Shown here: one piece after another, positions 1 through 44,087 of the stretch
Numbering within the stretch: position 1 is the stretch's first letter
Layout of the letters: every line of letters starts with the position of its first letter
NCBI GenBank assembly: GCA_051953975.1
Contig: JBQCIG010000256.1
Coordinates: 1-44,087 of the forward strand
Length of the DNA: 44,087 bases
Direction of reading: 5' to 3'
Source of the DNA: Solirubrobacterales bacterium
GTDB lineage: Bacteria > Actinomycetota > Thermoleophilia > Solirubrobacterales > 70-9
Made by a program: the position numbers and the translations under genes
The notes under the pieces: model-generated
Databases searched by the model: none
What the model was told of the DNA's origin: nothing
What the model saw: only the letters and a program-made list of their open reading frames with translations

Positions 1-748
1 CTTCAAGGTCGCCGGCACCAAGGACGGCATAACCGCCCTGCAGATGGACATCAAGATCACCGGCGTCACATTCGACATTTTGCGTGACGCGTTGGCCCAG
101 GCCAACGCGGGCCGCCAGTTCATCCTCGGCAAGATGGCCGAGGCGATCGACGGGGCGCGGGAGAAACTCTCCGTGCACGCACCGGCGATCGAGTCGATCA
201 AGATCGACCCGGAGAAGATCGGGGCGGTCATCGGCAAAGGCGGCGAAACGATTCGCGCCCTCTGCGAGGAGTTCGAAGCGGAGATCGACGTCGAAGACGA
301 CGGCACTGTGCGGATCTACGCTCCGACCGGCGAACTGGTCGAAGCGTGCGTCGCACGGATCGAGTCGATGACCAAGGAGGCCGAGATCGGCGACCGCTAC
401 GACAGCGCCAAGGTCGTGAAGACGACCACCTTCGGCGCCTTCGTCGAGCTGGTCAAGGGCACTGACGGCCTGCTTCACATCTCCAACGTGAAGCCGGGCG
501 AGCGGGTCGACTCCGTCGACGACGTCCTCAAAGCAGGCGAAGAAATCGACGTCACTGTGGTCGAGGTCGACAAGGAGCGCGGCCGGATCGGCCTGCGCCT
601 CTCCAGCGACCCCTCCGTCGCCGGCAAATCGCCCGAGGAACTGGCCGCGGTCGGCTCCGGCGACGGCGGTCGGCGCAACGGCGGCGACCGGGGCGGTCGC
701 GGTGGCCGCGATCGCGGCCGCGGGCGTGAACGCGAGCGTCGCGGCTAA
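1..748 (+). CDS. pnp: Polynucleotide phosphorylase, C-terminal part (5' end lies outside the window)
   Basis: The frame is open from the window edge (FKVAGTKDGITALQMDIKITG). A KH-like segment (GKGGETIRAL) and an S1 domain (FGAFVELVKGTDGLLHIS) follow, then an RGG-rich tail. TAA stop at 746-748. Confidence 0.92.
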   Translation, partial: FKVAGTKDGITALQMDIKITGVTFDILRDALAQANAGRQFILGKMAEAIDGAREKLSVHAPAIESIKIDPEKIGAVIGKGGETIRALCEEFEAEIDVEDDGTVRIYAPTGELVEACVARIESMTKEAEIGDRYDSAKVVKTTTFGAFVELVKGTDGLLHISNVKPGERVDSVDDVLKAGEEIDVTVVEVDKERGRIGLRLSSDPSVAGKSPEELAAVGSGDGGRRNGGDRGGRGGRDRGRGRERERRG

Positions 749-2024
749 CTTGGGCGGCGCAAGGCTCACCGAGCTCGGCTCGGGCGTCCAGTTCGTGACC
801 GAGGAGGTTCCCTCGGTCCGATCCGTCGCGCTCGGGCTCTGGGTCCGGACCGGCTCCAGGAACGAGACTCCGGCGCAGGCCGGGGTCTCGCACTTCCTCG
901 AGCACCTGCTGTTCAAGGGGACCGCCCGCTACTCGGCGATCGAGATCTCCGAGCGCTTCGACGGGCTCGGCGCCTCGGTCAACGCCGCCACCGGCAAGGA
1001 GACGACGCACCTGCACGCGCGCTTCCTCGACGAGCACACCGAGGAGGTCTTCGACCTGCTGGCGGAAATGCTGCTGGCGCCGACCTACCCGGACATCGAC
1101 TCCGAGCGCCAGGTGGTGCTGGAGGAGATCGCGATGTACGACGACGAGCCGCAGGACCGGGTCCACGACGTCCTCGCCGAGGCCGTCTTCGGCTCGCACC
1201 CGCTGGGCCGGCGGGTGCTGGGCGAGGCCGAGGTGATCGCCTCGATCCCGATTCCCGACATCGAGGCCTACCACCAGGCCCACTACGCGGCCCCGGCGAT
1301 CGTCGTCGGCGCCGCCGGCCACCTCGAGCACGAGCGCATCGTCGAGTTGGCCGAGCGGCTGGTGCAACCGCCGGCGGAGCTGAACGGGGCTGTCGTGGAG
1401 GCAGAGCTCGACGGCGACCCCCGCCTCTGCTTCCTCAGCAAGGAGACCGAGCAGTACCACATCTGCTTCGGGGCGCCGGGGCTGCGGCGCGACGACGAGC
1501 GTCGCTTCCCGCTGGCGGTCCTCGACGCGATCTTCGGCGGCTCCACTTCCTCGCGCCTCTTCCGCGAGGTGCGCGAGAAGCGCGGGCTCGCCTACTCGGT
1601 CGGCTCCTACAACGAGCAGTTCACCGACCAGGGGCTGGTCGCCACCTACGTCGGCACCCGCGAGGACAACATCGAGGAGGCCTGCGCGATCATCGGCGCC
1701 GAGATGGCGCGGCTGCGTTCCGAGCCGGTCTCCGAGGAGGAGCTGGCGCGGGCGAAGGAGAGCGTCAAGGGCCGGCTCGTGCTCTCGTCAGAGTCGACGG
1801 CGGCGCGGATGACGCGAATCTCCCGCGCGACCCTCTTCGGCCTGCCGATCGAAAGCCTCGACCAGATGCTGGCCAAGGTCGACGCGATCCAGGTCGACGA
1901 CCTGAGCGAGCTGGCGCGCGAGCTCTACGTCGCCGAGCGCCTCTCCGCCGCCTGCGTCGGAGCCGACGAGGACCGCTTCCGCAAGGCACTGGCGCCGGTC
2001 AGCGAGGCCCTGGTAGCGGCATGA
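702..2024 (+). CDS. M16 (pitrilysin-family) zinc peptidase
   Basis: HFLEHLLFKG contains the HxxEH inverted zincin motif. The 440-aa size fits the M16 two-domain fold. The start is uncertain: ATG 702 overlaps pnp by 47 nt, and an in-frame TTG at 750 lies just after the pnp stop. Confidence 0.85.
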   Translation: MAAIAAAGVNASVAANLGGARLTELGSGVQFVTEEVPSVRSVALGLWVRTGSRNETPAQAGVSHFLEHLLFKGTARYSAIEISERFDGLGASVNAATGKETTHLHARFLDEHTEEVFDLLAEMLLAPTYPDIDSERQVVLEEIAMYDDEPQDRVHDVLAEAVFGSHPLGRRVLGEAEVIASIPIPDIEAYHQAHYAAPAIVVGAAGHLEHERIVELAERLVQPPAELNGAVVEAELDGDPRLCFLSKETEQYHICFGAPGLRRDDERRFPLAVLDAIFGGSTSSRLFREVREKRGLAYSVGSYNEQFTDQGLVATYVGTREDNIEEACAIIGAEMARLRSEPVSEEELARAKESVKGRLVLSSESTAARMTRISRATLFGLPIESLDQMLAKVDAIQVDDLSELARELYVAERLSAACVGADEDRFRKALAPVSEALVAA

Positions 2025-2686
2025 CGCGCGTTGCCGTCGCCGGCGCCGCCGGCAAAATGGGCCAGGCGGTCTGCGAGGCGGTCGAGGGCGCCGAGGACCT
2101 GGAGCTGAGCGGTCGCGCCGATCCCGCTTTGGGGGTCGAGCTGGGCGAGGTGCTGGGTGAGGCCGACGTCGTCGTCGACTTCACCGTCCCCGACGTCGCG
2201 CTCGAGAACGTCCGCGCCTGCCTCAAAGCCGGCGTCCACGCGGTCGTCGGCACCACCGGCTTCGACCTCGACGCCGCCCGCGCGGCGGCCGAGGCGGCGC
2301 AGGCGAACTGCTTCGTCGCCCCCAACTTCGCGATCGGCGCGGTGCTGCTGATGGAGGTCTCGCAGACGATCGCCCGCCACATGCCCGAGTGCGAGATCGT
2401 CGAGCTCCACCACGACAAAAAGCTCGATGCGCCCTCGGGCACGGCGAAGCGCACCCAGGAGCTGATCGACGCCGCCGGCGGCAACGTCCACCAGCCGATC
2501 CACTCGGTCCGGCTGCCGGGGCTGGTCGCCCACCAGGAAGTGATCTTCGGCGGGGTGGGGCAGACGCTCTCGCTCCGCCACGACTCGATCGACCGCCGCT
2601 CCTTCATGCCCGGGGTGCTGCTGGCCTGCCGCAAGGTCGCCGAGCTGCCCGACCGCTTCACGGTCGGTCTGGAGAAGCTGCTGTAG
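2021..2686 (+). CDS. dapB: 4-hydroxy-tetrahydrodipicolinate reductase
   Basis: N-terminal VAVAGAAGKMG dinucleotide fold and the ELHHDKKLDAPSGTA signature. ATGA start/stop overlap with the upstream gene. Confidence 0.93.
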   Translation: MTRVAVAGAAGKMGQAVCEAVEGAEDLELSGRADPALGVELGEVLGEADVVVDFTVPDVALENVRACLKAGVHAVVGTTGFDLDAARAAAEAAQANCFVAPNFAIGAVLLMEVSQTIARHMPECEIVELHHDKKLDAPSGTAKRTQELIDAAGGNVHQPIHSVRLPGLVAHQEVIFGGVGQTLSLRHDSIDRRSFMPGVLLACRKVAELPDRFTVGLEKLL

Positions 2687-2736
2687 ATGGCGCTTCGGGT
2701 CGCAGCGGTGCCGCCGGACGGGATACCCTGGCACTG

Positions 2737-3609
2737 ATGAAGGAGATCAAGGGAGTCCTCACCGCGATGGCCACCCCGTTCGACGAGAGCGGGGCGGTCG
2801 ATCACGACGCGGCCCGGCGCCTGGCCACGCACCTCCTCGAGCACGGCTCGCACGGGCTGGTGATCGCCGGCACCACGGGCGAGTGCCCGACGCTGACCGA
2901 CGAGGAGGAGATCGAGCTGCTGCGGGCGGTCCGGGCCGAGGTGGGGGACGAGGCGCTCCTCATCTGCGGCACCGGCACCAACGACACCCGCCACTCCTGC
3001 GAGCTGACGAAGATGGCGGCCGAGGCCGGCGCCGACGCCTCGCTCGTCGTCTGCCCCTACTACAACAAGCCCAACCGGGCCGGCATCCGCGCCCACTTCG
3101 AAGCGGTCGCCGCCGCCGTTCCGGAGCTGCCGATGGTGCTGTACAACATCCCCTCGCGGGTGATCATCAACGCCGATCCCGAGCTGCTGGCCGAGCTGGG
3201 GCAGGTCGACAACATCGTCGCCGTCAAGCAGGCTAACGACGCCGAGCTGGGGCCGATTGAGGGGCTGACCGTCCTCGCCGGCAACGACAACACCTTCCTG
3301 CGCGTGCTCGAGTTCGGCGGCGGAGGCGGCATCCTCGTCGCCGCGCACATCGTCGGCGAGCGGATGCGGGAGATGTGGGAGGCGGCGCAGGCCGGCGACC
3401 TCGAGACCGCGCGGCGGATCGACGCCGAGATCACCCCCGCCTACGAGGCCACCTCGGTCACCACCAACCCGATCCCGCTAAAGGCGGCCCTGGCGATGCT
3501 GGGGCTCTGCGAGGACCGACTGCGACTTCCCCTGGTTTCCGCCGACCCCGAGCAGCGGGCCGCCATCAAGGCCGGTCTCGACGCCGCCGGTGTCGCCGTT
3601 GCCAGTTAG
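2737..3609 (+). CDS. dapA: 4-hydroxy-tetrahydrodipicolinate synthase
   Basis: MKEIKGVLTAMATPF, GTTGECPTLT, YNIPSR and AVKQAN motifs typical of DapA. I chose ATG 2737 inside the long ORF 2389..3609, because the upstream part overlaps dapB and is Arg/Pro-rich shadow sequence. Confidence 0.92.
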   Translation: MKEIKGVLTAMATPFDESGAVDHDAARRLATHLLEHGSHGLVIAGTTGECPTLTDEEEIELLRAVRAEVGDEALLICGTGTNDTRHSCELTKMAAEAGADASLVVCPYYNKPNRAGIRAHFEAVAAAVPELPMVLYNIPSRVIINADPELLAELGQVDNIVAVKQANDAELGPIEGLTVLAGNDNTFLRVLEFGGGGGILVAAHIVGERMREMWEAAQAGDLETARRIDAEITPAYEATSVTTNPIPLKAALAMLGLCEDRLRLPLVSADPEQRAAIKAGLDAAGVAVAS

Positions 3610-3636
3610 AACTTCCTAAGAGAGAGTGAGTAACTA

Positions 3637-5301
3637 GTGCCAAGCAAGCTTCGCGTGCTGCCCTTGGGTGGCCTCGGCGAGATCGGCAAGAACATGACCG
3701 TGATCGAGTACGACGGCCGCATCGTCGTCATCGACACCGGGCTGATGTTCCCGACCGCCGAGATGCACGGAATCGACCTCGTGTTGCCGGACTTCTCCTA
3801 CCTGCGCGACCGCGCCGAGGACATCGAGGCGATCGTCCTCACCCACGGCCACGAGGACCACGTCGGGGCGCTGCCCTACGTGCTGAAAGAGATCGGGATG
3901 CCGCCGGTGATCTACGGCGGCCTGCTGACCGTGGGGATGGTCCGCTCCAAGCTCGACGAGCACAAGCTCGGCGAGTCGGCGCCGCTGCAGGAGCTGCCGC
4001 CGGGGGAGAAGGTGCAGTGCGGTCCCTTCCAGATCGAGCTGATCCACCTCGCCCACTCGATCCCTGACATGCGGGCGGTGCTGCTCAGCACCGAGCTGGG
4101 ATCGGTGCTGATGACCGGCGACTACAAGTTCGACCAGACCCCGGTCGACGGCCGTCCCGCAGACGTCTCGCGCCTCGCCGAGCTCGGCAAGGAAGGGCTG
4201 CTGCTGCTCTGCGGCGATTCCACCAACGCCGACCGCCCCGGGGTGGCGCCGTCGGAGTCGGCGGTGGGCCCGGCGCTACTGCAGCAGTTTGCCCGCTGCA
4301 AGGGCCGGATCATCGTCACCTCGTTCGCCTCGAACATCCACCGCGTGCAGCAGGTGATCGACGCGGCGGCGCGGCTCGACCGCAAGGTCGCCCTGGTCGG
4401 GCGCTCGATGCGCAAGAACTTCAACATCGCCTCCAACCTGGGCCTGGCCAAAGCGCCGGACGGGATCTTCGTGCAGCCGCGCGAAATCGAGGACTTCCCC
4501 GACGAGAAAGTGGTCGTGATCTCGACCGGCAGCCAGGGCGAGCCGCTCTCGGCGCTGCGGCGGATGGCCAACAACGACCACCGCGACGTGCAGCTGCACT
4601 CCGGCGACACCGTCGTCTTCTCGGCGACGCCGGTGCCCGGGAACGAGCGCGCCGTCAACGAGACGATCGACCGCATCTACGAGATCGGCGCCACCGTGAT
4701 CACCGCCCAGGACGCCCCGATCCACGCCTCCGGCCACGGCTGGCAGGAGGAGCTGAAGCTGATGCTGAACCTGACGAAACCGCGCTACGTGATGCCGGTG
4801 CACGGCGATCACAAGCGGCTGCGGCTGCACTCCCAGCTGGCCGAAGCGGTCGGCATCGACGCCGGCGACATCTTCCGCGGCCGCAACGGGCTGCCGCTGG
4901 AGATCGACGCCGGCGGTGCCCGTTTCGGCGAGGACATCCACGCCGGGGTCATCTACGTCGACGGCGTCAACATCGGCGAGCCCGACGACGCCGCCCTGCG
5001 CGACCGTCGCGAAATCTCCGCCGACGGCATCTTCATCGTCGTCGCCACCGTCTCCAGCGACGACGGTGCGATCGTCGCCGACCCCGAGGTGATCTTCCGC
5101 GGCGTCGCCTTCCTCGAGGAAGCCGACGCGCTGGTCGAGGACCTCAAGGACCTGGTCGAAGACGAGCTCGAAGACGCCTCCGGCCACGGCCACCGCGAGG
5201 CCCACCTGATCGAGGAGGACCTGCACGAGGCGATCGGCAAGTTCGTCTGGCAGCGCCTCCGCCGCCGGCCGATGGTGCTGCCGGTGATCATCGAGGTGTA
5301 G
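3637..5301 (+). CDS. rnj: Ribonuclease J (beta-CASP metallo-beta-lactamase RNase)
   Basis: HGHEDHVGALP (HxHxDH motif), 554 aa, beta-CASP architecture. GTG start. Sits in the conserved position after dapA. Confidence 0.9.
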   Translation: MPSKLRVLPLGGLGEIGKNMTVIEYDGRIVVIDTGLMFPTAEMHGIDLVLPDFSYLRDRAEDIEAIVLTHGHEDHVGALPYVLKEIGMPPVIYGGLLTVGMVRSKLDEHKLGESAPLQELPPGEKVQCGPFQIELIHLAHSIPDMRAVLLSTELGSVLMTGDYKFDQTPVDGRPADVSRLAELGKEGLLLLCGDSTNADRPGVAPSESAVGPALLQQFARCKGRIIVTSFASNIHRVQQVIDAAARLDRKVALVGRSMRKNFNIASNLGLAKAPDGIFVQPREIEDFPDEKVVVISTGSQGEPLSALRRMANNDHRDVQLHSGDTVVFSATPVPGNERAVNETIDRIYEIGATVITAQDAPIHASGHGWQEELKLMLNLTKPRYVMPVHGDHKRLRLHSQLAEAVGIDAGDIFRGRNGLPLEIDAGGARFGEDIHAGVIYVDGVNIGEPDDAALRDRREISADGIFIVVATVSSDDGAIVADPEVIFRGVAFLEEADALVEDLKDLVEDELEDASGHGHREAHLIEEDLHEAIGKFVWQRLRRRPMVLPVIIEV

Positions 5302-5320
5302 CCCCGGCGCTTGTTGGTAG

Positions 5321-5422
5321 GAGGGACGGATGCCCCTCCGCTGGAGACCGTATGTACTTGCGGGGACCGATGAGCTCAGGCAGCTTGACCCAAAGCCTCC
5401 ATCGGAGGGGCACCCGTCCCTC
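5321..5422. repeat. Long imperfect inverted repeat (hairpin of about 100 nt) 20 nt downstream of rnj
   Basis: GAGGGACGGATGCCCCTCCG (5321-5340) pairs with CGGAGGGGCACCCGTCCCTC (5403-5422): 20 bp with one A/C mismatch. The stem extends by TGGAG/CTCCA (5342-5346/5397-5401). No U-tract follows. Confidence 0.5.
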
Positions 5423-5503
5423 TGGCGACAGGCTTCCTCTGGTTCGAGATTTTGCTGCCTCGGAGCGTCTGCCAGGGCTCGCTCGTTGGAGCCGCAAACG
5501 CGC

Positions 5504-5550
5504 AAAGAAAAAGCCCGCCGAGGCAGTGTCTGGGGAGAACCTCGGCGGGC
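5504..5550 (-). terminator. Intrinsic terminator of the two-component operon
   Basis: GCCCGCCGAGG (5513-5523) and CCTCGGCGGGC (5540-5550) form an 11-bp perfect stem. On the minus strand it is followed by TTTTTCTTT. It lies 38 nt downstream of the kinase stop. Confidence 0.6.
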
Positions 5551-5588
5551 CAGTGTGTCTCGTCCGCAGCGGAATCTACGACCGAGGT

Positions 5589-7058
5589 CTAAAGCGCCTC
5601 TAAAGGTTTTGCAGCGGATTTGTAGGTCTCGGCGAGGGGGATGCGGGCGACGAAGAGAGCGCCGCCGGATCTCGACTCGGTGGCCTCGACGCTGCCGCCG
5701 TGGGACTCGGCGACGGCACTGACGATCGAGAGGCCGAGGCCGGTGCCGTTGCCGCGGGCGGTGTCGGCGGGACCCAGGCCACGGACGAAGCGGTCGAAGA
5801 CCTGGGTCCGCATCGACTCCGGAATGCCGGGCCCGTTGTCGCCGACTTCGACCACGGCGTCGGCCCCGTCTTCGCGCAGCGTCAGTTCGATGCAGGCGTC
5901 GGGCTGAGTGTGGCGGATCGCGTTGTCGAGCAGGTTGAGGACCATGCGGTGCAGCTCGTCGCGGCTGCCTTCGACCCGCAGCGGCCGCTCGTTCTCGATC
6001 GCGAATTCGCGCTTACCCATCAGCGGCGCGGCCTCGGCGGCGGCGTCGCCGGCGACTTCGGCCAGGTCGACCCGGCGGTGCGCATCCAGCCGCCCCGCGT
6101 CGGCGCGCGCCAGCAGCAGCAGATCGCTGACCAGCCGCCCCATCCGCCGCGAGGAGCGCAGGGCCGAATCGACGATCTCCCGGTCGTCGGCCTGGTCGGC
6201 TTTGTCGAGCGAAGCCTGCAGCAGCTCCAGGTTGGCGAGCACGCTGGTCAACGGCGTGCGCAGCTCGTGCGAGGCGTCGGCGACGAACTCGCGCTGCTTC
6301 TGCATCACGCCCTCGCGTTCTTCCCGGGCAGCGTCGAGGGAGCGCAGCATGTTCTCCAGGGTTCGCGCGAGTTCGCCCACCTCGTCGTCGGCGGTCGGCT
6401 TCGGCATCTGCTCCGAGGGGTCGCGGGTGGTGGCGATCTTGCGGGCGGTGGCGGTGAGGGAGGCGATCGGGCGCATCGCCCGCCCGGCGATCGCCACCCC
6501 GGCGAAGATCGCCAGCAGGGTGCCGCCGAGGATGCCGGCCCCGATCAGCAGCCAGACCCGGTCGATCGTCGAGTCGACGTGGGCGAGGCTGCGGCCGTAC
6601 TGGACCGCGCCCAGCGATTCGCCTGCTTCGCCCTTGATCTCTTCGGTCACGACGCGCATGCCGCCGTAGTCCCTGATCCCCAGATCGGGCGGGCCCATCG
6701 GATCGGACCCTTCGCTTTCGCCAATCAGGTTGCCGCGGACGTCGTAGATGCGGATCGAGGCGTCGTCGGGAAGCGCAAAGGTGTCCAGCTGGGGAACGTG
6801 CGTGATCTGTCCCTGCCCGAAAAGGGAGTATTCGATTTTGGTTTCGCCGGCGAGGATCTGAACCGCGGTGCTCACCTCGTTGTTGAAGTCGTCGCGGATT
6901 CGCTGGGTGGCGATCTGGCCGATCGCGCCGCCGAACAGCATCAAGATCGCCAGGGTCAGCCCCGAGGAGACGGCCGCCAAGCGCCAGCGCACCGGCCAGG
7001 AGCGCGGGTGCAGGAGGCGCCGGCCAGCGCGACCGAGACGACTGCCGAGCCCCCCCAT
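5589..7058 (-). CDS. Sensor histidine kinase (two TM segments, HAMP, HisKA, HATPase_c)
   Basis: H-box ASHELRTPLTS, N-box LLDNAIRHT, G-boxes DNGPGIP and GTGLGLSIV. N-terminal TM segments flank a sensor domain of about 130 aa. ATG follows the regulator stop directly (TAGATG). Confidence 0.88.
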   Translation of the reverse strand: MGGLGSRLGRAGRRLLHPRSWPVRWRLAAVSSGLTLAILMLFGGAIGQIATQRIRDDFNNEVSTAVQILAGETKIEYSLFGQGQITHVPQLDTFALPDDASIRIYDVRGNLIGESEGSDPMGPPDLGIRDYGGMRVVTEEIKGEAGESLGAVQYGRSLAHVDSTIDRVWLLIGAGILGGTLLAIFAGVAIAGRAMRPIASLTATARKIATTRDPSEQMPKPTADDEVGELARTLENMLRSLDAAREEREGVMQKQREFVADASHELRTPLTSVLANLELLQASLDKADQADDREIVDSALRSSRRMGRLVSDLLLLARADAGRLDAHRRVDLAEVAGDAAAEAAPLMGKREFAIENERPLRVEGSRDELHRMVLNLLDNAIRHTQPDACIELTLREDGADAVVEVGDNGPGIPESMRTQVFDRFVRGLGPADTARGNGTGLGLSIVSAVAESHGGSVEATESRSGGALFVARIPLAETYKSAAKPLEAL

Positions 7059-7751
7059 CTAAGCCTTGAGGACGTAGCCGGCGCCGCGTTTGGTGTGGAG
7101 CAGCCGCGTCTCGCCACCGGCCTCGAGCTTGCGCCGCAGGTTGGAGATGAAGACGTCGATCGTGTTGGTCGCGGCCATCGGGTCATACCCCCAGACCTCG
7201 TCGAGGAGCCGCTCTCGGGAGACGACGAGGCGCTCATTGCGCATCAGGAACTCGAGCAGCTCGAACTCGCGGTTGGTCAGCTCGATCTCGCGCTCGCCGC
7301 GTCGCACTTCGCGCGTGTCGGGGTTGAGGACGAGGTCGCCCACCTCCAGCGAGGCGGCGCCGCGGGGGGGACGACGCCGCAGCAGCGCCCGGATCCGCGC
7401 CAGCAGCTCTTTGCGCTCGAACGGCTTCACCAGGTAGTCGTCGGCGCCGCTGTCGAGGCCGGTGACCCGGTCCTCGGTCTCGGCTCGGGCGGTCAGCATC
7501 AGGATCGGCACATCGCCGTCGCTGCGCAGCCGCCTGCAGACCTCGACCCCGTCGAGCCCAGGCAAGCCGAGGTCGAGCACGACCAGGTCCGGGACGAAGC
7601 CGGCGGCGACGTCGAGCGCCTCGATCCCGTCGGCCGAGGTGCGGACTTCGTAGCCCTCGTTGCGCAGCGAGCGGCGCAGGACGTCGGCGATGTCCTCGTC
7701 GTCCTCGACGACCAGGACCCGACCGCCAATTTGGTCGACTTCTGAGAGCAC
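7059..7751 (-). CDS. OmpR/PhoB-family response regulator
   Basis: Receiver domain (VLVVEDDEDI, DLVVLDLGLPGLDG, KPF) plus a winged-helix output domain (LTNREFELLEFL, RGAGYVL). GTG start. Confidence 0.9.
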   Translation of the reverse strand: MLSEVDQIGGRVLVVEDDEDIADVLRRSLRNEGYEVRTSADGIEALDVAAGFVPDLVVLDLGLPGLDGVEVCRRLRSDGDVPILMLTARAETEDRVTGLDSGADDYLVKPFERKELLARIRALLRRRPPRGAASLEVGDLVLNPDTREVRRGEREIELTNREFELLEFLMRNERLVVSRERLLDEVWGYDPMAATNTIDVFISNLRRKLEAGGETRLLHTKRGAGYVLKA

Positions 7752-7840
7752 GCACCGATGTTAGCCGCGAAAAACGCCGCTCCGCCCGGCTTTTAGGGCG
7801 AATTTAGCTCGGCAGGTGTGGCGGGATCGGCGTCGAACGG

Positions 7841-10039
7841 GTGCCCATGTTCGTGCGTAAGAAGCGCGCCGGGTCGGCGCGGCGGGGCAAGCCTGCGGCG
7901 AAACGCAAGCCGAAGGCGGGCCTGCGGCTGCCGGCCGGCCTCGAGCAGCGCCACATCGACCTGATCGCCCTCTTCCTCGTCGCCTTCGGCGTCTACCTCA
8001 CCTTCGTCCTCTTCTTCGGCTGGGAGGGGGGCAAGGTCGGCTACGGCGTCGAAACCGCGCTCACCTACCTGTTCGGGGAGGTCGGGGCGCGGATCTTCAC
8101 GGTCCTCCTGCTGACGGTCGGCGGCATGCTCCTAACCGGCACCTCGGTCTCGGCCCTGGCGCGCGGGGTCGGCAGGGGCCTGCGGGCGCTCTTCCGCGGT
8201 CTCTTCGCCGGCGGCGACGCCGCCGCCCGCACCGTCGCCAGGACCCACTCCGACTGGCGCGAGCACCGTGAAGCCCGAGCCGAGGCCGCGACCCTCGCCG
8301 GGCCCACCGATGTGATGAGCAGCTACCCGGAGGAGGACGAGGACTTCGAACCGACCGTCGCCCTGGCCGAGGAGGACAGCTTCGACGCGCAGCTCTTCGA
8401 CGCCGAGACCTCCGAAGAGGAGGGGCCGGAGCCCGAGGCAGAGCCCACGGAGCTCCAGAACTACGACTCCGAGGACGCCGCCGCGGTGGTCGATCCTGGC
8501 GACCGGGCGCACGCGGGCCTGACCCCGATGGGCTCCAAACGCGGGGTGACGATGTCGGAAGAGATCGACTACCGCCCGCCCGCGCCGAAGCTGCTGGAGC
8601 GGGGCAAAGGCGACAAAGGCCCCGACCCACGCGATCACGAGGCGGTCGGGCGCAAGCTGGTCGAGACGCTCGGCCACTTCGGCGTCGAGGCGAAGATCGT
8701 CGGCATCGTCAGTGGCCCTCACGTCTCCCGCTTCGAGCTGCGCCTCGCGCCCGGGACCAAAGTCAAGAAAGTGACCGAGCTGGCCAACGACATCGCCTAC
8801 GCGCTCGCCTCGACCGACATCCGCATCCTCGCGCCGATTCCCGGCAAGCAGGCGGTCGGGGTCGAGGTGCCGAATCGCAGCCGCAAAATGGTCCGCCTCG
8901 GCGACATCTACGCCGGCCGGCCTGAGAAGACTTCGCCGCTGGTCGCCTGGCTCGGCAAGGGGATCGACGGCAACCCGGTCTGGACCGACATCGCGAAGAT
9001 GCCGCACGTCCTCGTCGCCGGCACCACCGGCTCGGGCAAGAGCGGCTGCGTCAACGCGATCCTCTCCTCGATCCTGATGCAGGCCTCGCCGAACGAAGTC
9101 CGCCTCGTCCTCGTTGACCCCAAGCAGGTCGAGCTCAACCACTACGAGAACGTGCCGCACCTGCTGACGCCGGTGGTCACCTCGCCGCGCCTGGCCGCCA
9201 ACGTCCTCTCCAACCTGATCGGGGAGATGGAGAGCCGCTACGGGATCATGAGCGAGGCCCGCGCCCGCAACCTCGTCGAGCTCAACCGCGTCCGCCGCAA
9301 GCGGGGCGAAGCGCCGCTGCCGCACATCCTCTGCGTGATCGACGAGCTCGCGGACCTAATGATGGTCGCCCCGGCCGAAGTCGAGGACTCGATCATCCGC
9401 CTGGCGCAGAAGTCGCGCGCCACCGGCATTCACCTGGTCCTGGCGACCCAACGCCCCTCGACCGACATCATCACCGGCACGATCAAGGTCAACATCCCCT
9501 CGCGGATCGCCTTCGCCGTCTCCTCGCAGACCGATTCCCGCGTCATCCTCGACCAGGGCGGGGCGGAGGCGCTGCTGGGGCAGGGGGACATGCTCTTCCG
9601 CGGCGCCGGCACCTCAAAGCTGCAGCGCGTCCAGGGCGCCTTCATCACCGAGGATGAGATCGCCCGCATCACCTCGCACTGGGCCAAGCAGGGCGAACCG
9701 GAGTTCGAGGCAGAGCTGCTGGAGACCCCGCAGGAGAGCGGCGAGGATGGCCGCGACGACGACTTCGACCCCGACCGCGACGACCTCCTCGACGAGGCGA
9801 TCCGGCTCGTGGTCCAGACCGAGACCGCCTCGGTCTCGATGATCCAGCGGCGGCTGCGGGTCGGCTACACCCGCGCCGGCCGCCTGATCGACATGCTCGA
9901 GCGGCGCGGCGTCATCTCCGGCTACGAGGGCTCGAAACCGCGCCAGGTCCTGATCACCCAGGCCGATCTTCCCCGGGTCCTCAGCGGCGGCGATAGCGCG
10001 CCGGAGCCGATCGCGGTCGATTCGGACCCGGACGCGTAG
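7841..10039 (+). CDS. ftsK: DNA translocase FtsK
   Basis: N-terminal TM helices, acidic linker, Walker A GTTGSGKS, VIDELADLMM, and a C-terminal gamma-domain-like winged helix (SVSMIQRRLRVGYTRAGRLIDMLE). The start is GTG 7841 or ATG 7847. Confidence 0.93.
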   Translation: MPMFVRKKRAGSARRGKPAAKRKPKAGLRLPAGLEQRHIDLIALFLVAFGVYLTFVLFFGWEGGKVGYGVETALTYLFGEVGARIFTVLLLTVGGMLLTGTSVSALARGVGRGLRALFRGLFAGGDAAARTVARTHSDWREHREARAEAATLAGPTDVMSSYPEEDEDFEPTVALAEEDSFDAQLFDAETSEEEGPEPEAEPTELQNYDSEDAAAVVDPGDRAHAGLTPMGSKRGVTMSEEIDYRPPAPKLLERGKGDKGPDPRDHEAVGRKLVETLGHFGVEAKIVGIVSGPHVSRFELRLAPGTKVKKVTELANDIAYALASTDIRILAPIPGKQAVGVEVPNRSRKMVRLGDIYAGRPEKTSPLVAWLGKGIDGNPVWTDIAKMPHVLVAGTTGSGKSGCVNAILSSILMQASPNEVRLVLVDPKQVELNHYENVPHLLTPVVTSPRLAANVLSNLIGEMESRYGIMSEARARNLVELNRVRRKRGEAPLPHILCVIDELADLMMVAPAEVEDSIIRLAQKSRATGIHLVLATQRPSTDIITGTIKVNIPSRIAFAVSSQTDSRVILDQGGAEALLGQGDMLFRGAGTSKLQRVQGAFITEDEIARITSHWAKQGEPEFEAELLETPQESGEDGRDDDFDPDRDDLLDEAIRLVVQTETASVSMIQRRLRVGYTRAGRLIDMLERRGVISGYEGSKPRQVLITQADLPRVLSGGDSAPEPIAVDSDPDA

Positions 10040-10090
10040 CTTTCAAACTCTGTTTGCGAACTGCCCGATTTCCCCCCAAAATGGGGATAA

Positions 10091-10873
10091 ATGGAGAACG
10101 GAGTCGGGAACAAGCTGCTCGAGGCCCGCACCCGGCGCTCCCTCGGCCTGCAGGAGGTTGAAGCGGCGACGAAGATCCGGGCTCGTTACCTGCAGGCGAT
10201 CGAGAACGAAGACTGGGACCAGTTGCCGGGCGACACCTACGCGCGCGCCTTCGTCCGCACCTACGGCAGCTTTCTCGGCCTCGACGGCGAGCGCCTGGCC
10301 GAGGAACAGCGGCAGGCGCGCGGCTCGGCACGGCCCGGCGAGCGGCTGCTGCGGGTCGAGCCGCGGCCGCGCAGGGTGGTGCGATCGAGGAACGGGCGCC
10401 GGCGGGGCCCAAGCGTATCTCCGCGGTTCGTCGCGGTGGTCGTCTCCGCCCTCGTAGTGGCGGCGCTGCTCGTGGTCGGCCTCTCCACCGGTGGGGGATC
10501 GAATGGAACGGGCGCTGGAGCGGGGAAGGGGGCGAAGAAGCACGCGAGGGCAAGAAATCAGCAGCAGGGCAAACAGCAGACGTCCTTCGCGGGGCACACG
10601 CTGAAACTCCAGGCCAACGGCGAAGTCTGGGTCTGCCTGCTCGACGCGGCGGGAAAGCCGCTGGTCAATGGGCAGGTCCTTCTCCCGGGCGAAACCGAAG
10701 GGCCGTTCCGTTCCGGTAGCTTCACCTTGGCGCTGGGTAATGGCGCCGTGACGATGACCGTAGACGGGCAGCGAGCAAAGACCCCCGAACCTTCGAGCCC
10801 GATCGGGTTCACTGTCGATTCAAAGGGCTCGATTCGCGAATTGCCCGAAGGCGAACGGCCCACCTGCACGTGA
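10091..10873 (+). CDS. RodZ-like membrane protein (HTH, TM segment, C-terminal beta domain)
   Basis: N-terminal HTH (LLEARTRRSLGLQEVEAATKIRARYLQAIENEDW, then ARAFVRTYGSFLGLD), one TM segment (FVAVVVSALVVAALLVVGL), and a C-terminal DUF4115-like region. Confidence 0.65.
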   Translation: MENGVGNKLLEARTRRSLGLQEVEAATKIRARYLQAIENEDWDQLPGDTYARAFVRTYGSFLGLDGERLAEEQRQARGSARPGERLLRVEPRPRRVVRSRNGRRRGPSVSPRFVAVVVSALVVAALLVVGLSTGGGSNGTGAGAGKGAKKHARARNQQQGKQQTSFAGHTLKLQANGEVWVCLLDAAGKPLVNGQVLLPGETEGPFRSGSFTLALGNGAVTMTVDGQRAKTPEPSSPIGFTVDSKGSIRELPEGERPTCT

Positions 10874-12144
10874 TCCGCGCCGGCATCCTCGTCACCGGGA
10901 CCGAGGTGATCACCGGGCGGATAGCCGACGCCAACGGCCCCTGGATCTCCGAGCGCCTGGCCGAGCTGGGGGTCGAGGTGGCCCATATCCAGGTCGTCGC
11001 CGACCGCCCCGACGACCTCGAAGCGGCGTTGCGGTTCATGGCTGCGGAGGGAATGGACCTGATCGTCACCAGTGGCGGCCTCGGTCCGACTGCGGACGAC
11101 CTGACGGCGGAGATAGTCGGCCGCTTCGCCGGGCGGGAGATGGTCCTCGACGAGGAGATGGAGGCGAAGATCGCCGCGATCCTCGACGGCTTCGCCAAAC
11201 GCTTCCGGCTCGACCGGGCGGCGATGCTGGAGGCGAACCGCAAGCAGGCGATGGTGCCGGAGGGGGCAGTTGCCCTCGACCCGGTGGGGACCGCGCCCGG
11301 GCTGGTGGTGCCGGCAGGCGATCGGGTCGTCGTCGTCCTGCCCGGCCCGCCGCGGGAGCTGCAGCCGATGTGGCCGGTGGCGGTGGAGACGCCGCAGGTA
11401 CGGGAGATCCTCGACCGGGCGACGCCGCTGCACGGCTACACGATGCGGATGTTCGGCGTCCCCGAGTCCGAAATCGCCAAGAGCTTGCGGGAGATGGTGG
11501 GGGAGGGAGTCGACCTCGGTCGGGTCGAGATCACGACCTGCCTGCGCCGCGGCGAGATCGAGATCGACGTCCGCTACCGCGACGAGTCGGCGGGGGTGGC
11601 CGAGGCCGTGCGCGAAGGGCTGGTGCGACGGCACCGGCGCGAGACCTTCAGCATCGACGGCGAGACGATCGACTCGCAGGTGGCGACGCTGTTGCTGGGG
11701 CACCGCCTGGGGCTGGCGGAGTCCTGCAGCGGCGGCCTGCTGGCGGCGCGGATTACGGACCTAGCCGGCGCTTCGGAGTACTTCGCCGGCGGCGTCGTCG
11801 CCTACTCAAACGAGGCGAAGGCGGAGTTGTTGGGGGTCGAGCCGGAACTGATCGAGGCGAAGGGAGCGGTCTCACCGGAGGTGGCCGAGGCGATGGCGAT
11901 CGGCGCCCTGGAGCGCTTCGACGCCGACGTCGCGGTCTCGGTCACCGGCATCGCCGGCCCCGGCGGCGGCAGCGAGGAAAAGCCGATCGGCTACGTCTGC
12001 TTCAACGCCCGCCTCGCCGATGGCACCGCGATCGCCCGCGATCCGGTGATCCCCGGCGGCCGGGCCGACATCCGCGAACGCTCCGCCCTGGTCGGGCTGC
12101 ACCTGCTGCGGCAGCTGCTCGGCGAGGGGGAGGGGAGTTTGTAA
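10870..12144 (+). CDS. cinA: CinA-family competence/damage-inducible protein (MoCF-binding plus PncC-like NMN deamidase domains)
   Basis: MIRAGILVTGTEVITGRIADANGPWI, then TSGGLGPTADDLT, and a C-terminal ESCSGGLLAA..TGIAGPGGG deamidase domain. GTGA overlap with the upstream stop. Confidence 0.88.
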   Translation: MIRAGILVTGTEVITGRIADANGPWISERLAELGVEVAHIQVVADRPDDLEAALRFMAAEGMDLIVTSGGLGPTADDLTAEIVGRFAGREMVLDEEMEAKIAAILDGFAKRFRLDRAAMLEANRKQAMVPEGAVALDPVGTAPGLVVPAGDRVVVVLPGPPRELQPMWPVAVETPQVREILDRATPLHGYTMRMFGVPESEIAKSLREMVGEGVDLGRVEITTCLRRGEIEIDVRYRDESAGVAEAVREGLVRRHRRETFSIDGETIDSQVATLLLGHRLGLAESCSGGLLAARITDLAGASEYFAGGVVAYSNEAKAELLGVEPELIEAKGAVSPEVAEAMAIGALERFDADVAVSVTGIAGPGGGSEEKPIGYVCFNARLADGTAIARDPVIPGGRADIRERSALVGLHLLRQLLGEGEGSL

Positions 12145-12188
12145 ACTCCCGGAGTCCTCAATGGACAACTTCGCTTGGGAGGCGATGC

Positions 12189-12842
12189 ATGGGAAGGTCG
12201 ATTCGGGGAGCGGCGGTTTTGGCAGGCGCGGTGGCCTTGGTCGCAGTCTCTGCGCCGAGCGCTTTCGGCTCCACGGCGCAGATCGTCAAGGCCTCCGTCA
12301 ACTCGAGCTGGACTCGGGGTACCTTTGCGGGCACGGTGGAATGGTCCGGCTGCGCTCATGGGCCGAAAACCGTCGAATGCGCCTGGGTCCCATACGCCGC
12401 GATTGCGACTGGCAACTCGTCGGAAGCCTGCGAATCGTCCAGCCGCGACGCTCTCTGGGAAGGCCAGAGGCAGGCTGCGGTTGGCTCCCAGTCCTTCGAA
12501 GTGACCGAAGTCCCGCTCGACGGCAGCGGTGGCAAGGTCCTCTGCCTCGGGCTGATCGAAACGATCGTCGAGGAACTGCCTTGCATGCCTCCGGGGGAAC
12601 CGATTCCGCCCGGCTGGCACTGCCCTTACCAAACCTCGAGCGTCGATGTCCCCCTCGCATCCCGGGTCCTGGATGCGCCGACTGAACCGGATCACCCCCA
12701 CGGGGAACCGGGCGAAGGCGAACCGCCGAAACCGGTGACGCGGGAGTGTCCTCGCGGCCGTCACCGTCGCCATGGCCACTGCGTTCCACCCCGGCACCAC
12801 CGAATTTCACTCTCTCAGCACCGGAAAGCTCCGGCGGGGTAG
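12189..12842 (+). CDS. Hypothetical secreted Cys-rich protein with a His/Arg-rich C-terminus
   Basis: GGGAGG lies 6 nt before ATG 12189. Clear signal peptide (MGRSIRGAAVLAGAVALVAVSAPSAFG/STAQ). GC3 bias is present but codon choice is atypical (GAA preferred over GAG). No family recognised. The 3' end overlaps the convergent gene by 36 nt. Confidence 0.5.
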   Translation: MGRSIRGAAVLAGAVALVAVSAPSAFGSTAQIVKASVNSSWTRGTFAGTVEWSGCAHGPKTVECAWVPYAAIATGNSSEACESSSRDALWEGQRQAAVGSQSFEVTEVPLDGSGGKVLCLGLIETIVEELPCMPPGEPIPPGWHCPYQTSSVDVPLASRVLDAPTEPDHPHGEPGEGEPPKPVTRECPRGRHRRHGHCVPPRHHRISLSQHRKAPAG

Positions 12843-14504
12843 AGCTTCGCTGCTCGGGCCGTCTGGGTTGCGATCGCTGGCAAGCAGCAGCTCGATCATC
12901 GCGGCGGCATAGAAGGGCGTGGCGCCGTCGATGTCGTCGCTGGCGCACCACTCCGCATACTCGCTGAGCAACCGCTCGCGGTCGAGAAAGCCGAGCGCCG
13001 CCAATCTCGGGGCGGAGAACAGGGATCCGGCGAGGGCGCGCGCGGGGCCCCGCATCGCAGCCGCCAGCGCCGGCAGGAAGTCATCGCGCTGCGCCGGGCG
13101 GCTGACTGCGCGAGGGCAGCCGGCGCGGTCGAGCACCGCGCGCTGGACGCGACGGCGACGGCGCCAGGTGGCCGGCAGGTGACCACAGAAGCGGACCAGC
13201 TCCGGCGTCGCCAGCGGGTGGACCGCCCACAGTCCGCGCCGCATGTACATCGCCGAGCCGATCGCCAGCGTCTCCGGAACCGACCTGGCGGCTAGTGGGC
13301 GCGGCACCGGGTCGAGGGCAGCTGCGCCGTCGCCGAGGGTCTCAAGGACGGCGGGGGAGAGGAAGCGCGGCACGCCTGACCAGCGGCCCTGTCGCTCGTC
13401 GGGCGGACGGGAGGTCGCCCGCGGGGGGTCGCCCGGCCGCCACCCGCACAACTCGTCTCCGCCCAGGCCGGTGAGGATCAGGTCGGCGCCGCTTGCGGCG
13501 GCAGCGGCGAGGGCCGCGTCGGCTGCCTCGTAGTAGTACTCCTCCCACGGCATGGTCAGGCCACCGGTGGCGCGGCAGCCGCCAGGCGCCAGGGGGAGGT
13601 GGTCGAGGATGTCGACCTCGCGGTCCTGCAGCCCAAAACGCTCGACGACCAGCCCGCGGCGGCGACGCTGGTCGGCGCGGCATGGCCCGGCGAGAGAGAT
13701 CCCGCAACTATGGAGCGGCGCCCCGGACACCGCGGCGGCTGCGGCGGCTACCGAAGCCGAGTCGAGCCCGCCGCTGACCTCTATTGCGACACCGCCATGG
13801 TGGCCGTCGAGCCAGCGCCGCAACGAGGAGGTAAGGATTTCCCAGAAAGCCGCCGCTGGATCGGCGCCCGCTTTGAGCGCCGTGGGTCGCGGCAGCGGGG
13901 CAGGCTCGGGGTACTCCGCGGTGAGCGCGCCGTCGGTGCCCCTGGACGGGCGCCAGCGCAGGCGCGAGCGCTCGGTCTGCATCAGCAGGCCCGGCAGCAT
14001 CGTCGTTCGCGAGTAACCGCAGTCCGCGCGGGCCACGAAGTGTGCCGCCCGCTGCGGGTCGAGGCCGGGCTCTGAGATGAGCGGGCGCAATCGGACTGGG
14101 TCCCAGTCCCCCCACAATTCCTCGCCGCGGGCCAGCACGAAGACCGGCGCGGTTCCCCAAGAGCTCGTCTCGAGGTCGGCGCCGGCACCGGGCCCGCCGA
14201 GCGACAGGGTCAACACCGACCAGTGCAGCGGCCATTTCCGCATCGCCTTCAAGACCTCGGCGGCGGCCGCCCGCGTGGCTCGGGTGAGACCGCCGGGGCA
14301 GGGTCGCAGCCCGGACTCGGGACGGGGCTCTCCCGCACAACGCTCGCGGACCACGACCAGGAGGCGCCCGTCGCTGAGCAGCGCGAAGTCCTCCAGCGCG
14401 GGATGCCGGAATGGCTCGACGCTATTCCGGCCCGCGATCCAGCCGGTGGGGGTGGGGCGCCACGGCGAGGTAGCGTCCCGTGCATCGAGGCGAAACGCGA
14501 GCAC
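12807..14504 (-). CDS. Asparagine synthetase B-like / lasso-cyclase-like PP-loop ATP pyrophosphatase lacking the glutaminase Cys nucleophile
   Basis: 565 aa. SGGLDSAS PP-loop, LILTGLGGDELCG, and an AsnB-type C-terminal region (HPLATPELVRFCGHLP...). The N-terminus is MLAFRLD, with no Cys2. The GTG start at 14504 lies inside a hairpin arm, so the start is uncertain. Confidence 0.75.
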   Translation of the reverse strand: MLAFRLDARDATSPWRPTPTGWIAGRNSVEPFRHPALEDFALLSDGRLLVVVRERCAGEPRPESGLRPCPGGLTRATRAAAAEVLKAMRKWPLHWSVLTLSLGGPGAGADLETSSWGTAPVFVLARGEELWGDWDPVRLRPLISEPGLDPQRAAHFVARADCGYSRTTMLPGLLMQTERSRLRWRPSRGTDGALTAEYPEPAPLPRPTALKAGADPAAAFWEILTSSLRRWLDGHHGGVAIEVSGGLDSASVAAAAAAVSGAPLHSCGISLAGPCRADQRRRRGLVVERFGLQDREVDILDHLPLAPGGCRATGGLTMPWEEYYYEAADAALAAAAASGADLILTGLGGDELCGWRPGDPPRATSRPPDERQGRWSGVPRFLSPAVLETLGDGAAALDPVPRPLAARSVPETLAIGSAMYMRRGLWAVHPLATPELVRFCGHLPATWRRRRRVQRAVLDRAGCPRAVSRPAQRDDFLPALAAAMRGPARALAGSLFSAPRLAALGFLDRERLLSEYAEWCASDDIDGATPFYAAAMIELLLASDRNPDGPSSEALPRRSFPVLRE

Positions 14505-14512
14505 GGGACGCT
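14472..14512 (-). promoter_or_regulatory. Perfect 12-bp stem hairpin between the small peptide ORF and the AsnB-like gene (attenuator-like)
   Basis: AGCGTCCCGTGC (14472-14483) and GCACGGGACGCT (14501-14512) are separated by a 17-nt loop. The upstream arm on the minus-strand transcript (14501-14512) contains the GTG start codon (14504-14502) of the AsnB-like ORF. Confidence 0.5.
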
Positions 14513-14519
14513 GCTACGC

Positions 14520-14705
14520 CTACTCGTCGTCGGCGAACTGGGCTTTTCCCTTCGCGTCGCGCGGGGGTTCGACCTTGGCCTCCGCCTCCTCTGCCTCGCC
14601 GGACGCCCGGCTTGCGACCGGTTCGCCGTCGAAGAGGTCGAGACCGTCGGGTACTTCTATCCGCGCTGCGGGTTTCGCATCTCCGGAGTTTCTACTACGC
14701 GTCAT
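14520..14705 (-). CDS. Small acidic peptide ORF (61 aa), candidate precursor or substrate peptide
   Basis: GGGAGGAG sits immediately upstream of ATG 14705. The ORF encodes MTRSRNSGDAKPAARIEVPDGLDLFDGEPVASRASGEAEEAEAKVEPPRDAKGKAQFADDE. It ends 15 nt before the AsnB-like start. GC3 bias holds over most of its length, and the first codons are rare ones (AGA, ATA, GTA). Confidence 0.4.
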   Translation of the reverse strand: MTRSRNSGDAKPAARIEVPDGLDLFDGEPVASRASGEAEEAEAKVEPPRDAKGKAQFADDE

Positions 14706-14844
14706 TGCTCCTCCCGTCGGAATAAACACAGTAGAACACAGCAGTGAAGTAACCACTATGTAATCACACCATCCTGATCTCTATCCAGCCCGACTGCTCC
14801 CGCCTTGTTCCAATTCGGACCGATCCCCGTGACGCACTTTTGAC

Positions 14845-14857
14845 ACAAGAGTCTTGT
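14845..14857. promoter_or_regulatory. Perfect palindrome ACAAGAgTCTTGT overlapping a TTGACA hexamer upstream of ligT-recA (candidate operator)
   Basis: ACAAGA-g-TCTTGT at 14845-14857. TTGACA at 14840-14845. About 33 nt upstream of ATG 14890. I saw no convincing -10 element. Confidence 0.25.
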
Positions 14858-14889
14858 TCCGTCACACCCGGCCCCCTAGCGTGGTCCCC

Positions 14890-15489
14890 ATGGCCAAGGA
14901 AAGACTGAAGAGCCCGCGGGCGCGCCTGTTCGTCGCCCTCGACCTGCCGGATCGGATCCGGGAGGGGATCGCGGCGTGGGGAAGGGAGGCGCTGTCGGAT
15001 CCGGCGCTGCGGCCGGTCCCGGTCGAGTCCCTCCACGTCACCCTTGCCTTCCTCGGCTACCGGCCGGAGAAGGAGGTGGAGCGGATCGCCGCAGCGGTGC
15101 GGTAAAGCGCCGGCGCGGCGGCGCTGGTCGAGCTGCTCGACCCGGTCCAGCGTCCGCCGCGGGGGAGGGCGCGGCTGTTCGCGCTACCGGCGCTCTAGCC
15201 CGGCGCGGAGGCGCTGCAGGCCGGGTTGGAGCAGAGACTTGTCGAAGGGGGCTTCTACGAGCCCGAGAAGCGGCCGTTCTGGCCGCATGTGACCGTGGCT
15301 CGGGTGCGTCCCGAGGCGCGGGGATCGAGGCGACCGGCGGTCGTCGCGGATCCGCCGGCGAAGTTGCCGGCAGGCCTGTCGGAGGCTTTTCTTGGCGTCC
15401 GGCTGGCTCTGTACCGTTTTGAACTTAAGCCTACGGGTGCGCAATACGTGCCCCTGGCCCAAATCGAGCTGCCCGGAGCAGGGTGGTAG
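14890..15489 (+). pseudogene. thpR: RNA 2',3'-cyclic phosphodiesterase (2H phosphoesterase, ThpR/LigT) interrupted by two in-frame stop codons
   Basis: Both 2H-family HxT motifs are present in one frame (LHVTLAFLG and PHVTVARV). In-frame TAA at 15103-15105 and TAG at 15196-15198. There is no frameshift: ORFs 14854..15105 and 15226..15489 share a frame. Confidence 0.65.
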
Positions 15490-15502
15490 TGAGGTGGATG
15501 AG

Positions 15503-16579
15503 ATGGCGAAAGTGAACTTGAAGGACGCCTCCGCCAAGGAGGCAAAAGCGAAGGACGCCGCGCTCGAGGCGGCGGTGACGCAAATCGAGCGCGACTTCGG
15601 CCAGGGCTCGCTGATGCGCCTGGGCGACAAAGGGACGGTCAAGGTCGATGCGATCCCGACCGGGGCGCTGGCGCTCGACCTGGCGCTGGGGATCGGTGGG
15701 GTCCCGCGCGGCCGGATCGTCGAGATCTTCGGCCCGGAGTCCTCGGGGAAGACCACGCTCGTCAACCACATCATCGCCCAGGCCCAAGCCCAGGGCGGCA
15801 TCTGCGCCTTCATCGACACCGAGCACGCGATCGACCCCGTCTACGCGCGGGCGATCGGCGTCGACACCGACGAGCTGCTGGTCTCCCAGCCCGATTACGG
15901 TGAGCAGGCGCTGCAGATCGCCGACCGACTGATCGCCTCGGCCGCGATCGACGTGGTCGCGATCGACTCGGTCGCGGCGCTGACGCCGAAAGCCGAGCTC
16001 GACGGCCAGATCGGCGACACCACCGTCGGCCTGCAGGCGCGGCTGATGTCGCAGGCGCTGCGGAAACTGGCGGGGAGCCTCAACCGGACGAAAACGGTCT
16101 GCCTCTTCACCAACCAGATCCGGGAAAAAGTCGGCGTCCAGTTCGGCTCGCCCGAGACCCAACCGGGCGGTCGGGCGCTGAAGTTCTACTCCTCGCAGCG
16201 ACTCGACATCCGCCGGATCGAGACCCTGAAGGAAGGGACGGAGGCGGTCGGCAACCGGGTCCGCGTCAAAGTCGTCAAGAACAAGGTGGCGGCTCCGTTC
16301 CGCCAGGCCGAATTCGACATCGAGTACGGCGTCGGCATCTCCCGTGAGGGTGGCTTGCTCGACTTCGGGATGGAGCAGGACCTGATCCAGAAATCCGGCT
16401 CCTTCTTCTCCTACGGCGAGACCCGGCTCGGACAGGGGCGCAACAACGCCAAACAGTTCCTGGTCGACAACCCGGAGCTGGCGCTGGAGATCGAAACCAA
16501 GGTCCGCGCGGCGTTGGGGATCGACGGCGAGCAGAAAGCGGAGCCGGAGGCCCCTGTCGCGGAGGCTCAAGCCGCCTAG
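15503..16579 (+). CDS. recA: Recombinase RecA
   Basis: Walker [17 protein letters not shown], and the L1/L2 regions ([26 protein letters not shown]). GAGGTGG RBS before ATG 15503, within the longer ORF 15392..16579. Confidence 0.95.
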
Positions 16580-16584
16580 CGGCT

Positions 16585-16625
16585 GGCGGCCGGTTTCTCT
16601 CTGGATCGATAGGGTTCCGGCCGCC
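16585..16625 (+). terminator. GC-rich hairpin after recA (terminator/attenuator-like, no U-tract)
   Basis: GGCGGCCGG (16585-16593) and CCGGCCGCC (16617-16625) form a 9-bp perfect stem with a 23-nt loop. The 3' arm ends 2 nt before the ATG of the next gene. Confidence 0.35.
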
Positions 16626-16627
16626 GT

Positions 16628-17254
16628 ATGAGCAACGAAACTCTTTTCTTCATCTGCGGAGGCGTCCTTGCCGTCTCGGCAGTGGTCGTCAGCATCGTCG
16701 GGCTGAGGCTGCCCAACTTCCCCGGCAAGGCGCTGCCGCTGGTGATCCTCTGGTTCGCGCTCTTCGTCGGCGGTGCGACCACGTTCGCCGTCCTGCACGC
16801 GCAGGACGAGCAAAAGGCCAAGGCGGCCGAGCTCGCAAAGGCCGGTGAAGAAATCGAAAAAGGGCAGACCTCGGCCCCCTTTGAAAACGAAGCCGGCGCG
16901 GAAGGCTCTACCCAGAAAGAAGAAGCGGGCGGCAAGGGCGAAAACTCGCAGCCAGCCAAGGGAGGTGGCGCAGCCACGACCCTGCAGCTGGAAGCGAGCC
17001 CCACCGCGCTCGAATTCAACACCACCCATCTGGAAGCCAAAGCCGGCAAGGTCACGATCGACTTCACCAACCCTGCGCCACTCGAACACAACGTGGTGAT
17101 CGAACAGAACGGCAAAGAACTGGCCGGCTTCGCCCCGATCACCGAAGGCAAGGCTTCGGAGACCGCCAACCTCAAGCCGGGCACCTACACCTTCTTCTGC
17201 GCCGTCCCCGGGCATCGCGAAGCGGGCATGGAAGGGACCCTCGTAGTCAAGTAG
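16628..17254 (+). CDS. Membrane-anchored type-1 (blue) copper protein, cupredoxin fold
   Basis: Two N-terminal TM helices, a Lys/Glu/Ala-rich linker, then a cupredoxin domain with ligands HNVV...FFCAVPGHREAGM (His, Cys, His, Met). Confidence 0.8.
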   Translation: MSNETLFFICGGVLAVSAVVVSIVGLRLPNFPGKALPLVILWFALFVGGATTFAVLHAQDEQKAKAAELAKAGEEIEKGQTSAPFENEAGAEGSTQKEEAGGKGENSQPAKGGGAATTLQLEASPTALEFNTTHLEAKAGKVTIDFTNPAPLEHNVVIEQNGKELAGFAPITEGKASETANLKPGTYTFFCAVPGHREAGMEGTLVVK

Positions 17255-17274
17255 CTGCCGCTACCCTGCCGGTA

Positions 17275-18600
17275 ATGGCGAAGCGGTTCCACGTCACCAC
17301 CTTCGGGTGCCAGATGAACGTGCACGACTCCGAGCGGATGCGGGGGATGCTGGCCTCGCTCGGCTACGAGGAGGCGGCCGAGCGCGACGAAGCGGACCTG
17401 ATCCTCTTCAACACCTGCTCGATCCGCGAGTCGGCTGACAGCCGCTTCATCGCCCACCTGGGGCAGGCGAAGAAGCTCAAGTCCGAAGACCCCGAGAGGG
17501 TTGTCGGCGTCGGCGGCTGCTGGGCTCAGTCGGTCAAGGAGGAGGTCTTCGAGCGCTTCCCCTTCGTCGACGTCGCCTTCGGACCGGGACAGATCCACAA
17601 GCTGGCCGAGTTCCTCAACTCCGACTCGCTGAGCGCCCAGGGCTACTTCGAGTTCGAGGACTTCTCGGGGCACCTGCCGGCCCGGCGCGAGCGCGAGTTC
17701 CAGGGCTGGCTGCAGATCTCCCAGGGCTGCAACTGCGTCTGCTCATACTGCATCGTCCCGTCGACCCGCGGCCGCGAGGTCAGCCGCGAGCCCGGCGAGC
17801 TGGTCGCCGAGGCCGCGGCGCGGGCGGCCGACGGGGTGGTCGAGGTGACGCTGCTGGGTCAGAACGTCAACAGCTACGGGCGCGACCTGCCGCAGGAGCG
17901 GCGGATCGGCTTCTCCGAGCTGCTGCGGCGCGTCGACGCGGTCGCGGGAATCGAGCGGATCCGCTACACCAGCCCGCACCCGAAGGACATGAAGGAGGAC
18001 GTGATCCGCGCCCACGCCGAGCTGCCGGCGCTCTGCGAGCAGATCCACCTGCCGCTGCAGTCGGGCTCCAGCGCCGTCCTCAAACGGATGCGCCGCACCT
18101 ACGACCGCCAGCGCTATATGGACCGGGTGGCGCTGATCCGCGAGCACGTCCCCGACTGCGCGATCACCACCGACATCATCGTCGGCTTCCCGGGGGAGAC
18201 CGAGACCGACTTCGCCGAGACGCTGGAGGTGGTCGAGGAGGTCGGCTACGACGGCGCTTTCACCTTTATTTTCTCGCCGCGGCGCGAAACCGAGGCGGCG
18301 ACGATGGATGGACAGCTACCGCACCCGGTCAAGGTCGAGCGGATGGAACGGCTGGTCGAGGCGGTGCAGCGACGCGCCGCCGAGCGCGCCCAGCGCTTCG
18401 TCGGACGGACGCTCGATGTCCTGGTCGAAGGAACCAGCCGCACCGACGAGACGAAGCTGCGCGGGCGGACCCGGCACGGCAAGGCGGCCAACTTCGACGG
18501 GGTGGCCGAACCAGGTGAATTCGTGCCCGTCGAGATCGAAGCGGCCACCTCGCAGACGCTGAGCGGGGTCCTGGCGCGACCGCTGACGCCCCTCCTCTGA
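17275..18600 (+). CDS. miaB: tRNA-2-methylthio-N6-dimethylallyladenosine synthase (radical SAM methylthiotransferase)
   Basis: N-terminal UPF0004 domain (FHVTTFGCQMNVHDSE), radical SAM CNCVCSYCIVP, and a C-terminal TRAM domain. Confidence 0.92.
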   Translation: MAKRFHVTTFGCQMNVHDSERMRGMLASLGYEEAAERDEADLILFNTCSIRESADSRFIAHLGQAKKLKSEDPERVVGVGGCWAQSVKEEVFERFPFVDVAFGPGQIHKLAEFLNSDSLSAQGYFEFEDFSGHLPARREREFQGWLQISQGCNCVCSYCIVPSTRGREVSREPGELVAEAAARAADGVVEVTLLGQNVNSYGRDLPQERRIGFSELLRRVDAVAGIERIRYTSPHPKDMKEDVIRAHAELPALCEQIHLPLQSGSSAVLKRMRRTYDRQRYMDRVALIREHVPDCAITTDIIVGFPGETETDFAETLEVVEEVGYDGAFTFIFSPRRETEAATMDGQLPHPVKVERMERLVEAVQRRAAERAQRFVGRTLDVLVEGTSRTDETKLRGRTRHGKAANFDGVAEPGEFVPVEIEAATSQTLSGVLARPLTPLL

Positions 18601-18602
18601 GC

Positions 18603-19340
18603 TTGGACGTCGTCGCGATCTTCGGCCCGACGGGGGTCGGGAAGACGGGGGTGGCGATCGCTCTAGCCGAGCTGCTGCGCGAGCGGGGGGAGGACCCGGT
18701 CGCGGTCAACTGCGACGCCCTGCAGGTCTACGAAGAGCTGGAGACGCTGACCGGCGCGGCGAGCGCCGCCGAGCAGGCGCGGCTCGAGCACCGACTGCAG
18801 GGCTTCGTGCCGATCACCTCGGACTTCTCCGTAGGCGACTACATGCCGCTGGCGCACCAGGAGATCGACTCGGCGCTGAGGGCGGGGCGGCGACCGATCG
18901 TCGTCGGGGGGACCGGCCTCTACCTGCGCGCGGCGCTGGCCGAGCTTTCGCTGCAGAAGGTGCCGCCGGAATCGGAGGACTCGGAGCTGTGGTCGCCCGA
19001 GACCAGGCATCCCAGCGCGATCTTCGGCCTCGACATGGACCGGGCACAGCTGTACGAGCGGATCGATGCGCGGGTGGAGGCGATCGTCGCCGCCGGCGCC
19101 GCCGAGGAGGCCCGCCGCGCCGATGCCCACGGCCCCGGCCGCACCGCCCGCAAGGCGCTCGGCTTCGACGAGCTGCTCGCCGGCGATACCGAAAGGATGA
19201 AGCAACGCTCCCGCAACTACGCCCGCCGCCAGCTCACCTGGATGCGCAAGATCCCGAACCTGCACCGGATCGACCGCACCGGCCTCTCCGACGCCGAGGT
19301 TGCCAACCGGATGCTGACGGGCCTATTTCCCTCCATATAG
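18603..19340 (+). CDS. miaA: tRNA dimethylallyltransferase (compact form)
   Basis: P-loop GPTGVGKTG, VVGGTGLYLRA, and RRQLTWMR. Only 245 aa. TTG start 2 nt after the miaB stop. Confidence 0.85.
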   Translation: MDVVAIFGPTGVGKTGVAIALAELLRERGEDPVAVNCDALQVYEELETLTGAASAAEQARLEHRLQGFVPITSDFSVGDYMPLAHQEIDSALRAGRRPIVVGGTGLYLRAALAELSLQKVPPESEDSELWSPETRHPSAIFGLDMDRAQLYERIDARVEAIVAAGAAEEARRADAHGPGRTARKALGFDELLAGDTERMKQRSRNYARRQLTWMRKIPNLHRIDRTGLSDAEVANRMLTGLFPSI

Positions 19341-19382
19341 GCGTATTTTCGGCCCGTCGGCAGAGTCAATAGGCTCCTCGCC

Positions 19383-20231
19383 GTGAAGTTCGAGAAGTGG
19401 CAGGCCCTGGGCAACGACTACTTGATCCTCGAGCGGGAGCGGCTCCCCTGGGAGCTGACCGCGACGCGGATCGAGTGGCTCTGCGACCAGCACTTCGGGA
19501 TCGGTGCCGACGGCATCCTGCTGCTAGCGCCCAGCGCCGACCCTGAGCTCGTCGCCGATTTGCGGATCTTCAACCCCGACGGCTCCGAGGCCGAGCTCTC
19601 CGGCAACGGCGCCCGCGAGGCGATCCTCTACCTGCGCCGCAACGGCTGGACCGACGCGGATGAGTTCGTGATCGGCACCGCCGCCGGACCGATCCGGCCG
19701 ACGATCACCGGCGAGCTGACCTGCTCGGTGGACATGGGGCGGGCCTCGACCACCTCCAAGGACTACCCCTCGGGCGGCGAGGACGGACGGGGCACGCTCG
19801 AGGCTGGCGGGCGCAGCTGGGAGTTCCAGCACGTCTCGATCGGCAACCCGCAGTGCGCGATCGTCGTCGGCGAGGAGCTAGACGAGCTCGACCTCGGCGC
19901 GATCGGCCCTGGGATCGAAGGCCATGAGCTGTTCCCGAACCGGACCAACGTCTCCTTCCTGGCGATCGAGGGCAGCAGGGTGCGGGCGCGGATCTTCGAG
20001 CGCGGGGTGGGGGAGACGCTCTCCTCGGGGACCGGCGCCAGCGGCGCCGCCGTCACCGCCTTCCTGCGTGGCTCCCAGAGCCCGATCGTGGTCGAGCTCG
20101 AAGGCGGCGAGCTGCAGGTCGCGATCTCCGTGGAGCTGGACGTGCGGCTCGACGGCTGGGCCGAGCCGGTTTTCGCCGGCGAGCTCTCGCCGGAGCTGGT
20201 GCAGGCGCTAGCCGAGCTGGACGGCGACTGA
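19383..20231 (+). CDS. dapF: Diaminopimelate epimerase homologue with Ser at both catalytic Cys positions
   Basis: MKFEKWQALGNDYLIL, FNPDGSEAELSGNGAR and ERGVGETLSSGTGASGAAV align with E. coli FNADGSEVAQCGNGAR and ERGAGETQACGSGACAAV. GTG start. Confidence 0.85.
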   Translation: MKFEKWQALGNDYLILERERLPWELTATRIEWLCDQHFGIGADGILLLAPSADPELVADLRIFNPDGSEAELSGNGAREAILYLRRNGWTDADEFVIGTAAGPIRPTITGELTCSVDMGRASTTSKDYPSGGEDGRGTLEAGGRSWEFQHVSIGNPQCAIVVGEELDELDLGAIGPGIEGHELFPNRTNVSFLAIEGSRVRARIFERGVGETLSSGTGASGAAVTAFLRGSQSPIVVELEGGELQVAISVELDVRLDGWAEPVFAGELSPELVQALAELDGD

Positions 20232-20260
20232 CGCCACCGATCGCATAGATTCCGGCGCCC

Positions 20261-21430
20261 ATGGGCATCGCCACCCCGTCCAAGCGCCTGGAGGCCATCC
20301 CTCCCTACAAGTTCCAGGAACTCGAGCAGCAGATCGCCGACAAGCGCGCTGCCGGGATCGACGTGATCAGCCTCGGGATCGGCGATCCGGACCAACCGAC
20401 CTACGACCACATCGTCAAGGCGGCGCAGGAGGCGGTCGCGAACCCGGCCTACCACCAGTACCCGTCCAACCGCGGTCGCGAGGAGTTCCGGGCGGCCCTC
20501 GCCGGGTTCTACGACCGCCGCTTCGGGGTCGAGATCGACCCGGCCTCCGAGGTGATCCCGGCGATCGGCGCCAAGGAGTGCATCTACAACCTCTGCTTCG
20601 CCTTCCTCGACCCGGGCGACGTCGCCCTGGCCTCTGACCCCGGCTACCCGGTCTACACCGGCGGCCCGATCCTCGCCGGCGCCAAAGCCGAGCTGCTGCC
20701 GCTGGTGCCCGAGCTGGGCTTCGCCCCCGACCTCAGCGCCGTCCCGGCCGAGGTCGCCGAGCGGGCGCGACTGATGTTCGTCAACTACCCGAACAACCCG
20801 ACCGGCGCGGTCGTCCCCGACGGCTTCTTCGAGACGGTCGTCTCCTTCGCGCAGGAGCACGAGATCCTCGTCGTCCACGACAACGCCTACTCGGAGACGA
20901 CCTACGACGGCTACGTCGCGCCCAGCTTCCTCGCCACGCCCGGCGCCAGGGAGGTCGGCGTCGAGGTCTTCTCGCTCTCCAAGGGCTACAACATGACCGG
21001 CTGGCGCTGCGCCGCGATCCTCGGCAACGCCGAGGCGATCCAGACCTACTGGCGGCTGAAGACCAACGTCGACTCCGGCCTCTTCGAGGCGATCCAGATG
21101 GCCGGCGTTGCCGCTCTGGAGGGCCCTTACGGCCCACTGGAGCGGATGAACGAGACCTACACCCGCCGTCGCGACCTCGTCGTCTCCGCCCTGCGCGAGA
21201 TCGGCGTCGAGGTCAACCCGCCGCAGGGGACGATCTACGTCTGGGCACCGGTGCCCGCGAGCCACACCTCGACCTCCTTCTGCGAGCTCGTCCTCGAGGA
21301 GGCCGCGGTCGTCGTCTCGCCCGGCTCGATGTACGGGCCGAGCGGCGAGGGCTTCTTCCGCATCGCCCTGACCACGCCCGACGAGCGAATCGAAGAGGCG
21401 GTCGAGCGGATGCGCGAGCACCTCGCGTGA
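20261..21430 (+). CDS. dapL: Class I PLP aminotransferase, probably LL-diaminopimelate aminotransferase (DapL type)
   Basis: IPPYKFQELEQ, ISLGIGDPDQPT, NYPNNPTGAV and SLSKGYNMTGWR (PLP lysine), plus KTNVDSGLFEAIQ. This pattern matches direct LL-DAP aminotransferases as I recall them. It sits next to dapF. Confidence 0.65.
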   Translation: MGIATPSKRLEAIPPYKFQELEQQIADKRAAGIDVISLGIGDPDQPTYDHIVKAAQEAVANPAYHQYPSNRGREEFRAALAGFYDRRFGVEIDPASEVIPAIGAKECIYNLCFAFLDPGDVALASDPGYPVYTGGPILAGAKAELLPLVPELGFAPDLSAVPAEVAERARLMFVNYPNNPTGAVVPDGFFETVVSFAQEHEILVVHDNAYSETTYDGYVAPSFLATPGAREVGVEVFSLSKGYNMTGWRCAAILGNAEAIQTYWRLKTNVDSGLFEAIQMAGVAALEGPYGPLERMNETYTRRRDLVVSALREIGVEVNPPQGTIYVWAPVPASHTSTSFCELVLEEAAVVVSPGSMYGPSGEGFFRIALTTPDERIEEAVERMREHLA

Positions 21431-22182
21431 GCGTACGGCGGGCGCTGGTCGGGCTGCTGGTTCTCCTCGCGGCGGCGATCGCGGCGGTGCCGGCCCTGGC
21501 GTGGGAAGAAAAACCGGCGTCCGGTCCCGACCCCGCCGTCGCCACCTGGACGGAATGGCCGCACCGCGTCAGCTGCGGCGGCCTGCGCTTCAACCCGATC
21601 GTCGCCTTCAGCTCCCCGACGGGGGTGGGGAAGACCAACACCCCGCAGGTGCGGGCGATGAAGAAGTTCATCGACATCGGCGAAGAATTGGCCCGCAAGC
21701 ACGACTGGCGGCTGCTGGCCGAAGAAAAGAGATGGGCCGAGTTCGGCGCCGGCCGGCTCCCGGACGAACTCGAATGGATCGGCGTCGAACGCAGGCGGGG
21801 GCACTGGAGCTTTGCCAGCTACACCTCGCGATGCGAACCGGCGAGCGTGCGACGCGGGCTCGAGGCGATCACCTGGACGCTTGATCCCGACCAGCCGCAG
21901 CTCAACCCGAAAACCCGCAGCATCCTCGTCGACCTCGGGCCGAGCGAATGCAGCAGCGGCAAGCCGGCGGCCCCTCGTCTGCAGAAACCCGAGTTCCGCG
22001 AACAAAACGGGGCCCTGTTGATGGGCCTCTGGCTGCGGCCTCTGCCGCCGGGCGGCTACACCTGCCAGGGAATCATCGAACCGCCGGTACGGATCAAGCT
22101 TCCCGAACCGCTCGGCGAACGAGATCTGATGGACGGCGGCACCTACCCGCCGCGCCTCGAGCAGCTGCGCTTCGGCCGCTAA
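21427..22182 (+). CDS. Hypothetical exported protein
   Basis: GTGA overlap with the upstream stop. Signal peptide MSVRRALVGLLVLLAAAIAAVPALA/WEE. GC3-biased. No family recognised. Confidence 0.55.
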   Translation: MSVRRALVGLLVLLAAAIAAVPALAWEEKPASGPDPAVATWTEWPHRVSCGGLRFNPIVAFSSPTGVGKTNTPQVRAMKKFIDIGEELARKHDWRLLAEEKRWAEFGAGRLPDELEWIGVERRRGHWSFASYTSRCEPASVRRGLEAITWTLDPDQPQLNPKTRSILVDLGPSECSSGKPAAPRLQKPEFREQNGALLMGLWLRPLPPGGYTCQGIIEPPVRIKLPEPLGERDLMDGGTYPPRLEQLRFGR

Positions 22183-23036
22183 GCCGCCTCGCGCTCGGCC
22201 TTCTTGCGCCAGTAGCGATCGAGGCCGGCCCACTGGTAGGCGGTGGGGACGGCCTGAAGGAGCTCCTCCACCGTCTCCTCGCCCATGCCTTCGGAGGCGA
22301 GCTGTGCGCGGAGGCGCCGCTCCAGGTCCTCGTCGTATTCCTCATGCGGCATGCGGCGGGCGAAGTCGGCCTCCAGGCGCAATTTCTCCCGCACCTTCTC
22401 GATGTGGCCGGGGACGTCGTCCTCGACGGCGCCGAAGTGGGTGAGGGCGAGGCGCTGCGGCGACCAGGCGGCGACGGTGTCCAGGGATTCCTCCCAGGTC
22501 TCGATGTCGATGTCGGGTGGGGGAGTGGGGGGCAGGATGAGGTTCGAGGGCGGGATCCGGCAGGCGGCGACATCGCCGACGAAAGCGGTGCCGCTGTCGG
22601 TGTGGAAGTAACAGACGTGGTGGGAGGCGTGGCCTGGGGTGTAGGCGACCTGCATTCCCAGCACGGTCTCGCCGCCGGCCAACGGGCGGACGTTGGCCTC
22701 CGGCACCGGCAGGATCTCGCCCCAGAGGTAGGTGAGCTTGTCGCCATAGAGGCGCTCGGCGCTCGCCAGCAGCTTCGAGGGGTCGATCAGGTGCGGGGCA
22801 CCGCGCTCGTGGACGTAGACCTCCAGCTCCGGCCAGCGCCGCACCATCGCCCCGGCCGCCGCCGCGTGGTCGAGGTGGATGTGCGTCAGCAACAACGCCC
22901 GCGGCTGCTCCTCCCCGATCGCCTCCAGCACCGTCGAGAGGGAGGACTGGGGCCCTGGATCCACCAGCACCCCATCCACTTCCCAGCAGCCGATCACATG
23001 CTCCCGGCCGAGATGCTTGACGTCGATCACTCGCAC
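22179..23036 (-). CDS. Metallo-beta-lactamase-fold hydrolase
   Basis: LLLTHIHLDHAAAAG (HxHxDH motif), with later His and Asp ligands (YTPGHASHH, FVGD). GTG start. Its stop overlaps the convergent gene's stop. Confidence 0.8.
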   Translation of the reverse strand: MRVIDVKHLGREHVIGCWEVDGVLVDPGPQSSLSTVLEAIGEEQPRALLLTHIHLDHAAAAGAMVRRWPELEVYVHERGAPHLIDPSKLLASAERLYGDKLTYLWGEILPVPEANVRPLAGGETVLGMQVAYTPGHASHHVCYFHTDSGTAFVGDVAACRIPPSNLILPPTPPPDIDIETWEESLDTVAAWSPQRLALTHFGAVEDDVPGHIEKVREKLRLEADFARRMPHEEYDEDLERRLRAQLASEGMGEETVEELLQAVPTAYQWAGLDRYWRKKAEREAA

Positions 23037-23063
23037 GGCGCGCAGCTTACGACTCCGCTCACA

Positions 23064-23129
23064 GGGACCTGGGGGAGGTCCCGGAGGAGCCTCCCCAACT
23101 TTGCGACGGAGGGACCTCCCCCAGGTCCC
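23064..23129. repeat. Nested palindromic inverted repeat between the epimerase and MBL genes
   Basis: GGGACCTGGGGGAGGTCCC (23064-23082) and GGGACCTCCCCCAGGTCCC (23111-23129) are exact reverse complements. Each arm is itself a 7-bp hairpin with a 5-nt G or C loop. Confidence 0.55.
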
Positions 23130-24149
23130 CTAAGCAGCCGTTGGAAGGCGGCCTTCGGCGGCCAGCATGTCCCTCAACCCCTGCTCGAGCCCGCGCGGCT
23201 CGTATCCCAGCTCCCGCTTGGCCTTGTCGTAGCTGGCCCAGAAGGTGACCCCGTCGGCGGAGGAGATCAGCTCGCGCAGGTTGGGCGGCTGGCCCATCAC
23301 CTTCCCGACCAGCGGCCCGATCGGGACCATCGCCTTCAGCAGCGGCGTCGGGATCGCGCCCCGCGGCGGCTTGCGGCCGGTGACATCGGCGACGACGCCG
23401 ATCGCCTCGCGCATCGTCGTCGCCGGGCCGCTGATCACGTAGGTCTCGCCCGCTTTGCCCTTGTCGAGGGCGAGGAGGATGCCGCCGGCGATGTCCTCGA
23501 CGTGGGAGAGGCAGATCCCCAGCTCGGGGAACGGCATCAGCGGCATCTTCCCGCTGAGGAACTGGTCCAGCAGCTGGCCGACCGAGGAGGTGTCACCGGG
23601 GCCGTAGACGCCCCCCGGCTGCACGATCACGCCGGGCAGCCCTTCGCCGATCAGCCGCTTCGCCACCTGGTGGGCTTCCCACTTGGTCTCCTCGTAGGCG
23701 GAGGTGAAGTCCTTGCCGGGGTGCTCGTAGGACTCGTCGACGATCTGGCCGTGGGTGTTGCCGAAGATGCCGACGGTGGAGACGTAGACGACCTTGGGGA
23801 TCTTCATCTCCAGCGCCGCGCTCAACACCCGTTCGGTGCCGCCGACGTTGGCCTCGCGCATCGCCGGGCGCTGGGAGGCGGGGATCCCGACCTCGTAGAC
23901 TGCTGCGGCGTGGATGACGGCGTCGCGCCCCTCCATCCCTTCGCGGATCGCCCGTTCGTCGCCAAGGTCACCGGCGACCAGCTCGCAGCCGAGCTCGGTC
24001 AGCTGCGCCGCCTTTCCGGGGCTGCGCACCAGGCAGGCGACCTCGTCGCCGCGCGCCCGCAGCTGGCGCGCCACCTCGCCGCCGATGAAGCCGGTGCCGC
24101 CGGTGAGGAAGACCTTCACGAGAAGAAACCCTATCCGGCCGAGGGCCAC
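23130..24149 (-). CDS. NAD-dependent epimerase/dehydratase family protein (extended SDR)
   Basis: VFLTGGTGFIGGEVARQL Rossmann motif and a YxxxK-type site (YEETK). The true start is probably the GTG at 24119 (VKVFLTGG) rather than 24149. Confidence 0.8.
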   Translation of the reverse strand: MALGRIGFLLVKVFLTGGTGFIGGEVARQLRARGDEVACLVRSPGKAAQLTELGCELVAGDLGDERAIREGMEGRDAVIHAAAVYEVGIPASQRPAMREANVGGTERVLSAALEMKIPKVVYVSTVGIFGNTHGQIVDESYEHPGKDFTSAYEETKWEAHQVAKRLIGEGLPGVIVQPGGVYGPGDTSSVGQLLDQFLSGKMPLMPFPELGICLSHVEDIAGGILLALDKGKAGETYVISGPATTMREAIGVVADVTGRKPPRGAIPTPLLKAMVPIGPLVGKVMGQPPNLRELISSADGVTFWASYDKAKRELGYEPRGLEQGLRDMLAAEGRLPTAA

Positions 24150-24166
24150 GCTTACAATTCCTTTGA

Positions 24167-25498
24167 GTGCAGAGTTCGAGAAACGGCAGAACGGCCCAGA
24201 CCCGCTACGGCGGGACGGGCAACGGTGCCGGGGCCTCGAACCGGCGTGCGCGCCAGCGGGCGCTGGCGATCGGCATCGTCGACGGGCGCACCGAGGGGGA
24301 GCCGCTGGCGGAGCTGAAGGAGCTGTTGCGCACCGCCGGCGTCGCCACCGTCGGTGAGGCGACCCAGCAACGCCCGCAGCCCGACCCCGACCGCTACTTC
24401 GGCCGCGGCCGGCTCGAGGAGGTGAAACGGGAGATCAAGGCGGCGGGGGCCAACCTGGTCGCCTGCGACGACGAACTGGCGCCGCGCCAGGAGCGCAACC
24501 TCGAGGCGGCGCTGGGGGTGCCGGTGATCGACCGCACCGCGGTGATCCTCGACATCTTCGCTGACCATGCCCACTCGGCCGAGGGCAAGCTGCAGGTCGA
24601 GCTGGCCCAGCTCGAATACAACATGGCCCGCATGCGGGGCCTCTGGACCCACCTCGAGCGCCTCGGCGCCGGCCGCATCGACGGCGGCATCGGCACCAGG
24701 GGCCCGGGCGAGAGCCAGATCGAGACCGACCGCCGCCTCGCCCGCAACCGGATCGCCGCCCTGCGCCGCCGCCTCGACCGGCTCGAGCGCAACCGCGGCG
24801 TGATGCGGGCCCGCCGCGAGCGCTCCTCGCTGCCGCGCGTTGCCCTCGCCGGCTACACCAACGCCGGCAAGTCGACGCTGCTGAACGCGCTGACCGGGGC
24901 CGAGGTCGAGGTCCGCGACCGCCTCTTCCACACCCTCGACCCGACCACCCGCACCTTCGAGCTCTCCGGTCGCGACTACCTGCTGACCGACACCGTCGGC
25001 TTCATCGAGAAGCTCCCCCACCAGCTGGTCGAGGCGTTCAAGGCGACCCTGGAGGAGACGGTGCTGGCCGACCTGATCCTCCACGTCGTCGACGCCTCGG
25101 CGCCGGAGGAGCGGCGGCTGGCCGCGATGCAGGCGGTCGACGAGGTGCTAGAGGAGATCGGCGCTGGCGACAAGCCACGGCTGCTCGTCTTCAACAAGGT
25201 CGACATGCTGAGCGAGGCGGAGCGGCGCGAAAGCGCCCTCGACCACCCCGAGGCGGTGCTGATCTCGGCTCAGGAGGCGCGGGGCCTGGACGAGTTGCGC
25301 GAGCGCATTGAGGCCGCCTTCGCGGAGACGCTGACCGAGGTCGCGCTGCTGATCCCCTATTCGCAGAGCGGCCGGTTGCACGAGCTGCACGAGGTCGCCG
25401 GGGATCTCGAGCGGACCGACCGAGCAGATGGGGTGCTGGTTCATGCCAAGGTGCCGGCGGCCGAGATGCACCGCTTCAGCGACCTCGCGGTCGCATAA
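24167..25498 (+). CDS. hflX: GTPase HflX
   Basis: HflX N-terminal domain (LEEVKREIKAAGANLVACDDELAPRQERNLE, GPGESQIETDRR). G1 motif GYTNAGKSTL, then DTVGF and NKVD. The start is uncertain; GTG 24167 leaves almost no divergent intergenic space. Confidence 0.9.
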   Translation: MQSSRNGRTAQTRYGGTGNGAGASNRRARQRALAIGIVDGRTEGEPLAELKELLRTAGVATVGEATQQRPQPDPDRYFGRGRLEEVKREIKAAGANLVACDDELAPRQERNLEAALGVPVIDRTAVILDIFADHAHSAEGKLQVELAQLEYNMARMRGLWTHLERLGAGRIDGGIGTRGPGESQIETDRRLARNRIAALRRRLDRLERNRGVMRARRERSSLPRVALAGYTNAGKSTLLNALTGAEVEVRDRLFHTLDPTTRTFELSGRDYLLTDTVGFIEKLPHQLVEAFKATLEETVLADLILHVVDASAPEERRLAAMQAVDEVLEEIGAGDKPRLLVFNKVDMLSEAERRESALDHPEAVLISAQEARGLDELRERIEAAFAETLTEVALLIPYSQSGRLHELHEVAGDLERTDRADGVLVHAKVPAAEMHRFSDLAVA

Positions 25499-25508
25499 GC
25501 TGCCGCGC

Positions 25509-25940
25509 GTGCAGCTTCCTGTTGCCAAGCTGAAAGAGGGGGCGGTGCTGCCGACCCGCGCGCATGACGGAGATGCCGGGCTGGATCTGTACGCCTGCGA
25601 GGAGGCGCATGTCGGGCCGGGGGAGCGGTGGAGCGTGGGGACGGGGGTGGCGGTGGAGATCCCGGCGGGGCACGCCGGGCTCGTCCTGCCGCGCTCGGGG
25701 CTGGCGCGCGAGCACGGCATCGCCCTCGTCAACGCCCCTGGGCTGATCGACGCCGGCTACCGCGGCGAAGTGCGGGTGCTGCTGCTCAACACCGACCCCG
25801 CCGAGACCTTCCGGGTGCAGCCGGGCGACCGCATCGCCCAGCTCGTGCTGACGCCGATCGCCGCCGCCGAGCCGGTCGTGGCGGCGGCGCTGAGCGAGTC
25901 GACTCGCGGCGAGGGCGGCTTCGGCTCCAGCGGTCGCTGA
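25509..25940 (+). CDS. dut: dUTP diphosphatase
   Basis: LPTRAHDGDAGLDL, PRSGLA, GLIDAGYRGE and RGEGGFGSSGR motifs. GTG 25509 within ORF 25428..25940. Confidence 0.9.
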   Translation: MQLPVAKLKEGAVLPTRAHDGDAGLDLYACEEAHVGPGERWSVGTGVAVEIPAGHAGLVLPRSGLAREHGIALVNAPGLIDAGYRGEVRVLLLNTDPAETFRVQPGDRIAQLVLTPIAAAEPVVAAALSESTRGEGGFGSSGR

Positions 25941-25945
25941 TCGGG

Positions 25946-26992
25946 ATGTCGCGCCTGCTGGAGAGCCTGGCGCGACCGATCGTCCAGGCGCCGATGGGCG
26001 GCGGCCCCTCGACCCCGGAGCTGGCTGCGGCTGTCGCGGGCGCCGGCGGACTCGGCTTCCTCGCTGCCGGTTACAAGAGCGCGTGGGCGCTGGCGGCCGA
26101 CGTCGCGGCGACCCGGGCGCTGAGCGACCGCTTCGGGGTCAACCTCTTCGTCCCCGGCCCGCGGGCGGATCCGGAGGCCTATGCGCCATACGTCGAGCGG
26201 CTGCGCGCGGACGCCGATCGCCTCGGCGCCGAGGTCGGGGAGGCACGCTGGAGCGACGATGAGTGGGGGGCGAAGCTGGAGCTGCTGCGAAGCGAGCCGG
26301 TGGCGGTCGTCTCCTTCACCTTCGGCTGCCCGGAGGCGGCCGTCGTCGCGGCGGTGAAGGAGGCGGGCAGCGAGGCCTGGATCACCGTCACCACGCCCGC
26401 CGAGGCGCGGACGGCGGCCGCCGCGGGAGCGGACGCGCTGATCGTGCAGGGGCACGAGGCCGGCGCCCATCAGGGGACTTTCGACGACGCCGGCGCGGGG
26501 GAGGCCCTTGGCCTGTTGGCGCTGTTGCAGCTGGTCGCCGCGGAGACCGAGTTGCCGCTGATCGCTTCGGGCGGGATCGCCACCGGGGCCGGACTTGCCG
26601 CGGTTCTGGCGGCGGGGGCGAGGGCCGCGCAGATCGGCACCGCCTTCCTCCTCTGCCCGGAGGCCGGGACCTCGGAGCCGCACCGTCGTGCGGTCGCCAC
26701 TGGCGGCGCGACCGAGCTGACTCGCGCCTTCACGGGCCGGCGCGCCCGCGGCATCGTCAACCGCTTCCTCCGCGAGCATCCGCAGGCGCCGTCGGCCTAC
26801 CCGGAGGTCCACTACGCGACCGCGCCGATCCGCGCTGCGGCGCGCCAGCAGGGCGATGCCGAGGCGATCAACCTCTGGGCCGGACAGGCGCACGCGCTGG
26901 CGCGGGAAGAGCCCGCCGCCGAGGTCCTCGCCAGGCTCGACCGCGAGGCTCGTCAGGCGCTCGAGGCCGCCGCCCGCCGCGCCGATTCGTGA
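25946..26992 (+). CDS. Nitronate monooxygenase family (NMO/FabK-like FMN oxidoreductase)
   Basis: IVQAPMGGGPSTPELAAAVAGAGGLGFLAAGY, then ALIVQGHEAGAHQG, then ASGGIATG. ATG 25946 within the long ORF 25628..26992. Confidence 0.8.
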   Translation: MSRLLESLARPIVQAPMGGGPSTPELAAAVAGAGGLGFLAAGYKSAWALAADVAATRALSDRFGVNLFVPGPRADPEAYAPYVERLRADADRLGAEVGEARWSDDEWGAKLELLRSEPVAVVSFTFGCPEAAVVAAVKEAGSEAWITVTTPAEARTAAAAGADALIVQGHEAGAHQGTFDDAGAGEALGLLALLQLVAAETELPLIASGGIATGAGLAAVLAAGARAAQIGTAFLLCPEAGTSEPHRRAVATGGATELTRAFTGRRARGIVNRFLREHPQAPSAYPEVHYATAPIRAAARQQGDAEAINLWAGQAHALAREEPAAEVLARLDREARQALEAAARRADS

Positions 26993-27696
26993 GCGGCCGC
27001 CTCGAGTTCGTCGGGCAGCGGCTCGAGCTCGGGGCGGGTGCCGTAGCGACGCTCCAGCGCCAGGGCGATCAGGTGGTCGGCCAGCCAGGCATTCTTCGGC
27101 AGCAGCGGTCCATGTAGGTAGGTGCCGATCAGGTTGCCGCGGTGGACGCCCTCATAGCCGTCGCGGTCGTTGTTGCCGTGGCCGGAGACGACGCGGCCGA
27201 GGGGCTGGGCGCCCGATCCCAGATAGGTGCGCCCGCCGTGGTTCTCGAAGCCGGCGATCAGCTTCGGCCCGGCGCCGAGGTCGGTCTCGATCACGACGTT
27301 GCCGATCAGCCGCGGCCCCGGCTCGCGCACGGTCTCCAGGTCGGCGATCCCCAGCCCCGGCAGTGTCTCCTCGCCGAGCTGATAGCTGTGGCCGAGCAGC
27401 TGGTAGCCGCCGCAGACCGCCAGCAGGACGGCGCCGTCGTCGGCTGCCGCGCCGATCGCCTCGCGCTTGGTCGCGACCATGTCGGCGGCGACGGCGATCT
27501 GGTCGCGGTCCTGGCCGCCGCCGATGTAGAAAATGTCGTGGACAGTGGGGTCGAAGCTCTCGCCGGGGCCAGCGCCGCTGTGGACGAAGCCGATCCCGCG
27601 CCACTCGCAGCGCCGCTGCAGGAAGAGGATGTTGCCGCGGTCGGCGTAGATGTTCATCTGGTCGGGATAGAGGGAGAGGACGCGCAGCTCCATCAC
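26953..27696 (-). CDS. gatD: Lipid II isoglutaminyl synthase, glutaminase subunit (CobQ/CobB-type GATase)
   Basis: LSLYPDQMNIYADRGN, AVCGGYQLLG (nucleophile Cys) and GTYLHGPLLPKN. AAGGAGG RBS. The start is GTG 27696 or ATG 27693, overlapping the upstream stop. Confidence 0.85.
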   Translation of the reverse strand: MMELRVLSLYPDQMNIYADRGNILFLQRRCEWRGIGFVHSGAGPGESFDPTVHDIFYIGGGQDRDQIAVAADMVATKREAIGAAADDGAVLLAVCGGYQLLGHSYQLGEETLPGLGIADLETVREPGPRLIGNVVIETDLGAGPKLIAGFENHGGRTYLGSGAQPLGRVVSGHGNNDRDGYEGVHRGNLIGTYLHGPLLPKNAWLADHLIALALERRYGTRPELEPLPDELEAAAHESARRAAASSA

Positions 27697-28415
27697 GGCC
27701 TCCTTTCCAACAGGACGACGGTCGAGCCGACGTGGTCTTCGGTCTCCCGGATCAGGCGCCGTCCAGCAGGGACGAACCCAGCCGGCGCCGCCTCGGCCTC
27801 CAGCTCCTCGGGATCGATGACCAGTAGCTGCACCTCATCGAACTCGGTGCTGAGATCGCCCGCCGGAGAGACGGTTTCCCGGGTTCGTCGCAGCCTCAGC
27901 CGTCGCCCGACCAGCCCGATCCCGGTGGGGCGGCTGGAGTAGACCCAGCCGTCTACCTCGCGCACGTCCGGCAGCGGCGGAAGGCCAACTTGGTGCCTTG
28001 GCAGGCGCGCCACGAGCGCGGCGGCGAGCAGGCCGCCGGGTCGCAGGGCAGCGGCTATCCGGCGCAGACAGCGCACCCGAGACTCGGAGCTACGCAACAA
28101 CTGCAGGAACTGCATCGGCGCCAGCACCAGACCCGCGGCGTCGGTCAGGTCGAGGTCGAGCGCGTCGACGCAGATCGGCTCGACGGGAAGGTCTCCGGCG
28201 CGCTCGGCCAGCTCCAGGATCAAGTCGTAGTCGCGATCGACGCCGATCACCCGGTGTCCGCGTCGGGCCAGGTGCAACGCCACGCGCCCGGTCCCGCAGC
28301 CGAGCTCCAGCACCGGGCCGCCGTGCCGCTCGGCCAGCTCCTCCCAGAGCGGCAGGTCAGCCTCGTAGCTGCCGCACTCGACGTCGTGCCAGATCGCCGT
28401 CGTGGCGTCACTCAT
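27693..28415 (-). CDS. Class I SAM-dependent methyltransferase inserted between murT and gatD
   Basis: Motif I VLELGCGTGRVALHL, then VIGVDRD. ATGA overlap with the murT stop (28415-28412). Its stop overlaps the gatD start. Confidence 0.75.
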   Translation of the reverse strand: MSDATTAIWHDVECGSYEADLPLWEELAERHGGPVLELGCGTGRVALHLARRGHRVIGVDRDYDLILELAERAGDLPVEPICVDALDLDLTDAAGLVLAPMQFLQLLRSSESRVRCLRRIAAALRPGGLLAAALVARLPRHQVGLPPLPDVREVDGWVYSSRPTGIGLVGRRLRLRRTRETVSPAGDLSTEFDEVQLLVIDPEELEAEAAPAGFVPAGRRLIRETEDHVGSTVVLLERRP

Positions 28416-29806
28416 CGCCAGAAGTCCTTCGCCAGCCCGCGATCGGCGAGCAGCTTGCGCAGCTCCAGCAGGGCGGTGTAGGTGGGGAGGGCGAAGAGGC
28501 GGCCCTGCGCACCCTCCACAGCCGCATCGAGGGAGGCCGCGATCCCCGGCACGACCTCGATCGCCCCCTCCGGCCAACCCGCGTACTTCAGCCGCAGCGC
28601 CATCTCCGGCGCCCTGGTGCCGCTGCAGACGACGCGCCTGACGCCGCCGGCGAGCAGCTCGAAGTCGGCATCCCAGATCCAGGAGATGTCGCGGCCGTCG
28701 GCGATGCGGTCGTTGAGGGCGAGCCAGAGGTCGATCCCCTCGCCCTCACGGCTCTCCAGCATCAGCGTCCGCAGCACCTCGTTGGCGCCGGCCGGGTTCT
28801 TGATCAGCAGGATCGAGACCGGGGTGCCGCCGACCTCGATCGTCTCGACCCGGCCGAAGGCGGCGCGTAGCTCGCCCAGCGCCGCGGCGATCCGCTCCGG
28901 CGCGACGCCCAGCTCGATCCCCGCGGTCACAGCGGCCAGCGCGTTGTAGACGTTGTAGAGACCGGGCAGCGGCAGCTCAAGCCGGATCTCGCCCGCGGGA
29001 GTGCGGACCGTCACCGCCGAGCCCTCCATCCCGTGCAGCTCGATCGCCGTCGCCGCCACCTCCGGCTCGGGCCGCTCGGCGCCGCAGTTCGGGCACGAGT
29101 AGTGGCCGAGGTGGCCGACGAAGGCGCGCGCGTAGGCATAGGGATGGCCGCAGCGGCGGCAGTGCTTGGCGTCGAAGGCGTGCTGCAGCTCCGGCAGCGC
29201 CTGCGAGGCATCCTCGATCCCGAAGTAGGCGACGCCTTCGCGTCGCTCCCCGGCGGCGTCGCGGCCAAGGTCGGCGATCAGCGGATCGTCGGCGTTGAGC
29301 GCGAAGCGGGTCCGACCGCTGCGCGCCGCCACCGTCTTCGCCCACTCCTCGGCCAGCGCCTCCATCTCGCCGTAGCGGTCGAGCTGGTCGCGGAAGAGGT
29401 TGCCGAGCACGATCAGGGAGGGGTCGAGCTGCTCGGCCACCCGCGGCAGCCAGGCCTCGTCGACCTCGAAGAGCCCCTCCTCGCCGCGTTGCTCGAGCAG
29501 CGCCGTCGCCACCCCCCAGGTCATGTTGGAGCCGGCGTGGTTGTGGACCGGGCGGCGGCCGTCGGCGGCGAGCAGCGCCGCGATCATCCCCGCCGTCGTC
29601 GTCTTGCCGTTGGTGGCGCTGACGATCGTGGTGCCGCGGTCGAGGCCGGCCCCCAGCCGCGCGATCGCCTCCGGCTCCAGCCGCAGCAGCACCCGCCCGG
29701 GCAGGGTCGTGCCGCCGCCGCGGCCGCTGGCCCGGCTGGCGGCGCCGATCGCCCGCGAGAGCGCGAGCTTGGCGCCGAAGAGGGGGGAGGCACCGTTCGA
29801 GGCCAT
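28412..29806 (-). CDS. murT: Lipid II isoglutaminyl synthase, Mur-ligase-like subunit
   Basis: Mur ligase P-loop SATNGKTTTAGM, Cys4 ribbon CRRCGHPYAY...YSCPNCG, and a C-terminal MurT-specific domain. ATG 29806 overlaps the upstream TGA (ATGA). Confidence 0.88.
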   Translation of the reverse strand: MASNGASPLFGAKLALSRAIGAASRASGRGGGTTLPGRVLLRLEPEAIARLGAGLDRGTTIVSATNGKTTTAGMIAALLAADGRRPVHNHAGSNMTWGVATALLEQRGEEGLFEVDEAWLPRVAEQLDPSLIVLGNLFRDQLDRYGEMEALAEEWAKTVAARSGRTRFALNADDPLIADLGRDAAGERREGVAYFGIEDASQALPELQHAFDAKHCRRCGHPYAYARAFVGHLGHYSCPNCGAERPEPEVAATAIELHGMEGSAVTVRTPAGEIRLELPLPGLYNVYNALAAVTAGIELGVAPERIAAALGELRAAFGRVETIEVGGTPVSILLIKNPAGANEVLRTLMLESREGEGIDLWLALNDRIADGRDISWIWDADFELLAGGVRRVVCSGTRAPEMALRLKYAGWPEGAIEVVPGIAASLDAAVEGAQGRLFALPTYTALLELRKLLADRGLAKDFWR

Positions 29807-30702
29807 CAGCCCTCCTCGCCGGCGGGGACGAGGATCGAGAGCGCGCGCGGCAGCACCCGCAGCGAGACCGGCAGGTCGGTCAGGTGGTCGCCGTCGGCGT
29901 AGACGGGGAAGGGGCGGCTGGCGTCGATCTGCAGGCGCGGCGCCCGGAAAACGCTGACCTCCTCCTTGTCCAGGTGGGCCCCCCTGAGCACGTCGCGCAG
30001 GCCCCAGAGGAAGCGCAGCTTGCCGACCTCTTCGATCGCGACCACGTCGAAGAGGCCGTCGTCGATCTCGGCCTCGGGGGCGATCCACATGCCGCCGCCG
30101 TAGACGCTGTTGTTGGCGACGGCGACGAAGTAGCCGGTCAGCCGCTTGCGCTCCTCGCCGACCGCGATCGTGAAGCGAGCCGAGCGCCAGCCGATCAGCG
30201 TGCGCGGCATCGAGTAGGCGTAGACGAGGTTGCCATGGAGGAAATGGGTTTCGTTGGCGAGACGGTTGCATTCGGAGTCGAAGCCGACGCTGGCGATGCC
30301 GAGGAAGCGCTTGCCGTTGGCCTCGCCGACGTCGATCCGGCGGCTGCGGCCGTCGAGGACGGCGGCGACCGCTGCCTCGGACTCGGTCGGGATGCCAAGG
30401 GCGCGGGCGAGGTCGTTGCCACGGCCGGCCGGGACCAGGCCGAGGGGGGCGTCCGAGCCCGCCATCGCGCCGCCGACGGCGCCCAGCAATCCGTCGCCGC
30501 CGACCACGACCGGCACCTCGCCCAGCTCCGTCGCCGCCAGCGCCAGCTCGGCGCCGTGCTCGAGGCTGCGGGTCCTCTCGACCCGGAAGACGGCGCGGCG
30601 GTCGTCGAGCGCGGCCTCGATCCGCGGCAGCAGCTTCAAGCTCCTGCCTCCCGCCGAGGAGGGGTTGACGAGCAGGGTCAGCGGCGTCCCGGCGATCTCC
30701 AT
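29806..30702 (-). CDS. Diacylglycerol kinase-family lipid kinase (YegS/BmrU-like)
   Basis: LLVNPSSAGG, VVVGGDGLLGAVGG and PAGRGNDLARALG motifs of the DAGK catalytic domain. Confidence 0.8.
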   Translation of the reverse strand: MEIAGTPLTLLVNPSSAGGRSLKLLPRIEAALDDRRAVFRVERTRSLEHGAELALAATELGEVPVVVGGDGLLGAVGGAMAGSDAPLGLVPAGRGNDLARALGIPTESEAAVAAVLDGRSRRIDVGEANGKRFLGIASVGFDSECNRLANETHFLHGNLVYAYSMPRTLIGWRSARFTIAVGEERKRLTGYFVAVANNSVYGGGMWIAPEAEIDDGLFDVVAIEEVGKLRFLWGLRDVLRGAHLDKEEVSVFRAPRLQIDASRPFPVYADGDHLTDLPVSLRVLPRALSILVPAGEEG

Positions 30703-30714
30703 TCGCGCCTCAGC

Positions 30715-31224
30715 CTAGAGGGAGCGCACCGCCGGTCTACCCCCGCGCAGGCGGGCGACAAAGAAGCTGCCGTCGCCGGCGCGCTCGGCCCAGATCGACT
30801 CGAAGCCGCGCCGCGCCAGCCGCCGGCGCAGAAGGCGACCGGCGAGGCCGGGCGGTGCCTGCGACGCGACCGTCGCCACCAGCGCCAGAAAGCCACCGGG
30901 GCGCACCACCCGCGCCGCCTCGACAACAGAAGGGCGGGCGTCGACGGCGGCGAGCAGGTCGAAGTGATCGTCGGGGAAGGGCAGCGCGCGAGAGTCGCCC
31001 TGCTTGAAGGCGACGCGGCCCTCGGGATCGAGCCCGACCCGGGCGGTGGCGTGGCGGACGGCCTCGGCGGAGGGATCGATCCCGCGCACGCGGGCGCTGG
31101 GGAACTCGCGAGCCAGGAACAACGCCCCCTCGCCGTCCCCGCATCGAACCTGCAGGATCCGTTCCGGCTCGCCGACGTGGAGGACCGCGGCGGCCAAAGG
31201 AGTGAGGAGGGGGGAGGAGGGCAC
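30715..31224 (-). CDS. Small class I methyltransferase-like protein (start uncertain)
   Basis: ILQVRCGDGEGALFLA is a degenerate motif I. It is followed by VRGIDPS, FDLLAAV and VVRPGGFLA. I chose GTG 31224, because longer versions overlap the divergent PPIase gene. Confidence 0.5.
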   Translation of the reverse strand: MPSSPLLTPLAAAVLHVGEPERILQVRCGDGEGALFLAREFPSARVRGIDPSAEAVRHATARVGLDPEGRVAFKQGDSRALPFPDDHFDLLAAVDARPSVVEAARVVRPGGFLALVATVASQAPPGLAGRLLRRRLARRGFESIWAERAGDGSFFVARLRGGRPAVRSL

Positions 31225-31282
31225 ACGCGGATCGTAAGCAGCAGCGGCTTTTCCTCGGCCCGTTGCATTAGGGTTCCGCGCC

Positions 31283-31981
31283 GTGGAGCAGGAGCAACAG
31301 CCGGATCGCCGTTGGATCATCCTCGCCGTCTTCGCGGCGATCGCGATCGTCGTCGTCGCGGCGATCCTGATCTCCCGCAGCGGGGGGTCGAGCGATTCGG
31401 GCTCCGGGGGCTCGACGACCGCGGAAAGCGCCAACGGCTGCAAGAAGGTCAAAGCGCCGCCGCCGAAGAACGTCAGCTTCAAGAAGCCGAAGCAGGTCCT
31501 GAAACCAGGCGAAGAAGCCACGGCCGTGGTGAAGACGAGCTGCGGCACCTTCGAGATCGCCCTCGACACCAAGCGGGCGCCGAAGACGGCAAACTCGTTC
31601 GCCTTCCTCGCCGAAGAAGGCTTCTACAACGACCTCACCTTCCACCGCGTCGTCCCCGGCTTCGTGATCCAGGGCGGCGATCCGGAAGGGACCGGCCTCG
31701 GCGGCCCCGGCTACACCGTCGATGAGAAGCCGCCGCCCAACCTCGCCTACACCAAAGGCATCGTCGCGATGGCGAAGAGCTCGGCCGATCCGCCCGGGCG
31801 CTCCGGCAGCCAGTTCTTCGTCGTCACCGGCCCCGACGCCGGCCTGCCGCCCGAATACGCCCTCGTCGGCAAGGTCAGCAAGGGCTTCGACGCCGTCACC
31901 AGGATCGAAAAGCTCGGCGGCCCGGAAGAAAAACCGAAACAGACCGTGCTGATCGAAGAAGTGACGATCGAACACGGTTAG
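31283..31981 (+). CDS. Cyclophilin-type peptidyl-prolyl cis-trans isomerase, membrane-anchored
   Basis: N-terminal TM segment (WIILAVFAAIAIVVVAAILI), then GTFEIALDTKRAPKTANSF, FHRVVPGFVIQGGDP, SQFFV. Confidence 0.88.
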   Translation: MEQEQQPDRRWIILAVFAAIAIVVVAAILISRSGGSSDSGSGGSTTAESANGCKKVKAPPPKNVSFKKPKQVLKPGEEATAVVKTSCGTFEIALDTKRAPKTANSFAFLAEEGFYNDLTFHRVVPGFVIQGGDPEGTGLGGPGYTVDEKPPPNLAYTKGIVAMAKSSADPPGRSGSQFFVVTGPDAGLPPEYALVGKVSKGFDAVTRIEKLGGPEEKPKQTVLIEEVTIEHG

Positions 31982-32003
31982 CCGCGCCGGGTAAGCTCGG
32001 CGG

Positions 32004-32456
32004 GTGGCCAAGCCGCAGCCAGGCGATCGCGCCCCCGACTTCGAGCTGCCCGGAACGGGCGGCAAGACCTACCGCCTCTCCGACTACCGCGGCCACAAAG
32101 TCATCCTCGCCTTCTATCCGGGCGATTTCACCATGGTCTGCACGAAGCAGTTCTGCTCCTACCGTGACGAAGGGGACCGCCTCGACGAGCTGGAGGCGGA
32201 GGTACTGGGGATCTCCGCCCAGTCGGTGGATTCGCACGAGCGCTTCACGAAGGAGAAGAGTCTTAACGTGCCGCTGCTCGCCGACGAGGACGGTGAGGTC
32301 GCGCGAGCCTACGGTGTCAAGGCGGGCCCGATGGTGCGGCGGGCGATCTTCATCGTCGATGAGGAGGGCATCGTCCGTTACAAGAAGGTGAGCCTGACCG
32401 GCCTCAGCTACGAGTCCGTCGAGGACCTCGAGCGGGCTCTCACCGCGGTCGCTTGA
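32004..32456 (+). CDS. bcp: Peroxiredoxin, Bcp/PrxQ type
   Basis: [42 protein letters not shown] (peroxidatic and resolving Cys spaced CxxxxC). Confidence 0.85.
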
Positions 32457-33298
32457 CGCCGGCGGACGCGCGAGAGTTCGGCGTCGAGGGGCTGCCGCGC
32501 CTTTACGGGAAAGCGGTGGGGGAGGGGGCGCCGATCGTCCTCTGCCACGGAATCACCGCCACCAGGCGCTACGTCCTGCACGGCTCGAAGGCACTGCCGC
32601 GCGCCGGTTACGAAGTCGTCACTTACGACGCCCGCGGCCACGGGGAGTCCGACCCCGCCCCGGCGGGGGAGGGTTATGGATACCCGCAGCTGGTAGGTGA
32701 CCTTGCGCGGGTGGTCGACGCACGGCTCGGCGGCGCCAGGTTCGTGCTTGGCGGGCACTCGATGGGAGCGCACACGGCCGTGGCCTATGCGCTGCGGCAC
32801 CCGGGGCGCCTGGCAGGTCTGGTCGTGATCGGACCCGTCTACAGGGGAGAAATCCGTGAGGCCTCGCTGCGCTATTGGGACGGCTTGGCAACGGCGCTGG
32901 AGACGGGCGGGGTCGACGGCTTCGTCGCCTACATCGGCGAGCAGCAGGGGATCGACTCGCGCTGGCGCGATTCCGTCTTGCGCTTCACCCGCGAGCGGAT
33001 GTTGCTGCAGCGCCACCCGCAGGCGCTGGCTCAGGCCCTGCGGGAGGTGCCGCGCTCGCGTCCCTTCGGCTCGCTCGAGGAGCTGGCGGCGCTCGACGTT
33101 CCCGCGCTCGTCGTCGCCAGCAACGACGATGCCGACCCGGGTCATCCCTTCGAGGCGGCCGCGGCCTACGCGGAGGCGCTGCCGCGGGCGCGGCTGCTGA
33201 CCGAGGCCGAGGGAGAGTCCCCGCTAGCCTGGCAGGGTGGCAAGCTTTCGAGGGAGATCGCTGCCTTCTGTGAGGAAATTGGTCACCCGCGAGGCTGA
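32453..33298 (+). CDS. Alpha/beta-fold hydrolase
   Basis: IVLCHGITA, nucleophile elbow GHSMGA, and a late Asp/His region. TTGA overlap with the bcp stop. Confidence 0.75.
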
Positions 33299-33343
33299 AG
33301 AACCAGTCAGCGTCGTTCAATCAAAGGCTCTATCTTCATATCG

Positions 33344-33817
33344 ATGAACTTCCCGAGCGAGGCAACCCTGAGGCGCATCATCGCCTTTATCGCGGCGCTC
33401 GGGATCGGGGTCGCTACCTACATCACGATCGCCGATTCCAGCGGGGGGTCGCCCGCCTGCCTCGCCGGCGGCGGCGGCTGCGAGACGGTCGCCAACAGCT
33501 CCTATTCGCACATCGCCGGCGTCAACATCGCCGTCTTCGGCATCGTCGGCTACATCCTGCTCCTGATCAGCGCCTTCTTCGCCAACGACGCGGCCCGCTT
33601 CGGCGGCTTCGCCGTCGCGCTCGGCGGCTTCGGGTTCAGCGTCTACCTGACCTACCTCGAGATCTTCAAGATCGAAGCGATCTGCCAGTGGTGCGTCTCC
33701 AGCGCGGTCTTGATGACGATCCTCTTCCTCCTCAATGCCACCCGGTTGATCGGATACGCGGGCACGAACGGGCCGGCGGTTCCAGAGCGGAGCAGGGGCG
33801 AGGCGGAAGCGGCATAG
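33344..33817 (+). CDS. Vitamin K epoxide reductase (VKOR) family membrane protein
   Basis: Four or more TM helices, a loop Cys pair (CLAGGGGC) and a membrane CXXC (ICQWCVSS). Confidence 0.8.
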   Translation: MNFPSEATLRRIIAFIAALGIGVATYITIADSSGGSPACLAGGGGCETVANSSYSHIAGVNIAVFGIVGYILLLISAFFANDAARFGGFAVALGGFGFSVYLTYLEIFKIEAICQWCVSSAVLMTILFLLNATRLIGYAGTNGPAVPERSRGEAEAA

Positions 33818-33877
33818 TCAGTGCCGGCCGCCGGGACGGCCGGGACAGCGACACGATCAACGACACAGGGAGGACCG

Positions 33878-34645
33878 ATGAGCAACAAGCGGGAGCGGGA
33901 AAAACGGCGCGAAGAACGGCTGGCGGCCGAAGAACGGGTCGACACCACCGATCGGCGCACGCGGCTGCTGCAGATGGGCGCCGGCGCGGTCTTCCTGGTG
34001 ATCGTCGCCGTGGTCGTGCTGATCGTCGCCAACTCCTCCAGCAGCAACAGCGGCGGCGACACTGAACTCGAGGAAGTCGCCTCCGTCAACAAACTCCTCA
34101 GCGGCATCCCGCAGCAAAACCTCGAACTCGGGGACCAGAAAGCGCCGGTCACCCTCTACGAGTACGGAGACCTGCAGTGCCCGGTCTGCAGAGCGTATTC
34201 CGAAGAAGTCCTTCCCCAGATCATCGAAAACAAAGTCAAAAACGGCGAAGTGAAGATCGTCTTCCGCAACTTCGTGATCATCGGCGCGGACTCGACGCCG
34301 GCGGGCGCGGCGACGATCGCGGCCGGGAAACAGGGCCGTGGCTGGTTCTACCTCGAGCTCTTCTATCGCAACCAGGGCACCGAGAACTCCGGCTACGTGA
34401 CGCCGGAATTCATGGAATCCATCGCCAAAGGCGCGGGCGTGAAAGACCTCGCCAAGTGGAACGAAGAACGGGAAAACAAAGCCATCGTGGCCGAAATGGA
34501 AAAAACGACCCAGGAAGCCCAGAAATTCGGCTTCACCGGGACGCCATCGTTTGCGATCGAAGGCCCGCACGCCAACGGCATGGAACTGCTCGGTACGCCC
34601 GGCTCGGCCAGCGCTCTCGAAGAATCCATCGAAGAAGCCAGCTAA
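33878..34645 (+). CDS. DsbA-like thioredoxin-fold thiol:disulfide oxidoreductase, membrane-anchored
   Basis: GGGAGGA RBS before ATG 33878. One TM segment (GAGAVFLVIVAVVVLIV). Active site LYEYGDLQCPVCRAY. C-terminal GTPSFAI motif. Confidence 0.8.
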   Translation: MSNKREREKRREERLAAEERVDTTDRRTRLLQMGAGAVFLVIVAVVVLIVANSSSSNSGGDTELEEVASVNKLLSGIPQQNLELGDQKAPVTLYEYGDLQCPVCRAYSEEVLPQIIENKVKNGEVKIVFRNFVIIGADSTPAGAATIAAGKQGRGWFYLELFYRNQGTENSGYVTPEFMESIAKGAGVKDLAKWNEERENKAIVAEMEKTTQEAQKFGFTGTPSFAIEGPHANGMELLGTPGSASALEESIEEAS

Positions 34646-34730
34646 TCGGCCACCTCGAGGGGAGGCGCGGACCGCTCATCGCCGGAGCCTTCTCGGCCGC
34701 TTCGCCTGAGTTGACATAACCGCCATTATC

Positions 34731-35195
34731 GTGCGTTGGAGATGGAGAAAACGCAGCTTCTCGCCCTTAGAGAAAGGAGCTCTCGGCGCCATCGCTGCCA
34801 TCCTCTTTCTTGGGCTCTGCCTCTTCCCAGCGCTGTCCGACCTGGCGACTGAGCCATCTGCAGGCCTGCTCCGCTCCGTTGCCCAGATCGGAGGAGCTCT
34901 TCTTATCGCGTGGTCGATTCAAGCCGCCCTATTAATACGGGCATCCCATTACAGAGACGCAAACCAGGAGTCCATCGTTGGATCGTTCGTGGGCATCGCC
35001 GCCAGTGGATTTCTCGGCATCGTCGTCGCACTAGCGCTCTCAGAGCGCGCCGAAGCAGGTCACTGGATCTGGGCTGATCGCCTCGCCTTTTCGTTGGCCA
35101 GCAGCGCGCTTGTTTTCCTTGGGATCTGCCTGGTTTTCCTCGTCTACTTTGCTTACGAATGGTCCCGTCAAGGGCGGATCGATCCACCGGAGTAG
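34731..35195 (+). CDS. Hypothetical four-TM membrane protein in a visibly AT-richer patch
   Basis: Four hydrophobic segments. Codon usage is less GC3-biased than in the neighbours. No family recognised. Confidence 0.45.
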   Translation: MRWRWRKRSFSPLEKGALGAIAAILFLGLCLFPALSDLATEPSAGLLRSVAQIGGALLIAWSIQAALLIRASHYRDANQESIVGSFVGIAASGFLGIVVALALSERAEAGHWIWADRLAFSLASSALVFLGICLVFLVYFAYEWSRQGRIDPPE

Positions 35196-35206
35196 ACATA
35201 ACTCGT

Positions 35207-37243
35207 CTACTTCTTCCAGACGATGCGCACCCCAACTTTTGCGCGGGCGCATCCCTGCGGCAAGGCGTAGGCGAAGCGCTTGCCGGGGCGGCTGATGCGG
35301 AGGCGCAGGTGGGCGCGGCCGCGGGAGTTGGTCCTCGTGCTGCCGCCGGCGAAGCGGATGCGGACGTTGCTGCGGCAGGCCGGGACGTTGCTGAGGATGC
35401 GGAAGCGGAAGGTGCGCTTGTGGTCGGCTACCGCACGCCGCGGACGAACCCGCAGGCGCACCCGCGCCTTTTCCCGTTCTTCGGCGCGCTGCACTTCGGG
35501 GTCGCAGCTGGGCTTGGTGAAGACGTCGGAGTCGAACGGCTTGAGGCCTTCGGCCCCCGCGTAGGCGAGGTGCGAGAGGCCGAAGTCGTCCTCGGTCCAG
35601 CGCAGGAAGGAGTAGTGGTTGTAGGGGGTCTGGGTCACGGTCCCTGGCTGGATGCAGGGCGAGAGCATCACCGCCCCCACCCTGCCACCGCCGCTGCCGG
35701 ATTCCGGGCCGCCGTTGTTGGGCGTGTTCGGTCCGGTCGGCTCGTTGCAACACGAGCCGGCCCCCTTGGCCGACTCGTCGAAGGTGATCAGGATCGCCCC
35801 CTGGTCGCGGTAGGCGGAGGAGGCTTTGATCCGCGGCACCCATTCGCGCAGGAAGGCTTCGATGCCGGCGAAGCCGCCCGGCAGCGCCGGGTTGGCGCAG
35901 GTTTCGTCGTGGCCGTCGGAGCAGAGGTCCGGCGTGATGAAGGCGAAGTTGGGCGCGCTGCCTTCGCTTGCCAGGTCCACCGGCAGGTGGCTGAGGTCGA
36001 CGTCGTTTTCCTGGCAGGCCGGGAAGTCGATGATCGAGTGGAAGTAGACGAACGGGTTGTGCCGGGCCGCATACTGGTCTGCCGCCCGCGCTTTCTGGGT
36101 CGGGTCGATCGCCCCGATCGCCGGATGCCGGCAGCTGGCCGGTTCGCCGGCCGCGACCGAGTTGGCCATGTCCTGCATGTAGCCGCGCCAGCGCAAGCCG
36201 TTGCTTTCAAGCTGGTTGGCGACGGTGCGGACGCCGCGCGGGAAGACGCACCCCTGCCCCAGTGCGACGCCATCTTCGCGCAGCGTCCCCGGCAGCATTT
36301 CCGTGTAGATCTGGCAGTCGGACTGCGTCTGCGGGTTCGGCGGCTGGCCGCTGATCATCCCGATGTAGTTGTCGAGGCTCTCGTGGCCGATCCCGTAGTA
36401 ATTGGGGATGTAGGCGCCGGCTTCGCGCAGGGTCGTGGCCAGGTACGGTGCCGGCGGGCTGGTGCCGAAGGTCGTTTCGGCGTTCTCGTTCTCCAGCACG
36501 ATCACGAACAGGTGCTTGATCTGGGGGACGCCCGCCGGCAGGTTCGGCGCCGGCGGGGCGCTCACCGCGGCCGCCGATGCACGCGCCCCTCCCCCGCTCC
36601 CGCAGGCGATCCGCGCTTCGCGAAAGGCGCGGCGCAGCTGCCTGACTACCCGGTGGCGCTGCCTGCGCAGCTTGCCGATCCGCTTCGCCAGGCGCCGGCG
36701 CTTGCCGTCGTGCGCGTGCCGCTTCGCCCGCCGCAGCTTGCGGAGGTGGCGGTCGATGCGCGCGAGCCGGCGCTTCAGCTGCCCGACCTTGCGTTCCGCC
36801 ACCGGGCACGGCGGCACCACGGTCAGGGTCTCTTCGGTGTCGGTGGCGAACTGGCGTTCATCGCGGTCCTCGAGGAAGGCGCAGACGGTCTCGGGGCCGG
36901 GCGCGCCGATCTTCGCTTTGATCGAGACCGACTGCGCGTAGGGAGCACCGGCGCTCGGCGCCGGCAGGACCCGGTCGATCGCCGTCGGCCCTTCGGTGCC
37001 GGCGAACGAGCCCCCGCACTCCGGCGCGAAGCGAACCCGCAGACGCAGCGGCTGGTCCGCGATGTCGAGCGCGCCGGCTTCGGCTTCGACGCCGACTTCG
37101 AGCGGGAAGGCGGTCCCCGCCGCCACCACCGCCGGCGCCTGTGCGGTCACGCTGACCGGCTCGTCGAGGGCGGCTGCCGCCGGTTGCGCACCGAGCAGCA
37201 GCGCGCCCAGCGCCGCCAGCGACAGGACCGCCGCTCTCCTCAA
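35207..37243 (-). CDS. Secreted phosphoesterase-family protein (AcpA/PLC family) with an N-terminal beta domain, a highly basic helical insert and a C-terminal beta domain
   Basis: Signal peptide RRAAVLSLAALGALLLGAQPAAAA. Phosphoesterase motifs IKHLFVIVLENEN, HNPFVYF, FITPDLCSDGHD. TTG 37243 overlaps the upstream TGA (TTGA). The longer ORF that runs to 37741 overlaps the upstream gene. Confidence 0.75.
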   Translation of the reverse strand: MRRAAVLSLAALGALLLGAQPAAAALDEPVSVTAQAPAVVAAGTAFPLEVGVEAEAGALDIADQPLRLRVRFAPECGGSFAGTEGPTAIDRVLPAPSAGAPYAQSVSIKAKIGAPGPETVCAFLEDRDERQFATDTEETLTVVPPCPVAERKVGQLKRRLARIDRHLRKLRRAKRHAHDGKRRRLAKRIGKLRRQRHRVVRQLRRAFREARIACGSGGGARASAAAVSAPPAPNLPAGVPQIKHLFVIVLENENAETTFGTSPPAPYLATTLREAGAYIPNYYGIGHESLDNYIGMISGQPPNPQTQSDCQIYTEMLPGTLREDGVALGQGCVFPRGVRTVANQLESNGLRWRGYMQDMANSVAAGEPASCRHPAIGAIDPTQKARAADQYAARHNPFVYFHSIIDFPACQENDVDLSHLPVDLASEGSAPNFAFITPDLCSDGHDETCANPALPGGFAGIEAFLREWVPRIKASSAYRDQGAILITFDESAKGAGSCCNEPTGPNTPNNGGPESGSGGGRVGAVMLSPCIQPGTVTQTPYNHYSFLRWTEDDFGLSHLAYAGAEGLKPFDSDVFTKPSCDPEVQRAEEREKARVRLRVRPRRAVADHKRTFRFRILSNVPACRSNVRIRFAGGSTRTNSRGRAHLRLRISRPGKRFAYALPQGCARAKVGVRIVWKK

Positions 37244-38700
37244 GGCTTCAACCCGAGCTTCGAAGGGTGGCGGAAGGTCCGACCCGGGGTCGCGGGCCGG
37301 TAATGGAAGCCGAGACGCTCCAGGTAGCCGCTGGTGTGCAGGGTCGCGAGGTCGTGCTCCTTCGGCCGCCCGGTGAGCGGCTGCGCGCCGACGGCCGGCG
37401 CCGGGGCGCCGCCCTGGCAAGCCTGGCTGACCACCTGCGGTGGGTCGGGCAGGTTCGGGATCGAGTAATCCGGCTTCGATTCGAAGTCGAAGGAGCGGGC
37501 GATGTTGCGCGCGTACTTGTCGCGCGTCGTCAGCGGCGGCAGGCCGAAGCGGTAGCGGATCAGCTTCAGGATCGACTCGAAGCCGTAGATGTTGTGGTCG
37601 ACGTGGCCGCGGCGCGCGTAGGGCGAGACGAGGACGGCCGGGATCCGGATCCCCATCTGCCCGAAGTCCTGGTTGACGTCGGCGTTGGCGCGGTCGTCGG
37701 GCACCCGCGGCGGGCGCACGTGGTCGAAGAACCCGCCCCACTCGTCGTAGACGATGAAGAGGGCGCCGCGCCTGAACTGCGAGCTCTCCATGAAGGCGTG
37801 GACGACGTCGGCCATGAAGGCCTGGCCGAGGCGGACGTCGCCGTGGGGGTGCTCGTCGCCGGAGGTGCCCTGTTCCTCGCCGTTGAAGGCGGGGTCGACG
37901 AAGGAGACCGCCGGCAGCGTCCCGGTCGCGCAGCGCTCGTAGTACTCCTGCACCTGGCCGGAGCGGGCCAACCCCGGCGCTCCCCAGAGGGCGGAGACGG
38001 GGATGTCGGTGTAGAAGTAGCGGTTGGAGACGCCCGCGGCCGAGAGGGCGGCGAAGATCGTCGTGTCCGGGAAGCCGAGGCCGGTCGGGCCGACCGGCAG
38101 GGTGTTGTCGATCATCCCGTAGGACTGCGCGGCGTGCATGTACTCGCGGTTCGGATAGGTCGAGGCGAGCAGCGAGCAGAAGAAGCGGTCGAAGGTGGTG
38201 AAGGCACGCGCCGCCGCGGGAATGAACGGCAGGTCCTGCTCGGCGTAGTAGCCGATCGAGAAGGAGTCGTTTTCGCCAGAGCGCAGGAAGCCGTCCATGC
38301 GGCCGCCGTCGAGCTGCTGGCGCCCGCCCAGCCAGGAGTGATCCGGGTCGGGGTGGGCGCAGCCCTGGAAGTCGGGGGTGAGCCGGTGCGTGGCGTGCGG
38401 GTTGCCGGCAGCGTCGCGGTAGGTCAGCCCGCCCTGCCGGCCGTCGGCGCCGGGCAGCCAGCCGAGGTAGTGGTCGAAGGAGCGGTTCTCCATCATCAGC
38501 ACGACGATCGTGTCGAGCGGCAGGTTGCGCGGGCTCGGCACGTTCGCCCGCGTGCGCCGCGAGACCTCGGCGAGGATCGTGTCGGGGCTGAGGACCCCGG
38601 CCAGGCCGGCGCCGAGGCCGGCGGTGACCGCGGCGCGCTGGAGGAACTCGCGCCGGCGCAGGCCCTCCTCCGAGTCGTCCCAGCGCTCGATGTCGCTCAC
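37240..38700 (-). CDS. Tat-exported phospholipase C / phosphoesterase family protein
   Basis: Twin-arginine signal GLRRREFLQRAAVTAGLGAG. Motifs IVVLMMENRSFDHYLGW, EHPHGD and YDEWGGFFDHV. GTG start 7 nt after the upstream stop. Confidence 0.8.
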   Translation of the reverse strand: MSDIERWDDSEEGLRRREFLQRAAVTAGLGAGLAGVLSPDTILAEVSRRTRANVPSPRNLPLDTIVVLMMENRSFDHYLGWLPGADGRQGGLTYRDAAGNPHATHRLTPDFQGCAHPDPDHSWLGGRQQLDGGRMDGFLRSGENDSFSIGYYAEQDLPFIPAAARAFTTFDRFFCSLLASTYPNREYMHAAQSYGMIDNTLPVGPTGLGFPDTTIFAALSAAGVSNRYFYTDIPVSALWGAPGLARSGQVQEYYERCATGTLPAVSFVDPAFNGEEQGTSGDEHPHGDVRLGQAFMADVVHAFMESSQFRRGALFIVYDEWGGFFDHVRPPRVPDDRANADVNQDFGQMGIRIPAVLVSPYARRGHVDHNIYGFESILKLIRYRFGLPPLTTRDKYARNIARSFDFESKPDYSIPNLPDPPQVVSQACQGGAPAPAVGAQPLTGRPKEHDLATLHTSGYLERLGFHYRPATPGRTFRHPSKLGLKP

Positions 38701-38707
38701 GCTTCGA

Positions 38708-39343
38708 CTATAGGCGAGCCGAACCGCGAATCAATGGGCGCACGATCGGCGGCCCTTTCGGTAGGGCATCGTGCTCGAGATCGCCGACCTGGAACCCGGC
38801 GGCGCCGATCGCGGCGCCGGTGTCGCGGTTGCAGTGGCAGCCGTCGCCGAGGAAGCGCCAGGGACCCTCGAGGCGGTCCTGCCACTTGGCAAGGCCGGGA
38901 TGGCGGGAGCGGACGTGCTCAAGGAAGAGCAGTTGGCCGTCGGGCTTGAGGACACGGCCGATCTCGCGCAGCGCCGCGGCCTGGTCGGGGACGGTGCAGA
39001 GCACCAGGGTGACGACGGCGGTGTCGAACGAGTCGTCCTCGAAGGGAAGATCTTCGGCGGGGGCCTCGACCAGCTCTGCCCGACGATCGGCCTCGGCGAG
39101 CTTCTGCCGCAACTGCCTGATCATGTGCGGGTCGGGCTCGGTCAGCGTCAGGCTCTCGATCCCCTCTGGATAGTGCGCGAGGTTGAGGCCGGTCCCGGCG
39201 CCGAGCTCCACCACCCTCCCCCGCGCTCCCGCCAGCAACTCGCGGCGCATCTCCCGCAGGCCGGCCTCCTCGGTCGCCTTGAAGCCGCGGTCGTAGCAGG
39301 CCGAGAAGAGCCGCCCCCAGGTCGCGTCGTAGAGCCGGCCCAT
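38708..39343 (-). CDS. Class I SAM-dependent methyltransferase
   Basis: Motif I VVELGAGTGLNL, then FDTAVVTLVLC and LKPDGQLLFLEH. ATGA overlap with the SDR stop. Confidence 0.75.
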   Translation of the reverse strand: MGRLYDATWGRLFSACYDRGFKATEEAGLREMRRELLAGARGRVVELGAGTGLNLAHYPEGIESLTLTEPDPHMIRQLRQKLAEADRRAELVEAPAEDLPFEDDSFDTAVVTLVLCTVPDQAAALREIGRVLKPDGQLLFLEHVRSRHPGLAKWQDRLEGPWRFLGDGCHCNRDTGAAIGAAGFQVGDLEHDALPKGPPIVRPLIRGSARL

Positions 39344-40230
39344 CAGGCGGCGTCGTGCTCGCGCGCCACCTCTTCGTCCAGCGGCTGCTCGGCGCCGGCG
39401 CTGTGCGCCGCCCGCTCCTCGTAGGCGCGGCGGGCGCCGTGGTCGACGTCGATCATCAGCTTGTCGACCCCCATCGCGCGGCCGATCGCCTCGCGCCAGG
39501 AGCGCGGCAGCAGACCGATGATCTTGTAGATGGCGGCGTTGGCGCGCGGCACGAAGACGTCGAACCGCGGCACTTCCATCGCCGCGACGATCTCGTTCGC
39601 CACGTCGGAGGCCTCGACCGGCTTCACCCATTTCTGGCCGACGCCGCTGGTCAGCTCGGTGTTGACCACGGTCGGCATCACGCAGAGAACCTCGATCCCG
39701 GTCTCGCGCAGCTCCGCCCGCACCGCCTCGCTGAGGCCGACGACGGCGTGCTTGGTCCCCGAGTAGGTGGCGATCCCGGGGATTCCGGATTTGCCCGCCT
39801 GGGAGGCGATGTTGACGATGTAGCCGCTGCCGCGGGGACGCAGGCGCTGGATCGCCAGCTGGGTGCCGGTGATGACGCCAAGGAAGTTGATCTCGACCTG
39901 ACGGCGAATCGAGTCCTCGCCCTCTTCGGCGAACGGCGTCACCGGCATGATCCCGGCGTTGTTGACGAGGGCGTCGAGCGGTCCGAGCTGGCGCTCGGCC
40001 TCGTCGAGGAAGCGCCCGAAGGAGCCGCGGTCGGTGACGTCGAGCGGCAGCGCCACGGTGCCGCCGCCGAGCTCAGCCGCCGAGCGCTCCGCCAGCTCGA
40101 GGTCGAGGTCGCCGATCGCGACGCGGCATCCCTTCGCGACCAGCGCCGCCGCGGTTGCCTTGCCGATCCCCCGGGCGCCGCCGGTGATCGCCACCACCTT
40201 GCCGCCGAGTGAACGCCGCTCTTTCGCCAT
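39343..40230 (-). CDS. Short-chain dehydrogenase/reductase
   Basis: VVAITGGARGIGKA, NNAG and YSGTKHAV (YxxxK). GGAGGAG RBS before ATG 40230. Confidence 0.85.
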   Translation of the reverse strand: MAKERRSLGGKVVAITGGARGIGKATAAALVAKGCRVAIGDLDLELAERSAAELGGGTVALPLDVTDRGSFGRFLDEAERQLGPLDALVNNAGIMPVTPFAEEGEDSIRRQVEINFLGVITGTQLAIQRLRPRGSGYIVNIASQAGKSGIPGIATYSGTKHAVVGLSEAVRAELRETGIEVLCVMPTVVNTELTSGVGQKWVKPVEASDVANEIVAAMEVPRFDVFVPRANAAIYKIIGLLPRSWREAIGRAMGVDKLMIDVDHGARRAYEERAAHSAGAEQPLDEEVAREHDAA

Positions 40231-40257
40231 CGTGCTCCTCCTTACCCGTGGCGACCC

Positions 40258-41451
40258 CTAGGCCGCCGGTTTGTAGACCGTGACCACGGCGGCGCCGCCG
40301 AGGCCGATGTTGTGCTGGAGCGCCACTTCGGCGCCCTCCACCTGGCGCTTGCCGGCTTCTCCGCGCAGCTGCCAGGTCAGCTCCGAGCACTGCGCCAGGC
40401 CGGTCGCCCCGAGCGGGTGGCCCTTGGAGATCAGCCCGCCGGAGGGGTTGACGACGACCTTGCCGCCGTAGGTAGTCGCTTCTGCTTCGACCAGCTTGTG
40501 CGCCTCGCCCTCGGCCGCGAAGCTGAGCGCTTCGTAGGTGATCAGCTCGTTGGCGCTGAAGCAGTCGTGCAGCTCGCAGACGTCGACTTCCTCGGCGCCG
40601 ACGCCCGCTTCCTCGTAGGCGATCCGCGCCGCCGTCGCCGACATGTCGGAGCCGACGATCGTCATGCAGTTGGCGTCCTCGTCGAAGGTCGAGCTGAGGT
40701 CGGTGACCATCGCCTGGCCGGCGATCTCGATCGCCTGCTCCCAGAGGCCGTGCGCCTCGACGTAGCGCTCGGAGGCGACGATCGCGCAGGCCGAGCCGTC
40801 GGAGGTCGGCGAGCACTGCAGCTTGGTCAGTGGGTCGTGGATCATCTTCGCCGCCTTGATGTCCTCCAGCGAGTACTCGTCCTGGAATTGGGCGTAAGGG
40901 TTGTTGACCGAGTGCTTGTGGTTCTTCCAGCCGATCCAGGCGAAGTGGTCGGGTTCGGAGCCGTACTTCTGCATGTGGTCGCGGCCGGCGTTACCGAACA
41001 TCTGCGGCGCCGGCGGCGAGGGCTCGGGCTCGCGCAGCTCGAACATCCGCATCGCGTGCTTGTCGAGCGCGTTGGTGCGGTCGGTGTACTTGACCCCGAG
41101 GCTGCCCGGCTCCATCTTCTCGAAGCCAAGCGCCAGGGCGCAGTCGGCGAGACCCCCCTTGACCGCCTGCCGGGCCAGAAACAGCGCCGAGGAGCCGGTC
41201 GAGCAGTTGTTGTTGACGTTGACGACGGGGATGCCGGTAAGGCCGAGCTGGTAGAGCGCCCGCTGCCCGTAGGTCGAGTCGCCGTAGCAGTAGCCGGCGA
41301 AAGCCTGCTCGACGTCCTCGTAGGGGATGCCGGCGTCGGCGAGCGCCCTCTCCCCCGCCTCCCTGGCCCAGTCGGGGTAATCGCCCTCCTTGCTGCCGGG
41401 CTTCTCGAACTTGGTCATCCCGACCCCGATCACGAACGTGCGGTTGCTCAA
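40258..41451 (-). CDS. Thiolase-fold protein (SCP-x/lipid-transfer-type acetyl-CoA acetyltransferase-like)
   Basis: [28 protein letters not shown] (nucleophile Cys) and a C-terminal [17 protein letters not shown] lies 7 nt before TTG 41451. The longer ORF that runs to 41943 is a shadow extension. Confidence 0.8.
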
Positions 41452-41469
41452 CTCTTCGCTCCTCCCATG

Positions 41470-41487
41470 TTTGGCTGGCTGGCCAAA
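41470..41487. promoter_or_regulatory. Palindrome TTTGGC-N6-GCCAAA upstream of the thiolase operon (candidate operator)
   Basis: TTTGGCTGGCTGGCCAAA at 41470-41487, about 20 nt upstream of the thiolase start, in the divergent intergenic region shared with ccdA. Confidence 0.25.
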
Positions 41488-41571
41488 TCTAGCGCGGATC
41501 GGGGATTCGGCGTGGAAGGGGCACTCCGGCGAGGCCCGGGCGACACGGTCCTGAAGGTAATCTGAGGGGTC

Positions 41572-42333
41572 GTGGTAATCGCCGCCGTCAGCTCCGACCC
41601 CGCCGCGGGGGTAGGAATCCTCGCCGCGCTCGCCGCGGGGATCGTCTCCTTCCTCTCCCCCTGCGTGCTGCCGCTGGTGCCCGGATACCTCTCGGCGGTG
41701 ACGGGCGTCTCGGCGGCCGAGCTCGACGAGGTCGGCTGGCGCCGCGTGCTGGGTCCGAGCCTTCTGTTCGTGGCGAGCTTCTCGGTGATCTTCATCCTGC
41801 TGGGGCTGACTGCGACCGGCCTCGGCTCCTTCCTCGACGAAAACAAGGCGCTGCTGACGAAGATCTCGGCGGCCTTGATCATCGCCATGGGCGTCCTTTT
41901 CGTCGCCTCCCTCTTCATCACGCGGCTGAACCGCGAGTGGCACGTCGAGGCGCTACTGGAGCGGGCCGGCAAGGGCGGGCCGATCGTCGCCGGGGCGGCC
42001 TTCGCGATCGCCTGGACGCCCTGCATCGGCCCCACCCTGGGCGCGATCCTCTCGGCGGCGGCGCTGACCGAATCGGCCGCGCGCGGAGCCTTTCTGCTGG
42101 CGGTCTACTCGGCCGGCCTGGCAATCCCCTTCCTGCTGACGGCGCTCGCCTTCTCCCAGATGACCACCGCCTTCGCCGTCGTCAAGCGCCACTACCAGGC
42201 GATCGTCGCCGTCGGCGGCCTGATCCTGATCGCGATGGGCATCCTGATCTGGACCGGCGAGCTGTTCCAGCTCAACATCGAAGCCCAGAACTGGCTGAGC
42301 AACCTCGGCTTGGACTTCTGGAACTCCGTCTAG
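41572..42333 (+). CDS. ccdA: Cytochrome c biogenesis / thiol-disulfide electron transporter CcdA (DsbD transmembrane family)
   Basis: [14 protein letters not shown] and [11 protein letters not shown] (two conserved membrane Cys). Six TM helices. GTG start. Confidence 0.85.
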
Positions 42334-42340
42334 CGCCGAG

Positions 42341-42377
42341 GCCGCAAAAAAGCATCCTCAAGGAGCGTTTTCGCGGC
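42341..42377. terminator. Imperfect hairpin between convergent genes (bidirectional terminator-like)
   Basis: GCCGCAAAAAAGC (42341-42353) and GCGTTTTCGCGGC (42365-42377): a 13-bp stem with 2 mismatches, A/T-rich on both flanks. Confidence 0.4.
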
Positions 42378-42384
42378 TTCGCGA

Positions 42385-42663
42385 TCAGTTCCGGGTCGGC
42401 GCGACGGTCTCGAGCTCCTGGCCGACCGCCTCGACGATCTCCAGGCCGTCGTCCTCGAGGTCGCGCGAGCAGACGATGCGGAAGCGCCCGGTGCCGATCT
42501 CGGCATCTGGGACCACCGGCAATCCCCGGATCGTGTCCCAGCCCAGCCGCTCAACCTCGAACGGGTTCATCCGCACCTCCGCCGCCGGGAACGGGCAGTT
42601 CGCGTTGTGCTGGTCGATCGCCTTCGAGATCGCCTCGAGGTTCTTCGCCTCCGGGGACGCCAT
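42385..42663 (-). CDS. Hypothetical small protein (92 aa)
   Basis: Strong GC3 bias throughout (MASPEAKNLEAISKAIDQHNANCPFPAAEVRMNPFEVERLGWD...). ATG 42663, with an alternative TTG at 42669. No family recognised. Confidence 0.5.
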   Translation of the reverse strand: MASPEAKNLEAISKAIDQHNANCPFPAAEVRMNPFEVERLGWDTIRGLPVVPDAEIGTGRFRIVCSRDLEDDGLEIVEAVGQELETVAPTRN

Positions 42664-42698
42664 GTCCAAAGCCTAGAGATTGGGGGACAATCTCCACG

Positions 42699-42767
42699 AT
42701 GCGCGATCTTCCGCTCACCGGCGGGTGCAACTGCGGCGCGGTCCGCTTCGAGGTTACCGCACCGTGA
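42699..42767 (+). pseudogene. Probable remnant of a GFA/CENP-V-family (glutathione-dependent formaldehyde-activating-like) gene
   Basis: The 22-codon ORF MRDLPLTGGCNCGAVRFEVTAP-stop matches the characteristic N-terminus of GFA-family proteins (G-x-C-x-C-G-A-V-R-F-E). The remainder of the domain is absent. Confidence 0.35.
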
Positions 42768-42833
42768 GCCCGCCTCGAAAGGTCGCGCTGAGGCAGGGGC
42801 GTCCCGTCCCTTCGCCGTCCTACGATCGGTGCA

Positions 42834-43913
42834 GTGGCCTTCGAGCGCACCATCGCCCATCTCGACATGGATGCCTTCTACGCGTCGGTGGAGCTGCGGC
42901 GGCGACCAGATTTGAAGGGGAAGCCGGTGGTCGTCTGCGGGTCGGGGCCGCGGGCGGTGGTGACCACGGCCAGCTATGAGGCGCGGAAGCTGGCGGGGAT
43001 CCATTCGGCGATGCCGGCGGCGGTCGCCCGGCGGCGGCTGCCTGATGCGATCTATTTGAAGCCGGACTTTCCCGCCTACCGGGAGGCCTCGGGGCAGGTG
43101 ATGGACGTCTTGCGGCGCAATGCCGAGGTGGTCGAGGTCGTGGGGCTGGACGAGGCTTATCTGGACCTGACCGGCCTCTTCTCCCCGAAGGCGACGATGC
43201 GGCGGATCGCGGCCGAGATCCGCGAGGAGACGCAGCTGACCTGCTCGGTCGGGATCTCCGAGAGCCGGATGCTGGCCAAGATCACCAGCGAGCTCGGCAA
43301 GCCGGCCGGCCTCGTCGTCCTCTCGCGGGCGCAGGCGCTGGAGCGCTTCGCCGACCACTCCCCCGGCCTGATCCCCGGGATCGGGCCGAAAACCGTCTCA
43401 CGCCTGGAGGCGATGGGCATCCGCACGCTCTTCGAGTTGCAGCTGCGCGACCGGGAGGAGCTGGAAGCGACTTTCGGCCCCCGCTCCGGTGCCTGGCTGC
43501 ACGCCCGCGGCCACCTCCGCGACGAGACCCCGGTCACACCCGAGCACGAGACCAAGTCGCAGTCGGCTGAGATCACCTTCGACTTCGACGTCAAGCGCCG
43601 GGAGGAGCTGGAGCGCCACCTCGCCGAGCTCGCGCAGGAGCTCTGCCGGCGCCTGCGCAAGAAGGAGCTGGAGGGGCGCACGATCGGGATCAAGGTCCGC
43701 CTCGACGACTGGACCAACGTCACCCGCTCCCACACCGTCGAGCGGCCCACCAACGACCCCGAGGTGGTCGGACCGGTCGCCCTCGGGCTGCTGCGCGCCT
43801 ACGACCCGCAGCGGCCGGTGCGACTGCTCGGCGTCCGCGTCGCCTCCTTCGAGAAGGACGAGGCCGAACCGGAGAGGACCACTGGCCAACTCCAACTCGG
43901 CCTCGCGAATTAG
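42834..43913 (+). CDS. dinB: DNA polymerase IV (Y-family)
   Basis: IAHLDMDAFYASVE, SLDEAYLD-type motif (GLDEAYLDLT), SVGISESRMLAKITS and GIGPKT. GTG start. Confidence 0.92.
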   Translation: MAFERTIAHLDMDAFYASVELRRRPDLKGKPVVVCGSGPRAVVTTASYEARKLAGIHSAMPAAVARRRLPDAIYLKPDFPAYREASGQVMDVLRRNAEVVEVVGLDEAYLDLTGLFSPKATMRRIAAEIREETQLTCSVGISESRMLAKITSELGKPAGLVVLSRAQALERFADHSPGLIPGIGPKTVSRLEAMGIRTLFELQLRDREELEATFGPRSGAWLHARGHLRDETPVTPEHETKSQSAEITFDFDVKRREELERHLAELAQELCRRLRKKELEGRTIGIKVRLDDWTNVTRSHTVERPTNDPEVVGPVALGLLRAYDPQRPVRLLGVRVASFEKDEAEPERTTGQLQLGLAN

Positions 43914-43963
43914 TTCCGCGGCTCCTTAGTACCCCACCCCGGTGAGAGGGAAACCAAGTTCCG

Positions 43964-44087
43964 TGGGGGGGGGGGTGGGGCGCCCGCGGCCAAAAAAACA
44001 AACACACCACACAAAAAAAAAAAAAACAAAAAAAAAAAAAAAAAACAAACCCCCAAACCCCCCCCACCCTATAAAACTTCTTTGTTG
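43964..44087. other. Low-complexity homopolymer-rich tail (G, A and C runs) at the window end
   Basis: GGGGGGGGGGGTGGGG is followed by long A runs interrupted by single C, then C runs. Composition is completely unlike the rest of the window. Confidence 0.8.

Follow-up and report, generated by a model that had tools for sequence, protein, structure and literature searches.

A Putative Two-Gene RiPP Module Pairing a Lys-x5-Asp Precursor Peptide with an AsnB-Superfamily PP-Loop Enzyme

The Precursor-Enzyme Locus

The window analyzed here, a 44,087-nucleotide stretch of DNA from a Solirubrobacterales bacterium (GCA_051953975.1 JBQCIG010000256.1:1-44087), contains a small peptide gene followed, after a gap of 15 nt between its stop codon and the next start, by a gene for an AsnB-superfamily enzyme (Table 1). 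The module is surrounded by the housekeeping genes ftsK, cinA, recA, miaB, and miaA, and its immediate neighbors are a gene for a secreted protein without a Pfam match and a LigT pseudogene. A preliminary description of this DNA had reported a 565-aa ORF with SGGLDS and GLGGDE motifs and an N-terminus lacking Cys2, an upstream 61-aa ORF with a ribosome-binding site next to its ATG, and a perfect 12-bp hairpin enclosing the GTG of the enzyme; all of these were recovered, the enzyme by both sequence and Pfam.

Table 1. Coordinates and supporting basis of the features of the module.
Feature	Coordinates	Strand	Basis
AsnB-superfamily PP-loop enzyme, proposed peptide macrolactam synthetase	12807..14504	(-)	565 aa, Pfam, AF2, Foldseek
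N-terminal domain, Ntn-glutaminase-like fold without Cys nucleophile, ~residues 1-205	13890..14504	(-)	alignment and structural alignment
PP-loop SGGLDS, ATP pyrophosphatase signature, residues 244-249	13758..13775	(-)	invariant in homologue alignment
GLGGDE, second nucleotide/Mg-binding motif of AsnB-type synthetase domains, residues 346-351	13452..13469	(-)	alignment
Precursor peptide gene, 61 aa	14520..14705 (stop TAG 14520-14522)	(-)	ORF with SD; related ORFs upstream of relatives' enzymes
Shine-Dalgarno-like GGGAGGAG of precursor gene	14708..14715	(-)	read from sequence; function inferred
Leader recognition motif E17-V-P-D-G-L-D-L-F25	14631..14657	(-)	conserved motif; enzyme-binding role inferred
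Core K44-V-E-P-P-R-D50-A-K-G-K54: Lys-x5-Asp ring motif and basic tail	14544..14576	(-)	conservation
Hairpin, perfect 12-bp stem and imperfect extension, contains enzyme GTG 14504-14502	14464..14520	(-)	inverted-repeat search, folding

The HMM search suggested in the preliminary description assigns the enzyme to Pfam Asn_synthase (PF00733; E = 2.5e-15, 57.4 bits against a cutoff of 21, residues 239-521). The GLGGDE motif, to which established knowledge of AsnB assigns a role in Mg/ATP binding, is, like the invariant PP-loop, conserved among homologues, with G346, G348, G349, and E351 invariant and D350 kept in at least 90%, and the alignment shows further invariant residues in the N-terminal domain (W15, P31, V52-R53-E54, W116-G117, A119-P120, and W134). 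Over their full length, the best Foldseek matches to the AF2 model (pLDDT 87, pTM 0.88) are beta-lactam synthetase, which ranks first, TsnB9, carbapenam synthetase (CarA), and AsnB (E = 1e-17 to 1e-11 over ~580 columns); when the family profile was searched against PDB sequences, the PP-loop was the sole segment matched, in NAD synthetase and AsnB chains. With the PP-loop, the second motif, and the two-domain AsnB fold all present, the enzyme is a member of the AsnB superfamily. It scores below the cutoffs of both the AsnB equivalog model TIGR01536 (16.2 bits versus 267.1) and the lasso-cyclase model NF033535 (20.5 bits versus 525). Weak matches in the family are most often to the lasso-cyclase NCBIfam model (17 of 19 members, best E = 8e-12), and PADLOC matched nothing among the enzyme and accessory proteins.

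The enzyme ORF begins with MLAFRLD, and because this "ML.F.L" N-terminus, which has no Cys2, is kept in 18 of 19 aligned homologues, the GTG inside the hairpin stem is the true start. No alternative upstream start with a Cys exists for this ORF, and a corrected start, which the preliminary description had named as a way in which its proposal could fail, does not reveal Cys2. An ordinary AsnB with a mis-called start is thus ruled out by the conserved N-terminus without Cys.

The Shine-Dalgarno-like sequence of the precursor gene ends 2 nt ahead of its ATG (at 14705), and the encoded peptide has a net charge of approximately -6. Its core is followed by AQF and then by the acidic end ADDE. Neither Pfam nor NCBIfam contains a family that matches the precursors of the window and eight other loci.

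The hairpin that lies between the genes pairs two 12-mers without mismatch (14472-14483 and 14501-14512), and its imperfect extension reaches from the precursor stop codon to codon 14 of the enzyme. The window has just one other spaced perfect inverted repeat of 12 bp or longer, so the hairpin is beyond chance in this G+C-rich DNA; its 121-nt context folds at -54.7 kcal/mol (z = -2.5), with 2 of 200 shuffles folding as well. There is no U-tract at the window hairpin, and neither a promoter nor a terminator of the module emerged from a consensus scan. A strong stem-loop separates precursor and enzyme in ~8 of 27 related loci, and in the closest relative (L007) the two genes are 8 nt apart and the hairpin is absent. 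We therefore rejected the hairpin as a defining feature of the module, of which it is a frequent accessory.

Conservation of the Gene Pair and of the Precursor Cores

Across 50+ related loci from approximately ten phyla, a small ORF of one and the same family lies ahead of the enzyme gene in essentially all cases where upstream DNA is available. The pair is kept in all three look-ups (3/3), in the genome-scan loci, and in those metagenome-scan loci that have upstream DNA, and it occurs in Actinomycetota, Acidobacteriota, Pseudomonadota, Nitrospirota, Verrucomicrobiota, Bacteroidota, Cyanobacteriota, Desulfobacterota, and Gemmatimonadota. Clustering the enzyme clade at 50% identity gives at least 438 clusters, and the family has the two-gene layout more often than any other. 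Relatives are named "asparagine synthase" in the source databases, and no description of this family was found in the full-text literature searched.

The genes beside the pair differ from locus to locus. Among the related loci we found no other gene universally conserved beside it, so the reaction should not depend on an earlier proteolytic step. B1/B2 genes are missing from the surroundings of the pair in the window, as noted in the preliminary description, and in related loci, and no B1/B2-type family is conserved across 28 loci; the PqqD and transglutaminase families are absent from the Pfam lists of L001, L003, and L005. The related loci contain no conserved ATP-grasp gene, the sole conserved enzyme being of the PP-loop/AsnB type. 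Most loci, including the window, have no protease gene; about a dozen encode, or carry as a fusion, an HExxH peptidase-like domain with a G-x-A-D-x-x-G motif. A glycosyltransferase gene lies 3' of the enzyme in ~13 loci, and the 44-kb window contains no glycosyltransferase, PT-HINT/HExxH, Cys-rich, Laminin_G_3 giant, or aerolysin-like gene. A canonical lasso cluster, or a decayed one as the preliminary description had also considered, is ruled out, since no B1/B2 genes were found and members of this large family normally have just the two genes.

The leader motif of the precursor family is P-x-G-x-[DE]-[LIMV]-F. The form [IV]P[DTN]G..[LIMV]F is present in 17 of 25 precursors and in a looser version in the remaining ones, and the motif is retained even where precursors are fused to large domains, such as the PT-HINT/HExxH or aerolysin-like domains found in some of them. 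Between 1 and 15 or more tandem cores follow per precursor, each with an invariant Lys-x5-Asp and then a basic tail, and these basic cores alternate with acidic spacers. When the cores were aligned by anchoring only on D-x-[QKR]-x-[KR], without reference to Lys, a Lys was found at D-6 in 51/51 unique cores and in at most 9 of 51 at any other upstream position. A small residue follows the core Asp (Ala in 36 of 54 cores), the tail after Asp is ~5-7 residues long, and the position -2 relative to the core Lys is mostly P, L, A, or V, in agreement with the earlier observation of no Thr at -2 of any plausible cleavage site. Gly/Ala residues, which are frequent in the other cores, are missing from the window ring KVEPPRD.

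Six-frame translation of every locus gave matches to the strict core pattern only upstream of the enzyme and on the same strand. Small ORFs upstream of the enzyme homologues are conserved, and change at the codon level is mostly synonymous: the window precursor differs from the L007 cores by 6-7 synonymous versus 2-3 non-synonymous codon changes, while pairwise comparison of the six L015 repeats gives 61 synonymous versus 5 non-synonymous differences. By this measure the cores are under purifying selection. The C-terminal residue differs among precursors (E, D, N, K, G, W, M, V, or T), and most cores lie internally as repeats; we rejected amidation of the C-terminus, or its conversion to a nitrile, for this lack of conservation.

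These comparisons displace the 8-residue Gly21...Glu28 ring proposed in the preliminary description, as both positions belong to the conserved leader motif, invariance being confined to K44 and D50. The FADDE-like end, whose recurrence upstream of other enzymes was to be checked, recurs only in L007, where it is an acidic spacer between repeated cores, and by this comparison the FADDE of the window is a spacer remnant. The pair has what the general definition of a RiPP calls for on sequence grounds, namely a precursor with leader and core and a co-located, jointly conserved modifying enzyme; the modification itself is predicted.

A Proposed Macrolactam-Forming Reaction and Its Alternatives

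The conserved pair, the start without Cys2, and the lack of B1/B2 genes, on each of which the earlier suggestion could have failed, support its view that this is an uncharacterized peptide-modification module, distinct from canonical lasso clusters and maybe a new lactamization system. The reading that we favor, at somewhat better than an even chance, is that of a minimal two-gene RiPP-type module in which the PP-loop enzyme would form a Lys-Asp isopeptide macrolactam in each core. The E17-F25 leader motif would bring the precursor directly to the enzyme with neither an RRE nor a leader protease, probably by docking on the conserved, catalytically dead glutaminase-like N-terminal domain. AsnB-type enzymes adenylate a carboxylate and then pass it to an amine. 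Here, the PP-loop synthetase domain would use ATP to adenylate the side-chain carboxylate of Asp50, and the epsilon-amine of Lys44, six residues upstream, would attack the acyl-adenylate, closing a 7-residue macrolactam through a Lys-Asp isopeptide bond (-18 Da), with a short basic tail attached. Where relatives carry many tandem cores, one such reaction would take place in each of them.

This bond is predicted from conservation and from the chemistry of the enzyme family; the best structural matches, which form lactams intramolecularly, and the weak lasso-cyclase matches agree with it. Lys is the obvious amine because ammonia acting on an internal Asp would give only Asn, which is encodable, and because Lys is invariant at a fixed spacing; alternatively, the invariant Lys might serve recognition or cleavage. 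Counting against our reading, as do the atypical ring of the window and the limited conservation of the hairpin, the side-chain Lys-Asp/Glu macrolactams of known RiPPs are made by ATP-grasp enzymes and not by PP-loop enzymes. The Lys-to-C-terminus ring of class V lasso peptides was considered as a precedent for an epsilon-amine cyclase and rejected, as it is made by a clostripain-like transpeptidase.

Beginning at the precursor stop and burying an enzyme GTG that lacks a Shine-Dalgarno sequence, the hairpin most likely limits enzyme relative to precursor output, by attenuation or by stabilization of the mRNA 3' end, and it may couple enzyme translation to ribosomes completing the precursor. 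The alternation of acidic spacers with basic cores, together with the PT-HINT/HExxH or aerolysin-like fusions, suggests that the products are probably cationic cyclic peptides acting as antimicrobial or toxin payloads. We consider evenly poised the wider proposal of an undescribed RiPP class in which a stand-alone AsnB/PP-loop enzyme would iteratively make Lys(i)-Asp(i+6) macrolactams, the cationic ring peptides being antimicrobial or toxin payloads that in some lineages are fused behind PT-HINT/metallopeptidase or pore-former-like domains.

Alternatively, a protease might cut just before the core Lys, so that the alpha-amine of Lys1 would attack the adenylated Asp7 and each core would yield a lasso-type or branched-cyclic 7-residue ring with a short basic tail. 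The K1...D7 spacing corresponds to the smallest lasso ring, which has 7 residues, and the weak lasso-cyclase matches, the precedent of triculamin, which is made without B proteins, and the HExxH peptidase-like domain, which could be the processing protease, all fit such a route. However, it would lack a protease in most loci, including the window, and an alpha-amine nucleophile leaves the Lys of all 51 cores unexplained, as residue 1 varies in lasso peptides. The absence of Thr at the putative -2 position, a tail too short for a conventional threaded lasso, and a score far below the lasso-cyclase cutoff also speak against this route, which we judge quite unlikely.

A different fate of the adenylated Asp, with Lys serving only for recognition, is also unlikely. 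The acceptor could be an external amine (a polyamine, an amino sugar, a hydroxylamine/hydrazine-type donor, or ammonia), and natural-product AS-like enzymes do transfer ammonia, hydroxylamine, or hydrazine or make nitriles (PMC13060819, PMC13622209), but the glutaminase nucleophile is absent, no conserved gene would supply a special amine, and conversion of Asp to Asn would be pointless given that Asn is encodable. Attack by a backbone nitrogen could give an aspartimide, or a strained lactam if the reaction resembled that of beta-lactam synthetase; that enzyme and TsnB9 are among the top structural matches, the small residue after Asp favors imide formation, and the glycosyltransferase gene that follows the enzyme in some loci would also fit another fate. 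Against these possibilities, the strict invariance of Lys at a fixed distance exceeds the usual demands of recognition, and known C-terminal modifiers act on conserved C-termini, whereas those of the precursors here are variable and the cores are internal repeats. Finally, the housekeeping surroundings and the database label would suit a divergent housekeeping amidotransferase beside a chance ORF or regulatory leader peptide, with no peptide modification at all. This is very improbable: the small ORF is conserved as a protein across phyla and has repeated cores, the enzyme lacks Cys2 and scores 16 bits against the AsnB equivalog cutoff of 267, and the flanking genes differ at every locus. Lys invariance, core-pattern specificity, and synonymous bias in the sequences effectively refute it.

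Relationship to Known Systems and Implications

The module appears to be a relative, not yet described, of the lasso-peptide and graspetide pathways. Like canonical lasso clusters (precursor A, RRE B1, protease B2, and cyclase C; McjABC), it has a precursor just upstream of an AsnB-superfamily enzyme without the glutaminase Cys, an Asp six residues past the putative amine-bearing residue, and, in some loci, a stem-loop after the precursor gene, in addition to the weak model matches. Unlike them, it lacks B1/B2 and a Thr at the putative -2 position, Lys invariably occupies residue 1, the cores may be many and their basic tails very short, and the enzyme, well below the lasso-cyclase cutoff, forms its own large clade. 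Beta-lactam and carbapenam synthetases (1mbz, 1q15), the best two-domain structural matches (E = 1e-17 to 1e-15), share the inactive glutaminase-like N-terminal domain and catalyze ATP-dependent intramolecular lactam formation, as proposed here, but they act on small molecules without a precursor peptide and are only 13-19% identical.

In common with graspetides (microviridins, plesiocin), the module would have a side-chain Lys to Asp/Glu macrolactam topology, repeated rings on tandem cores, and a leader motif bound directly by the cyclase. Its enzyme is of the PP-loop AsnB type (acyl-AMP) and not an ATP-grasp ligase (acyl-phosphate), and the precursor families are unrelated; if the chemistry were confirmed, the two systems would be convergent. 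Outside lasso peptides, the AsnB-like enzymes of RiPP pathways are known only to amidate C-termini or to turn them into nitriles or hydrazides. Such enzymes (TsrC and ScdTA for amidation, PesC for nitrile, and FzmA for hydrazide) modify the C-terminal carboxylate of ribosomal peptides using glutamine, ammonia, or a special donor (PMC13060819, PMC13622209), whereas the conserved acid of the module is an internal Asp in repeated cores and its enzyme has no glutaminase nucleophile. Triculamin-type pathways (TriA/TriC; 10.64898/2026.07.03.736388, PMC12070363) are similarly a B-protein-free minimal combination of precursor and AS-like macrocyclase with highly cationic products, a property predicted for the module; TriC has been proposed to recognize its precursor directly, as we propose for the enzyme described here. 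However, TriC lacks the N-terminal domain that is strongly conserved in the module enzyme, and the module precursors have an N-terminal leader with C-terminal, often repeated, cores and lack the PGDG core motif of triculamin.

A 2026 survey left ~300 uncharacterized AS-like RiPP candidates unassigned (PMC13060819). The module defines one such candidate group by its enzyme clade, precursor family, leader motif, and invariant Lys-x5-Asp core, and lasso-type genome-mining rules that require B1/B2 miss this whole branch of AS-like peptide cyclases. If the proposed chemistry is correct, side-chain macrolactams would gain a new enzymatic route, peptide engineering would gain a compact two-gene cyclization system that works iteratively under leader guidance, and a family of small cationic cyclic peptides would become available as antibiotic candidates. 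As an undescribed class, the module would be the PP-loop counterpart of the ATP-grasp graspetides, extending over about ten phyla and at least 438 enzyme clusters.

Precursor gene and conserved cores

The small ORF and the AsnB-like enzyme gene in the window very probably form a genuine precursor-enzyme modification pair. The enzyme ORF and its motifs, the small ORF, and the hairpin are present in the sequence as given in the preliminary description, and GGGAGGAG sits 2 nt ahead of the precursor ATG. The expectation that homologues of the enzyme carry a conserved small ORF upstream was borne out across the genome and metagenome loci.

Location of the module and its neighbors in the window, and of recurrent features in related loci (L handles)
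Feature	Location	Strand	Description
Precursor ORF	ATG 14705, TAG 14520-14522	-	61 aa; ends 15 nt upstream of enzyme gene
Leader motif	E17-VPDGLDLF-F25 of precursor		
Core	K44-VEPPR-D50-AKGK54 of precursor		
Hairpin	arms 14472-14483 / 14501-14512		perfect 12-bp stem enclosing enzyme GTG
Enzyme gene	12807-14504	-	565 aa; GTG start; N-terminus MLAFRLD
SGGLDS motif	enzyme residues 244-249		read from sequence
GLGGDE motif	enzyme residues 346-351		read from sequence
Cys-rich secreted protein gene	12189-12842	+	217 aa, signal peptide; converges on enzyme gene, 36-nt overlap at 3' end
LigT/ThpR-like 2H-phosphoesterase gene	14890-15489	+	divergent neighbor of precursor gene
Strong stem-loop	window, L015, L018, L021, L022, L025, L028, L029		
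Upstream accessory set	L007 27-5595; also L022, L025, L029, L034, L057		
Precursor fusions	L022 4095-5954; L028 2297-5863; L029 2460-4835; L057 2052-3944		

In each of the first three contexts fetched, a small ORF resembling the window peptide lies directly upstream of the enzyme gene. The precursor of a Solirubrobacteraceae relative (58% identical) contains ...DGSELF... and then QAKVPPARDAKGKAQFADD three times in tandem, that of the Acidobacteriaceae locus contains KGTAGxDAQxRR in four copies, and that of the Pyrinomonadaceae locus has a single copy, KAGSAKDAQKKQKK. A genome scan at one genome per species identified 28 loci, and a metagenome scan 24 more. The former are found in Solirubrobacteraceae, Acidobacteriaceae, Pyrinomonadaceae, Nocardia, Streptomyces (five species), Actinocorallia, Actinomadura, Sphingomonas, Nitrospira, Opitutus, Undibacterium, Maridesulfovibrio, Roseivirga, Nostocaceae, and Gemmatimonadota, among others. 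Cultured strains with the module include Nocardia vaccinii NBRC 15922, Streptomyces longispororuber JCM 4784, S. typhae p1417, Actinocorallia longicatena JCM 9377, Sphingomonas rustica HF-S3, and Undibacterium sp. TJN19. Wherever the enzyme gene is complete and DNA upstream of it is available, a precursor-type ORF is present, except in L035. The precursors of the window and eight other loci have no family model in Pfam or NCBIfam.

In L035 (2031-3905 of a metagenome contig), a DAHP-synthase-like N-terminus takes the place of the first 22 enzyme residues and there is no precursor gene; the enzyme is identical to P0002 where the two overlap, and the locus probably reflects chimeric assembly or rearrangement. 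L026 and L027 come from a single 140-kb Nostocaceae contig (JBHYDF010000001.1, 1-11009 and 111194-124885), on which the module occurs in identical form close to each end; this could mean that a circular replicon was assembled with redundant termini or that the module is truly duplicated.

Of 25 precursors, 17 contain the leader motif [IV]-P-[DTN]-G-x-x-[LIMV]-F, and the remainder have looser [DE]-[LIV]-F-E variants. Each precursor carries from 1 to 15 or more cores in tandem, of the form K-x-x-[GA]-[GA]-x-D-A-[QK]-x-[KR]-[KR], with acidic spacers often parting neighboring cores. When cores were anchored on the Asp and the downstream basic residues alone, with the Lys excluded from selection, a Lys was found at D-6 in 51 of 51 unique cores and in at most 9 of 51 at any other upstream position. 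Searched in six frames of every fetched locus, the strict core pattern matched exclusively in the stretch upstream of the enzyme gene, on the strand of the enzyme. Across 16 codons, window and L007 cores (L007 being the closest relative) differ by 6-7 synonymous and 2-3 non-synonymous changes, and the six repeats of L015 by 61 synonymous versus 5 non-synonymous pairwise codon differences, which shows purifying selection on the precursor peptide. The invariance of the Lys, the specificity of the core, and the bias toward synonymous change indicate that the small ORF is translated, is under selection, and co-evolves with the enzyme.

These observations support the main interpretation of the preliminary description, a peptide-modification module, with a corrected anatomy in which the leader spans E17-F25 and the core K44-D50. 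The Gly21...Glu28 pair proposed there as the ring falls inside the leader motif and differs from the conserved reactive pair, K44/D50. The FADDE-like end is present but is not a conserved motif; it is a spacer remnant, the AQF-ADDE end of the window peptide being the counterpart of the tail and acidic spacer in the multi-core L007 precursor.

Some precursors have an N-terminal beta-rich domain, of ~220 aa in the identical L012 (5140-5991) and L041 (3140-3991) and of ~140 aa in L015 (5026-5916). None of these domains has a Pfam or NCBIfam match; their role may be that of a protein-like leader.

The enzyme family

The Asn_synthase Pfam model matches enzyme residues 239-521 (E = 2.5e-15). An 'ML.F.L' N-terminus is present in 18 of 19 full-length homologues, which are 36-58% identical and align from residue 1, so the GTG within the hairpin is the true start. 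As the alignment of these 19 homologues lacks the N-terminal Cys nucleophile, the family is not a glutamine-dependent asparagine synthetase; an ordinary AsnB with a mis-called start is thereby ruled out. The window enzyme falls far short of every curated NCBIfam cutoff, scoring 16 bits against the AsnB model (cutoff 267), 20.5 against the lasso cyclase model (cutoff 525), and 34.6 against the XrtA-type amidotransferase model (cutoff 817). The lasso cyclase and AsnB models each weakly match 17 of the 19 family members, with best E-values of 8e-12 and 1e-8, respectively. An exhaustive profile search over 1.84 billion cluster representatives recovered 438 at E <= 1e-30, nearly all full-length, 964 at E <= 1e-10, and 6,865 at E <= 1e-3; the family is a sizeable, well-separated clade within the AsnB superfamily.

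An AlphaFold2 model built from the family alignment is confident, with a mean pLDDT of 87 and a pTM of 0.88, and pLDDT values <50 are confined to the loop 362-373 and the C-terminal 19 residues. The latter overlap the convergent gene, and this overlapped tail is unique to the window protein. In Foldseek comparisons against the PDB, both domains align along their whole length to AsnB-type proteins, including beta-lactam synthetase (E = 1e-17), the hydroxyamidotransferase TsnB9, carbapenam synthetase, and AsnB (E = 1e-12). The PP-loop is the sole segment recognizable by sequence among solved structures. Within the family, conservation is strong in the N-terminal domain (~residues 1-205), where W15, P31, V52-R53-E54, W116-G117, A119-P120, and W134 are among the invariant residues. 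This conservation suggests that the domain has a function although it is incapable of glutamine hydrolysis.

The hairpin and the gene neighborhood

With imperfect extensions, the inverted repeat around the enzyme start covers 14464-14520, beginning at the precursor stop and ending in codon 14 of the enzyme gene. The perfect stem, its rarity (the 44-kb window has only one other spaced perfect inverted repeat of 12 bp or more), and a local fold at z = -2.5 relative to shuffles indicate that the hairpin is real and beyond chance. A strong stem-loop lies between precursor and enzyme in ~8 of 27 loci, accompanied in some by U-runs, and is absent from L007, where 8 nt separate the two genes; it is thus a recurrent accessory and not a defining part. 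Because the stem in the window starts at the precursor stop and buries the GTG of an enzyme gene that has no good SD sequence, the arrangement suggests that little enzyme is made and that its translation may be coupled to the termination of ribosomes at the end of the precursor. Leaky terminators and 3'-end stabilizers are described in other RiPP operons, and by analogy either could equally be the role of this hairpin. A scan with consensus patterns detected neither a canonical terminator nor a canonical promoter for the module. At 23064-23129, an inverted repeat of 19 bp (GGGACCTGGGGGAGGTCCC), perfect and with 28 nt between its arms, forms the strongest hairpin of the window and is probably a terminator.

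Clustering of all ORFs across the loci leaves the precursor and the enzyme as the only universal genes; no RRE, transglutaminase-type protease, or ABC exporter is conserved across them. In ~13 loci, a GT1/GT4 glycosyltransferase of ~570 aa is encoded directly downstream of the enzyme. Its GT4-conflict match is marginal (27.6 bits in L014, where 26 is the cutoff; L028 and L031 score below it). In L014 the glycosyltransferase gene (7644-9347) overlaps the enzyme stop, and some cores at glycosyltransferase loci have no Ser/Thr in the ring. In L005 (Pyrinomonadaceae), the glycosyltransferase is followed by five paralogous 120-143-aa proteins (11795-14289) and a 3,245-aa protein (14383 onward) with no Pfam match.

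About a dozen loci encode a PT-HINT and HExxH peptidase-like protein (~480 aa), a Cys-rich protein (190-280 aa, CxxC...CxxCGC), and a giant Laminin_G_3 protein (~2,000 aa). Several of these loci have the HINT/HExxH module joined to the precursor N-terminus. The four tabulated fusions comprise a Cys-rich N-terminus, PT-HINT, an aspzincin-like HExxH...G-x-A-D-x-x-G peptidase-like domain, and, at the C-terminus, a leader-like motif with 5 to 15 or more cores. This architecture resembles that of polymorphic toxins, with a putative cyclic-peptide array in the toxin position. An aerolysin/Cry23-like beta-rich protein (weak PDB match to 4rhz, E = 0.11) adjoins the module in L015 (4095-4961), L040 (180-1565), and the Streptomyces loci L016, L017, and L032; in L040 this domain is fused directly ahead of the leader motif and seven cores.

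In the window the precursor-enzyme pair stands alone, and none of the recurring accessory genes is found anywhere in the 44 kb. The convergent Cys-rich protein has no Pfam match. The LigT-like gene is otherwise continuous across two in-frame stops (TAA 15103-15105, TAG 15196-15198), and both of its halves match Pfam LigT_PEase; it is either a pseudogene or affected by sequence errors. Beyond it lies recA, with ftsK, cinA, miaB, and miaA farther away.

Proposed chemistry and relation to known systems

AsnB-type synthetase domains adenylate a carboxylate and pass it to an amine, which is intramolecular in beta-lactam synthetase, carbapenam synthetase, and lasso cyclases. Here, the carboxylate would be the invariant internal Asp of the core. 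The amine would have to be one beyond the ribosome's reach, since ammonia on Asp would yield just Asn, which can be encoded directly. The only other invariant core residue is the Lys, always six residues upstream of the Asp, so that in the simplest reading each core would acquire a Lys(i)-Asp(i+6) isopeptide macrolactam on the intact precursor. The absence of a conserved protease, the internal core repeats, and the constant Lys at residue 1 fit this scheme, to which we give somewhat better than even odds.

A lasso-like closure, in which the alpha-amine attacks after cleavage before the Lys, is quite unlikely. An alpha-amine mechanism does not require residue 1 to be Lys, which favors the side-chain reading. 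Canonical lasso systems are the closest in kind, sharing a precursor beside an AS-like cyclase; counted from the Lys, the Asp of the module is at position 7, which would match a lasso ring. Unlike canonical lasso clusters, the module lacks B1 and B2 (the RRE and leader-protease genes) and a Thr at position -2 of the putative cleavage site before the Lys, and its enzyme stays below the cyclase model threshold. Some other fate of the acyl-adenylate (capture by an external amine, or formation of an aspartimide or strained lactam) is unlikely. That this is not a peptide-modification system is highly improbable given the selected, enzyme-associated cores.

Triculamin exemplifies B-free lasso biosynthesis; its cyclase is truncated at the N-terminus and its pathway relies on a C-terminal follower (10.64898/2026.07.03.736388, PMC12070363), an arrangement opposite to that of the window module. 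Graspetides have the proposed topology and repeated cores in common with it, but their enzymes are ATP-grasp. The AS-like RiPP enzymes TsrC, ScdTA, PesC, and FzmA act on C-termini (PMC13060819, PMC13622209). In class V lasso peptides a clostripain-like transpeptidase, and not the cyclase, closes the ring between the Lys and the C-terminus. A 2026 survey counted ~300 uncharacterized AS-like RiPP candidates and described none (PMC13060819). We found no description of this precursor family or enzyme clade in a full-text literature search that covered few subscription journals, so an earlier account may exist. The module is best filed as a ribosomal peptide cyclized by an AsnB-like enzyme. If the Lys-Asp chemistry is correct, it would probably represent a new RiPP class.

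Follow-up and report, generated by a model that had tools for sequence, protein, structure and literature searches.

A predicted thiol-free diaminopimelate epimerase with serines at both catalytic positions in the actinobacterial order Solirubrobacterales

Diaminopimelate epimerase (DapF), a target for antibiotics, is the textbook case of an enzyme that works with two thiols, and its cysteines are what thiol-directed inhibitors such as aziridino-DAP depend on. The canonical Cys/Cys enzyme is represented by the structures from Escherichia coli (4IJZ), Haemophilus influenzae (1BWZ/2GKE), Anabaena (9MRO), and Corynebacterium glutamicum (5H2G). The catalytic residues listed for H. influenzae DapF (1BWZ) are Cys73, His159, Glu208, and Cys217 (PMC3581254). 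Residues Asn66, Asn164, Asn197, Glu215, and Arg216 bind DAP in the Anabaena DapF crystal structures, and the binding roles described there apply to residues Asn11, Asn64, Asn157, Asn190, Glu208, and Arg209 as the H. influenzae counterparts (PMC12039745). In C. glutamicum, the Cys/Cys enzyme loses its activity when the two catalytic cysteines form a disulfide bond (PMC5296763), and engineered Cys-to-Ser mutants of canonical racemases have been described as hindering catalysis (PMC12039745).

Active DapFs with two catalytic serines in the same fold were reported by Lamer et al. 2025 (J Mol Biol 437:169375), as summarised in PMC13728532. According to that summary, a Cys/Cys and a Ser/Ser DapF occur side by side in Anabaena sp. 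YBS01, Ser-to-Cys changes inactivated the Anabaena Ser/Ser enzyme, and a function in oxidative-stress tolerance was proposed. A DAP epimerase of another type, the Alr-like DapF2, was recently confirmed in Staphylococcus (GapMind 2026, PMC13759103); DAP secretion by an E. coli dapF deletion strain, which grows normally, served as the read-out there.

The window, which is the whole stretch of 44,087 nucleotides of Solirubrobacterales DNA analysed here, has a G+C content of ~70% and contains a dapF gene in a miaB–miaA–dapF–dapL row, with recA upstream and hflX downstream of the row. The features were located as follows.

17275-18600, + strand: gene of a miaB-type radical-SAM methylthiotransferase (UPF0004, Radical_SAM, and TRAM), the first gene of the row
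18603-19340, + strand: miaA, tRNA isopentenyltransferase (PF01715, E = 2.4e-37), upstream of dapF
19383-20231, + strand: dapF open reading frame, GTG start, 282 residues
[quoted passage not shown]
19851-19853, + strand: codon CAG of Gln157 (GNPQ), at the position of the active-site His159 of H. influenzae DapF (GNPH)
20025-20027, + strand: codon TCG of Ser215, at the position of Cys217
20261-21430, + strand: gene of a dapL-type LL-diaminopimelate aminotransferase, downstream of dapF and separated from it by 29 bases (NF006756, 538.5 bits; cut-off 507)
24167-25498, + strand: gene of the HflX GTPase (TIGR03156, 435.9 bits against a cut-off of 216.75), four genes downstream

The positions of miaA and of a probable LL-DAP aminotransferase gene on either side of dapF, as described in an earlier note made from the letters of this DNA, were borne out by these profile matches. 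The dapL product also matched TIGR03540 with 512 bits, under the cut-off of 593. Among the 65 related loci with full flanks, a same-strand miaA was located upstream of dapF in 64 and a same-strand dapL downstream in 56, and the complete miaA–dapF–dapL row was present in 55. The hflX gene is the usual actinobacterial neighbour of miaA–dapF, and the order in Mycobacterium is miaA–dapF–hflX.

Several other genes of the window were noted. The MiaA of the window is only 245 residues long, and the Pfam IPPT profile (243 positions) matched it in two separate stretches, the better of which aligned residues 41–123 with profile positions 1–84. The open reading frame at 21427-22182 (251 residues, GC3 0.85) shares 4 bases with the end of dapL; its product has a hydrophobic N-terminus and is without an NCBIfam match. 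Between recA and miaB, the gene at 16628-17254 encodes a protein of 208 residues with an N-terminal membrane segment, a low-complexity linker, and a cupredoxin-like C-terminal end, for which the plastocyanin match was weak (TIGR02656, 36 bits against a cut-off of 88). The product of 26953-27696 resembles GatD, the glutamine amidotransferase subunit of lipid II isoglutaminyl synthase (184 bits, under the equivalog cut-offs), a hint that the stem peptide of the peptidoglycan is amidated.

The window DapF matched the DapF equivalog profile TIGR00652 over residues 1–268 of 282 with 184.3 bits against a cut-off of 114.65, and the PF01678 domain was found twice. The closest solved structures were the DapFs of Anabaena (9mro, E = 1.3e-44), Arabidopsis, Acinetobacter, and E. 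coli. In HMMER alignments to the solved DapFs, Ser73 was paired with the first catalytic cysteine and Ser215 with the second. The motifs AELSGNGAR and ETLSSGTGAS of the window DapF correspond to AQCGNGAR (Cys73) and ETQACGSGAC (Cys217) of E. coli DapF (5ygu and 6d13). The canonical pair of Cys73 and Cys217 is thus absent, and the Ser/Ser alignment, both motifs, and both codons were identical to those given in the earlier note.

The AlphaFold2 model of the window DapF (pLDDT 96.3, pTM 0.92) and the Foldseek comparison with the PDB gave the two-domain, pseudo-symmetric DapF fold, with the catalytic positions at the N-termini of two facing helices. The best match was 9mro_A, with a TM-score of 0.88, and the top 26 matches were all DapF or the related O-ureidoserine racemase. 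In the model, Ser73 is placed immediately N-terminal to the helix of residues 74–86 and Ser215 to the helix of residues 216–228, and this predicted placement is the geometry of the canonical cysteines. No structure of a natural Ser/Ser DapF was found in the PDB by sequence or fold; the only serine forms were the engineered 2Q9H and 2Q9J.

The DAP-binding residues Asn11, Asn64, Asn155, Asn189, Glu206, and Arg207 were all present and were invariant or nearly so in the alignment of relatives; the set seen in the Anabaena structures is kept as Asn64, Asn155, Asn189, Glu206, and Arg207. The active-site histidine of the GNPH motif is absent, and Gln157 (GNPQ) occupies its position. With Cys73 replaced by Ser, His159 by Gln, and Cys217 by Ser, three of the four catalytic residues listed for H. 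influenzae DapF are altered, and only the glutamate is retained, as Glu206.

The two serines were found in all 230 Solirubrobacterales relatives checked, down to about 53% identity. These comprised 120 close homologues (88–94% identity), all of which carry ELSGNG and ETLSSGTG, and the source names of close homologues assign the genome to Solirubrobacterales; 30 DapF loci from five families of the order (59–69% identity), all Ser/Ser, and a further 80 loci from named assemblies, also all Ser/Ser and including the cultured Patulibacter sp. NPDC049589. The serine codons vary synonymously across the order: the first serine is encoded by TCG, TCC, or AGC, and the second by any of these or by TCT. 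Such synonymous turnover at both sites points to selection on the amino acid, and the Ser/Ser pair is, to judge from these sequences, a fixed and selected trait of the order.

Gln157 was likewise present in 230 of 230 relatives within the order. The equivalent position is His in 39 of 39 Cys/Cys sequences, in 23 of 23 sequences of a large Ser/Ser clade that includes the Nostoc copies, and in 6 of 6 Ser/Ser sequences from the families f9 and f13 of the same class. The order-wide replacement of the GNPH histidine by Gln157 is new in this analysis. Further order-specific changes were located at positions 72, 191, 214, and 221.

Other sources of meso-DAP were sought in the genome of the window (an assembly of 2.39 Mb, 83% complete), in five single-contig relatives, and in the cultured Patulibacter. 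Each of these genomes has a single dapF; no second dapF and no ddh (meso-DAP dehydrogenase) above the cut-off was found in any of them, and the lone ddh profile match, in one relative, scored 27.5 bits, below the cut-off. In the genome of the window, lysA (439 bits) and a murE with the DNPR motif were present. A search of this kind, for a second dapF, ddh, and lysA, had been proposed in the earlier note. Because DapF2 is known from Staphylococcus, the number of alr-type genes also matters. One Ala_racemase_C gene each was found in the genome of the window, two closed genomes of the same genus, and Patulibacter, so a spare DapF2 as a hidden source of meso-DAP was ruled out in the genomes examined. 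A dehydrogenase route was likewise rejected for the genomes searched, where no ddh match rose above the cut-off.

The cell walls of cultured relatives agree with a working epimerase step. All described Solirubrobacterales have meso-DAP as the diamino acid of their walls (PMC3035278), and the same was seen in new Solirubrobacter species (PMC10722151). The first of three readings offered in the earlier note, in which the lineage uses LL-DAP and obtains meso-DAP in another way, finds no support in these walls, the lack of ddh in the genomes searched, the single alanine-racemase gene, lysA, and the DNPR-type murE. Its second reading, a canonical dapF elsewhere, was not borne out, since a single dapF was found in the 83% complete genome of the window and in each of the six relatives.

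An extra DapF-like paralogue was observed only in one genus (g25, family f4) of the same order. It has cysteines at both sites (EMCGNGAR and GPVLGCATGAAA), is ~30% identical to the window DapF, and was located at L219 (G009:C1:249299-252336) and L220 (G003:C3:86067-89104). It lies next to the normal Ser/Ser DapF. This divergent paralogue is not present in the genome of the window.

The window DapF is most likely an active, thiol-free diaminopimelate epimerase that serves as the single housekeeping enzyme of the cell, a reading that draws on gene context and on the published relatives. DapL, encoded next door, would make LL-DAP, and the window DapF would most likely interconvert LL-DAP and meso-DAP. 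The meso-DAP would then feed LysA for lysine and MurE for peptidoglycan. The chemistry is expected to be the usual two-base 1,1-proton transfer of the DapF fold, in which one residue at each of the two facing helix N-termini takes or returns the α-proton; here these residues would be Ser73 and Ser215 in place of cysteines. A probable benefit is that the enzyme could not be shut off by a Cys–Cys disulfide or by thiol oxidation. The sequence, fold, conservation, gene context, and lack of an alternative route were read directly from the data described above, and the proposed activity and mechanism draw on the activity published for other Ser/Ser DapFs. The published activity is not simply transferable, because the Nostoc stand-ins for the published enzyme fall in a different clade at ~39% identity and because Gln replaces the active-site His throughout this order. 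Of the third reading in the earlier note, a modified mechanism or function, the modified mechanism is the part favoured by this evidence, and the view of the gene as an anomaly did not stand.

A changed reaction is an unlikely alternative to the epimerase reading. In that case the DapF fold and DAP binding would be kept, the reaction or substrate would have changed (a one-way reaction, a dehydratase or eliminase, or a DAP derivative as substrate), and meso-DAP would come from an unrecognised enzyme. The differences at Cys73, His159, and Cys217 are in line with such a change, and a single Cys-to-Thr exchange in the proline-racemase family and in Asp/Glu racemases alters the reaction or makes it one-way (PMC8142540). 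However, all DAP-binding residues are kept, and dapF stays beside dapL across the order. In the genomes searched, neither ddh nor a second dapF nor a spare gene of the alr type was found, the walls of cultured relatives contain meso-DAP, and Ser/Ser DapFs are reported as active epimerases in the summary of PMC13728532.

It is more doubtful still that the window DapF is a catalytically dead pseudoenzyme retained for some other role, such as that of a binding partner. In E. coli, DapF activates RppH in a way that does not depend on its epimerase activity (PMC13728532), and engineered Cys-to-Ser mutants are poor catalysts (PMC12039745), but both serines, the GNG and GTG motifs beside them, and the substrate-binding residues are invariant over deep divergence, a degree of conservation that a mere scaffold should not need. 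In addition, the pathway would miss its epimerase step despite the presence of lysA, dapL, and a DNPR-type murE.

A sequencing, assembly, or binning artefact that hides a true gene with Cys codons can be dismissed as vanishingly improbable. A single substitution would turn TGC into TCC, but TCG differs from TGY at two positions, as the earlier note had pointed out in arguing against a base-call error. All 230 independent relatives are Ser/Ser; they come from many assemblies, closed chromosomes and a cultured isolate among them, and use four different Ser codons, which refutes a sequencing error.

The Ser/Ser pair is not confined to the order. Among the best 150 representatives in a search of 1.84 billion proteins, 56 had serine and 24 had cysteine at both sites, and the named Ser/Ser members came from Methylomirabilota, Gaiellales, SAR324, Nitrospirota, and Acidobacteriota. 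Nostoc linckia z4 (L199) and N. paludosum FACHB-159 (L200) each have one Cys/Cys and one Ser/Ser DapF. The Nostoc Ser/Ser copies read EKSGNGLR and TLASGSSSS, and the Cys/Cys and Ser/Ser DapFs are 34.5% identical to each other. In Dolichospermum, Calothrix NIES-3974, and Nostoc sp. LEGE 12450, the Cys/Cys copy alone was seen. Since Ser/Ser DapFs are widespread and, according to the summary in PMC13728532, reported as active, the feature is known biology and not an anomaly, an outcome that the earlier note had itself set out as a refutation; on the strength of that summary, the window DapF is another member of the published kind.

The motif was tallied over 201 genomes of the class Thermoleophilia. 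The Ser motif was found in 34 of 35 relatives from the order of the window, in 32 of 32 from f9, and in 2 of 2 from f13. The Cys motif was found in f7 (35/36), f8 (34/35), f10 (25/35), f11 (17/24), and f12 (1/1), and the Cys motif of these five families ruled out Ser/Ser as a trait of the whole class.

Maximum-likelihood trees placed the window DapF outside the large multi-phylum Ser/Ser clade, which contained 23 sequences, including the Nostoc Ser/Ser copies, with support of 100/99. In the tree with class sequences, all DapFs of the class, Cys/Cys and Ser/Ser alike, formed one group of 33 sequences apart from the large clade, with support of 100/98. The window DapF is 43–45% identical to the Cys/Cys DapFs of its own class, versus 38–39% to the Nostoc Ser/Ser copies. 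This position of the window DapF, among the Cys/Cys DapFs of its class and outside the large Ser/Ser clade, is new in this analysis. The tree placement and the higher identity to same-class Cys/Cys DapFs favour a separate Cys-to-Ser switch inside the class. A single joint Ser/Ser clade was not rejected (AU p = 0.348 and 0.19), so that an independent origin in the class is favoured by the trees but not established.

A hybrid DapF, P0247 of the representative library, combines Ser at the first catalytic position (AEVSGNGTR) with Cys at the second (TQACGSGAV). The trees placed it as sister to a Cys/Cys DapF of f12 and close to the Ser/Ser sequences of the class, and it may be an intermediate state.

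A more specific history can be offered tentatively, as a possibility on the weaker side. A Cys/Cys ancestor in Thermoleophilia may have become Ser/Ser independently of the large clade, and His may then have been replaced by Gln in the order, giving a separately evolved, third-generation site. The window DapF would then be an epimerase without thiol and imidazole, and its proton handling would be unlike that of both the textbook and the published Ser/Ser enzymes.

Natural Ser/Ser DapFs indicate that the thiols are not obligatory; judged by the available summary of Lamer et al., this point has been in print since 2025, and the window gene mainly widens the known range. A whole abundant order of soil actinobacteria would rely on a Ser/Ser enzyme as its only DapF, and the same order has also altered the neighbouring active-site histidine. 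The Cys/Cys and Ser/Ser families within one class form a natural series in which it could be followed how the pKa tuning was rebuilt and whether oxidation resistance drove the change.

When the window DapF was compared with the canonical Cys/Cys DapF (EC 5.1.1.7; 4IJZ, 1BWZ/2GKE, 9MRO, and 5H2G), the length, the two-domain fold, the substrate-binding residues, and the pathway position were alike, as was the miaA–dapF neighbourhood with hflX nearby. The two differ in the replacement of Cys73 by Ser, Cys217 by Ser, and His159 by Gln in the window DapF. The inactivating active-site disulfide of the C. glutamicum and Pseudomonas aeruginosa enzymes is impossible in the window DapF. Compared with the engineered C73S and C217S forms of H. 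influenzae DapF (2Q9H and 2Q9J), both of which were among the Foldseek matches, the window DapF shares the fold and a serine at a catalytic position. However, those are single laboratory substitutions, chosen for their hindering effect on catalysis, whereas the window DapF has both serines, naturally selected and order-wide, with accompanying changes at positions 72, 157, 191, 214, and 221. DapF2 of Staphylococcus, a PLP-type enzyme of the alanine-racemase family (PMC13759103), is alike in supplying the DapF step, and its fold is unrelated.

The closest likeness is to the Ser/Ser DapFs of Lamer et al., as these are summarised in PMC13728532. The DapF fold, the serine at both catalytic positions, and the conserved DAP-binding residues are shared, and the function is presumed to be the same epimerisation of LL-DAP to meso-DAP without thiols. 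In contrast to the Anabaena Ser/Ser DapF, which according to that summary is a second copy beside a Cys/Cys enzyme, the window DapF is the sole DapF of its genome. The Ser/Ser copies of N. linckia and N. paludosum, taken as stand-ins for the published Anabaena enzyme, are only 38–39% identical to the window DapF and keep the active-site His, whereas the window DapF has Gln157.
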